From Dicyema japonicum (lineage: Eukaryota > Animalia > Dicyemida): 64,000 nucleotides of DNA. This document shows positions 1 to 64,000 of the stretch, in pieces. The stretch lies in the NCBI GenBank assembly GCA_011109175.1, contig RDEW01000028.1:401000-464999 (forward strand), read 5' to 3'. Below the pieces are notes generated by a model. It was not told where the DNA came from, made no database searches, and was given only the letters and a program-made list of their open reading frames with translations. The first letter of the stretch is position 1. Every line of letters starts with the position of its first letter. The translations under genes were made by a program, and so were the position numbers.

Positions 1-3000
1 TCCTTGTGGGGACATCCGGTAGTTTGATTGCCTATGATGTAAAATGCAATAAGCAGATTTTCCTCAAAGAAGTAATAGTAAATACATATTAGAGTTCATT
101 GGAGGCTGTTGGAGTATAGAAAGCGGTTACATCGCAAATGATGTCGAAAAGAATATCATTTGCTCAGGTCAATGCTCACTACAGGGATATTCGATTGGGG
201 GAGTGCAACTGTTATGGACTATACTCCCTGAAAAAGTAAATTCTCTCTGTCTGCTCGATTTTAACTCAGATGGGAGAAACGAAATTATTGCTGGCTGTGA
301 GGATTTAGAAATTAAGTTTTATGACAAGGATGAGATCGTTTGGGAAATCTACGAGAATGATGTGACATAATATTATAATTTATAGGTTGTGGTAGCATTG
401 AGTGCCTTGAAAACAGCATTTTTTGCATATCTACTAAAAAACGGGACATTTGGGGTTTATAACTCCATAAAGAAGGTTTGGTCAAAAACAGTACTTTTAC
501 TTTTTCGAATTTAGATTTCTGGAAAGCCCAAAACCATGGTAGCCTTTGATATAAACGGAGACGGAATCAAAGAGCTGATTATTGGCTGGGAAAACGGAAA
601 TGTTTATCAAATAAGGGACATTTTAGGTCTTGGTGGTGAATTCAGAGACGGGATCATTATTATATGAGGAAAGACTTGACGCACCAGTTGCTGCTGTAAC
701 TATTGTATTTATAGTAATAAAATAATCAGGTCCATACAGTTGGGTATGAGGAATTGGACCACGTGCTTGTCTGCGCTGTCAACGGCCGGGGTATTATTTA
801 AGTGGCTATTTAGTGAAATTATTTGGTGATTTGTCAATACCATTTCGTCAAATTAAAAATGAGGATTCTTTGCCTTACCAGTCTGAGGGAGTTTTAAAAT
901 TATCGACAAAAAGTCTTTCAGAGAATAAAAAGCGAACTACCATCAAAACCCGTAGAATCGAGGCGGAAAGCCTGACCAACCAGGAAGATGAGGAGAAGCG
1001 AATTCTGCCAGCATCAATAAAGACGTCGAATAAGAGTAATAAAATTAATAATTATTAGAAATAAAATCCTTTGGAGATCTAACTTTGAAATTCCAAGCAG
1101 ATCTCACAAAAATGGTCAGTAATTTTTCGGAAAACCGAGACCTGATAATAAATGGAATTATTGAAGTCACCCATAACTATGAGGTCACTGATCTGATTAT
1201 TCAATTGTATCAGCTACAATTTGAGGAGGGGATTTTGGATAATTTTCAACATATCGACAAAATTTTGGCTGAGAATTTGCCCCAATTACGTAGAACCTTA
1301 AACCACTGCAAAAGTAAATCTAATCTGGAGCCTTGGCAAGCATTTGCAGGAATTCTCTCAGAGTTTAATTTCATTGGTGACGATGTAATAAACGAGGATG
1401 AAAAAATTCAAAGCATTTACTGTGAAATATTAAATTTAAAGGAAAGGAATACCAGTTCTTCAATTCAGCAGAAAATTGGTGAAATTTACGAATTTTCAAA
1501 TTTTATTCCAAATTTAAAAAATCTCCTCAAATTACTCGCAGAAACAAAGTTTACTAAAATTTCAAGAATTTTTGGAGAACTTGAAAATGAACTGAGGAAA
1601 TCCATGAATATTTGCTGGCAATTCAGATCATCGAAAAATGCCAAACAGTTCATTAAAGACATTGACCAGTTCAGAGGAGAAATTAAAGCCGCACTAAACT
1701 TATACATAAGACAGTCTTTTGAAAAATTCAGAGAAAGCTCATTCAAGGTTAATGAAATGTCCTCGAGTTGTGAAACATTAGTATTTGTGTACTATACTAT
1801 GAAAAATTTCGAAGACTGTCTGAGTTTCATAAGAAGCTTCAACGTCGACGTGAACCTGAGCACTGAATTTAGCGATCTCTCACAAAATTGGATGAATTTC
1901 CGCAAAAACGTTGAGTATTTTTTAAGCCAAAACACCGAAATTGACATTTTCCACCAATTTAGCGAAACTTTCCAAGAAATGATGGATAAAATATCGAAGG
2001 AATTTGAATTTCATAGGGAAATTGACGATTTCGAAGGATTTATTCTCATCAAAAATTGTCTCACTAAACTCGACAAGGTCAGGAACTCGTTGATCTCTGC
2101 GGATGCTAACCAAAATATACAAAAAATATCGAAAATGACGAGTCCAATAGAAAAGATCATGAAGAATCTAAAAAATGTCTTCAATTTGTACGACCAGCAC
2201 AGTCCAATAAATGAGCTTGAAGATTACTTCCACCACGTGGACCAGGATATTTTAGATATCGAGTCAGTTGTGCGAAAATATGGAGATGTATTCTCAAACG
2301 AGTTAGTTCAACTGATCCAAAGATTAATTCGGAATTTCCAAATGAGAAATCCTCAGTTCTCGACACCATTAATGGATTCTAAAATATCTGATTACCACCA
2401 AAAAATTGAACGGGATCAAGCAAATGTTATCGCTGCGGAAAAACAGAATCTTTCTATCGCTATGAAGCAAATGACTGAAATTAGTCGGAATTCTCTAAAG
2501 AGGCCACATTCTTCGAATTTTTTGGTATTGGACATAATTTTACTGCAATTAGAGCCACTTTTCTCTGATTGTCAGGTTATGAGATCTCCAGAAATTGAGG
2601 TTTGCTTACTATTCTTAGCTGCAGGACACCTTATGTGCTCACGTGGAGACTACTTCAAGTCCCAAAATCTCCTTTCTAATTTAGATGCTTTAATATACGG
2701 AGTTATTGGAAGAGCAGAGGGGATTTTCTCTGAAAATTCTAATCTAGTCAGGTAGAGATCCCGATTTAGCAAATTAGGTTGCTGAAAAACGGGTCCGCAA
2801 GCTTGAATTTGAATTTTGTCACGGAAAAAGAAAAGGAATCAAAATTAGTGCTGCGAATTTTAGTGGGAACTGTGAACAGGTAGTCATGAACGATTACACA
2901 TAAGTTCTACATATGCTATACGAGATGCGGAAGTAAATCTTCGTCAATTCATCATGTACGAATCGGTCCCCACTTTGACAACGGAACCGAAAGGATTTGT

Positions 3001-3746
3001 AAGATTTAATACGGAAGAAAGACCCAACAGAACCATTCTGTGGGTGGAGGAGAATTTTAATTACAAACTCGAAAGCGATGAAATTCCCAAAATTTACCTG
3101 TATTCTCTAAAATACAAGCAGCCTCTTATTTTGTGTATTAATTCAATGGGAGAGGTTGGATTTGTTTGATGAGTCTTAAGGTTGAAATGAGAACCGACGA
3201 TATAAGATTTGCTAGTACGATGGTTCAGTCCCTTGCTCGCTACCTCAAAATATCAAATTTAAAATCTATGTGCGATTTTCCTGAAGAGTTTGACAAAATT
3301 CGAAATAACTTTGAAATTGTGATTTTTTCAAAAATTTATATTTCAGATCATTGGAAGCAGTGAAACTAATCGGAGACTCAACACTGAATTAGCTGAGACG
3401 ATCAGCACTGCAAAAGGACTGACACTGCTCATAACAACCATAGATGATCCGTTTGTAACAATTTATCACTATTTAGGGGGACTCTGGAGAAAACTGTGCA
3501 GGCATTGAATATCACAAATGACGAACTGTTCAGGATGCACAAAATAAAGGAAAAAAACCTCACCGTTTTGATGGAATCTCTAAAATTGTTAAATCAATAT
3601 ATTTTCCAAGCATCAAATTTGCGAGGTTGGGAATAATATGTATTTTAGTTGGGACCTTTAAAACACAGGTAATTCAGTCATGCAAACAAGGCATCAAGGA
3701 TTTAGATATTAATGTTCTAATGCGGGGGATAAAATATGGAGAATGA
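1..3746 (+). CDS. BBS2: Bardet-Biedl syndrome 2 protein (5' end outside window), multi-exon, with large internal insertion
   Basis: Spliced by hand across tiny introns (e.g. 362-385, 791-813, 1036-1058, 3155-3180). Recovered: propeller motifs CSLQGY..G.QLLWT..LCLLDFNSDGRNEIIAGCED; coil KQNL; GAE-like ALIYGVIGRAEGIF...LRQFIMY; platform ERPNRTILWVEENF; C-terminus ASNLRVGTFKTQVIQSC...IKYGE* (stop 3744-3746). All resemble BBS2 from memory. Confidence 0.95.
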
Positions 3747-3869
3747 GTGAACCCATACATTCGTTAAAATAACTTTAAATTTATTTTAAATTCGATTTTT
3801 ATGCAATAAATCACAAAAGGATTTTTGCGCTGAACTTTTTTTTACTTTTCTAAAGAATGTCAACCTATT

Positions 3870-4091
3870 CTATGAGTAATCAGACACTCTTTTCCTTTTT
3901 GAAAAAGAATTGAGAACCTCCACTCCCTTCTCATTCAGACTAATCGTCATGTCTTCATAGACCTGAGTCGTCAACTCCACCCAATGGTTAGATTCAAAGA
4001 GGGCTTTCTTTTCGGATGTTTGGACTCCATACTTGCTTCCGAACGTCTTTTTTAACACGACCGCTGAAAATATCCCCAAATCAGCTCCCAT
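3870..4091 (-). CDS. possible small orphan protein (73 aa)
   Basis: ATG-started open frame MGADLGIFSAVVLKKTFGSKYG...DYS*; no family recognised. The ATG lies in the TSD of the adjacent SINE. Confidence 0.25.
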   Translation of the reverse strand: MGADLGIFSAVVLKKTFGSKYGVQTSEKKALFESNHWVELTTQVYEDMTISLNEKGVEVLNSFSKRKRVSDYS

Positions 4092-4096
4092 ATAAT

Positions 4097-4399
4097 ACTG
4101 CACTTTACACAGAACCATATGACCTATACCTCCTCCCAGGTAGGACACACATTATTTAAGTAAAGAACAGTTATGATAACTAATCGTAGAGGGAGAATAA
4201 AGGAATGCTCTTTACTTCTTTGTTTTTTTGTTTTGTGTGAATCCTTTATAGACGATCCAGTTCCGCAGTGAAATATTCACTGATGACTGGCCACTCGTCA
4301 AGCCAAAGCATTGTAGATGAGTGGAACCTTTAGCCGGATTGTACAGCAAGATTCTAACTAGGGGCCAACAGCCCTGAATTCGTTGCACTACGCCAGTTA
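4097..4399 (-). mobile_element. tRNA-headed SINE, family 1
   Basis: Homologous to 29621-29962 and 37387-37692 (core tctacgattagttatcataactgttctttacttaaata); 9-bp TSD ccatataat at 4088-4096 and 4400-4408. Confidence 0.85.
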
Positions 4400-4459
4400 C
4401 CATATAATTTTATAATTGTAAAATAAGTTTATTAAAATGAAAATGAAGTATTAACGAGA

Positions 4460-5171
4460 TTAATATTTAGGGTACGTATTGTGTTGACTCCAATAGTCAT
4501 CATTATTCAAGTAATTGTGCATATAAGGAAGATTCCGATTAAATAAAACGGGGTATCCGTGATTTAAACTAATAAATTGGGATCCTCCGTAAAGACTTTG
4601 ACTTTGATACTGCTGATTGTAGTGAAAATTATAATAGTTCTGATTATACATGTTTATACTCCCACCACAAATATAATTTATTTCATTTTTGTGGATTTGA
4701 TTAGTTTTCGACGTCAAGTCATCCTCCCGCTCGTTACTTTTGCGGCTTTTCCCCTTCGATTTGTGCTTCCTTTTTTCGATTCGTTCCTTCATTCTTCTAT
4801 TTTTGAACCAAACCCGTCAATTAATTAGAAAATACTATTACTACGTTGTCCGAGAGCCCAAGCTTTGCAGAGATCTCTTCACGAAGATAAACATCCGGAA
4901 AATTCGTCTCGTTGAAATAAATAGCTAAGACATCCTTCTGTTCTTGAGTAAACGTGGTCCTCGAACGTTTCTTCTTCGGACATTCAACTAAAATTAAATA
5001 TAATCATTCAAAATTTAATCACAAACATAAAACCTTTATTTCTCTCCAAAATCGAGTCTTTTTGACTTTCATCCTCGGGTTTTTTGCTACAAATAAAGCA
5101 ACTCCAATGGAATATTCGCACAAATTATAAAACTGCCGCACAAACCTAAAGTATTCATCATAATTTCTCAT
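4460..5171 (-). CDS. K50 paired-class homeobox transcription factor (Otx-like)
   Basis: Spliced homeodomain KKRSRTTFTQEQKDVLAIYFNETNFPDVYLREEISAKLGLSDNVVI|VWFKNRRMKER with the intron at the PRD-class position 46/47 (4814-4835). Probable ATG 5169-5171; Asn/Tyr-rich tail to the stop at 4460. Confidence 0.88.
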
Positions 5172-5699
5172 TGTGTTCTCCCCCTTGTAGAGATTAACAC
5201 AGTCAAATTAACTGGCTTTTTCGCTAAATAATACAAAACAATAAATTTAAATGAAAGTACTTAACGTAACAATCATTAAACACATTTAATCTCCCATGTT
5301 ACAGAAAACGTAATTTATGGGGGACGATGAGGGTTGCTTGAACTAAAACTAAGACCAGAACGGATACTGTAAATTTCGACAAATTTAGAAAAAATCAATT
5401 TTAGATATTACTTTGGCCAAGAATATTTGGCTTTTGAAACAAATGAGACGACATCATCACACTTTGCTGAACAAAAGAAATACAGTAAATCCATATATTA
5501 AGTGTTAGTCAGTAATCTTTTAATAAAACTGGATTAAATTTCAATATTTTATAACAACAAATAAAAATCGATTAAAGACAAAATTTTAAGATATAATGAC
5601 TTAGACAAAGATAAGAGATTTGTACAATTCGATAATGTAGTAAATTGACTTTATATAAAAAACTGAATTTTGTAATTTCTACGACATTAAAAAAACATT

Positions 5700-6050
5700 A
5701 ATAATTTCCTTCTTCTTCCCAAGGCAGACTGTTCTTATCCAAGTTTCTCTAATTTTGACCAGAAGGAATTAGAACCCCGACATTGATGCTTCAGATTACT
5801 ATTTATTTCAAAGTCTCGTGATTCTGATGTCTGGTGAGTCAATTAAGAGTGGGGACGAGAGGTTATATCCACATTAAATTGGCATATGGACTGGACTTAA
5901 AATCCAATATCGAAGAGGATTACGACCTGAAAGTCAGAAAGATAGAAAAATTATTACATCACTTATGGAAAATGTGATGTAATTTTTGGAGTCTAAACGA
6001 AGTAGAGACATGTGGTGTCTCATAAAATGACCCTACACAATGAATACAAA
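5700..6050 (-). mobile_element. degenerate RTE-like LINE 3' fragment
   Basis: Remnant C-terminal motif like ..NRETWIRTV; heavily decayed. Confidence 0.3.
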
Positions 6051-6604
6051 CCCACTTAATTAGTTTTGGTTCAGGTTTTGGTTTCTTAACAGTAATTAGT
6101 TTTGGGGTTTGTTAGAAAATAAAATTTGTCTTGTCTTATATCCACATTGAATGGATGAAGACATTAAGTATAATAGAACTATAGTGTACCAAAATAGACT
6201 CAACCTTTTGACTTATTAACCACTGGACTAGTTTGGGTTAATTTTTACTTTCTAGCCAACTCCCGAAGAGTGGTTGTTCACTTTACTATGGAGCTCGTCG
6301 AAACAACTGTTGACTTGCAAGAACTAGGTAAAATGAACTCAGAGCGATGCAACGACTCTTTCTTACGATCATGAGAGGTAACTCTCAATCGTTTCAGAAT
6401 ATTAATCTTTCATTAACATCTAAATTTTGTAAAAACCGGCATAATTGCAGATTACATAAACGACCTTTTAATCTCAAATTTAGTGAAATTTGAAGTTGAT
6501 AGAAATTCAAAATATAAGCAAATTATAGGAACTATAACTAAGATGGTTGAACAATCATAATTTACAATACACTAATCTCTTTATTGTTGAAACAAAATAA
6601 TCAA

Positions 6605-6685
6605 AAAGGTCATACAGCGACCGAGGCTATTCCTCTCAGGATAGCGAGCGATTCACTCAAGTAACCAGCGCTTACGGGAATATTC
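6605..6685 (-). mobile_element. CRE-like retrotransposon 3' fragment
   Basis: Remnant RWLLE..LAILRG motif like 60018-60377. Confidence 0.5.
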
Positions 6686-6934
6686 TGTTATGTATAATTC
6701 AGATTCCCTAGACGACTTAAGAATTCAAGTCACAGGCAAGAAGTTTCAACTGCGATCGAAACAAACAAAACATATAATAATTAATTTACAGATAAATTCA
6801 CAGATTTCGCGATTTAACGGTTTGCACAGTACACTTAGTGCCTTCATATATTCAGCCCTCTTCTTAATGGACATAGAAGACATCAAAAACCAAAATTTTT
6901 ATAATAAGAAAGCATTGGTTACCAACATCTGAAA

Positions 6935-6990
6935 TCTAACCCCACCCAAAATTAAAGGAACTTAGAGAAGAAAAGTCTGCCTTGAGGAGG
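6935..6990 (-). mobile_element. 3' tail fragment of the 2A-LINE family
   Basis: Reverse complement (gacttttcttctctaagttcct...ggggtta) resembles 16672-16720. Confidence 0.45.
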
Positions 6991-7098
6991 AATAAAGAAA
7001 ATATTAATTCTAGAATGTTCTCTTAATTATAAACCCACTCGGCAGATAATTCAAAGCCTAACTACAAGCATTTTCTGATACAAAAAGACAACAATAAA

Positions 7099-8561
7099 TT
7101 ATTCAGTAGAGATATTCTTATAACAGTCCTCATTAATTGATCTCAAAATAGAAGCCGATCTTTGATTCCTTCTTTTATATTCAATCAACATTGAATTGGT
7201 CATTTTAGAAAATGGAACTTTTTTCCTTCCCTTGAAAGGTACTATTCTAGGAATCCTATAATCAAGCTTCATTCTATCAATTTCAGTCATCCGCAGATCA
7301 GAATCATCAACGGGAGATGGTGGTTCAGCCAGAACGACTGGGAAATTCATCAAACCTGGTTCAAGTTTCAGAACCATCAGCCCCGTATCCTCGGCTAACT
7401 TTTGATGAGTATCCTGTAATAACCGTAAAGGGGACCATTGCAAGCATTCCATTGAAAAATGCAGCAACAAGCGAATCGTGATTTGGACACTTTTTCTGCA
7501 GTTTAACGTAAACGTCCTTAACTCCAACAAGGAAGAATAACTTTGCTAAAATTCTCTGCGACACAATCCCGTAACCTGAAAATAAAAGATTGAAAAACCA
7601 CGTTCTTTACGAAAAACGGTCATTTTTGCTGATCCCTGCCTCCAATCCATATCATGAAAAACTATTTAAAATAAATTCTTATAAATTAGTGAGGTATTGT
7701 ATGATTTTAAATATATTTAAATATTTATAAATTACCTGTTCTATTTTCAAAAAGTTCAAAATAAAATAAATTATTTGAAGCGGTAATTTTCGCCTAAACA
7801 ATGTTGTATAGTAAAACTTACAGATTTTATGGCTTCCCTGAACATGTTACTCTTCTCAGATCCGTATCCTAAATAAATAAAAGGTAAACCAGCCACTCCT
7901 TTGCAGTTTCCGACAGCCACAATTGCCTTAAACTGATTTAATCTCCCCAAAGTCGTCATTATGTAAAATCTTCTCAACTGGGAGTAAAAACAAACCCGAA
8001 ACCGATAGAATAACACTTTTCAGTTGACTAATAGGTTCTTACAAGTAAAAATAAACAATACGGTCGTTATCATCATAAACAATGCCAGCTGAATTCCCAA
8101 CCAATCTATTTCCGCTGAATCCTCGAACGAGAGGGTGTTTTATTTTACCAACAAATGATGACTTCTTAATATCCGCCCTGGTGAATTCTCTCTCAGAAAC
8201 ATCAAGTTCATTCCTTTTCCCAAAGTCTGGATTCGTTATCTCATCCAAATCAATGTCAGCTTTGCTTAGGTCAGGGAACTTTACTCTGTGTTTACCTAAG
8301 ACCTTAGTAGTCTTAATACCATATCCAAATTTTTGCCCCATATCTATGGGTATGACCTTTTTAGTCTGTTTTCCCCGTCCTTTCTTCTTTCCAGCAGAAC
8401 TGACCCCTGCTAATTTATCCCATAATTTTTCAGAATCAGCTTTGTAGGTTAGTATTAATTATACAGCGAGTAAAGAATGAATTTTTGACCACCGTCGTGT
8501 TGATTCTGCGTATTTGTATGATCTGTCTTAGTTGGCTTAAGTTATTCAAGGCCAACGTCAT
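7099..8561 (-). CDS. MRPS5: mitochondrial ribosomal protein uS5m
   Basis: Spliced: SFFTR..EKLW...GKKKGRGK, VRGFSGNRLVG, AIVAVGNCKGVAG, VGVKDVYVK, THQKLAEDTGLMV; ATG 8559-8561. Confidence 0.93.
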
Positions 8562-8799
8562 ATCAACGTGAAAGATTTAAATTTTTATTGTTATTTTATT
8601 TATTTATATATTAAGAAACTTCAAGATTATCAAAAAAGAATGTGTTAAAGCAAACTAATCAAGTGACCCCAGTTTATAGTACTCCCTCACCTACATACAC
8701 AAGTTGTCCGCCGTTCAAGAAGCTGCCAACAAAATAGTTGACCCCAGTTTCTAGTCTACCCCTCTCGAAACACATTTTGCTAAACGAATGTAAGTAGTC

Positions 8800-9690
8800 A
8801 TTCCAAACAATTTCTTAAACAAAATCCTGCTCAAATACTTTGAAACTTAGTCAAAATACAAGGTGGTGTCATTCCCAATAAAAAGAGTAACACGGGACCC
8901 TTTCAGGCTTTGTCCTCCACCTGTCGGTCCGGGATTACTTAGTAAGTTAGGGACTTCTTCCATTTAAACAGAGAGACTAAGAATCACCATTATATTGAGA
9001 GAAATTGCGGCCATCCGATGATCCAAGCCTCTTTCGATAGCTTCCTCGTCCTCTATACAATGTTCCTCTAGGAATACAACGTACTCTCTATATTCTCGAG
9101 TTACAGGTAGATGCTTGAGTGGGGTAATCCGCGCATAAGGTATTTCAATCGCTATAAAACTGGAGGTTAGGAAACTATCGGATGACAAATCCACGAGAAT
9201 TGGGTTTGCACGACCCATTGCTGTAGATATGGAAGGATAGTTGACGTTAAAGGTCTTTACGCTCTCTCCTTTCGGATAATAACGGAGTTATTGTGTGGGG
9301 ACTAAAGCAGCTAGATTCCCGGTCCTGCTGAAGTTTCTCGGACTGGCCTCAGCCAACAAAAGGCCTGACAGAACAATTCTCTTCCTATAGGAAAGTGGTA
9401 GATATATCGCCTGGGACGCTATCTATGTAAATAACTTCTCTACTACAACCTTGAGCCTCAGGAAAGGGTGAGGCCCTAAAGATGAAGAAATACGAATGTC
9501 TCTGTGGACAGTTCATTTTTGAACCTATCGCCGTGGAAACTTAATGGAATCATGTCACTGACCCTACTAAACAGAATAGGATCGCGAAGAGGAAAAATAA
9601 TAGGAGAGGAAAGAACTGGATGATTGAATCGGTTCTCAATTCTGAGAGCAGCTAGTAATTGCTGACTTAGTTTTTGTCTATAATTTGTTT
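8800..9690 (+). mobile_element. degenerate CRE-like (RLE) non-LTR retrotransposon
   Basis: Frameshifted RLE motifs KRPD..I.....GRYIAWDA, K.KKYE.L...F.FEPIAVET; homologous to 33410-34020. Confidence 0.65.
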
Positions 9691-9969
9691 GTGGTTATAT
9701 TAGAAATGACGTCCGTCTGTACCACAAGGAAGTGACCCCACAATGAAAGACATCAAAGCACAAACTAATCCAGACTCTCAGATCATCCACCTCAACAAAC
9801 TATTATTTTTATTGAAGAAATCTTTCAGTCCTGAGACCTCAACTATTTTTAAGGAATCTATGGGAGCGATAGGCATTTGTGAATAAGCGGCAAAAGGGTG
9901 CCCTCTTGCTTATTAGTAAGACTGAGGTAACTAAATAACTAAAAATGAAAGATTTTATTTAAAACAAGT

Positions 9970-11463
9970 TTATATGACTTGGCGCCATTTTGGAATCCCT
10001 CTACAATAATCTCGTGCTTGAAAATACCGTTTTGACGATTCTAAAATTAATTGACCAGTTTTTTCCTTTTCTTGGCTTATTTTGGAAATCCAATTTTTAG
10101 TAGGATTACATACTCGGCTCGGATCTCGTGTGACTTCAACCTCCAGTAATAATAATTTGAACTTTCTCCTTCAGGTTTTCTAGTCTCCTCTGCTTCTCCT
10201 CCTTTTGTTGCTTTAATTTTTGAGCTTTCTCTAGTGATTCTTCTAGTTTTAGTCTGTCCTTTAAAATTACTCCATAAACTCGAACTCTTTGAAGAAACCG
10301 TTGAGACTCACGCTTAAAGTCTTCCTTCTTTAATTTAATCATTTTCAAAATCTCTTCCTCACTTTTACCAGAAGTCCTTGGAATTGAGTTCTGAGCATTT
10401 TTATAGCTTTCCAGCTTCATCTTTTGTTTATCGTAGTAATCTTGGGTTCGCTTCTCTTTTGCTTGAAATACTCGATTTTCCTGAATTTTTGATTCTTCCA
10501 CTTGTTTAATTCTTACACTTTTTTGGAATTTCCACTTTTCTATATCTTCTTTTGTCGCCTTCCTTTGGTCCTCACTTACAGTACATGTGATCTTTTTTAC
10601 TTCTGGCTCGTCGAAAGATGGGTTTACGGTTATTTTACCTTTTTCACTTTTCTCCGTTTTCCATTTTTGTATTACAAGTTTCTTGGCTTGTAATAGTCTT
10701 AAATATTCTTGAAACCATCGCACGTGGCTTTCAATTTCTGATTCGCTTTTTATACTCCCGAAAAGAGGCAATAAATACTGAACAACTTTTTTCATGGATT
10801 CCATCCCTTCTGTTCTAGTGTACAGCTTAATGAACGCGGAATGATCGGCTGTCTCCCAGCCACCACATTCTCCCCCGTTTTTCATTACAAACTCCTAAAA
10901 TAAATTGTCTTTATACGTCAAATTCTTTGACTTGGGAAGGTAAGTTATTGGAATAACTCCCACAGTCAATCTTTACCTTAGCGACATATTTCGAATTTGT
11001 CTTCCACTCTTTTTGCTTTGATTCTAAGACTGCCAACGACTGAGTCAGTATTTTTTCTTCTTTAACTAATTCGGAGAATCTTGCTTAATTTATATTTATT
11101 ACATCTCCATGTAATCATTTCGGCATTCGCTAATTTTCGATCCCGCTTGGAAAACCACTTCCTTCAGACTATTCATATCCCCTGCCGATTTGTTGCTAAT
11201 GATCAGTTGAAATTTATCCAGAATTTTTTGAATCTCAATTCCACGTGTTAATAATTCGTTTTCTACGTTATTTCAGATATTGGAAACCGAATTGGTTGGT
11301 TTCTTCAGCATTTTGTTTGTATTCCTCCATCATTTTGCTGTAATAGTGAGTATTCTTATTCTTCAGAAATAACTTTTGGCATTCTTTTTCTAACTGCTGA
11401 CAGCTTTGGGTTTTAATGTTGTGCAAACCTAAGAGCCAAAGTACCAACTTCAGAGGCCGACAT
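9970..11463 (-). CDS. CCDC112: coiled-coil domain-containing protein 112
   Basis: GGECGGWETADHSAFIKL, H..WFQEYL.L...KK..IQKWK, VEVTRDPSRVCNPTKNW, C-terminus GIPKWRQVI*; start codon approximate. Confidence 0.85.
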
Positions 11464-11474
11464 GTAGCTAGTCT

Positions 11475-11488
11475 GTCACTATGGCAAC
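11475..11488. promoter_or_regulatory. RFX X-box-like motif
   Basis: GTCACTATGGCAAC fits the X-box pattern (GTNRCY-AT-GGCAAC) and lies about 12 bp upstream of the probable CCDC112 ATG. Confidence 0.5.
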
Positions 11489-12813
11489 AATTATCTACAA
11501 AATTAAACATTTCTGACGAAACTCTTAAATTGAGGCTTATAATAAAAGGATTCAATTTAAAAATTCATAATTCAGATTTAATTTCTTAGTAACTAATGTG
11601 CTTAGGATTAGCTCGCAGTAACTCGGACAAGAACAGAAAAACAAACTAATGCCTCTCCTAGAAAATTGTTTACTTTATTGAGGGGGGTAACTCTTAATTC
11701 AATTCAAAGTACTCCTTAATCAATCCAGAGACCAGGTCGAAGGTTCTTTTCTTATGCTCTGTCCTTTTTCTATCAGTTAACGTGTAGTCATCGAGCTGTC
11801 TAAGGAAGCGACCTGTTCTAGGAAGGCAATTACTCGTCGATTGAACAAATGTCCTTATTGGGACATCAAATTATAAAGCATCCATATAATTTTATAAATT
11901 TTGAACACCACAACACTCACATTGTAACAATTAGGGGTAACTTTAGTAATAAATACGGCGGTTTTGTCAATAAAATCAAAACTTCTTTATTGGAAAAATT
12001 AGTATCTAAGACCGAAATTTTAAACCGAAAACGTTTTGAATTTCATTATTCTGTATTTTAATAAACATTTTGATTAGTTTTTTTTAATATAAAAATTTTT
12101 TGTGGATAAATTTATCATAAAGTCAAAAAATGTCAAAATTTTGAAATTTTAAAGTCACTTTTTAGATCAACATTTTTTATAGTCAAAATAAAAATCGCAT
12201 TAGTGATAAAGGGTCGTTATTTTAATAACTACATTGAATCTTCGCAACCTGACCGTATTTCGAAAAATTTTCAAAAAAAAATTATATTCCCCTGACTAAT
12301 TGGCCAAATTTTAAATTTAATACTAATTAAAAAAATTTTTTTTATTACCACATGTTTTCCAATGTTCCTCTTGGACAATATACTTACCCTACATTTCATG
12401 AAAAAATCTCAAATTACAAACTATGACAAAGAAAATTATGTTGTTTCGTGCCGGTTCTTAGATGGAAGATTCTCGCAATTGTTTCAAGAGATGATATCGA
12501 GAAAAACAACAAATAATTTCTTGCTTAAGAAAACACTATTTTGAAAGATTCTAAAAAAATCAACGTATTTTAAAGCTGCATATGAAATAAGGTTTCCGAA
12601 ACCTTAAGAGAAGTTGGTACGACAGATGAAAAAACAAAAATTTAAAGACCTCGTCTCTATTAGCTTTGCTCAAACATTACCTGCGATATAAGTTTTAATC
12701 AGTGATGACGTTAATACATACTCACAACATATATTTTCATAAAAAAACATAAAATAATAAATAAGTAAATTAACTACTTTTAAGATAACTAAATTTTAGT
12801 AATATTAGTTAAG

Positions 12814-14139
12814 TCAGAGAGCTGTGGGGACTACAGCAGGCCGGTAAACATAAGGATATTTCTTAGCATTAGCATGCTTCACAAATGGACGCAAAAAGTA
12901 GGCAGTATAGGGAAGAATGGACTCTGGAGTTACCCCCAGATCTGAGAAATTTTGATAGCCCATTGGTCGGTCAGATATACATTCCTAGAAATATTAGCAC
13001 CTACAAACCCTCTCAAGCTTATCCAATGTGTAATTTCTTGTTATGGGTCTTATAGACTCAAGAAATTGAATTTTGTATTTATAAAAACCCAGTCATATTG
13101 GTGATCTGGGAATCCCAGTTGTCAGTAGACTGAATAATGAACCTCACTAGTTCATCCAAACGGTATTTCACGGGCCTGTGTTCGAATTAAACTTCAAACC
13201 CAGTCAATTCGACGATTTGACCCTTCAGTGGTCTTTCAATCAACTCCATCAGGGCAGTCACGACATCATACGCCTAAATTGCGAACTTTATAATACCAAA
13301 ACAGGTTGCTTTACTGTTTCTTGGCCTTCTCTCCACAGTGGAAGAGATCCCGACACAGTGCGCCTGTCTTGAAAATAAAGTAAAAAATTACAAATATCGG
13401 CGTAGTAATACAAAAATTTATCATAAAATCCCACCATATCGGAAGGACGGACAATCGTAGCATCCGGGAATTCCGAAAGCACGGCTTCTTCCCCCAAACG
13501 CCTACAGTTAACAGAGGGCACACTTTTGACTGTAAAAAACGGGAGCCCATTTTAATAATGTGGAATTCTTGCTTAGAAGAAACGTTCAGAGCAGAAAAAT
13601 GTATGAAAGCCTCGACTCCCAATTGCTTTGAAATCCTGGCTATTCTGCCAGCCCCTTCGCAGTGCACTTTTTCGAAAGAAAAATTTCTACAAATTAAGGA
13701 CGTCAACACCTTGTCTCGTACTCTTTCCCGATGAGATTTACCACAACGTCAGAGTATTTAATTGCAGATTCTATGGACTTTTCATCCTCCAGGTGGAATG
13801 GCTTACTTTAAAAGAATGTTTAAACCTGAAACAAAATCTGTCGAGGGCAGCACATGGTTTGAGAGAATCCACGTGGTATGAGTCACATCTGTGAGGGACG
13901 ATTATTTGAGTGCCAATACGACCTATGAATTAGATAAAAACTGAGTTACCCAATCTGTTGATGATCATTCGTCCAAGAAACCCATTTGCACCAAATACAG
14001 TTACCACTTTTCCACTAAATGAAGAACGTCCTCCCGTCCCACGTCGATAGGAAGCTAAATTGTCAGCTTTGCATGAGTTTGTGCGATAATTACGGGAAAA
14101 ACTCTTTGATATTGTAATTTACTAATTAGCATAGTTCAT
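12814..14139 (-). CDS. NDUFA9: NADH dehydrogenase 1 alpha subcomplex subunit 9
   Basis: [81 protein letters not shown]; one apparent 1-nt frameshift near 13085. Confidence 0.95.
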
Positions 14140-14268
14140 GATCAGAAATAAAAAAAATAATTCAAATATATAATAAAAATTTTTAAATAATTTATATTTA
14201 CTTTATACAAATTCTCTCACAAATTCATTACCAGTAGGCTTAATCTAAGCCAATTGACACAATTCAAC

Positions 14269-14345
14269 AATGACGTTGTGGTTCACCAAGAGGTGTCATT
14301 TGGTTGTGCCTGTGCCCTACACAGCACACATGAAAAAGAACCACA
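14269..14345 (+). ncRNA. candidate HDV-like double-pseudoknot RNA in the LINE 5' UTR
   Basis: P1 AAUGAC/GUCAUU, P2 UGUGGUUC/GAACCACA, P3 ACC/GGU, P4 hairpin 14305-14328, joiner CAUGAAAAA. The order matches HDV topology; loop L3 (AAGA) is non-canonical. Confidence 0.55.
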
Positions 14346-14419
14346 TCATTTCCCTATCGTCTCTCTTCAAGGAGATCTCGATGGCGACCATTGAGCGGGC
14401 ACGAAGCTTTCGCTCCCAA

Positions 14420-14464
14420 GAATCCCTCCTGACATCCGGTGACATTGAACTAAACCCAGGGCCG
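14420..14464 (+). other. 2A-like StopGo (ribosome skipping) peptide
   Basis: ESLLTSGDIELNPGP matches D(V/I)ExNPG|P, immediately upstream of the APE domain. Confidence 0.9.
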
Positions 14465-16849
14465 CAGAATAGACCCATCAGAATCTTACAACTTAACATC
14501 AATGGAATCACCTCGAAACATACCGAATTGGCTGAGTACTTGGTTAAACACCGTATTGACATTGCCCTTCTACAGGAGTCACGTTTGTCTGCCTTCTCCC
14601 AAACACCAAAATTCAAAAACTACTCTTTGCTCCGTTCTGAGCGATCAAATGGATCTCACGGTGGTGGCCTGGTCACCCTCATTCACAACTCCATCCCATT
14701 CACGGATACCACTGACCACACATTGACAGCGGCTTCTGATAAACATATGGAATTGCTATCCATCACCATCAATATTATGTCAACTCCTTACACAATTCTG
14801 AATATCTACATTCCCCCTTCGTCTTGCTGCCAGAAGAGTTACCGACCAAACCTAGAATTCCTTCAACTATACGAAAACATAGTTATTTGCGGCGATCTAA
14901 ACGCTAAAGATCCACTATGGTTCCGAAACCAGAATTCGGACCACAGAGGGAAACAAGTGATCTCTGAACTGGAACACCTAGTGATATTGAATAACCCCCG
15001 CCAACACACGAGATGTGGAACACGCCCTGGGGATCCTAACACGTCTCCCGACCTCTCCATATGCTCAGCTCCCCTTGCAAAATCGATCTACTGGGATGTC
15101 AGATATGACTTACCCTCAGATCATAACCCTATTCTGATCGACATCTTCTTGCATTTCGGACGAACTATGTCGAGGCGAACCTATGTGAACTACAAAAGGG
15201 CGAGATGGATCGACTTCACGGTTGACGTCGAAACGTCGCTGGAAAACTTCTCTGTGAATAATTTTACCTCTCCAGACAAAGCCATTGCACATTTCAACTC
15301 AGCCATCCTTTCGGCGGATAGAAAGCACGTCCCTAAAGGATTCATCCATGATTACAAACTATTTTTCAACAAAGAAATATTGGATCTCATCTGTGAGAGA
15401 AGACGCCTAAAACGTTCCCGAACAACCAACCAGCAACTCCAAGATGAAATTTCTTCCCTAAACAAGAAGATAACCCACCTCATTACGGAGCTCAAAAAGG
15501 AGAAGTGGTCCACTTTCGTCTCTCGATTGAATCCAAAATCAAAACCCCAAAGTTTCTGGAGATTTATCAGAGAAATACAATCAAATCAAACCGAATCGAG
15601 CACAACCCATGGAGGTAGACTTGGAAAGGACAACCAAACGAAAGATTTCCACTGCCAGGCAAATGACTTGATGACTCACTATTGCAAAATGAGTCATATT
15701 CCAATGAATAAAGAAAATCGACCTCATATTACTAAACCCCCAAGGGTAACAAAGGCACGATTCGAAGTATCATAAGTCATGTTCAAAACCTCATTACAAA
15801 CTCAAGAAACTCACCAGCCACGGGACCCGATCGGATCAGCATATTCCACCTAAAGCACCTCGGTCCAAACGGGCTCTTGGCACTTAAAGATATCTACGAA
15901 TTCTCCATCAACAGGTGTTTCATCCCGATGTTATGGAAGAAGTCGAACATTATCCCAATACTCAAGAACAACAAAGCCTCCTCCTTGCCCTCTTCGTTCA
16001 GGCCAATTTCCTTAACATCTGTTGTCTCAAAAATCCTCGAAAGGATCATTCTTAACGAAATCACCCCCTACCTCGACCTCTCCGACTCACAACATGGTTT
16101 CCGTCCTTTACACTCGACCACCACGCACTTACTGACACTAACCCAATACATCTCCAACGGTTTCAACAACTGCAAACCCCCGGAACGAACTGTCTTGGCC
16201 TCTATTGACCTAACTAAAGCTTTCGACAGAATCTCCCGTGTGGTCCTCTGCAACAAGATCTATTCTTCAAATATTCCCTCTGTATGGAAGTCATGGCTCA
16301 CAAATTTCCTCTCGGGAAGACTGGGTCATACGTGTCTATATTCAAATCTATCAAGATATCGACTCCTACCAAACGGTGTTCCCCAGGGATCAGTCCTTTC
16401 ACCCTCACTTTTCAACCTTTACGTCAAAGACATCCCAACAACCCAAAATACGTTACTATTGACATATGCCGATGATCTAGTAATCGCATCCAGGAGTGGC
16501 GATGTTCGACTGGCCACCGAAAAAGTGCAGTACCACCTGAACTTGCTATCCGACTGGATGAACTTAAACTGGATGAGTGTTTCCACCTCGAAGTCATCAG
16601 CTACCCTGTTCACAACCGATCGAAGACAATTCAACCTAAACCCCACACTCTCGTTGGTGGTCGGCATAAGAAGACTTTCTTCCTCAGGTTCCTTCCAAAG
16701 ATTGTAAGTCTGGGGTTAATAAATAAATTAATCTTTTATGGGTGTTGCTTTCAAAATTGGAAACTTATTCACCTCACGATTTATAAGGAATTGCGTTCAA
16801 TAAGCGAACTCCTCTATCGCTTATCTCTTACTCATCACGGTAAACAACT

Positions 16850-17170
16850 CGACGCAATTCAATAGGGTTAGTGAGCTACTCCCAATGATCTCCGAGCTTA
16901 GTCATAGCAATACTAATAATCACTAAGTTCTTACATGTTAATTTAACGACGTGGAAACATCAGGACTCGTAGGAAGCAGATCACTGACTCGACTGAACCG
17001 TATAGGATCGCTTATCGTAATGAGGAAAACGGATAAGAGAGAAAGGAGCTAACTTATTCAACGCATTTTTTTACAAATCGTCAAAGGAAATGCAATTTCA
17101 ATTCTGAGAGCGGCCAGCCTTGACTGAAATGAACTTCTAGTAGTTGTTATCTGTTTGTGTTAATAAAATG
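16850..17170 (+). mobile_element. CRE-like 3' fragment
   Basis: ...QIVKGNAISILRAAS tail followed by aataaa; same tail as 30270-30400 and 33900-34020. Confidence 0.55.
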
Positions 17171-17633
17171 TTATTTAACTAACTACCTATAGTTCTGGAT
17201 TAGATTCCCACCGTTGGAGACAAGGTTGAATATATAAGGAGGGTGGATATATTTCTATAGAAAAAGGCTGGAAGTTCTCAGTAGAAGCCGCAGATCCTCT
17301 AAAAGTAAAATTTCTAAGCACATTTCGTGGACTTAATGTCAGAAACTGGGAGTTCTGTTGATCACCTCCAATGGTGACAAAGATGGCCGTAAAGTCACAT
17401 TATGCAAAAAAGTATGGAATAGGAAAAAATGGAAGACAAACCCGGAGTTGTTAAATCAAGTTTCCTAAACCACCTCCTTTGAAGAGCTTAATGGGAAATT
17501 TCATACTGACTATGTCTAACAGATAAAAATGTGTTAAGCCTGTTTTAAAAAAAATTAACAAATAAATCGATAAACCTTTTATTAATTTATTTATTAAATT
17601 TTAAGTTCATAAATTTAAATCTTCACTTATGTG

Positions 17634-18611
17634 ATGCGTTCCAACTGTTTACTAAATTTAAAAAGAGTTGTAAATAATTTGAGGAGCATTCACCACAACT
17701 ATGGATTCTATGATGACAGTACCATAAAATATGGTGCATTTGCCGCCTCTCTGCGTGAAAATCTAAGATCAGAATGGTTACTAAATTGTGATATAAAATA
17801 GGGTACACTTCATCAGTCAACTAGAAAACGTGCATTTTGTAGAATTGGGACATCACAATGGCGGGAGTTTCGTCGAAAGACTATACCAGGAAATCCACTC
17901 AGTCACATCTCAAATCCAGTGAATTACCCCATTGGAGTAGCAATGTGCTCACCTGACTACTATTCACTCCTAATTACTTCCAAAACAAAGAGTCCCTCCG
18001 ATTTACTCAGAATTCTCTCACAACAACGATACAACTGGTGGGACGAGGTGCTCAATATTAAATTACACGTAGTTTATCCTGCATGGGTCTTTAGAAGTCA
18101 AGGAAGAGGAGGGAAAACTGAAGATAATGTTTGAGGACACCGTTTTTGAAGTCATCGAGTCAACCTCCTCCTATGTGCACTCCCACCTTTACGTCAACAG
18201 TGCGGCAAAGGGACTTGTTTCCTTCACCAAAAACGAACTAAAACTCCACAAGAGACTTGCTCCCTATAAGTGGCTGTAATCCAAACCTAAGGAAGAGGAT
18301 TTGAATGTAAATCAGGTCCTCGAAGAACTCAGTGATCAAGCGTGCAGATTATTTAGAGCCAATATGATTAGTTGTATAGTAACGGATGACTTTGATGATA
18401 GGCTTGACAAATTAGGGGTACCGTTTTCCCTAAAATTGTCAGCAAACACCATTAAGACTGGTGTTGTTCAACTCAGGGATATTGATATTAAAATATGGGT
18501 TAAAGCTTGTATGTATTGTAGGGGGACGTACATCTCAGTTCTGTGCTTCGAAGAGTACTCAATCCGTTGAAAAGATCTCAAGAAGCCTTAAATTTCCCTG
18601 AGAATGATTAA
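17634..18611 (+). CDS. POLG2: DNA polymerase gamma accessory subunit (compact)
   Basis: KYGAFAASLRENLRSEW, ENVHFVELGHH, YPIGVA, QRYNWW, LKLHKRLAPYK, DKLGVPFSL.LSANTIKTGVVQLRD; needs small frame corrections near 17915 and 18270-18285. Confidence 0.85.
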
Positions 18612-18659
18612 AACTTTATGTTTTTGTACAATAATTTCAATTATTTGATATTGGTGTTT

Positions 18660-18900
18660 CGTCACTTCGGAGTATCCGGTCCGTTAGACTTCGCGCTTTT
18701 CTCAAGGTTGAGATTTTTCGGAGGCTGTTAGATCATATGCGTCTTCAAATACTATTTTAACATGTTTTAGATCGATTTTCATTATTGATGGCAAAGTTGT
18801 TCTTGGCTTTCCTCTAAAATTCCCTGAGCAAAGGAATCCGATTCCATAATATAGTTAGCAGAACGGATGATTCATCCGCATTATGCGAGGGCCTTATAGA
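18660..18900 (-). mobile_element. RTE-like fragment, split by the CRE insertion (probably continues at 21030-21160)
   Basis: HIMRM....RGKPRTTLP-type C-terminal motif. Confidence 0.45.
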
Positions 18901-18909
18901 AGAGTAATT

Positions 18910-21017
18910 TTTTTATATATAAAATATTATTTATTAACTATGGGGAGAGCGGCTGCTGAAATCACGGAGTAAGCGTTTCCGCGGATACCAATTCATTGCC
19001 TCAGCCAGACCGCTTCCCGCACGTCTTTCTTGCGGTGGGACAATTTCCCCCGGGTTTCCTTTACGAAAGAGGCTGTAATACTTCCGGCCGCACCAGACGC
19101 TCTCGGTATCTCCAATTTCGCCATATTTTTTAATCTTAATTTTCGGCCAGATCGGCTGCCGATCCAGCAGACTGCGCCGAGCTGAGTATCATCGTGTTCG
19201 AGAAAGAATCCACAACAGTGCAGTCTCATACGAGTGATTTTCCCTCAGTGAACGGAAAGATAGTTAACCCATCCGGTTTTTTCGCATCTCCGCAGTCCAA
19301 TCCCACAGACTCCAGTACTGCCGTGAAGCCTGCCGCTTCAACAGCTCGCATGATAATGTTGTTTATAGCAGCATGGCGAGGTGCTCTTCCCGCACTTCTT
19401 TCGCACGAGAGCGGGTGCAGCTTTTTGGCATCGACGATCCCTCCACAACGACATTAGTGTTCGACGCAAACATCAACTCCCAGGCGTTGTGCGATCCCAA
19501 TCCGAATACAGTCATTGTCCAAACAGGGAGGAACACGAGAGTGCATCCAGCCACGCTCAGCTCCCATGGTTGGCGGCGGACACGAGGCATGCAAGACGAT
19601 GCTGGTTGGCCTCAGACTTTAGCACGTCGAAGATATTCTTGGAGTAGATATCATCCCAGTCATGTTGCCTCGAAGGATCGTTCGGCACATCCAAACCAGT
19701 TTCACACCATTCGCGACGAGCTTCGTTGAAGACTCTTTCCCAAGAAAGTCCGGTTGGAAAACGTAAGATATCTTGAACCAAAAGGCTTCCACTTGAGAGC
19801 GATGCCACATATGCTGGAAAGGCGATCTCCAGTGCCGTCCTGAGACCCATTCCTCTGATGCGTGTAGGAAGCTTGCATTGGTTCCAACTCGGCACATCAA
19901 AGTGGATGTTTAGAAGCAATTCATCTGATTTTCTCAATGTCCTATCAAGTGATAGGAAGATGTCACGATGTTTAAAGAAGGGAGAACATCGGAGAGCATA
20001 TAGGAGTTTGGGCAAGTCGATGCTACTCTTCAAAAAAGAACGCTGTATGAGCATCGAGTAAGGAGAGTTTCTCCGTGACTCTAGAGAGTTCATCCTCTTT
20101 TTTTAGTAGATGGCTCCGCAGTTCCTTTTCGTCAAGTGGGCACCAAGAAAGTATGTCCCGCTCCCTGGGTACGACAGTAATTCCAGGTAGCACCAAGTTG
20201 AAAGAATCGACCACGTTGATAAAATCACTCTTCAAGTATATGATATTTATTAGCTCTGATTTCTTTATGTTTATCTCAAGTCCGAGGTTTCGTAGTGCCG
20301 GCACGGGATGTGACAAAACGACGTGAACTTTTCTCCACGGCCCTCCAATTGTGGCGTCATCAAGATACCAGGAGTTTAGTTGTGTGTTTATAGAGCAAAC
20401 AATTTCATCGATGACCAGAGCGAAGAGTAGTGGATCAAGTGGGTCCCCTTGTTGAACTCCAGTCTCCGAACAGATAATTTTGTCCCCGAAAACCAGTGAA
20501 GAATTGGTTCCGTAAGCGAAAAAGACAAGTGAATTAAGTTCCAGGGCTCGTTTGCTTGTAGTTTCGAAAATTTGATCCCTCCGCAGTGAATTGAAGGCAT
20601 TGCAGATGTCCAGCTTGACCCCAATGTGTGGGTTTTGTTCGTCTTTCTGTCAAAAAAACACCTCGCAGCATGCACTGCCGCCTCGCATCCGTTCCTTACA
20701 TCAACCCCCAGTTGGAGGGGGGAAATTCTTCAGATATTCTCGGGCAGACAATGCTCCATGCGATTTTTGATGTCAGTCTTCTGAAAAAGACCCCACCTTC
20801 GGGTTTTTTGAAGGCCAGTAGATGTGCACTGAAAGGAAGCTCCCTTGCGTGGGGAGGAATATCTCTGTTCAAAATACGCATAACCAGTTTTGTAATTGAT
20901 TTGACAAGGTTGCAGCCAGCTTCTGGAGTAGCCTCCGCCGTAAGATCTTTGATGTGACCCGGCCGCAAGCCATTGATACCTCCACTGCTACTCGCCGCAA
21001 ACGACGAAATGCCTCGT
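18910..21017 (-). mobile_element. 5'-truncated CRE-like non-LTR retrotransposon (RT + restriction-like endonuclease)
   Basis: VQQGDPL, SWYLDDATIGG, GLEINIKKSE, PKLLYALRCSP, LSC...RH..IN zinc knuckle, KPDGLTIFP...YETA and RGNAYSV motifs, all frameshifted. 9-bp TSD agagtaatt at 18901-18909 and 21018-21026. Confidence 0.9.
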
Positions 21018-21166
21018 AGAGTAATTAGTTGAAAAATAGTATATGAAAAAAAATCAGTGAAAATTTTTAAGAATAAGTTTTTTCAATCAACGTCTCCGTT
21101 ATTTTGAGCACATTTCCTCTAAGGTTTGTATGGAAATTCGGTCAGTGAGCTATTGTTCTTACAGAC

Positions 21167-21870
21167 CAGTGTTTCTCAACGAGGGGCGATTTTTTAATTA
21201 TGATATATTTACAAATACATTTATTTTAAATAATTTAAATAACAAAGCGTGCAATTTTTTGATATTTGTTAAATTTTGTTAAAAACTGAAAGAATATAAA
21301 GTGTACTATTTATCTTATGGTTTTATTCAAAATCCAAAGGATCTACTTAAACCAGCGCATCCCGATTGGGGGTGCGAGAAATTATTTAGGAGGTGCGAAA
21401 AATAATTTAAAAAATCATGATTACACTGCATGAAATCGCTATTGAACCCAACTCGACATTTGATAAAATTATTAAAACAGAAATCAACAATCATCTTGAA
21501 AGCTTAAAACTTTCATTTGATGGATATTTTTCAATTAGAAATATTAAAGATTCTGATACCTGGATTGTTAACCCAGTTGCTTTTAAAATAGAGACGATGG
21601 GCGACAGAAATGAGGATGAAGACAATTTGATTTAAATACAAGTATGCAAATCACTGAAATTGAAGTTCGACTAAAATTCTTTGGAGGTTTTTTGGTGCGC
21701 TTTGCAAGTTGGGTTTCCGACCCTTGCAAAAAAGCATTGCAAGTTCTGATTCCATTTGAAACAACTTGGATATGTGAATCGGGATTCTCATCTCTATCAT
21801 ATATAAAAATAAGTACCGAAACGCTCCTAACCCTGAAAACGATCTCAGAATTGCACTATTTTATTTATTG
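21167..21870 (+). mobile_element. hAT (Charlie/Buster-like) transposon remnant
   Basis: TIR-like cagtgtttctcaac; KALQVLIPFETTWICESGFS dimerisation motif. Confidence 0.75.
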
Positions 21871-22040
21871 AGTTATTCATTCGTCTTATTTCTGTCCGTT
21901 CTGTTTTTTCCCTGTTCACGGTGAGAAACCATTTCCCAAGTATATCTGGTGCTTTTTCTAGCACATGTTCCAGGAGTTCTTTGTCTTCAGAGATTAGGTC
22001 GACATCATCAGCATAAATCACTTCTTCTATTTTTCCTTAA
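21870..22040 (-). mobile_element. RT fragment (RTE-like)
   Basis: IYADDVDLI...L.KWFLTVNREKTE. Confidence 0.6.
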
Positions 22041-22455
22041 ACCATATTTCAAAGAATTAATTAAAACTTAAAGGCAGGAAAAGTCTCAAAGAACCTTACT
22101 AATTTTTTTTGAGTAAAATTCGAATTCTGTTAGATTTAAAATTGGGAGTGGTTTTTAAAATTTTTGGGGATGCGAACTCAAAACGAATAGGGAAGTGCTG
22201 ACTTAAACCCTTGTGTTTGCAATGTGATGTGGATTTTTCTAACGTAGCGATGAAGCCATCTCTCTTATTAGAACGCAAAAAACGCAAGCATCCTCAATCA
22301 CTAGGAAAGATATTGAATTTTTTATAAGTCTAAACCAAAAGGATAAAACTAACTTGCGAAAGTCTTTTTAATGAAAATTGTATTGATCAAAAAGATAAAT
22401 TAATTAATTACTTAATTTATTAACCCCGGATACACCGAGAAAAAAGTTAAAGTAA

Positions 22456-22995
22456 CCAACATGGTTTCAGGAAAGACCGATCTACATCAACACACCTCAC
22501 CTCTTTGAACCAGTTCATTATTGAAGGCTTTTCTGCAAAACCACATCTGAAATCTGTTTTATGCTGTCTCGACCTATAAAAGGCCTTCGATTCTGTATCC
22601 AGAAAAATCCTCACTCAAAAAATATTTAGACTATCCATCAACTCGAACATAAAATTATGGCTTTCAAATTTCCTCAGCGGAAGGAGAGGGCGTGTCTTGT
22701 CTTCTGCCTTATTCAACTTATACCTTTCCGACATTCCCAACCCAGTTATGGAAGACTCGGTAATTCTCGCTTATGCTTATGACCTACTCATCATTTCACG
22801 TGATAAAGACCTCACGAATGCTTCAAAAAAGTACAAGAACTCTTGCTTCAAATTCAAACTTGGATACATCAAAACCGGATGAACATTTCTCACGAAAAAT
22901 CCACCACGCTATTTACCTCGGATAAAATGCTCGAAGATGTACCGTGGATCTATTCCTGGACAACGAATAAATCCCTTTTACAAAGAACCATACTT
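22456..22995 (+). mobile_element. LINE RT fragment related to 14231-16731
   Basis: QHGFR...ST, KAFDSVSR, WLSNFLSGR, LFNLYLSDIP, LAYAYDL. Confidence 0.75.
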
Positions 22996-22997
22996 GT

Positions 22998-23190
22998 AGT
23001 TGTGGAAACCTCCCAGTGGAGTGAGGGAGAGCAAATGATCCTCTTTCGTGCCAGCCAGACACTGGGCGTCACCTAGACAGGTGGATCATATGACGTTGCT
23101 TTAATAAGAAGAGAACGGAGGAACAGACAAGCAAACATAAACTTCAACCAATTAGCCACGCAGCACCACATAGTGCCATGTGACGTATTA
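22998..23190 (-). mobile_element. short retroposon family 2 (pseudoknot-bearing), 5' half; tail at about 22405-22455
   Basis: Close match to 23985-24138; the tail taaccccggatacacc is separated from it by a LINE fragment. Confidence 0.8.
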
Positions 23191-23384
23191 ATAAACTACT
23201 AATATCCCCAGAGTTAAGCCAAGCAGTTAAGAAGATTATGTCCGTTTTCTTCTACATACAGAAATTAGATGGTTATAAAGAGAAAATTGATTGGATAGGT
23301 TTGTTAAATTATTTTATTTTATTGTTACTTTTTTGAAATCAGAAAGAAGAGTTAGAATTATATGATTTATGCTAAAACACTGGA

Positions 23385-24185
23385 TTAATTAAATTTTTTA
23401 ACCCCGAAATCACGAAAAATAGGATATGAGTTATCGTCTAATTAAGTGATCTAGGTGTCCATACCAGTCCTTTTCTTGCGGTTAGTTTTGGAGTCCTGGA
23501 TTAATCTCCACAACGGGGAAGGTTTCTTCTCGTATCTCGGGCAGGCGTCCATATATAGTTTGACGTCTGGCCCGAGGGGATGGTCAGGGGACTTTGCAAT
23601 CTTGAGGAAGTCCTGGTGGTGTTCTATAAGGTATTCCATGATTGAAAGACAATTAGTCTTCTCCGTAGTAACGATGTGGACGTCTTTTTTTCGACGATCT
23701 CTACAATATTCTGAGACATCCGTTTTGTAAGACTTCCAGCTTGCTCTGTGTCCATAGTGATAGCGGGGCAATACATGCAGCACAGGCGTACTCAATACTC
23801 GGTATAACAAATTGTATGTATATAAGCTCTAACGATGGGCGAGAATTAATTTATTTATTAACCCCGGATACACCGTGAAAGTAGTTAAAGTAAGCAACTA
23901 ATGAAGTGTATCCAGTTTCCACTTCTACAGAAACAGAGTCCATCCGGAATCAGCATAAAAGGTAAGACGTCCATTACATGCAGTTGTGGAAACCCTCCAG
24001 TGGAGTGGGGAAAAGCAAATGATCCTTTTTCGTGCCGGCCTGGCACTGGGCGTCACCTAGACAGGTGGATCACATGACGCCACTCTAATAGGAAGAGAGA
24101 GGAGGAACAGACAAGCAAGCAGACCACATGGCGCCACGCGATGGGCGAGAAGATATTTGGGAGTACGTAAAAGCCTTGAGAATTC
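23385..24185 (-). mobile_element. LINE 3' fragment interrupted by a family-2 retroposon
   Basis: Removing the insert restores LELIYIQFVIPSIEYACAA; ends in cggggttaaaaaatttaattaa. Confidence 0.75.
23846..24138 (-). mobile_element. complete short retroposon family 2 (293 bp)
   Basis: 13-bp TSD cgatgggcgagaa at 23833-23845 and 24139-24151; 5' hairpin head, pseudoknot 24020-24081, 3' tail ggggttaataaataaattaa. Confidence 0.9.
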
Positions 24186-24189
24186 CAAT

Positions 24190-24818
24190 ATAAATTGGAT
24201 TTTTTTAAATTAAATCAAAATTCACCTGATTTACAAGAGGATTATGTCAATTTGATCGATTGTAAAAGAATAATAAAATTTTTTAATTGAAAAAATAAAT
24301 TTTATGAATATAATTTAACCATGATAAAGAATATAACGACAAAGATATTTACATTTATGTGGCCCACCTACAAAATTAATTGGAATATTGAAGATTGGAT
24401 GATAAATCCGTTGTTGTCATCCGGGTTTGTTGCGGAAAAGGAAATACAAGAGGAACTGATTGAATTAAAAAATGACGAAGAATTTAATTTCTCACTTTGG
24501 GGCCTCTAATATTATCAAACTAAAATTCCCGAAATTCTAATTGTCATCTTTCCGACATCATATTGCGTTGAAAAAGGATTCAGTTTACTTAACCATGTAA
24601 TGACTGAGGGCAGAATAATTTAAGTATCTGCGAAAGGGGGATATCAGAGTAGCCTTTACTAAAGAATCACAAATATAAAGCTTCTGGTAAACCTTCACCA
24701 AGGTCAAGGGTCACAACATTTTTTTTATAAAAAAACAAATTAATTATAGAATTACTCTATATAGTTATTATAGGGAGCCAAAATTTGTTTCATACGAAAA
24801 AAAGGTTGAGGAACACTG
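24190..24818 (+). mobile_element. hAT (Charlie-like) remnant
   Basis: QEELIELKND, FPTSYCVEKGFS; right TIR aaaaaggttgaggaacactg. Confidence 0.75.
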
Positions 24819-24949
24819 TTATAGACTTTCAAAATGAACGGCCCTGTGGCACTTAGGAAGGAACGCAATTTGGGTCTTCTAATCTCCAAGGTTTGTGTTT
24901 GAAAATTAAAAAAATGAGAATTTGAGTGATAGCTATCAAAAAAATTAAT

Positions 24950-25180
24950 TAGTAGAGGTCTTCCTGAGGTGGTCCTTTTTGGCAGAAAACGACCGGATGG
25001 GATAGACATCATTTCCTTTGAAGATGGGGAACCTCATCTGGGACGTCACCTACATCGATGCATTCGGCGCAAACAACCTACACCAAAGTCATCAAAAGCG
25101 TTCTCAACTGCCGAGAAGGCTGAGAGATCAAAACGAACGAAATATGATACGATGTTTCGTACGTTCCACTCGCAGTAGAA
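24950..25180 (+). mobile_element. CRE-like RLE fragment
   Basis: KRPDGIDII.F..G.LIWDVTYID...AEKAERSKRTKYD. Confidence 0.7.
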
Positions 25181-25202
25181 AAGTACGGTTCCATTTCCCC
25201 CT

Positions 25203-28200
25203 TTAAAATCAGTTTTTGACACACATGGGAGATCTCCACGTCCCCTGCTGGCTATTTGAACGTATCTGAGAAATCCATATGGTTTTCGAATTGATTAATA
25301 GTGTTTTTTCTATTGGTAAAGTCACCATCGAATTACCACAAATCTCAGATTAAAGGGCATTAATAATATACCTCCATTTCATGAAATTTATACTTAGCTT
25401 TTGGTGGATGAAAGTTTTTGCCTTCCTTCTCGTGAGCATCGACAGGTGACTGACCTAATACCCTTCGGAACGAATTAAGTGCTCTCGCAAAGTTAAAATA
25501 TTTGTTTATTTAAAGAAAGAACTCTGAAAGTTTCCATTAGCCCTTTCCCCTTGACGTCAAGACTCCTCTAAACTCAATATTATATCCTTGTGAAGCCAAT
25601 AATTGAGCACAATGTTTTGTTGTCTGAATAACCCCATTTTCCCCGTCGAATACATTCGTGAAGCCACATTTACTGTATCTCCCCAAATATCATACAAAAG
25701 TCTTTCACTCCCTATCACCCCGGCAGTGACCTACAACTCGACAGAATATATACATTTCCAATGTTCAATCCAATGGCCAATTTGAAAGTCAAAGCTGATT
25801 ACACTTTTATTGAAATTGTCCAAGCACGTGAGGAGGTTCAGTCCGTAGTTTGCAAGGGCATTGATGTGATCGTATTCGTTAGTGTTTTGGTTTCTTTTAT
25901 GTTCGTCTAGTCCAGATGCCAACATTATGCAACTTCCGATTGTTTTGATTTTTTCCACGTCCTTGTACTTTTGATCGGACAGTAAATCCTCAAAGTCTCC
26001 GAATATTTCATGCATCACTCGCATGTATTCCTTTCCAGAATGATAACTTTCCTCATATAGATCGTAAAAATTTGTAATGCAAGCAAACATAACGGCGATA
26101 TTATTATGGTTTTTAAAGTAGGTTGGTTTTTTACGCAACTCACGGACAATGTATGGGGGTATAATGCTATATAATAGTTTTTGCATCTAAAATAAGTCCA
26201 AATTGACCATAATCTTCTTTTCCTCGACGTCACTTTGAGCATTTATTATTTCGAATTGACACATTCGAGTTAACATGAAACAGCGTTCGGTCTTCTGGCT
26301 GATCATCAAAGCCACGAATACTAAAAATAAATTTGAAAAAGTGTTTGTCAAATGTCTAAAAGTTGTATTGAATTTTACGCTAAAGGAAATTTCCTATTAT
26401 TTTGCCAAATTATGTTTTCAATAAGGATGATATAAATTATACCTAAAATTACGACTCATAGTACCATTAAAGACGATGAATAATGTTTGTTGGATCCAAG
26501 ATACGTAGACAAAACAGCAAGCATAAATGGTAACGATTCGACATATAAAGCTCAACTGAATTTCATCATGGTGATCCGTGCAAAATAACACCAAAAAAAT
26601 CGCTGACATTTGGATCATCAAAAACAAGCCAACTACTTGATAAATCTTAAATTGGTGAGTTTGAATGAATTTGCAGAAAGAATTGTCTCTTTTAACCGAA
26701 AACATCAAAATGAAGAGCTATCATAAAGGCACTTTATAATACTGAATGAGTGAGGAGGTTGAGAACAACACAGCAATAAACTAAAGTGGATCTTGTGTAT
26801 ATTATGCATGCGATCATAATACACAGGGAAATGAAAAATGATGTTATAAGTTCCTTCTTGAGGTTATCTTTCGGGCGATAATTATATAAGGTGTAAGTTT
26901 TCAGTTTTCTCCGTAATTTTTCAAGAGACCACTAACGTTTAAAATATTTGAAAACCGGCCAAATGTACTTTTTACATATTTTTGTTCCAATCAGGAAACT
27001 TTCTTCCATAACATTATCCATGTCGATGGAGTACTTAATCGCAGCATTATCTCCTGAATTTATTAATAATACCTGGTTTTTGAGATCCCTTGAAATAAAT
27101 GTACTTTTTCAGTGAAAATTTCTAAATGGATAAAACTAAATCTTACGTTTGCTGCTGTCGGGGTTACTTTTAGAGTAGAACTCATTTTCCTCCCAACTAC
27201 AAAATATGTATTTAACACTTTGGAGTTATAATAATTCAACTTTTTGTTTCCGTGAACGTCTGGACTTTGTAGCTCATTGTCTTGTCATCAAAAAATTCTT
27301 TCTGGTATTTCTTTTTGCTTATATCTTTGGCATGAGTTACAACTAACCTGCAATGGGTTCTCCAGGCTCAAACAAATACAGATTTTTTACTTCGTCATAG
27401 GTCTTTTCACTAATATGGATGGAATTCGACCTCCCAGTTGATTCCATAATGTTAGCCATTGATACGTCGTTCGACCAGACGTCGAATTTGAAACGAACTG
27501 TCCCAACAATTCCATAATGAACACTCCCGCTGTGAATACCAATTCTCATAGAAATCTCCAAGTTTTATTAACAAATCACCGATTCTTTTTTTTCCTCAAC
27601 AAAGTTCTTAATTGCCTCGATCATTTCAAGTCCCAATTCGATGCAGCATCGAGCATGGTCTTTTCGTGGTTCAGGACACCCAGCCACGCAGTAGTAACAG
27701 TCTCCCAGCAAGCAAATCTTTTCGCATCCACTTCTTTCGCACAAAATGTCGAACATTCCGAATAACTCCCCAACAACTCTACCTTTACAAATTTACTGAA
27801 CAAAATAAGCGTACCAATTGTTCAGCAGTTTTGTTGGCACTCATATTTGTGAATCCAACAATGTCCGCAAATAAAATACTTACATTATCCACGTGTTCAA
27901 TGTTCAATGGACGAAAGAGTGAAAGCCGTTTCTGAACAGAATGAAACTCAGTCCTCTCTATTTCCCCAGATTGCGCACTCAAGATCTTTATATAGGGGAA
28001 TATTATAATCTACCTTTTTAGCCAGTGTTACGGGCATTATAGAGAAAAGCATAGTTTTTATGATTTTATTCTCGTTTTTAATGTTTTGCTTATTAACGGC
28101 GATCGTTATCGTCTAAAATGAAGAATCAGTAGAACCTGCGTCAGGAGCTCTTTGATGAGGAATTTTTTGATTTTTTTGAGATGATAGGCAATAATATTGA

Positions 28201-28771
28201 CGCTGAAAATCAGGAAAAAACGAAAAATAAAATGTTCTAATTCAAAATGCCTAAAATAAATCGAGTCATTCAGTTCCATAGCAAAGTAAAGAAAGCCTGA
28301 ATATAAAGAGGCCGTCTTGAAGGTCGTGGGTATTATAAAGTAGATAAGTATTGTGCATAAAATGACGCTGTTGTATGACTTGTATATTGAGAACTGTTGG
28401 ATCATGAATATTTCATGTGCTAAGATTTCGATTATCCAAGTAATAATTATTACGTTTGAAAGTATCTTCCAATGGGCTTCAAATGCTTTGGATGTGGAAA
28501 TGAGAAAGAGGATAACTGAAACACAAATTTGTACGGATAACACGATATTTTTATAGAAAGTTTCAGGATTCAAAATATTCTCAGAAAATAAATATGAAGA
28601 ATCCAAAATTAATAAATAAAACAAAACAAACTTCAGATAAATATTAAAAAAGGGGATTTTCCATCGTTTCCAATTTTTCTTGACAATTTCAAACTTTTCT
28701 ATTATCATTACTTCAAATCAACCTTTTTTCCCAATATCAGGGATCGTATAACTCTTTTCTCTTGAATTCAT
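25203..28771 (-). CDS. ADCY9: membrane adenylate cyclase, type 9-like
   Basis: Transmembrane block; C1 [52 protein letters not shown]...KFDVWSNDV; C2 [43 protein letters not shown]. Stop position approximate. Confidence 0.93.
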
Positions 28772-28894
28772 AATAAATATAATTCACGCAATTTACTAAA
28801 AAAGCGAATATATTATGACTCAATCAATCAATTTATTGAATTGTATAAATTGATTTATTTTTAACAACACAATTAGTTCTCCATCACCTTGTTT

Positions 28895-29265
28895 TTTAAT
28901 TCCTTAATCCGAGATGCCTAGCCGGTATTCAAAAGGATCCATCTATTCATTCCACTTGGAGACAAGTTCGCTCCCTGGCAACGAATTCTGGAATCGACCT
29001 CAACTCCCCTGGCAACGCTCTTTGGATCACTTTGCTTGTGTGAGGGTTGTGTTGGAACACGCCAGGATCAAGGAATTAGTTAGTTTGGTTTTACCTCGGT
29101 CGAACATAGGGAGTTACCAAATACTTAGGCTTGGCAAACTGCTTCTGTTCTGTCCTAATCACCTTTAAAATTTATAGGACAGCTGGAATGATTGGCAAAA
29201 GTACAGTTGTCGAGATCAGCAAAGCTATGAGACCTTGGAGACCCTTGGGAGCAGCGATAATTTTA
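28895..29265 (+). mobile_element. short retroposon family 3 (5'-truncated copy of 53122-53650)
   Basis: About 190 bp aligns with 53205-53390 (ttctggaatcgacctca...caggatcaaggaattagtt); decayed CRE-like tail follows. Confidence 0.75.
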
Positions 29266-29532
29266 TACGAATGTCTGCTATCTCGAAAAGTAGTATGAAA
29301 CCGTTCTTTTATCCAAATGTTATTTCGCATATTAGATTTCACTCACGGAAAGGTCATTTCATGAAGAACTTATCCCCTTAATCTTATTTGTCCCCTTAAT
29401 CTTGTTTCCATTTTACTATGGAACGCTGAGACATTCAAAAATACAACTCGTCTAAAGACAATTTTGTTAATTTACCCAGAAAATCCTAAAATTTTTAATG
29501 TAACGAAGGTTTAAATGTCGCATGCCATAACG

Positions 29533-30183
29533 CAGGGGTTTCCAACCTTTGATGCTCGCACCCCCAGAAGGTGCGAGATTTAAAAAAGTTTTATAGTTAA
29601 TTTTTGCACTTTAGAATTCCGGGTGGCATAGTGGTTAGGTGTCGCGGTAAAGTGGCTTAGGTGACGGGTTCGATTCTCACTGCTGTTCACCTGGTGGAAG
29701 GTTCCACGCATCTACGATGCAGAAAGGGCTTGACGAGTGACGCCGTCATCAGTAGAGATTCACTGCGGAACTGGATAGTCAAAAGGATATACACACAAGA
29801 AAAAGAAAAAACAAAGAAGTGAAGAGCATTCCTTGGTTCTCCCTCTACGATTAGTTATAATAACTGTTCTTTACTTAAATAAAGTGTGTGTTCTGCACGA
29901 GCGAAATCCTAGGCATCTTACGTGCTTATGGCAACGCGGTAGTGCTTAATAAATAAATAATAAAATTCCACATTGGACAAGTTTTGGAGTTCATTAATCG
30001 TTTACTTTTGTTCTCCTCATTTTTGTTAATTTAAAGTTTATTGTTGTTATTTTTTATTTTTATAGATTAGCAAACTTCTGGTTAAATAAAAATAATAATA
30101 TAAATAAAAAATTTTCTTTAGGTGCGAGAGTTTATGAACAAAGATTTAGAGACGTGAGCTCTAAAAAGGTTGGGAACCCCCTG
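29533..30183. mobile_element. hAT-type MITE with nested SINE
   Basis: TIRs caggggtttccaacctt / aaggttgggaaccccctg; 8-bp TSD ccataacg at 29525-29532 and 30184-30191. Confidence 0.9.
29621..29962 (+). mobile_element. tRNA-headed SINE, family 1 (best-preserved copy)
   Basis: A box TGGCATAGTGG, B box GGTTCGATTC, conserved core, (TAAA)n tail, TSD aattcc. Confidence 0.9.
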
Positions 30184-31439
30184 CCATAACGGTTACTGCG
30201 GTAAAAAGGTCAGTCAGGACCACTGTATTAACTATTTATTTTATTTTGTATTAATAATAAAGTTCACTGATTTTGTTAAACGGAATCGGATCGAAGAGGA
30301 GCTGGCTAATAGAGCGTATTTCCTTGCAAATCGTCAAGGGAAAAGCGTTCTCGATTATGAGAGCAGCCAGTAATTGCTAATTGTTAATATTTGTCTTCAA
30401 TTGGCTTGATAAGTTTTAAAAAAGAGATCAAGTACTGTAACGTTTATTTTATTGTAACCGTAATAACATGTGACATTTAATCGATATGCGCACTTTATAT
30501 GTGAATCATATTATGTAATAAATGAGAAACACACGGCATGTGGCATTAAAAATTAGTCAAATTGTCTCGTCGGCACTATCGTTTGATGTAAAATTTTGCT
30601 TTATTTGCATAAAATGCCATAAATTTTCTATAAACTTAGAAGTAAATGTAAAATCGAAAAAATAGTCAGGAAAAATTCTTCAGTCCTGTTTAAATTCACT
30701 TTAAAAAAGATTTAAATTCACGGACTACCAGCACTCAAGGAGAGCTCTGGTTGACAATAGAAGCACTCAGAAGTGCTATTTTGGTACACATGTTATGATT
30801 TTTATTAGTTTTTTTAATTTGGTCTTTTATTAAGCAAGAAGTATTATGGCTATCATGAAAGTGGTTAATAATAATCATGGTACAAATCAAAATAAATGTC
30901 ATCTATAGCAAAAACCTAAATAAGTTTAAATTTAGTAGACCTTTATGCAATTTGAAAAAAATGATCATTCCTACAAGTCTCTTGCATAGTCCGATCCCAA
31001 TTTGTTTCAAATATCGCCAAGTTCGTAGTACAGATCTCATTTTTTTGAAAATTTCTTTCCCTTTATCTTGACTTACTACAGTTGGATTTAAATATGGATT
31101 TAAGGGAAAATATGAGATTGAACGTCTCAGTCGAAACTTTTGCAAACCAGATGTTTCAATAGTACTTTATTTAAGAGACAGGGAGACATTGAATGTGTCC
31201 TAGTAAGACTTGAGAGTACAAAAAAATCCACTATGTGATAAAAAAAACTCTGATTCCATGACAATGCTGGTTTTAACTAAAGTCCGTTAGTTTTGGATTA
31301 CATTATCTCATCACTCTAGTCTGACCACTCAGATGAATTTAGTTGGCTCACAAAGGTAGTAGCCATTCGCTGGCATGATCTTAATTATTTGAAATGAAAT
31401 GTGCAAACTTTGCTATTTTTTTACTTATGACCACGTGTC

Positions 31440-31785
31440 AAAGTGGTACAACAGTTCCGGAAAAAATCTATATGGTTTCGGGTTCGAATCTTGCTGTCGT
31501 CCATTCCGACTGAAGGTTCCAAGCATTTACGATGCTTCTTGCCTTGACGAGTGACACCAGCATCCGTGATGGCACACTGCGGAATAGGATTTTCTAATAA
31601 GACTCAAACCCAAGCAAAAATAAAAAAAGTTAAAAACATTCTCGATGACTTAGCCTCATTCATTCGATTAATTAGCATATTTCTATCCTTCTTAAGTAAA
31701 GTGTGTCTTTGCCTAAGAGGAGGTTCAAGTAATCGAGAAATAAGGTCACTCACAACTAAGAGGGCAGGAAGTACTAATAATAACA
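31440..31785 (+). mobile_element. SINE family 1
   Basis: B box GGTTCGAATC, gaaggttcca..ttgacgagtgac..cactgcggaa core. Confidence 0.8.
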
Positions 31786-31821
31786 AAATAGTTAATTTCC
31801 AAATGACAAAATGTTAGTAGA

Positions 31822-32506
31822 TTAATCCGATTCACTGGAGTCGTTATTAGTTTGAATAACCTTCCACTTAACCAAAAAATTCTCAAAATCTGACATATAA
31901 AATAAATCGACCTTTCAGACAGTTTATTACTGGCAGTTTCTGTCGCACACTCTGCCGCAATAAAGCCCCGTTTTTGTAGAAAAAAAGGGAAGGAGATAGG
32001 CTTTCAGGGTACTTCTCTATGCACGTAGCCGCCCGTCCTCTAATGAACTTTGTGTGAACGTACTTTCTGGCCAGTCTGTTCATACAGTTGTTTATGAGGG
32101 AACACAACTCATCACTTAAATGGATAAATGGGGTACCCTTCGTTATACACGTGGACGATGACAGGAACGTCAGCTTGTGCCTTGTTTACTTGCTCCGCCC
32201 AGTCCTGTCGGGTTATTTCAGTAACAGAGCCAAAGGAGGGTTTCATCTCGGCCATTCGGAGTTCATTGAGTCGCTGTTGCTTGTAATGCTGAAAGAAAAG
32301 TTCGTCAGACTCGTCAAATATATCCTCGTTCTCCATCAGTTCCTGTAGACTCATGTCCTCCAGATTAAACCTTTCTATGGAATAAGTATCAGTAATAAAC
32401 CTTGAGGGACCACCTCCTCAGGTTCTGGCTCAACTGGCAACTCAGGGATTATTCCAAACTTTCTGAGAGCGTCATTCCACTCAGTGTCTTTGGTCCAATC
32501 TTCCAT
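31822..32506 (-). CDS. PDCL3: phosducin-like protein 3 (PhLP2 group)
   Basis: DTEWNDALRKFGIIP, YKQQRLNEL, FGSVTEITRQDWAEQVNKA..VPVIVHVY, LARKY..TKFIR..A.TCIEKYPE. Confidence 0.92.
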
Positions 32507-33409
32507 CACAAGAATTAATTAATTAATTTCTATATTAAATCAAATATTTATATTTAATAATAATTAAATTTAAACCTATAATATTACAAATTTTTATATT
32601 TTTATTGTGTTATAAAAATCAGTTTACCTGTGTGAAAGTTCTATTCCCACACCGGTATCTACTTAATCGAACGATCTCATTCCTGCTCTTTGCTTTCTTT
32701 AATTCTTAGACGCGTCATCGAATCCATTTAACTCTGGGGACTCCTAATGCCATGTGGCATCCAAAAGCGATTCCTACTTTTTTGAGAGGTTTCCATAATT
32801 GTGGATATTGAACGGACTAGATCCTGGGGAAGGATGCGTCCTGTTCCAGTAATTTTATTATCGAAAAACATGTACTATCCGGGATAAATGCTTTCTTTTT
32901 CACTACTCTGCTTTCACTCTTAGCGAAGATTTTGTTCAACTCTTTACTATTATCCTTTTGCATCTTAGGTTGCATAAGGAATACACGGACTTTGCACCCC
33001 CAATTTGTTTTCGAGAAGAATTTAAAAAATGTTATAAGTTGTATATTCATCGTTTAAGACTTTATTAATAGAATTCGCGAAACAAGATAAAATTTACTAG
33101 TAGTATAAGGCGAAACTATTTTTTTAAATAATTTAAGTCTTGTTATTTAGATTAACAAGAAACTAGCAACATATAGAACGCTAGGTTCCAAGAAATTGGT
33201 GGAAATTCTAAAGGAACGTCAGATTCCTTCCATCCTTTATTACTGATAACAAAATATAGCTACTAGCAGATTTAACACAATTTATCTCTTATTAACGACA
33301 CCTTATTTTTTTAATTTAATTTTACTTAAATGCTTAAATTCGTTATAATCTTAAGAGGATTTAATAAATTTGTTGATATTTCTAAACATTCTAGTATTTT
33401 ATTTAAAAG

Positions 33410-34020
33410 ACCAGGGAGACATTCCCTAAGAACCCTAATAGGCAACGAGACTGGGACGAGCTTTTATGTTCAAAGACCATAGATGAGATAAAACCTGAAC
33501 TTTACCAGCATCGTCTGGGTTGCTTGCTTCTCCATCGACGAATGAAAGTATATGTGGCTCAGAGCATTATCATGCACCTCACTTGAAGCACTATTGGATG
33601 ACGACTCTTCAAATGGATGTTTCCGCGATCCATCGCTATAGATGTAGAGGAATGGTCGACGCGAAAGGTTTTCATGCTCTCTTGCCGGAGGAGTGCTGGA
33701 AGGAGTCCTAACAATGCAGTCAACGGAGTTAATGTGTGAGAACTAGAAGTGGCCTGATTCCCTGTTCAGCCTCTCGACTGGTCCCAGTTAACAAAGGCCA
33801 GACGGAACAATTCTTTTCCCATAGAAAAGTGGTAGATACCTCGCCGTGTGAAAACAGATCATTGATTCTGTTGTATCGATATCGCTAATCTCAAAGAGAA
33901 ATAAGACAAAGGAGTTGGCTCATTGAGCATATTTCCTTGCAGATCGTCAAAGGAAATGCGTTCTCAATTCTGAGAGTACCCAGTAGTTTTTACTGTTAGT
34001 TTTTATCATTGTTAATAAAT
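33410..34020 (+). mobile_element. degenerate CRE-like retrotransposon
   Basis: HRLGCL.S......WLRA, C.C....D..G.HALL, RPDGTILFP, QIVKGNAFSILR. Confidence 0.7.
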
Positions 34021-34899
34021 TGAAGTTTCTTAACATTCATTGAATCACTAAAATTAAGTGAAATTTATTTATGTTAGCAAGTGATGTTAGGATCAATACT
34101 TTCTCGATTGGAAGTGTTTGGACTCAACTTGACAATGAGTCCGCATCGGAACTGATAATATGCCAAACACACATATAGCAGTGGAGAAGAAGTGTCGATA
34201 TCTATTGGCACAATGCCACTTTTACTTAAGAAACACGGGGAGGTTTTCGAGACATAATTCACTAAGCGATGTCGTAGAAATGTACCGAAATCTGCTGGAT
34301 AGCCTTCCATGCTGTAGTCCATTGACCGCTTAATTACAATCTTACCTTTCAAAAAGGGAAGTCATTAATATGGGATGCCAGCTGAATCGACTCTTTCCTA
34401 CCAAAATTATTGGGAGCGCGTTAAATGAAAGGGCGAAAAAACTGTAGGGAAAAAGTACCAAGGACTCCTCGACTAGTTCAAATTCTGTGCGATTGTTCTC
34501 GTGACAACTTGAGCGACAAGTAAAAAGTTTTAATCATTTCTCAATAACCTGAAGCATCTCACCACAGTCAGAAGTCATGACGATCGTGGAACCCAATTGA
34601 TCCTCCTTTTGATCTCGACAACTATCATGAGAAGCAACGTCAATTATGTAGGATCATAATTCTATAGTAGAAGAAGGGATCCTCGATTTATTCACGTTAT
34701 GACCAATTTCTGTGAGACAACTGGAAGTATAAGCAAAAAATCTTTGATTTTCCTCAAGAGTCTTGGATTTTTTGTTATACTCACAATCAGAGCAATGGGA
34801 TCCGTAAAATTCAATGGACCCTCCAGTTGATCTTTGTGACACATAATTTTATACAAAAAACGTTAAGATCAATTAAATATAGATAAGACAGAAGAAACG

Positions 34900-35500
34900 A
34901 TGTCGTCAACCTCAGCCATAGCACCAACTCCTATGATGGCTAAAACAAAAAAAACCAACGTCTCCACAAGCCAGTTTTTTAGATATAGGGGGAACAAGAC
35001 TGTAACCCCAACTGGTCAGAGTCTGAATCGAATTCTCGCTCGACGGATGATTCCACATCAATGTGTTCATGGCAGGAGCAAAAATCAGAGGTTTTTCCGG
35101 GGACCAACAGCGAGCAACAGACGTCTGAACTTAATACCTCGAATACAAGAAGATTGTCACACATTCCACAAGCAATCTTAGCCAGGGAATTAGCATCCAG
35201 TGGAGCAATTAGAAAAAGAGAGGCCCAATTTCTCAGTTGAATATGAAGAATTGGATCACCAATCCTCTCCCAAGTCTAAACTAAGCATTCCTACCAAAAA
35301 CCCACTCATCCTCGTCAATATAAACGGGACAAAGAAGCTCGTTTTTATCAAAAAAATGCAAAGCTTGTTTTGTGGAGACGACAGAAACATTGACGGTCCT
35401 CTAATAACAATGAAACAAGAAGAACCTTCAGTTTATTAACCAATTCTGGTATTTTCACTGAGGCTACGCTGCCAGTACATCCTAACAAAACGTTCTTATC
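34900..35500 (+). CDS. possible orphan gene
   Basis: Two consecutive coding-like ORFs (34900-35181, 35200-35439) between AT-rich spacers; no family recognised. Confidence 0.3.
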
Positions 35501-35649
35501 CATATTAATTAAAATTAATTTTTTTATAATCTAACTTCATTAAATTGTAGATTTTTTGTAATCAAATTTCGCCAAATCGTAGTCACCTCAATAACTGTAC
35601 GCAAAACATACAACTGAAGTTTTACTCGAAGTGGTGACGTGTCAATGTA

Positions 35650-36457
35650 CGTTTTTTCTTGGCGTCCTAAATGCTAGAGGACTCAATACAAAAAACTTTA
35701 GCTCACACGAAACCTAAAACGATACAAGCTATCCATATGTTTCTACAGGAGCCGAAAATAGCAGACAACGGAACATTGCAAATTTGAAATTACTGCTTGA
35801 TTACCCTCTCAACAATCTGTCGTCACTATGGACTAAAGAGTTTGGAAGAGGATGTGTAGAATGATAATGAATATGGCACAAGGAAAACTTAATTAATATG
35901 ACTTTCAAGGTACAGCCACGAAGACACTACAAAGGTTCTCTATTTAGCTGTTACGAAATTTTTTGAAGAGAATCGGATCTCGAATGACATTTCCCAAGCA
36001 TACAAATTTAACACGATTGTGCAGAAATACGTCGATCTCGAGACAAACACCCGGAAAATTTTTAACTCAAATTTACATCCGAACATGGTCATCATTCTAT
36101 GGTTACCCTCTACAAGCAGTATGTCGAGCCAACAATAGGCTATGCATGTGCTGCATGGGGATCTAACCTGTCGGCAACGAACCTAACAAAAATTCAAGAG
36201 ATCCAGCCAAGAGCAAAAAAATTACTAGAAAAATATACAGATAAAGAAATTGCCCCCAGAGCACTCGAGTCTATCATAGAGGCAACTGGAGGCAATTTCA
36301 GAAGAGGAAAGGAAAAAGACCCCCGTCCGTATAGAAAATGCGTGGGATCACGGTCGGAGCATTGAGAAAAAATGGCCCGATTATTGAGAGATGCCGGGAT
36401 CACCTGAATATTAGTTATTGGTTAAGACGGTGTTTCTTTGGCTTAATAATAATAATT
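35650..36457 (+). mobile_element. LINE 3' fragment
   Basis: LYKQYVEPTIGYACAAWGSNL; tail ttggcttaataataataa; homologous to 61900-62610. Confidence 0.75.
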
Positions 36458-36866
36458 GAGGCTTTTTGCCCTTAGGGTTAGAGTTAGGGTTTTTGATCCT
36501 TAAGTATAGAGCTCTTATTTATTTACCCCCTTGTCCTTCTGTTAATAGGAAAGTAATCAAGTGACTACATCCCAGAGATCACTCAAGTATATCAACTTTG
36601 GCAAAAAAATCAAAAACGGGTAGGTCGTCTATAAGGTAGAAAGGACATAACGACGCAACCAATCGTCAAATTCTGTTAATGTAGGTAAATCTGTATGATG
36701 ACCGCTTTGATGCAGGATCTGAACCGTGAAGTAACTGTCAGATAGAACAGACCTCCTGCACCATTTTTTCCGAATAAGAGGTCGAAAATGAAAATTTGAA
36801 CTATACAAGGTAATCTATAAACGTGAATAAATCATTTAGTAAAAATTTATTTAAATTAAAATTCCG

Positions 36867-37088
36867 TTAAAAATCGGATACACGTCCGTTCTTTTCCCAG
36901 TCTCCATATCTTGTAGGTTCAGGTCCACTCGGTCCATTGTATTCCTTAGGTATTTCTTGTTCACGGCTTTCTGTTTTCGTTTTTGAAGGATTTTGGTCTT
37001 TTGTAGAAATTGATGGCGTATTCATGCAAAATAAAGACTTACTTGTGTGATGAAAGATGGTAAATACTCTTAACTTATATCGAATCAT
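36867..37088 (-). CDS. SDHAF4: succinate dehydrogenase assembly factor 4
   Basis: C-terminal E.NGP.GPEPTRYGDWEKNGRVSDF (DUF1674 signature). Confidence 0.95.
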   Translation of the reverse strand: MIRYKLRVFTIFHHTSKSLFCMNTPSISTKDQNPSKTKTESREQEIPKEYNGPSGPEPTRYGDWEKNGRVSDF

Positions 37089-37386
37089 TTCAACAACAGG
37101 ATAATGAACCAAAATTTAAATAATTTACCATTTATCTAAATAATTATTATTAAATTTGGGTCAGTAATTTTCAGCTAATTTAAGACCCACTTTATTTAGC
37201 CAACAATAAAAAAGTTAATATTTAATAATCAACAACCTTCCTAACTGAATTAGGCAGATCTCAACCCCTCTTGATGATTGAAGTAAACAAAGAGTAGAAA
37301 AATCATTCTACACAGTAGGTAGCGGTGTGGAAATTAAACTCACAGCTAAACGCTAAAGATAGCAAAAAATTATTCACTAAGACATA

Positions 37387-37692
37387 GGCCGGGTGGTGCA
37401 GTGTAACGAGTGCCAGGCAAAAGGCCTGATGGCCCTAGTTCGACTATCGCTACTGTACTTTACGGACGAAGGTTCCACACATATACAATGCTTTGGCATG
37501 ATGTGAATATCTCACTACGAAACTTGATCGTCTATAAAGGACTCACACAAAACGAAAAAAACAAAAAGTGAAAAGCATTCTCTGGTTCTTCCTCTACGAT
37601 TAGTTATCATAATTGTTCTTTACTTAAATAAAGTGTGTCCTACCTGGGAGGAGGTATAACTAATATGGCTCTTCGTAAAGTGCAATATTATA
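37387..37692 (+). mobile_element. SINE family 1
   Basis: tRNA-like head and core; tail nearly identical to 4097-4399. Confidence 0.85.
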
Positions 37693-37987
37693 TTCTAGCC
37701 CTAATCAACCATGACTTCGCCAATGGTGAAAACTTCAACCAATACGTTGATTCACATGCTTTATGTACTTTCGCTGTTCTATTTCTATCTAAGAAATGTT
37801 TCAACATGAATACTTCCAATGCAAGGAAACTATCCATCCGGAGAGTCAGAATTCTTTCCTTTCTCTACCGAGTCTATCAAAAGATGATTAAGCAGGAAAA
37901 TAAAATAAACAAAATTAGTTTAATCTATGAACAAAAGTAATTTAATCTAAATTCAAATTATTTAAAATGGCGCTACAAAATAAATAA

Positions 37988-40900
37988 TCAAAATAATACT
38001 CGATTAGAAGATCTGTCATCATGTCTTGAACGATCACGAGATGAAAAATCTCTGTACTGCGAATTACCTCTCCTACTTCCATGTAGATCCGGTCTGCGAG
38101 GAGAACTTTGATGTATCACATTATCATGATGATCACGATGGGATCTTTTAGAAGAACTTTGATGTATCACATTATCATGACGATCACGATGGGGTCCTCT
38201 AGGAGAACTTTGATGTATCACATTATCATGATGATCACGATGGGATCTTTTAGGAGAACTTTGATGTATCACATTATCATGACGATCACGATGGGGTCCT
38301 CTAGGAGAACTTTGATGTATCAAATTATCATGACGATCACGATGAGGTCTTTTAGGATTCTTGCGATGACCTTCATTTTGGTTATACGGTTCATAGCTAC
38401 GCTTTCCGTCCCCACGTGATCCAAATGACTGATTGAGAGTCCAGTCAGTCATATTTTGATGAGGTCTATAAGAACCAACATTACGATTCTCAGTAACATA
38501 TTCACTAGCCACATGACATCCAGTCTCCCAATGACGTATTTCATTGACGTGCGGATCTCGAGATGATCCAGTAGATTCATAGCGGTATTTCCCATCAATA
38601 TATCCATATGACATCCCACGATCAGATCTCTGGAAAGATCCGCCAACGTCCCTATATTGATGGTGTCCCTTCTGTTCTGTTTGCCTCTCGAAGCTGTAAT
38701 CAGTCGTATCACGCGCTGTCAAAGATTTTCCCCGGTAAGGTACCAGCGTTGATCTAATCACTCTCTGAAACTTTGAATCAATTCGACTTCTTCTACTTTC
38801 CGCGAGAGCAGGTAACTGCTTAGGGAATCTAATGTGATCAGCAAAGCAAACTGTGCTCCAGGCAACAAACGAGCAGAGAAGACTGTATCGTCACTGTATC
38901 TCATACATTCATATTTAACACTACAAGTAACACAACGGAGGCACCAAAAAACAGAATTTCCAAGGATATCCTCAAAGTACGGGCATTCGGGAATATTCCT
39001 AAACTTACAACACAATAAACTGATATATGGGAAAACTCATATGACTGGGAGATATGTAACCGGTCATTCCATCGAAAAAGGAAGGATCAACAAGTTCTTC
39101 CTGATAAATCATCATAAAAGACAACCCCCACAAGAGCGTTGGCAGTCATAAACTCAAAAGCCTTATTTCCACATCCAATAAACAGTTCGTCATAGCCAAA
39201 TAGATTACGCAACTCTAAATTATTGTAGAAAGTATACTCCAGTCATCATCCAAATGGTCATATTTAGCCCTCACAGTCTCCAAAAGACGTTTTTCGTCAA
39301 TAAATGGTAGCAGAGCAACTCCTACAATAGACACGGTGACCAACCCATCCAAGAATATCTCTTACCGTTCATGTCAATCTCAAAGTCGGTGGGGTAGAAG
39401 TCCAAAATGGGTGACAATGGATCGGTCATGAGGGAAGAAAATACTGGAGGAATGAGCAATCCACTTCTCGGTGGGAGAATTGCCATTAACTGTTCGAGGG
39501 GTCGATACTAAATTTAATTATAGTACTGAACAGGTTCACTGGATCTGTCAAACTGCAAAGTCAGACTACCCAGATCCTTAAAGTCGGAGGCAAATGGAGA
39601 ATAATTATAGGGATAATACCAGGACCACGATGGACATCCCTTGACTAACATAAACAGCAAACCTGGTAGTAATAAAGGAGAACCCAACAAAGTCCAATCG
39701 CATATTGGTCAGACACGAGTTTTCTCAGTTCCTCAGTGCCTGGAACAGTAAACTTGGCCAAGTAATATCGGTCCTTCCACCCTTCTTCCCATAATCTGAC
39801 ATTGTCCTCAGCATCCTTTGGTACTTCTTGGACGACTGGCAATTTTGGGTCAGACTCCAATAAAACAGTACTTCTTCGCTTCTCAGAAGTTGACTTTTTC
39901 TGTTCATCAGTGCTTTTGGTTCTCCAATCAACATTATCGTAGTCAATCTTCTGTCTTTGTTGATAAAATAGCTGAAATTACAGGAAAACAAACATATTTC
40001 TGTCGTCTACTCTTAAATATGTCGTCCTCATAGTGACCCAGCCCTATATTAAGCCACAAATACCAACCAGTCATCATTTCTTGGACACCAGCCAAGTTTA
40101 CATGTCCACTGTCAGTGAGATATCCCTGCATATCAGAACACAAACTACCTTAATCTTGTAAACTACAGACTTGTAAATCTCCACCAAACGAGGAATTGCA
40201 TTCTCTCTGCAAATAAACTCATAAAACTACCGAATGTCAAGTGAGGGTAAATGAGGGAGGAAATCATTCCCAACAAAAAAACATATAAACACCCAGTCGT
40301 CAATAATCCTCTGCATTCACTCAAATAGGTCACCTCAAAGTCGTACTGAATCGGACAGTTTGGAAGCTGAATATCCACAGACAAGTAACCACGGAGAATA
40401 TGCAAAGGAACGAAAATAAAACGAACAATGTTGCTGTATACTGCAAGACCAGGATCCACGTCAGACGCAGCCAAGCCTTTGCATTCCTTCATCGAATGTC
40501 CTATTATAGATTATACAAGATCCTACCAAATTGCCCACAAATATCACAGGGTTTGGGTTTATTTGGTATGAACTCTTCTCTTAGGATGGTAAAATGGGGC
40601 TCGTGTGTGGCCAATCCTGAGATATAAAGAAACAGTACCAAGCATTATTAGATCAGCTAAGGATTAGTAAGAATTATACCGTCTGCTCCGAAAATGCAGT
40701 GCCTCGTATTTGGGTTGTGGGATGACTGGCCTGGAATTACTTAATCTTAAATAACCCCGTTGTTTTCTTATAAAGTCCATTATCTTATGTTCTCCCTCAC
40801 CCGGAACAGAGGAGTAGAGAGGATCACTCGTATTTTCTTCCAGGCAGGGGATTGGTTGCATTTCTTATATATAAAATGACGGAGAGCTGATGAGAGAAGA

Positions 40901-41508
40901 TCCATGAACTGTGTGCCCTTAATCACTGAATAATCACTACAGGAGAAATGCAGTTGCTGTCAAATTCCAACCTCTCAGGACACAGCTCCAAATCGTATCC
41001 TTTATCCCTCAGATATTCCCTAATCTCAGAAACGGACTGAGCTTTCAAGCTAAAATGAGGTTTTAAGGAAAACCTCAGTTCTTTGGCGGCACGGAACCTT
41101 CTCGATCTTTGCTGGTTCATTTTAGCTCGTGGAGCCTTAAAATAATAGAAAATTATAAAATTACATACAACACCGTCAACAGCCATATACAACAATTTTC
41201 GAGGTCTGACCAAGGAGAAGACCCTGTCAATGTAATCAAATATAGCTAGCATCATCTCGGTTGTGTCCTTTGGGGAAGTTCTAGGGTTAGTCTTTACTAA
41301 ACTTGTTATCTGGGTGACTGCAGGGGTGGATTATGGCATTCATATCGAGATAGAGGTTGTCGAATTCCAAATTGTTTGGATTCGGCTTTGTCAAGTCAGC
41401 ATTTTCGTCCTTTAGGTAATTTTAACTGATTACCGGGTCTTCAGACGCATAGACTACAATTTCCGGATATTTAGTACTGAGCCACCTAAAAAGAGACGGA
41501 ACACCCAT
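37988..41508 (-). CDS. XRN2: 5'-3' exoribonuclease 2
   Basis: [100 protein letters not shown]; low-complexity R/D/H/S tail. Confidence 0.96.
38090..38344 (-). repeat. coding tandem repeat, 5 x 51 nt
   Basis: Unit HRD(R/H)[10 protein letters not shown](RGP/KRS), alternating variants. Confidence 0.95.
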
Positions 41509-41569
41509 GTTGAAAAATATTGTTTAATATTATTTAAAATGAAATATATTAAATAAAGAACTACTTTCA

Positions 41570-41960
41570 ATCAAAATATTTCCACGAGGTTCTCCATTTT
41601 CGCTGGCACTTTTTAATCTGCCCAGATAATTTGAAAAGTCATTGTTCCCATTGACTTAATTATCGATTTAGCTTAAAGAATTGACACTGAATTGTCTTTC
41701 ACAATAATTATCGAGGAGGAGCCACTATGTTTTGCGGAAGTCGTCACTTTTGAACTTGGCCAGATGTCCCAGATCCTTGAGGAAAGTTAAAGGCTCTATA
41801 TTTATTGCCCCAGTTGTCTCGACAGTAATCTCATGGAACGTAAACCTGTCGAAGAGTCTTTGGTAATTTTTCCCTCTAGCCTACTTCACTTTTTCTGCGG
41901 TGGATAGTTTTTTTCTCGGTGATATTAGATGGAGTCGATAAGAATAAGCATTATGTCCAT
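41570..41960 (-). mobile_element. CRE-like 3' fragment
   Basis: K..NYQRLFDRFTFHEITVETTGAI ... IKSMGTM motifs. Confidence 0.6.
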
Positions 41961-42428
41961 ACGTATCCACAATTCCATCGCATCGGCACTAAACGTGCAT
42001 GACATATTTTCAATTCCAGTCAGATAAAAATTTCGATACGAACTGTATTATCGTCGAAGCGTGTCCCGGGAGAGTATTGATAGTGCACTTTTCCCTTCGG
42101 ATATCCCAACAACCAGCATATCAGCAGTCTTTCAAATTTATCTTTGCCATGATTTTGTAAAGGTCTTTCTGATCTGGCAGATAAACTTCCAAGTACTCCG
42201 TATTGCTTGTTTTTGAGGGAGATGAAAAAATATCTTGATTAACACCTGACTGGAGTACAGGAAAGGGAGGAATTTGGGGTGTGTTAAATCTGCAGGAGAG
42301 TAGATATCTCGACCGCCGAAGTAGATGGGTAATGCTACTTTTCTTCAAATTTGACGTTCGTGAGATGTTCATCAGTGTAACAGTAGGGAATTGTTTGATT
42401 CGAACTGTTTCATTATCGAGAAATAAAA

Positions 42429-43260
42429 GGTTCCCAATCAATAGTGTCACTTTTCCAATCAATAACGTTGGAGAAGGTAAGTATATTTTTCCGATGAAAA
42501 CATCTTAAAAACAATTTTTTTTAATTAAAAAAATTACCTATGGCAACGGTTGAGTGGTTGACACTTTAATAAAGGCTAATCGTACTCTCAGTCTGTCTAT
42601 TCTACCCCGTTTACAATTGTTACTTTCAACGTCAGAAGACTCGCTTCGAATACTCAACAGGAGACCTTATGCATGGATCGAGGAGGAAAGTTATATGGAG
42701 AAAAATGGTAGAACTGATAGTGAAGAGCGCGGCAAAACTGGTAAAAACCTAAAGTATTCATATGCTTATGGGTAACGCGAGAATTCATTTAACTAACTAA
42801 CTATGGCAACCGATCAAAATAAAAGGAACCAGAAAAATCTATCTAAGAAAGGAGCATTTCTGACGTTTTAAGAAAGTTGTCGAATTGAGAGGATTTAAGG
42901 TTTTTTGGAATCCTTAAAAATATTTGTTCTGAAAAGGGAATTGAATACCCGATTTATATTCTTAAAAAAATTTAGTATTCAGCATTATCCTGTGTTAAAT
43001 AGTTGATTGAAATACAAACCTCCGTCTTCTTTAATTGCCTCCATGCTCACAATTTTTCAATCCAATTGAGAATGTAATTCAGTAGATGAAAAAACCATGT
43101 TTACAAAGGAAGGGCTGAAAATGAACAATTTTTATTGAGTCTAATTAAAAATGGATTTGAAAGTATTACCCAAATGTTACATAATTTTTTTTTTTTTTGT
43201 TTTTATCTTTAAAAATTATCTGTTATTGATTGGAAAGTTACGCTATTGATTTGGAAACCC
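42429..43260. mobile_element. non-autonomous TIR element (about 830 bp)
   Basis: Imperfect ~38-bp inverted repeats ggttcccaatcaatagtgtcacttttccaatcaataac / gttattgattggaaagttacgctattgatttggaaacc. Confidence 0.6.
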
Positions 43261-43489
43261 TATAAGACGCATTTTGTTGAACGCCCAAATGTGCTCATAG
43301 ATCCTGTTTTTAGAATTAACACATCTAACGGGGGAAAAGTCATACAAAAGGCTGAGAATATCAATAGAAGCGTTCAGAGCTACTTCGTGTACATCGGAGT
43401 TAAATTATCGGCGTCCCTCACTTTTGCCAACATCCTTAAGTTTAGCAAAAACTGGAATATTAACTGATTTAACAGCATTAAAATTGTGA

Positions 43490-44430
43490 TTTATGCTTTT
43501 CTGTGAAAGTTACATGGGAAATATTCCTGTTTTTCATGTTAATGTCCGCACAACATGCGTATGTTCCTTCCGACCGCTACTAACTCATAGACTTTTCTTG
43601 GTTGATCCGCCAACGATCTGCCGCCTTTTGGAAGTTTCTTCTCGAATTTTTGAAGAGAAACTTGATCAGGATGTCTTATTTCATGATTGATTAAGATTCG
43701 TTCAGATGGGTAACCCTTTCTCAAAATGGGTTACCTTATTATTATTAACCCAAGAACATCAATAGTTAATTTAATTACTAAATTAATTAAGTGATCAGAA
43801 TTCTCATTTTCTTCTCGTGCGCCTTCTGGGATCCAACACAACTTCTCTGTGAGCGGGGTGGTTTCGGGAATAGGAATTGGAGAGGAGTAATGTATACCCT
43901 TCTCATAAGACACGTCGTAGATGTGTATTGTTGAGAGTTGCACTGCTTGCACAGGGTAGCAAATCCCTTTCCATTTTGTCGGATAAGGTCTTCAAGTGAT
44001 GAGGGTATTAGTTTTTCTTGTTTCCCGAGATTACTAATAGTAGTGGCTGTTAAGGCCTGAATGTCCCGGATTCTTTGTTTGTTCGTCCAGGACAGATTGA
44101 TTCCCCATGACGTACAGCATAGTTGACAGATGGCTCAATGAATTGTTTGTACAACAATTTCAAAGCTGGGAAAAGGGTTTTAATGCCACCGAAAATAGCT
44201 TTGATTATCCCTAGCTTTCTTGAGCAGCTTCCAGAGACAGCGTCGACGTGAGATGAAAAGACATGTGTGTGTCGAAGGTGATACCCAAGATTTTCAGTTT
44301 CTTCGTGAAAGGTATATTGTCTGGTTGATAAATATATCCATTGTCATTTGTCCAAGTCGTTTGTCTGAGGTAAATAAAGACGAAGAAGATTTTTCAGTAG
44401 ATATATCAAGCCGGTTTATTAAATTTAGTT
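43490..44430 (-). mobile_element. degenerate LINE 3' region
   Basis: LKILGITFDTHMSF, LSTMLY motifs with many stops. Confidence 0.55.
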
Positions 44431-44524
44431 CAAGAGTCAATACTTTTAAAAGAATTTATAGATTTTGGATAATTAATAATTTAAAATTTAATATAAAAAT
44501 TCATTTGAATTTTTTTTGTTGTGG

Positions 44525-44954
44525 ATGGCAGGCTTTATAGCTTTGGGTTTAGGCGCTGCTGCTATAGGGTTTGGCGGTTTTATTTTGTTTTAATATTTAA
44601 AGGAAGATTAATATTAAGAAGTTCTCAGAAGTATGGTTTGGCTGAAAAACTCAAAATGGGTGGATTTATACCAGATCTCGTATGTTACATTTACTAACCA
44701 GTAGAGTACTGGGAAATACTACAGAGGAGGATTTGATAAGAAGATGACAAATCGTGAGGCTCTGCTCATCCTCGGATTGAAGTATTGGCCTGCTTTTTAG
44801 TTATTAGTCAGACAAATTCTACAAAACAGCGTATTAAGGAGACTCATAGAAAATAATGATTCTCAACCATCCTGATAGGGGAGGTTCTCCTTACTTGGCT
44901 GCTAAAATTAATGAGGCGAAGGATTTTCTAGAATCTAAAGGAAGATTTAACTGA
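44525..44954 (+). CDS. DNAJC19: mitochondrial import J-protein TIM14/PAM18
   Basis: [56 protein letters not shown]; one A missing in the A-run at about 44850. Confidence 0.93.
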
Positions 44955-45004
44955 TTTTTAATATTATTTTTGAATTATTTCAAACCTTTTTATTTTTTAT
45001 TAGG

Positions 45005-45250
45005 GAATTTAATACAAGCAAGTTCACCCAGAGTTAATGGAAAGGAAAGAACTCATCAATCCTTCCAGTTGTGGAAACCCCTTCCATGAAGTGGAGGAAA
45101 ATAAATGACCTTTTTTCATGCCATTCCGGTATTGAGCATCATCTGAGACAAATAGATGATTTAATACCACTTTTTCATAACAAGTGAAGACAAGGAACGA
45201 AAGAAATTAATAGAAACCTTCGACCATGTAACCAGTAAAGGGAATCAATG
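45005..45250 (-). mobile_element. short retroposon family 2, diverged copy
   Basis: cagttgtggaaaccc...aaatgaccttttttcatgcc matches 23985-24040. Confidence 0.7.
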
Positions 45251-45255
45251 TTATG

Positions 45256-45780
45256 TTATGTTGTCCAATTAAGTCGTGTTCGACCCTTGGAGATCTCATG
45301 AACGAGTTTCCTCCACTCTCCCCGATCCGTTGCAATTTGGAGTAGCCTTGATATAGACATTCCCGTGACGTCTTCCACCGTGCATAGCCACCGACTCCTT
45401 GGTCGGCCAGGTCTTCTCTTCCCAGTAATATTGCTTAGCATAATGGTTCTTTCCAGTGAATCAGAGCGGACAACATGCCCAAAGAACGCCAATCTGTGTT
45501 TTACGATTCTTCCTTCTAGCGAAATGTCAGTCTCTACCCGTTTGAGTACATCGATGTTTGTTATTTTGGAAGTCCAAGGGATTCTTAGTAACCTCCTCCA
45601 GCACCACAGCTCAAATTCATCAATTTTTCGTCTATCCGCCTTTTTCAGTATCCATGATTCTGCGCCGTATAGAAAAACCGGGAACACGATTGCATTAACT
45701 AGTCTGCATTTGGTCCTTAATGAAATATCTTTGTTTTTCCAAATTCTATTCATTTTCTGGAAGGTGTCAAACCCAGTACC
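45256..45780 (-). mobile_element. RTE-clade LINE 3' fragment
   Basis: TKCRLVNAIVFPVFLYGAESW, FELWCWRRLLRIPWT, FFGHVVR, GKRRPGRPRSRW. Confidence 0.9.
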
Positions 45781-46301
45781 AATTACTAATCTACCTGGGG
45801 AATCTTCCGTTTTACTGACGTTGTATAAGAACATTTTTAGTTAACTATATAATTCTGCAATAATAAGGGAAAATAAAAAAATATCTATCCTTGCAGTCGT
45901 GGTACTCCTCCAAGGAAAGATCAAATAGGAAGTTATCAGAAACAACTAGGACTATCATCATTAAGACTTTAAATGATTTTTGGGAACCTTCAAATTCGCA
46001 ATAATGTTTTAGATATATAAAAACTCGTCCATTTTCATCACACGTCCTCACAGGTGAAATCTGTTTGACAAAAATTGACCTTCGCTGGAAACTCCATCTC
46101 GCGGATTCGAACCACGACCTTCAGATCTGATGTCATCAGACGTTCACGTTCAGTCAAAAGGTTAATATCTTGTGCTTTTAAGAATATATTTTAATTGTTG
46201 TCCGTCCAATCAAGATACAAGGCACACCATCAATTCATCAATAATTAAAGTTTTATTTTAATTAAAAAATAAATAAGAATTCAAAAATATTTATTGTGGT
46301 G

Positions 46302-46760
46302 ATGCCTAGGGTTGATAAATTTGGAAGAACAATAAATAAAGGTTAATTCATTTAAAATAATATATTAGATTATAAAAGATCCCCCAGAAAGCATCGATCT
46401 GACCACAGGAGATCATCTCACTCTCACAGGTCCCACCATAGGGGATCTCCTCATAGACACCACCACAAAAGAACTTTGTCCCCCGAAAAACCAATTAGTA
46501 TCCCATTATTTTCAAAATTCAGCTATTGAAGTCGAACCATCAGTAAAATCAAAAGAAATACCTACTGAGGAGTCCGAAATGATGGAATTACTTGGAATCT
46601 CATCATTTGGGAGTACAAAGGTAATCTGAAATCATTAGAATAGAACAAACAAGTTCCCAAAAATGACATTTACGCGGCAAATATTGTCAAAAAACGTAAA
46701 TACAGACAATATATGAATAGAAAAGGAGGGTTTAATCGTCCTCTTGATCCTATGGTCTGA
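46302..46760 (+). CDS. SNRNP27: U4/U6.U5 tri-snRNP 27 kDa protein
   Basis: R/S/H-rich N-terminus, [15 protein letters not shown]|[23 protein letters not shown]. Confidence 0.95.
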
Positions 46761-46769
46761 CTCTTTGAT

Positions 46770-48800
46770 AGTGTTGTTTTGATTTATTTTGATAGTAGTT
46801 GTGTGTTTCGGTTAGTTTGACTCCCAGCATGGAGATTCGGGGTCAATGGAGGATTATCAAAAGGACTGGGGTATCCGAAGATGAGAATTGTCGTGTGATT
46901 GTGGTAAATAATGTTAACAGGCTGATTTTTGTTTGTGGAGATATAAGATTCAAGAATATTTATTAAAATTTGGTGATTATAATATTTTTACCTACCATTG
47001 TCCGCTGTAATGACAAAATCGACTAATCTCAGATTTCTCTATTTCAACTTGAAGCTATTTTTAAGGGCGACAAAAATTCCTATGACTTTAATAGCAACCC
47101 TCTCTACAGAATCATTCGAAAGTTATGAAGACTCCCAAAAATATGAATTGGCATCCCCAATAGAAGAGCAGTACATGATTCCAGTCCTCATCTATATTGA
47201 TCGTACTCGGCGAGTCTGTGATTACTTAGTAGACTGAGAGGATTCTTTTTCTCTTAACCTGAGTGATCCTGCGGGAATAAAATAACATTTTTTAGCATTT
47301 CGGGGGCCGTGTGATAACTAGGACCACGTCGGGATCATGTGAAAATGTTGTAGGCATTCTTCCTGTTTTCTTCTGCAGTAAGACGATTCGTTCTTTTATT
47401 AAGGGAGAAAGACCACCCCTTAATCGTAAATTAAGGGAGGATAATTCCTTAAAAAATAAAAGAAAGTCCGCATTTCTAATTTTCGAAGGTATGGAAGTAC
47501 TTGGAATACTTTCTCTCATCTCGATTCTCTCAGTAAAGAAAAAGGTTCAGAACTGATCCCTGAAAGACCCATTTTTCATTACGACTTCTTATGAGGCGTG
47601 TAGTACAAAAAATATCCTCTGGTCAGAAAATCCCTTATCCATATGCATAAAGATCCCTCCATTCAGGGAGAATGAAATAGTTTAACAAGACATGATGTCA
47701 TACAGTTTTAAACTTTGTATATATCAAGATATACGACGTTTAGATGATTCTTGATGTTACGTGATTTAACAAACTCCTAGTTGAGGTAAAATAAGCACTG
47801 TCTTCAGATTCGTTCCAAACGGAAGCCAAACTGATATTGACTAGAAATCACTCGATTCACTAATTTCAGAGAGTTTCCTGAAACAATGCGTTGCATTATC
47901 TTCGGCATCGAGTATATTAAGCATTTGGATATGTAGCTCAATATTTCTCTTTTGGTTTCCCAAGTTTAAGTATTATTCTGATGATTGAAAACTTCCTATC
48001 AATCGGATGTACTCAACTTTAAACTAGCTTCAAATAAGCTTTTGGAGGTCTCAAAGAAACCGACTGTTTTCTCTTTGAAGAGTCTCATCTTCACCTTGTC
48101 CGGGTGCATTGTTTTTGCATTTATTTATGAAGTATGTGGTACGTCAAATCCCAACAATAAATTTTCTTGAGACCCTTCTTTACATTGACCAATCTTTGTG
48201 GGATAAAATCATGAGATCTACATCCTGGATCTTTTTATTGGTGCCAGATGCTTCCTCCCGTGTATATATTTCACTATCTGTAGCACAGCGCTTCAGGAAA
48301 CTCCCCAGGAGACATGCAATTCATCCGCTATATGGTCAATTTTTTGGCTAAAATTGGATTTTCTGTCAAATCTCACAGCTCGAGAGAGACGACTTGTCGT
48401 AGTGATCTCAGCTACATATCAAGTATCAAAACCCAGGAAAACATTGCCTGTTCTTTCGATATCTTGGTTATAGTTATCCATCTTTTGGATTATATAGTCA
48501 ATCTTGATAATCTGTAGAATGTCTGGATACTCCACATAAGCCATAACACATAATTGATCCTTGACTTGATGAATCACAATTTGCGCATTTCTTCTCTTCA
48601 CTATGTATTTGATAGAGTCTGTTATACCATGAAGACCACTACATCGTATCTCTTCGTATCTTCAATAACCAATGTATTCAAACTTAATTTAAAAGTCAGT
48701 ATTGTGGTCTTGTGACTTCACATGGTGCGGTGAAAGCTGTCATTCTCTCCATAGCCTTTTTTGACAAGCCCCTTGTCCCAAAGCCTCCTCCATAATTACT
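46770..48800 (-). mobile_element. heavily decayed APE-RT LINE
   Basis: QFGFR, HLNVVYLDI.K remnants near 47700-47840; many stops; boundaries approximate. Confidence 0.6.
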
Positions 48801-48911
48801 AGAAACAAAAAAGTAAATTTTTGTTATTTTGGTAAATATATTAATCAATTTTAGAAAATTATAATAAAAAGTAAATTAATAAGCGCCAATGTTCTACTCA
48901 AAAATTTATTG

Positions 48912-50674
48912 TCAACAAATTTTCTTGTAGTGAACACTATTTGATAAAACTGAGTGCCCGTTGTGTGCGGTACTGTATGCATCAGTGTAGTCCCTAGTAA
49001 TTAAAAATTACAAATACTAGGGATTCTTAGTACAAAATTATTCATTTTAGATCTTCCTACTGCATTTACAGCAGATACAGCAAAATTATAGTCAACTCCA
49101 GGAGTCATCAAATATGACAGATCGTAAGTCGTCATGGTCCCATTTAACACAATTTCGTTATTCTAATAGTAAAATAAACACCACCATGTTATAATAAATG
49201 ACGTAGTGTGTTATGTTGTATCCATTTTTGTTTGGGGGAGTCCACAATACGGTGGTATTACCCATGAGTGTAAGATTAGTGACTTTATCAGGAATTCCTA
49301 ATATTATTTAATGCTAGGGCAACCGAATTTTGGAAAAAAATGTTGTGTTAAATACTTGGGATGTCCCATACTTGTTTTCAACGTATGCGTTGAAAATATA
49401 ACTCGTATTTTTCATTACGTCTGTAATATAAAACGTGGTTTGGTTGATCTCATAACTTGTGTAATTGGTAGAATTTCGCTAAAATAACTGTAAAGATACA
49501 TAAATAAATATTTTAATTTCATAATTCGTCATGTTTGCAATATTGAAGACAATTTTGTTCGATGATAGGTTCGCCCATGATATGTTTTGAAATGAGATAG
49601 GACCCGGTTTGTCTAAAAGTAAAAAGTAATCAAAACATCCAAATTCTATGAAAGCGGACGATGAAGAATTTCCAATGATGTTTGTAATGTAACAGGAAGC
49701 TTCATATATCCCAGGAATGGAAATATTGACAGAAAGTGATGCAGTTTTATTATAATTTGTTCCATTTACCGCTAAAATGTGTTCCGCGTATGTCTTTATG
49801 TAAGTTCTGATATTACCGTATTATTTAAAGTAATTGAAATATTCGGTTGAGGACGTCCGTAACCAGAACAGCTAATCCGGCTCACTGTATTGACAGCTTT
49901 TGTAGCATTCAGAAACTCAGTAACCAATGGTGGGGCTAAGGGATTAGCAGGTTGATTACATTTAACAAAAATCAAAAATGAGAAAGATTTAATCTCGGAA
50001 GGATTGAAGACTCTCATAGCATATTGTCCCTCATCAGTCAATTGGGGGTTATTGAATGTAATTGAATTATCCGTGATTGTGATCTTTGAACTATTATCTT
50101 AAATATCACATCGTCACTCACAAATTTGATTTGTCACACCATTATTTTCTCTGACCCAAAAAATGGCACTCTGTAGCTGATTTGTTATCTTAGGACTGCA
50201 CGTGTATGTGTGAGATATATTGATAGTCATGTAGTCAGTCAGTGAACAGTTCGGAAAGCTTATGATTTCCTCTAAACAATATATGCATGCAACTTACCAT
50301 CCACATACAAGTGAAATTGTATTTGAGTCAGGTTGTAAGTTGAATTTCCATATGCGCACTTGTATACTCCAGCCATTGAAGGCACGATATTATTAAAGTA
50401 TAAAGTCAAGGATGAGGTCGATCCAAAAGTAAATCTATTAACTTCTCTAGACATAAAAATATTATAAACGATTGTTTAATTTCAATTCCATTTTGATACC
50501 ACATAACGAAAAGAGAAGACACTGCTGGACTCGCCGTACATAACACGTTTTTAGAATCACCACTTTTGGCGTAAATTTCAGAATTGGAGAGAGATAAAGA
50601 CGTGCCTTATAGATTGGTAGATTGAAATTACCTGAAACAAAATTCAGCAAAAAATAAAAAACAATGAACCGCAT
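48912..50674 (-). CDS. Ig-domain and FN3 protein with signal peptide
   Basis: MRFIVFYFLLNFVS signal peptide; Ig motifs (AGVYKC, DEGQY, CSGYGRPQPNI); FN3 (PDKVTNL..VLWTPP..NGYNITHY, PGVDYNFAVSAVNAVG); many N-x-S/T sites. Confidence 0.8.
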
Positions 50675-51278
50675 AGTATCAAATATGAACTATTGACTGT
50701 AATTATATATATTATAGCACGCATAATCTTACATGTTATAATTATCTTTGAATCGATCATATCCAATTATAGATCATTTATTTCAATTATTTCAGTACAA
50801 CTAGATAAAATTATACCAATAAAATATGAATATAAAAAAACAAAATATAATAATGTCGGTAAAGTGGTTGATACCTCTAAAAACTCTTTATCCCATTGTT
50901 AGTCTGTTTATTCGGAAGAAACTAGGAGGAATGATAGTAAGGAATATGGCACAGGGAAATCCTAAATATTCTTATGGGAAACGCGGAAGTTATTTTAACA
51001 AAAAAAACTAATCTTACATTTACTAATCATTATATTAATTTTGAATTAAGATTGAAAAACAACATTTGGCTTAAATTTACGATTGAGTCTAAAGTTTCAG
51101 AGAAGTTGTAAATGTTTTTAAAAAAGTAATTCCATTTTTTAAAATTATGTTCGTGCAAATTATCAGAAACAAAAGTGAAGTTTTCTTTGATTCTCAAAGG
51201 TTATTGATTTTTACTTTTGAACTAAGAATTTTCCTGTAATTGCGTTAACCTAGAGACATTTGATTCCATTCTCTAATC

Positions 51279-51905
51279 CAGTGTTTCCCAACCTTAACGT
51301 GCTCGTGGAACCATTTTACATATTCTTTTTATCTGGAACACTTTAAACATAATTCTCCAGTCGATCTATGTTGCGATCGCGAGAGGCAACTCAACGTCAA
51401 TTATATCGGCGGGGACCACTTTTGATTGATTGATTATGTTTTATTGTTTAATAATTTAAAATTTTAAATAATTAAAAATTATTCCAATTATATTTTAAAA
51501 TTAACAAAAACTTAGATAAATTAAAATACCCAAAAAATTTAATGAGAAGATTGAGGCAATTTTTAGCATCGCATAATTTTGTTATTTCCGGTGAAATTGT
51601 CGACAACTGTTTCCTAATGTCAGCAGAGACATTTAGTTTTTTTCTATATTCTGTTTTGGTATACACATAATGTGAAAATCCTACTCACATAAATAAGTTG
51701 TTGGAAAAGGTAATAAGCCACGTATTACCTTTTGTGAAATATCAGGATATTTTGAAATGCACACCTAAATTTATTAATGCAATCATTTTTTTATGTGAAT
51801 CTTTTAATTTCGACTCTGACATTGTAAAACTTTTTCGAGTGAAAGCCATCTTACTTCCATATATCTTGTTTAATAATATCATTAAATGGATATCTAACAA
51901 AAACT
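51279..51905 (-). mobile_element. hAT (Charlie-like) remnant
   Basis: TIR cagtgtttcccaacctt; FPTTYLCE..TKTEYRKKLNVSADIR. Confidence 0.75.
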
Positions 51906-52544
51906 AGCAGAACTGATAATCCTTCGACATCGGCAGATTCGTCAATTTGAATGGCGAATCCATCAGAATTGCGAAACCGAATTATCTCTGATTTTTTATA
52001 CTATCTGAATTCGCCGAGAAACAGTATTATTTGACAATAAGACAAGATCCAGTTTTTTAGCCATTTCTTCTCCGTAAAGACACTTTGAACATAGTTTTAT
52101 AAGATTTTGTGCTTCACCAGATAACTCACCTTAAAATAACTTTCTAATTCAAAAGTTGCTCTGGTCGATTTCAGATTGTCGTTTTTAGCAAAATTTAATA
52201 GAGACGATTTACATTTTAGGGACTGATTGAATTTATTTTGAAAAAATAAAAATCCTTGTTTTTGAGATGATGATGCTTCATTGACAAATGTCTCGGAAGC
52301 TTCGCAGGAGCAAGAGATGTATTTGGCATTATCTGATTGCACATTACGTATTCTGCCGTTTCCGGTAAATCTGTTCAGTTTTTTGCAAATCCATATGAGA
52401 GATAACTTTCATGATATTTTTCCAAATAATAAATTTAATTTATTTACATAGTGAATTTATTATGAGAATAAACTTTAATAAATACAAAAGTGAGGAACTT
52501 TAGTCACGTTCACGTGGTTCCGCGTTTGTAACTTTAGCGCGATC

Positions 52545-52835
52545 CTAGGCGGCTACATAGTTTAAGATTTCTTTTACTTTCTTCTGTTACACATTTCCCT
52601 TGTTCTCCTGGAGTGCTTTATGTGATCCATCTGTATCAGGTACGAAAAATGATCATTTGCTCTCCTATACTTTACTGGAGGGATTCCTTCAACTGCATTC
52701 CTTCAACTGACTGAACGTTTACTTGTGTGATATTGGAAGTACTTTTTGATTCTGTGCAAACTGGATACATTTAATTTTAAACTTAATTTCTTTCTCGCCG
52801 TATACGCGATTTATAAATTATTCAAATTAAATTTG
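52545..52835 (+). mobile_element. short retroposon family 2, diverged copy
   Basis: atgtgatcca...acgaaaaatgatcatttgc...actggaggg...aactggatacat matches the reverse complement of 23846-24138. Confidence 0.75.
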
Positions 52836-53121
52836 TGGTCATGTGGTGAGTGCCATGTACATTGCTAAACTAGTACTAGATTACTATTAACAACAATCAC
52901 GCTAACTATAATTGTACACGTTTGCTCTCTAGGTGGGTGATCTTTCAATAAGGTCCTTAAAATTTTGGGCTAGGATCATTGGTATATTAGGTGTCTCTCA
53001 AGTAGTTCAAAAAAGATGGGGACAAATGATTTAAGACAATCAGTGCCATCAGTGAAGTCACAGAAATATAATTCCGAAGAAAATAGATATTTTAATTTCA
53101 ATAACTTTAGTCTTGGAACTA

Positions 53122-53650
53122 GTAGCCGCGTGGTGCCACGTGGCTACCTGATTGAAGATTTCTTTTCTTCCCTTTGGTGGCGTCATTGGAGTCATCTTAC
53201 TCAGGAGACGCCCGAAGCTTGGCCGGAATTCAAAAGGACCCCATCTATTAATTCCACCGGGAGACAACTTCCCTGGCGACAAGTTCTGGAATCGACCTCA
53301 GCTCCTCTGACGAAAACCCTCTGGATCACTTGGCTTGGGTGAGGGTTCTGCTGGACCGCGTCAGGATCAAGGAATTAGTTTTGTTTTACCTTTGTCTTTG
53401 AATAATTTAAGTAATTTAACAATAACTTTAGTGCTGAACTAAGGAAGCTGAATAAATATTCAGTCCTTGAAGATCGTTTCCGCTTTGCCTTCAATGCATC
53501 TGAAATTGTTAGGAGAACGGGTAAAGGAACCGCCTGCGAAATTTTGAATGTGATTGCGTCAGCAATCAAGGATCGTTTTCACAGCGCTTTGGTATAACCA
53601 TCATCCGCGGTAATGGTCACTGTCAGTCGGAACATGATTTTTAATAACGT
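53122..53650 (+). mobile_element. short retroposon family 3: hairpin and pseudoknot head, unique middle, CRE-derived tail
   Basis: Head hairpin 53122-53147, pseudoknot 53179-53243, tail translating AELRKLNKYSVLEDRFRF...IIRGNG. Confidence 0.75.
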
Positions 53651-53869
53651 TTTTGTTTCTGGTTAGTTAGTTAATTGATTTTGCGAGAAAGTCCTTTAAG
53701 TGTTTCGAGAAAGTCAGTAGTTGGCGGGTTTTGACTCCAAATATTTTGGGATGTTTCTTGAAGGAAAGTGTTTCTCCAAGAATGGTTATAATTGGGTGAA
53801 AATTTAACTGATGATACTCAGACGTGAATAGAGAAACGGTAGACTTTAATGGAGATAAAGAAAAATGAT

Positions 53870-54400
53870 TTAAACCAAAATAGTTTTCAAAAATTAGTTA
53901 AGGGAGATAACTAGCTACCACAAGTCCTACCATATGTCTTGGACTCTTCTCCAGTATCCATCTTCATCTGTTGTCAGATTCTGAAGTTTTTATATACGAA
54001 TCTCGAACACGACTTCTTTATAAAATTAATCACTTTTCCATTGGCTCTATTAGGCCACTTTAGCTCCATCGGTTTTGACAAATCAGCCATATTTAATCTT
54101 GACAAGCCTTCATCCACCTTATTATTTCCAATAGGGCTTTTGTCTCACATAAACGGCATAGTAATGTTTCGTGCCATATATTATCAAATGTTTTTGATAT
54201 ACCAAAGCAAACAGCATTCAGGTGACTTTTGAAATCTCTTGCTCTGGTAATTTCAGGGATTAGAAGAAAGATACAGTCACCAACGGATCTTCCAGCCCGG
54301 AATCCATATTGTTGGTTAATAAGGAAGTCATTCACTCCAACAAAATGAAACAGTCTTTTGTAGAATCTTCGGTTTTCCTAGTTGGACGTTAACTCAGGGG
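53870..54400 (-). mobile_element. LINE RT fragment
   Basis: QQYGFRAGRS...ISKTFDNIWHE. Confidence 0.7.
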
Positions 54401-54539
54401 ATCATTCTCGATTTTCATAGGTATCTAAAAAAAACCTTTATAATTCGTATTTTTATGTATTTTTAACATACACAATTTCATTTCGTTACAATTTTTCAAA
54501 ACTAACAGAAATACATTTAATGATAATTTTAAACCAAAG

Positions 54540-54790
54540 TAGGATGGCTCAGTATCAGTCAGAATTCCGATGCTTCCAGATTCGAAGAATCTTTCGTGTC
54601 CATTTCATCAGAAGGTTGCATATATCTACGATGGCTTCTGGCTTGAAGAGAGACGATGTAATCAGTGATACCTCACTGCGGAAATGAATTATCTATAGGG
54701 ACTCACACGCAACCAAAAAGAAATTAAGACCATTCTAGATGCTTTTGCCCACTAAAAAATAATGCATATTCTTTAACTTTCCTAGATAAT
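54540..54790 (+). mobile_element. SINE family 1, diverged
   Basis: tggctcagt head, gaaggtt..cagtgatacctcactgcggaa core. Confidence 0.7.
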
Positions 54791-55069
54791 ATTGCATTTT
54801 TGACATTTATGATTCGCAAATTTTTTACCGTATTTCTAAAGTGCAATGACTAACTTAAGATAATAATCGAATATATTAAGTTTTTGAGCTATAATCTCGT
54901 CGACACAAAAATAGTTTGTGATGAGATTAATGAGTGACATCAATGATTCTAAAATTGTGCGTTCAATATAATCTGATTATTGTTGAAATATTTTTTTTAT
55001 AAATTAAACAAACTAAAAGATGAAAGTCACAAAATGCTAAAGAATAAGAAAAGAATTTATTTATAGCCA

Positions 55070-56794
55070 TCACCAAGCTCCAACGGACATAAGATTGCGC
55101 CTCTCTTCAGTATACTTTTCACGTCGATCCTCAACCTTTAATGAAATAAAGTCAGAACCAATTCCCTCCATTTCAAGAAAAGAGAAAAACCAATCAAAAT
55201 TAAGAATAATATCAAAAGGGAAATCGCTGTATAAAGAAAAGAATTCCCAAAAGATATGAATACTTTAAGTTCCCATTTTTCATTTTTATTTACCAAAATA
55301 TAGGCGTGGGAGTTGGGGATGAGTCCTTTCCATGTTTCTGTATAAATTAACTGCAATAAGCCAACAGAAACCCCATTTAAAAAGTGAGCAGCATCCACAC
55401 GTGGAACAAACCTGGGATTAAGATCAAGTCCAAAAGCTAGATAAGGAAAGTGCAGGGTTTGGTGGGAATAAGAGGGAAGGAAAGTATCTTAGAATACACA
55501 ATAAGGAATACAAGAAGTGGTGGAGAGGACTGAGCCAAACGTCCGAGAGAACAGACGGATTGGAGTGGCAGAGAGAGAAGTGTTATGATGTGTGATGCTA
55601 ATAAACAAAAAAGCTCTGTTTTGATTTTCAACGGGGGAGGACAAGAAAATCTTAGAGCTACTTTGGACTAAAAGAAAAGCAGCCGAAGTCTTTGTGTTAC
55701 AAACAAATTACTTGAAGATAGAAGGGGGCTATCACAGACAGGTTTACAAATGGTACAATTTTGAGGATAAAATTATGCCCGGATGGAGTGTTTATGCATT
55801 CAGAACATGTTTGATTTTGACGAAGGAGATATCCACTAAAAATTTAATGTGAAATAAACCCCCCTTTAATCAAAGGAGGCAAAATTAGGTCAATAACTCC
55901 ATCAAAATCGAGATCAACTGTGCGAATAGGTGCCAATGTCGTCAACTGGATAGAGCAAGTGTAAAGTATCTCCCATCGATCCTCCATACGGGCATATATC
56001 CTCCAGTCAGAGCAGTCTTCATTCATACAAACCGGCAAAATATGAACCTGAGTCCCATCTATTGGTAATTTAGCCAAAAACCCAAATCATAGAAGCTTGA
56101 CTCCCCAATACGAACGCCAGGTGGTAGTTTGTAAGAATTGATGAGGGTAAGTTCATGAGAGTTCCAAATTTCAAACCCAACTGGAGTTGTGAAGAAGAAC
56201 ACTAAAACATGCAAAAAGGAAAACCTGTTGAAGGAAAGGATAGACTTATTTGGTGGTTGGAATGCAATTTAGTCCAACTAGAAGGCCCAAATCCCTTTCG
56301 GGAAAGGAAATTGCGCGACTCTCCGATTTCATACAAAACTGAGGTCTGGTTCTGCAGAAAAGTGAGAATCGAAGGAGAAGACCCCCTACTAGCAAATTAT
56401 AGAGAAATATAACCTTATAATGAAAGGTTCCACTGGGAATATGCCCATTGTGTGAGGAGGGCCGTTCAAATCCCATAAAATGGTATATTCAAAGTCTTCC
56501 ATATCCTGGATAACAACCAGTACATCTAATATTCCATTTCTATCAAAATCCAGTGGGACTGTGGATATGATTCTCTTGTTGGTAGAGAAAATAGTTCTTC
56601 TGACAACTGAAAGATCAGTTTGAAATTCAAGGAAATTAAGACAAGTCCCTAAAATGACTTACATGTCTACCAGTTTGAGATGTGGTGAACATCCCTATTT
56701 TGTCTCCCCATTCTACTAAGGATAACACGTTTCCGTTGTCAATAAATGTATTGGAGTGAATTTCAAAGATTAATAATAATAAAGAGAACATCAT
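55070..56794 (-). CDS. ITFG1: T-cell immunomodulatory protein / LINKIN (FG-GAP repeats, single transmembrane helix)
   Basis: Signal peptide, DFDRNGILDVL and DLDFDGVIDLIL repeats, LPSYSYFGLG, WKGLIPNS, transmembrane helix then LKWRE..EDRREK. Confidence 0.88.
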
Positions 56795-57084
56795 ACAAAA
56801 GCTATAACATAAAATAATTATTTTATACTGTTATTAAATTTAAAAAATTATTATATTAAATATTAAAATTAAAAAATGTTTATGTAATATCAAATTATAG
56901 TTATGTGGTTATATCGTCAATAATTGTTAAGTTGGGAACATCTGGATAATATCAATAAAATTTTGATCTTAATTTAGTGAAATAAATTCAAACATATCTT
57001 TTAAAATATCAAAATGATTTGATTATTAGATAAGATTTAATTTATAAAAAAAATGTAAAAATTGATTTTTATATTTTTTTCAGA

Positions 57085-57231
57085 TTATTTAGAAAAAAAG
57101 AAGTGAAGATCATTCCTTGGTTCTACGATTAGTTAAAATTAACTGTTCTTTACTTAAATAAAGTGTGTGTCCTGCCTATGCGGAGCTATAAATACTATGG
57201 CTCTCGTGAAAAGGCTTTATTATTATTATTA
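57085..57231 (+). mobile_element. SINE family 1, 3' half
   Basis: ctacgattagtt...ctgttctttacttaaataaagtgtgtgtcct, (TTA)n tail. Confidence 0.8.
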
Positions 57232-57237
57232 TGAAGA

Positions 57238-58200
57238 AAATAGGACAAATCATTTTAGGACAATTTATAAGGAAATTAATCAATAATAAACCAAAAGTCA
57301 GAATTAATTTATTTAAAATTGATTGGCTGTATTAATTAATTCTCTTTCGTTTAGAGCCATTCCCTAGCTCTCTAACTGCAATCTCTTGGTCACCAATCTG
57401 ATCTTCACTCCAGCATTGTTGTTCCCATGGGTACGATTCCGTCATCCTCAACTTGTTTTTAGAGACTTTCGTTGTAGGAAATGAATGACTTCACTAACAT
57501 CACTCTATTGAAAGTTTATCCCATGTCGGTGCTCCACTAACATGCTTTCAAGAGAAAACTATGTATTGTCAGAGAAATTATAATTTAGCATGAAATATTT
57601 TTCAATATTGTTTTCATTGAAATTTCTATCTTTGAACATTTGTTTTTTAAACGGGGGAAGATTGTTTTACTGCAATCGAAGTAGAGGGACATTTTAGAAG
57701 GTTGCAGTATGTCATTGGATTTATTTATTTGTTAGTCATTTTGACAACATCCATTAAATCATTCTTCACATACCTTTCAATAAAATAATTTTCAATATCC
57801 CCCTTTACAGAAATAAAGATGATCTTTTCAAAAACAGCATAACTTTCTCCGATTGAAACAACGTGAGTTTTGCAATTTTTCCAAATTAAATTTTAGCCAT
57901 TAATATTTCGAAATCTCAAAGAATTCATGAAAGAAATTTTCATTCATTATTAATTGCTTCATATTTGCAACAATAATTCCATCGTCTCCAAAATTGTTTA
58001 ATGTTTTGTATTGCAATGAGATTTTCGGAATAATAAATACGCTTCTAAGGAACTCCCCATCTTGTGATAATTACATTTGGAGGTAGTTCAATCTCATACA
58101 AGATAGCTCTGCGCTTTATTGATTTCGAAAAAAAAATTTTCATTTTCTCAAAGTCATTAACTGCGAGATATTTTGACATTATTTTCATTGTACAATTTTG
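57238..58200 (-). mobile_element. decayed hAT-like transposase; the other end may lie at about 60460-60530
   Basis: ELPPNVIITRWG..LEA..YYSEN and CPSTSIAV...KDRNFNENNIEKY; clustered taggac motifs at 57238-57265 and 60484-60525. Confidence 0.65.
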
Positions 58201-58379
58201 TAGCGAATGAAAAAACAAGTAATATGAAAAATTTTATTATTTTTATTTTTCAGTATCTTGCCAGTCTTATTTTTAATAAGAATTTATCAAAAACATCTCA
58301 AATTGTTTGAATTAAAATCATAAAATTTATAAAAATGTAAGGAAATTTAAGCCTTGTTCTTTTTCATACATGAAACTTT

Positions 58380-59800
58380 AACTCTAAACACCAATCCTAA
58401 ACTAACCAAAAACCCTAAACACTGACCCTAACAAAAATTATAAACACTGACCCTAACCAAAAACCCTAACACTACCCTAACAAAAACCCTCAAAGTATAA
58501 ATTATTAAACATAATTTATTAATTAAATTATTTAGCGTTTTCGATCACTTTAACTCGTGACCTGTGAATATTTTCATCCTCATTGTTATTGGGAAAACCC
58601 TCAATTTTGGTTACTTCATAGATGGTACAGTCAAGCGTACAGTGCCACTGTACGATGAGCTGATTTTCGCCATGATCTCCTCTTTTAAGGACCTTGTCAC
58701 CAACTTTTAAAGTTTCTTCGTCGTTTCTCCACCTTCTTTTTCAATCATCTTTTGTCCTGCTACTTTGGTATATATTCGTGCCTCATCCCTTGCTTCATCC
58801 ACTTCATAAGACAGAAAATTCGACAAATCCTCCGAAATTGCTTCCTGTGGATACTTACATCCCATACATATGAAGAATAACATTTTTCGTGTCTCGTGTA
58901 TCGAATTGTTGTAATCAAAAACAATTTTTTTAAATGAAGAACATAACTCCCAAACTCTCCGTTGGAAGCGGATGTGGAGGAAATCCATTTTTTATTGATT
59001 GAAATCTAAATTTATAATTTCTTTTTTTACCTCTCTACTTGACCTTGATCCATGGAGCACGCGGTCTACCATAGACATATTTGACCCGAAGTTCCAGTAA
59101 CATGTCGGTCATCAATTTATTTTTAAATTTTTTTTCCGTTGTCCGTGTGTAATAATAACGGAAGGCCATATGTATAAAATTTTTTTGAAGAGTTTCAACT
59201 ACTTCCTTTGAATTTTTGGAGTAGAGAGTTTCGACCATACCAAATTTGCCGAAACAATCAACAACTGTCAAAAGCTACAGAAAATTAATGAGAAAAATAC
59301 CCATGAATAACCCAAGTTTTTGTCAGAATAACGTCGCAAATCGATCAGATCGGCTATATATCTGTCGCGTGGGTATTTTTCCACAATTGATGTTATTGGA
59401 GGTTTTGTTTCCAAAAGCCTCTTAGACACACAAAATGGACACAATTTTACAATATCTCCAACTTCGTTCGTTGTCACATTGTAGTACAGCTTTTTCAAAA
59501 TACTAAAAAGTGTTACTGCTCATGTGGATTTGTTGTGTTCAGGCTAAAAACTTAAAGATTGAATATACCTCAATAGTTAATCGTTTTAGCTCTAGTTCGT
59601 CGTTTGCAAAAATCGTAATTTATAATTTGTTTCCTACAAATGAGCAATTATAAATATACGTAGATATATGGCACATCGTCTTCAAACGTTAAACTACTGG
59701 CAAGTCTTTTATAACGCCTCTTGTCGGATATTGCCAGATATGAAGGGAACAAGTCACATTCTTTAAATTCCTTAATTATTTTCAGGTCGTGAAGAAACAA
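58380..59800 (-). mobile_element. Ginger-like DNA transposon (retroviral-type integrase) with tiny introns, degraded
   Basis: CPFC zinc motif, RDRYIADLIDL, SW|LLTVVDCFGKF, HTDNG, GRPRAPW..VER|F; introns 59275-59300 and 59006-59030; ccctaa-rich subterminal repeats 58380-58492. Confidence 0.8.
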
Positions 59801-60017
59801 TCAAACAACAAAAACCATCAGTCGCGTGTTAATAAAAGTTTGCTAAATAATTTTTAAATAATTTAAATTAATTATTATTAAAAAACAATTTATATATTAA
59901 AAACTAAGTACTTTGATACTGTACCCATTCTCCAATTTTATTTTTTCCAAAAAACTAAAAAAATGATTATTTTAAAATAAAAAATATATATTTGTAATCC
60001 TTATCCAATAACGAAGA

Positions 60018-60377
60018 CACGTACAGACACGTTCGCCCAGAAAAATCTCACGAGAGTGCTACAAGGGCCTGTTCAGCATCCGTAAAGGCGGAGAAGGCCA
60101 AACTCGTTAAATACGTCGACCTTCCCGATGATGTCAAATTTGTTCCCCTTGCTATGGAGACTTCCGGATCCTACTCCCCCTCTACACTCGAGTTTTTCGG
60201 ACGTCTTGGAAACCGGATCACCTCATGCACTGGAGATCTCCGTGAACGCCGCTGGCTATTTGAGCGAATTTCGCTCGCAATTTTGAGAGGGAACAGCCAC
60301 GCAGTGAGGGCGGCAGCTACCTGACTTCTATTGTTTAAATACACTTTTAAATCAATAAAATTTAACGAATTAAAAAA
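60018..60377 (+). mobile_element. young 5'-truncated CRE-like insertion
   Basis: KAEKAKLVKYVDL...FVPLAMETSG...ERRWLFERISLAILRGNSHAVRAAAT*, aataaa and A-tail; 11-bp TSD aataacgaaga at 60007-60017 and 60378-60388. Confidence 0.9.
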
Positions 60378-60559
60378 AATAACGAAGAAAAATATATAAT
60401 TATTTTTTTAATGATTAAAATCATTGACCATGTGTGGGCCGATACCACGTACGACATACTATTCTAGGAAAATTTTATATTTGAAATAGGACAATGTCCT
60501 ATTTTTTGTCCTAAATAGGACAATTTCCGCTTTAATAATAATTTAATAATTAAATAATA

Positions 60560-61300
60560 ATTTAGGCCGCCAGTTTCCTCTGACTTTTGCTATTGAGATG
60601 CGCTATCAAAGCCATCCTTTTTCGAGTTGATCCTTAGAAATTTTTTTGATCATTGAACCGATCCGACGGACTAAGTTGTCCGCTTGTGAGCCAAGGATTC
60701 CAGGCGTTTTTAGACCAATAGTTACAAAAAATGGTCTTCCGAAAAAATTTGGTACATTCTTTTTTATCCCCTGCATGCTTGAATGCATGACCTGTGTCCG
60801 ACGCAGAAGCAACCAATTTTTCTGAAGGTAAGTGTCAACCATCTAGCGTCCACATCAGATTTCGTTCCTTCTCAAGATTTCTTTGGGACCACTTAAAGTT
60901 TAAGGCCAATACGGATTGAAGTGTTATTCTCACTAAATCATCCATCATCCAATAGATTGTCAATTTCAACACATGGATAAGCAGTTAGTCAAGTACTTGT
61001 TGAATGATAGCTTGCTGTTTTGAGGCAGTGCACTGAATGCGCTGTCCAAGGGTAAAGTAAGATTCATTCTATTAAATCTAAAAAACAATTCTTCCTGAAG
61101 CCACCCAGAATCATCAAAATGTATATTCAAAATCGCTTCAACTGCTGACTTAATTTGACCGATAAGTAGAGATAAAAGATCTTCATCATAGCGGAAGTAA
61201 CTTAGGAGGGTGAAAAGGATATTTGGAAGCTGTTTGTGAGAATAAATAGTCCAGCATGGATGTCCAGAAAGGTCAAACAATTGACAAACTTTTCCGGAAG
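60560..61300 (-). mobile_element. degenerate CRE-like element
   Basis: AVEAILNIHFDDSGWLQ..L, F.TIGLKTPG, EKGWL motifs. Confidence 0.65.
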
Positions 61301-61379
61301 TGTTATTTTGTTTCCCAACGATTTCCTTGTTTAAAAAAACACAGCACTTTTCTCAAGAGTCATAATACTTATAGTTCTG

Positions 61380-61560
61380 AAGAGGTAGGACACGCTTCGT
61401 CGAGTAAAGAACAGTTATGATGACTAATCGTAGAAAGAGAACAAAGGAATGTTCTTAATTTTTTTTGGTTTTGTGAGTTCTTGTAAACGATCCGATTCCG
61501 CAATTAACTAATGACAGCGTCACTCGTCAAATCCAAGATATTGTGGATGCGTGGAACCTG
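61380..61560 (-). mobile_element. SINE family 1 fragment
   Basis: agtaaagaacagttatgatgactaatcgtaga and cactcgtcaa..gtggaacc match family 1. Confidence 0.8.
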
Positions 61561-61899
61561 TAAAGCAACCCTTTTGGATATAATTTGGAATTATATCTGG
61601 CGCCACCAGAGATAGTGAATTATATGACGAACGCTAACAATTCAAACTCCCTGGAGTCAAAAGGGAAACGAAGGAACAGAAGAAACAAACAAAAAATCTT
61701 CAATTCAAGTATCCCATAGCACTACACTAACATTGGCGCCACGTGGCATAGTTGCAATGAAAAAAATAATGTTTAATTGGTTCCCTTCTAGATCAGACGC
61801 CCTCCGGAGTGGGATTTCTGTCGCAATTATGAAAGGTGGAATTTTTTTTGACTCAACTGGCGACTTGAGCTCAAGGAGGATAAATATGCAGGACAAGCT

Positions 61900-62610
61900 A
61901 TATTAGTGGAGGAATGGATTCCCAGACCGTCAAAACGAACGAGTATGGTGTTCTACGACAGCTACAAACAAATTGCAAACTAGTCTGAAAAGTCTTCATG
62001 AATGGTCGAACAGAAATTAAATGTCAACGTCCACAAAAAAGTCATCGACTTGTCTTTTTATATCGAATAGAAAGCTATCAAGTGATTCCGCCGAACTATT
62101 TTTGAATAGTAAACTAATTCCACCAAAAAAAAGCTAAGATTCTAGGAGTAAAATTTGACACTATAATGACCTTCAGCAGACATATGTTAAACGTCGGCAC
62201 GAAAGCTTAATTTCGTGAAGGTGCTCGTCTCAAAATTTAAAAGATCCCCAAACCGGTCATTATCAACGTTATACACTCAATTCATCGAACCAACTATAAT
62301 TTATGGATGTGCAGCTTGGGGAACAAAAATTGCCAAAACACACATGGATAAGATCAACTCCGCCGAATCCAATATGACCAAAATAATCTCCCGAATCACA
62401 AGACTACCAATAAGGGCAACCCATTTAAGGTCCTTGTGAGGAATTCCGGCGGCATATTTACCCAAAATATAAAACCGCTAGAAGAACGGTTTTATCAAAA
62501 ATGTGTCGGTTTCCAAGAGCAACATAGGGAAAAGATGAGAATATTGCTGAGAGCGTTTTTCTTTTAATTAGTGTTTACCTGGTTATTTTTGGCTTATTAA
62601 CAACAATAAT
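61900..62610 (+). mobile_element. LINE 3' fragment
   Basis: RFLGVKFD..MTF..H, LYTQFIEPTIIYGCAAWG; tail ttggcttattaacaacaataa. Confidence 0.75.
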
Positions 62611-64000
62611 CCAATTCACACTGTCATAGAAGTAGAGACCTTTCAACATCACAGTCCATCTAGATACAGAGAAAAAGGAAGAAAACATCTTATTCTCGCA
62701 GTTATGAAACCCCTCCAGTGGAGTAGAAGAGTGAAGTGATCCTTTTCCGTGTCACGGTGGCATTGTGCGCTACTCTCACGGTTAAGAATTCCCAGTTTAT
62801 CTCTTAGTCTCCTTCTCATCGTCGTTCGTAAATCCAGTTCATCTCTGTATCCATTAAGAATACTCTCTGCTGTTTTCATAATCGTAGCAGTCTGTATATA
62901 GGCTTTCATAGGATAATCCAGCTTCAAGACTACTAAATGGTGTTTATAGTAATTGCTGACGATTTCATCCCAAGTCAAAACTACTAGGAATATATACACT
63001 TTTGTTGTGTCTACACGTATTTCTACAATTTTTTTTGAATTTTTTTTCGGATCAACGAGAAGGGTTATGGCTAAGACAAAAGATTGGAATAGCCATACTC
63101 CGAGGGAACTCGTTCGCAATCCACGCAGCAGGCTTCCTCAACTGACATTTGTTTAATTGTTAAAAAAAATTTTTGTTAAAAAAAATTAAAGATTTTATTA
63201 AATCAAATAAAAAAGGACAAAACATCTCTACAAATTTGTTAAAAATTACTAATTGTATTTTTTGATTTTTATTCCAAACAGATGGCTTGTGATACTCTTG
63301 TCAAGAGGATTCTGCACTCCCTCCCCGAATTCTCTATTGACCATGATGTCGGTCATACACGTGAGGCCTGTAGCCGTACCGATTCCACAAGATACAATTT
63401 ATTATTGTTTTTAAATTTGTTAAAATATAGTCAATAAATGAAACAATTTAAATATCATGCTATCGATGTAAACGCCTAGTGCTCCGCCAAACACGTGGAA
63501 GCACGCTCCGTGTAGGACAGTATCGTTGTTCTGGGAATGTCCGTATATAAGGGCTAGTGTAAAATTTAAGCATATTGACGTCTTCTGACCACATTGAACG
63601 CTCATAACCGCGGCCTGTCAATTTGACGCCATTGACAGAAATCTAGTGCTTTTCTCTGATGGTCTCATTTTAATGACGGGGGAAAAGCGTCTATGTTAAT
63701 GTCGACTATATAACAACCCTTTGTTTGGGTCGCATGTTGACATGCCTTTTCTACACAGTACCACATATCTCATCTAAAAAGGCTGATTCTGTGTATCATA
63801 AGAATCTAGAGTTTCTTCTCACGATGGCAATAGATCAACCAAGAAGCTACTGAATCTCACCTAGGTCGTGGCGTTTGAGTGTAGCTAGACGTCCTAGCTT
63901 TTTGAGAAAATTAAGCGATTTCCCGCATATTCCTCCAATTGTTTCAACCACAACGCCCTGGAAAGTGAATCAGTTAGAACCGCATCGTATTTCCCCTTGG

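Follow-up and report, generated by a model that had tools for sequence, protein, structure and literature searches.

Dicyema is a parasite of octopuses. The stretch of Dicyema japonicum DNA analyzed here (64,000 nt, hereafter the window) carries a retroposon with a body of 292 bp on the minus strand (23847-24138). A perfect 13-bp target-site duplication (TSD), ttctcgcccatcg, adjoins this body directly at both edges, with the 5' copy at 24139-24151 and an identical 3' copy at 23834-23846, both on the minus strand. The preliminary description of this locus had likewise bounded the element by a 13-bp TSD, and the repeat proves to be perfect, flanking 292 rather than 293 bp. The element is a copy of a family that we call SINE-A, and its start lies 3 nt short of the commonest start in the family.

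Read from its 5' end on the minus strand, the copy opens with a terminal signature (24123-24138), which represents a second, partial LINE 5' end made up of the 5' strands of P1, AUG and P2. The first ~19 nt of SINE-A are identical to the start of the internal motif at 16 of 19 positions, and they resemble the 5' terminus of several LINE lineages. A CU-rich spacer follows (24089-24122), which is conserved in SINE-A, SINE-B and older relatives. Next comes the leader TTAGAGT (24082-24088). It matches TTAGCGT, the homologous leader with which LINE lineages C, E and G begin. The leader is followed by an HDV-shaped nested pseudoknot (24020-24081), in which all helices pair and which shows covariation across 23 distinct sequences. 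This motif begins at element nt 58 (24081) and ends at nt 119 (24020). The stretch at 23979-24083 is homologous, at ~71% identity, to the first ~105 nt of a LINE 5' end of the lineage D type. The last 20 nt (23847-23866) form a 3' tail common to the LINE and identical to 16712-16731, as had been noticed earlier, and BLAST matches the SINE tail to the LINE end at 21 of 22 positions.

In an alignment of 30 copies, the window copy is atypical of the SINE-A family. In the same alignment it lacks ~27-33 nt internally, within the 5' module; the 3' arm of the terminal hairpin is deleted, and the 5' arm remains (24123-24138). An intron reading of the CU-rich spacer together with TATTAG was considered and rejected, as the deletion in the window copy has no GT-AG ends and no spliced copies were seen.

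Relatives of the element are present elsewhere in the window. An older, 3'-truncated SINE-A copy lies on the minus strand at 22991-23137 (86% identity by BLAST), with a covariance-model match of 52 bits at 23030-23099. The relative at 45041-45170 is a member of an old family whose copies are 70-78% alike; it was tried as a source for reading the family and set aside, the family being too decayed. A relative at 52622-52698 has lost the segment from P1' to P4, and a partial relative occupies 62698-62769. At 61564-61633 on the minus strand (covariance-model match of 23.7 bits) lies the decayed pseudoknot module of a related SINE family, which has a P4 of the LINE-C type and a different LINE-type head. 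All the sites that the preliminary description had listed as other copies are relatives, the one at 61564-61633 belonging to this related family. A SINE-B copy on the plus strand (53122-53330, including the relative at 53177-53246) has the same 5' hairpin, spacer and pseudoknot design, and a different body.

The SINE-A family and its 2A-LINE relatives

In its published description, the D. japonicum assembly (377 scaffolds, 67.5 Mb) has a GC content of 36.7%, introns are very short, and 49% of the genome is repeats, reported but undescribed (PMC6736024). We searched 67,542,437 bases in 377 pieces. A 33-nt core of the motif gave 751 genomic matches at up to three mismatches, while a reversed-pattern control gave 0, and we state the SINE-A copy number as at least 751. 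A DNA search returned 1880 first-look SINE-A candidates, the best 40 of which are 95-96% alike.

TSD-bounded full-length SINE-A copies start 89-93 nt upstream of the motif's first G. The main 5' boundary is the first C of CCGCGUGGCGCC, the point where contigs from the genome's own runs (four runs, one DNA sample) lose similarity. A minor boundary 3 nt further in is the start point of the window copy. Because the TSD-bounded copies start ~90 nt upstream of the motif, the pseudoknot is internal and not a head. The earlier picture of an element headed by a structured RNA therefore gives way to one in which a conserved ~90-nt module precedes the motif in full-length copies. About one quarter of the 30 aligned copies are 5'-truncated somewhere in these 90 nt, and other copies show TSDs of 8-13 bp and staggered 5' ends.

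The upstream module consists of a 5'-terminal hairpin that repeats the first ~20 nt of the LINE, followed by the CU-rich spacer. In full-length SINE-A the hairpin has 12 bp (-21.2 kcal/mol, z -3.3), and a hairpin of 11 bp occupies the same place in SINE-B (-23.4 kcal/mol, z -5.9). After the terminal hairpin, SINE-A and SINE-B have UUGAAGNUUUC in common, then the CU-rich spacer and the leader TTAGAGT. A LINE 5' signature occurs twice in the SINE, in part at the terminus and in full further inside. Its AUG is directly followed by UGA, leaving no coding capacity. SINE-B itself is represented by 634 first-look candidates at ~80% identity, and its majority motif was taken from an alignment of 13 copies.

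The candidate helper in the window is an internally deleted copy of 2A-LINE lineage A on the plus strand (14270-16731; Pfam Exo_endo_phos_2 and RVT_1). LINE-A begins with a pseudoknot (14270-14344) and an ORF that runs from nt 1 through the 2A peptide DIELNPGP, followed by APE and RT. About 24 near-identical LINE-A copies all begin at ATGACG, and in other LINE copies the frame stays open for 929-1108 aa. The LINE endonuclease region, used as query in a protein search, yielded 2787 candidates, many at 35-54% identity. Lineages C to H were derived from ~400 nt upstream of 20 of these 2787 candidates, with one locus falling outside the lineages. LINE-A, LINE-F and LINE-H start exactly at P1, whereas in LINE-C, LINE-E and LINE-G P1 is preceded by a conserved leader of 7 nt or more. 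No longer P1 that would absorb the 7-nt leader was found by eye in lineages C, E and G.

In lineages A, C, E and H, the AUG of J1/2 is in frame with 2A with no stops between them, LINE-A being exceptional in that its in-frame AUG stands at the start of P1. Since this frame is open into 2A, the knot is translated in the LINEs. The knot-encoded peptide is then shed by 2A, as discussed for L1Tc and other metazoan 2A-LINEs (PMC3708506).

Nucleotides 95-198 of the full-length SINE-A are ~71% identical to the 5' region of lineage D, both in local alignment and by BLAST, and the SINE is therefore a LINE derivative. Together with the shared 20-nt tail and the TSDs, this LINE-derived 5' end agrees with the earlier proposal of a non-autonomous partner of the LINE. 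From the shared tail and the TSDs only, we infer that the SINE is mobilized by the LINE reverse transcriptase.

The pseudoknot fold and its covariation

On the minus strand of the window copy, P1 (GGCGUC/GACGCC, 24081-24076 with 24054-24049) forms 6 bp and is joined through a 3-nt J1/2 (AUG, 24075-24073) to P2 (UGAUCC/GGAUCA, 24072-24067 with 24025-24020). P3 (ACC/GGU, 24066-24064 with 24057-24055) forms 3 bp and encloses the 6-nt loop UGUCUA. J1/4 reads CAG and leads to P4 (UGCC/GGCA, 24045-24042 with 24036-24033, 4 bp), and J4/2 (CGAAAAA, 24032-24026) connects P4 to the 3' strand of P2. Every pair in these helices is Watson-Crick, in accordance with the pairings first proposed. The helix order, P1, P2, P3, P3', P1', P4, P2', is the nested double-pseudoknot order of HDV-like ribozymes. 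A nested-only fold of the window copy recovers P1/P3 and P4; ordinary folding cannot show P2, because P2 crosses P1.

The LINE at 14270 has the same helix order, with P1 as AUGAC/GUCAU, P2 as UGGUUC/GAACCA, and a P4 that differs from that of the SINE. The preliminary description was thus right that the LINE shares the stem order and that its differing P1, P2 and P4 still pair. The same 5' architecture recurs in at least seven diverged LINE lineages (A, C, D, E, F, G and H) and in SINE-B. In the LINE plan, P1 has 5-7 bp and is followed by AUG or GAUG and by P2, whose type is UGGYUC/GARCCA; after these come NCC...GGN, P1', a P4 that varies, a run of A and P2'. P1 diverges widely and still pairs across lineages, as in AAUUUUC/GAAAAUU, AAUGUC/GGCAUU and GGCGUU/AACGCC. 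The best-conserved parts of the motif are the AUG, P2 and the A-run, and L3 is the least conserved. When the helices were written as a search descriptor, a loose version returned hundreds of chance matches, and a strict version matched SINE-A and LINE-A only, with one control match.

The covariance model was built with P1 and P3 only, because MAFFT misaligned P1' where the lengths of L3 and P4 differ. We aligned 24 matches and counted P2 as an unmodelled pseudoknot; LINE-A and LINE-H, which lie outside this alignment, were parsed separately. In the alignment, 90.4% of cells pair, compared with 84.1% in shuffles (0 of 500 shuffles reach 90.4%), and pairing falls to 29-51% when partners are slid by 1-3 columns. 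For the unmodelled P2 the paired share is likewise 90.4% of cells. Double-sided changes affect three of the six P2 pairs (GC 12 and AU 7; UA 14 and CG 2; UA 12 and CG 8) and four of the six pairs in P1. The sequences are related, and independent events are fewer than cells; counted by lineage, there are at least three separate events in P2 and many in P1.

The expected covariation of P1, P2 and P4 with the LINE versions is seen, and P1 and P2 covary across 23 distinct sequences. P2, the helix on which the preliminary description had staked its interpretation, pairs with double-sided changes. We conclude from these patterns of substitution that the fold is real and under selection.

Role of the pseudoknot

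For R2 and Perere-3, copies beginning at the cleavage site have been used as evidence of cutting (PMC3774820, PMC8501958). We applied the same logic to SINE-A using the exact 20-mer at the motif start. The element's own T stands at position -1 in 420 copies, and another base in 4 copies, three of which are point mutants and one a true G1 start. At most 1 of 424 copies therefore begins at the predicted cut site G1, and one such start is the expectation from random 5' truncation. A further 23 copies differ at -2. The nine least transition-like of these were examined and are all continuous elements; the remaining 14 carry A at -2, consistent with G-to-A point changes (compare copy L014).

Subfamily A2 has U in place of the sole C of J4/2, the candidate catalytic C, in 88 exact 25-mers as against 231 of the C form. 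Linkage of this C-to-U change to a pair of transversion markers (Fisher p 0.0012 and 0.0016) shows that it is not scattered CpG decay. Judged from these sequences, A2 has amplified, to at least 88 copies, with U at the candidate catalytic position. In LINE-F, P4 is missing and the segment between P1' and P2' contains no C. Depending on the lineage, 5 to 9 nt separate the J4/2 C from P2'. L3 spans 4-24 nt with no base common to all lineages. In R2 ribozymes, the catalytic C is rigidly conserved together with four further positions (PMC3774820). L3 is part of the catalytic core in HDV-like ribozymes (PMC4908430), and a few of its positions are, like the catalytic C, rigidly kept in real ones (PMC3774820, PMC4870747). 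The possible self-cleavage raised in the preliminary description is disfavored by the single G1 start among 424 copies, by the amplified U-form subfamily and by the unconserved L3 and J4/2 core.

An active HDV-like ribozyme in the SINE, cutting 5' of G1 and releasing the body and tail from the upstream RNA, is the foremost rival explanation, and we consider it unlikely. Cleavage would in that case be slow, or attenuated by the upstream P1/P2 look-alike, with enough uncut, promoter-bearing RNA left to be copied; flanking sequence is known to attenuate such ribozymes, and L1Tc pairs an HDV-like ribozyme with 2A (PMC4035085). In addition to the helix order, the 6-bp P1, 3-bp P3, 3-nt J1/2 and variable P4 fall inside published ranges for R2 ribozymes, and P1' follows P3' immediately, as the HDV-like geometry requires (PMC3774820, PMC4908430). 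J4/2 starts with CGAA as in HDV: the window copy and several lineages carry C-G-A-A-A-A before P2', like C75-G76-A77-A78 of HDV. P1.1 could form in the window copy between UG of L3 and CA after P1', but 2-base matches arise easily by chance, and the pair is absent from the SINE-B, LINE-E and LINE-G motifs as read from their parsed folds. Published L1Tc-type ribozymes have C at +1 (PMC4035085), so a non-G first base is no obstacle to this explanation. The LINE lineages that begin at P1, including the 24 LINE-A copies that start at ATGACG, would also fit. However, a cut at P1 would remove the leader conserved in LINE-C, LINE-E and LINE-G, and the explanation has to accommodate the near absence of G1 starts, the success of A2, the make-up of LINE-F and the inconstant L3 and J4/2. 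Rfam gave no relevant family for the whole window at the gathering score, and no HDV, CPEB3 or drz match for the motif and a full-length copy at E up to 10, which is a weak test given models that are narrow and blind to pseudoknots.

It is improbable that the SINE pseudoknot is a functionless relic of the LINE 5' end whose decay is still to come. The SINE-A copies are young and the module is plainly LINE-derived, as a relic would be, but the substitutions within the SINEs speak for maintenance. The SINE P2 (UGAUCC/GGAUCA) differs from the LINE P2 (UGGUUC/GAACCA) by two double changes, one of which turns the codon after AUG into UGA. Since this change creates a stop, the double changes arose in a non-coding lineage, and compensatory changes in P2 after loss of the frame mean that pairing was selected in the SINE itself. 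P4 also shows compensatory changes. Between SINE-A and SINE-B a further U-A to G-C swap occurred in P2, with P1 and P4 kept, and both families hold all four helices despite their differing L3, J4/2 and bodies.

A conventional Pol III SINE, with a tRNA-, 5S- or 7SL-derived head and promoter boxes in the 5' module, is very improbable: the module does contain a loosely A-box-like string (TGGCGCC-ATGTGG) and one loosely like the start of a B box (GGTTAAT), but they are only ~12 nt apart, a T4 run lies at nt 43-46 with further T4 runs inside the body, ARAGORN found no tRNA gene in four full-length copies, a chance snoRNA match was all that Rfam gave at E up to 10, in keeping with the earlier statement that there is no tRNA head, and the module is better explained as a copy of the LINE 5' end plus a hairpin arm.

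We favor, with moderate confidence, the reading of SINE-A as a SIDE/SIDER-like derivative of a 2A-LINE, in which the selected pseudoknot is most likely an uncut mimic of the LINE 5' signal and does not set the 5' end. SINE-A is assembled from LINE parts, namely a hairpin-folded terminal repeat of ~20 nt, the CU-rich spacer and a complete LINE 5' end with its pseudoknot, followed by a body of ~170 nt and the 20-nt LINE tail. The TSDs, the variable 5' truncation and the shared tail indicate that LINE enzymes act on it by target-primed reverse transcription. Within the LINEs, the start codon lies in J1/2 of the pseudoknot, and 2A then discards the knot-encoded peptide. In the SINE, the frame is shut at once by AUG-UGA, yet P2 changed on both strands afterwards.

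As judged from its DNA copies, the SINE RNA that is copied would not be cut at the base of P1, so that the pseudoknot would act as an uncleaved, or at most slowly cleaving, cis-signal imitating the 5' end of the LINE RNA. Most likely it would serve as a dock, either for the protein that the LINE encodes or for the ribosome from which this protein emerges during translation. The true 5' end would come from the 5' hairpin module, which, we conjecture, probably also supplies an internal promoter. Cleaved RNAs might exist and yet fail as templates, which would weigh against this reading. Counting against it as well are the starts of LINE-A, LINE-F and LINE-H, which lie exactly at P1 as in ribozyme-processed elements, and the HDV-like CGAAAA before P2' in the window copy and several lineages.

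Perhaps, though we hold this only tentatively, the fold is not of the ribozyme kind at all but a 5' cis-element that lacks catalytic function, in which an H-type pseudoknot with an A-rich strand surrounds the start codon. It would then serve the 2A-LINEs in recruiting either the ribosome or their own protein, and two SINE families would have copied the fold to parasitize these LINEs. Either an HDV-shaped fold would have taken on a task other than cutting, or the same topology would have been invented independently.

An HDV-like fold at the 5' end of a LINE is usually taken for a 5'-processing ribozyme. In the present genome, selection keeps the same topology in seven or more LINE lineages and in two SINE families. 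The SINE copies, the leader-bearing LINEs, the C-less subfamily and the lineage without P4 or the C indicate that cutting at P1 is not the selected trait. The favored reading of an uncut signal makes testable the question of a second, non-catalytic role of HDV-shaped retrotransposon pseudoknots, for example in recruitment of protein or ribosomes, and a recruitment role would couple to the discarding of the knot-encoded peptide by 2A. The analysis also documents SINE-A, the main repeat family in a genome of which repeats make up 49%.

Comparison with known retroposons

The likeness to R2 SIDEs and SIDERs drawn in the preliminary description is upheld by the LINE-derived 5' end and tail and the lack of coding capacity. 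Its further suggestion that such an element is undescribed stands for Dicyema and for the present arrangement, but the kind is known, from L1Tc, NARTc and SIDER with Pr77 and from R2 SIDEs.

L1Tc resembles the Dicyema LINEs in having an HDV-like fold within its first ~77 nt together with an N-terminal 2A peptide, and NARTc and SIDER resemble SINE-A as short non-autonomous derivatives that retain the LINE 5' hallmark. Pr77 is both promoter and ribozyme, and SIDER2 bears two tandem signatures (PMC4035085, PMC3383444). In SIDER2 of Leishmania and Trypanosoma these are two tandem Pr77 hallmarks, whereas SINE-A has one partial and one complete (PMC4035085). The first signature of SINE-A, unlike that of SIDER2, comprises only the 5' strands, locked in a hairpin. 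L1TcRz sits at nt +1, cuts at +1 and is active in vitro; the SINE-A fold lies ~90 nt inside the element. SINE-A also differs from the L1Tc group in that no more than 1 of 424 copies begins at the predicted cut site, in its metazoan (dicyemid) host and in its unrelated sequences.

The Sm-alpha SINE of flatworms bears a hammerhead ribozyme. The ribozymes of flatworm retroposons belong to classes different from the HDV-shaped fold. Perere-3 of flatworms carries twister variants at its 5' end and, like SINE-A, comes from spiralian parasites whose retroposons bear small ribozyme-type folds (PMC8501958). In Perere-3 the TSD abuts the cleavage site, whereas in SINE-A it lies 57 nt (window copy) to ~90 nt upstream (PMC8501958).

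Like SINE-A, R2 SIDEs derive from LINEs by internal deletion, with the 5' ribozyme region and the protein-binding 3' end retained, and R2 ribozymes, with a P1 of 6-7 bp, a P2 of at least 5 bp and a variable P4, share the geometry of the Dicyema fold (PMC3414825, PMC3774820). R2 differs in being site-specific in 28S rDNA, with cleavage at or upstream of the element's 5' end. Bases of L3, P1.1 and P3 are strongly conserved in R2, whereas in Dicyema L3 is conserved least and P2 and the A-run most. R2 RNA also has a conserved 5' pseudoknot that binds the element's protein, with no catalysis involved. This protein-binding pseudoknot is the functional analogy that we favor for the putative role of the Dicyema fold.

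SINE-A tails and a LINE-G locus

At a genomic locus on the minus strand (L100, G000:C323:2057700-2058110), the 5' end of a LINE-G element, a 2A-LINE lineage of the same genome, is directly abutted by the 3' end of a retroposon of the GGGGTTATTAAATAAAT type, which lies upstream of the LINE-G head. This 3' end shares 77% identity with the tail region of SINE-A over 65 nt, whereas SINE-A and LINE-A have only 20 nt in common. On this sequence comparison, the real helper of SINE-A may be a lineage other than LINE-A.

SINE copies and the SINE-A start

Two further SINE features are present in the window. An isolated 52-nt fragment of the SINE-A 3' end lies at 22409-22460 on the minus strand, with 88% identity. 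SINE-B, at 53122-53650, has the same design of 5' hairpin, spacer and pseudoknot as SINE-A, with a body and tail that differ from those of SINE-A.

We also examined the flanks of full-length SINE-A copies. Of the 21 local copies, 12 have a G directly before the CCGCG start; in the consensus of the contig loose ends, the start is preceded by TTAG. These bases could represent a few extra templated positions or a start-site motif common with the LINE leader; for the G, addition from the cap is also possible.

LINE-A copies and their 5' ends

The LINE-A copy in the window (14270-16731) is internally deleted, with its tail directly abutting the RT part and open frames of 501 and 276 aa. Because other copies are 98-100% identical and carry open frames of 929-1108 aa, the lineage looks to have been recently active.

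Two LINE-A copies have a replaced 5' end (L053, G000:C246:490402-493776, and L054, C317:149514-152888). In both, the first 57 nt, from P1 to P4 of the pseudoknot, are substituted by the same unrelated sequence. The cause is either duplication of the locus or formation of a chimeric 5' end. At two other loci (L041:1290-1500 and L035:2320-2395), a LINE-A copy is located within, or adjoining, a SINE-A copy; at L041, the SINE body reaches to a few bases 5' of the first ATG of LINE-A.

P2 variation and the LINE-F fold

Approximately half of the LINE-A loci, including L036, L038 and L039, have UGGCUC rather than UGGUUC in P2. The partner strand, GAACCA, is unchanged in these copies, placing a C-A mismatch inside the P2 helix, and the leader peptide of the variant has Leu in place of Phe. 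The same UGGCUC/GAACCA combination is found in LINE-F, another 2A-LINE lineage. LINE-F (L092, L094 and L098) retains P1, P2 and P3, lacks P4 and the C between P1' and P2', and has a joiner consisting of UGA followed by an A-run. The LINE-F fold is a natural minimal form of the pseudoknot.
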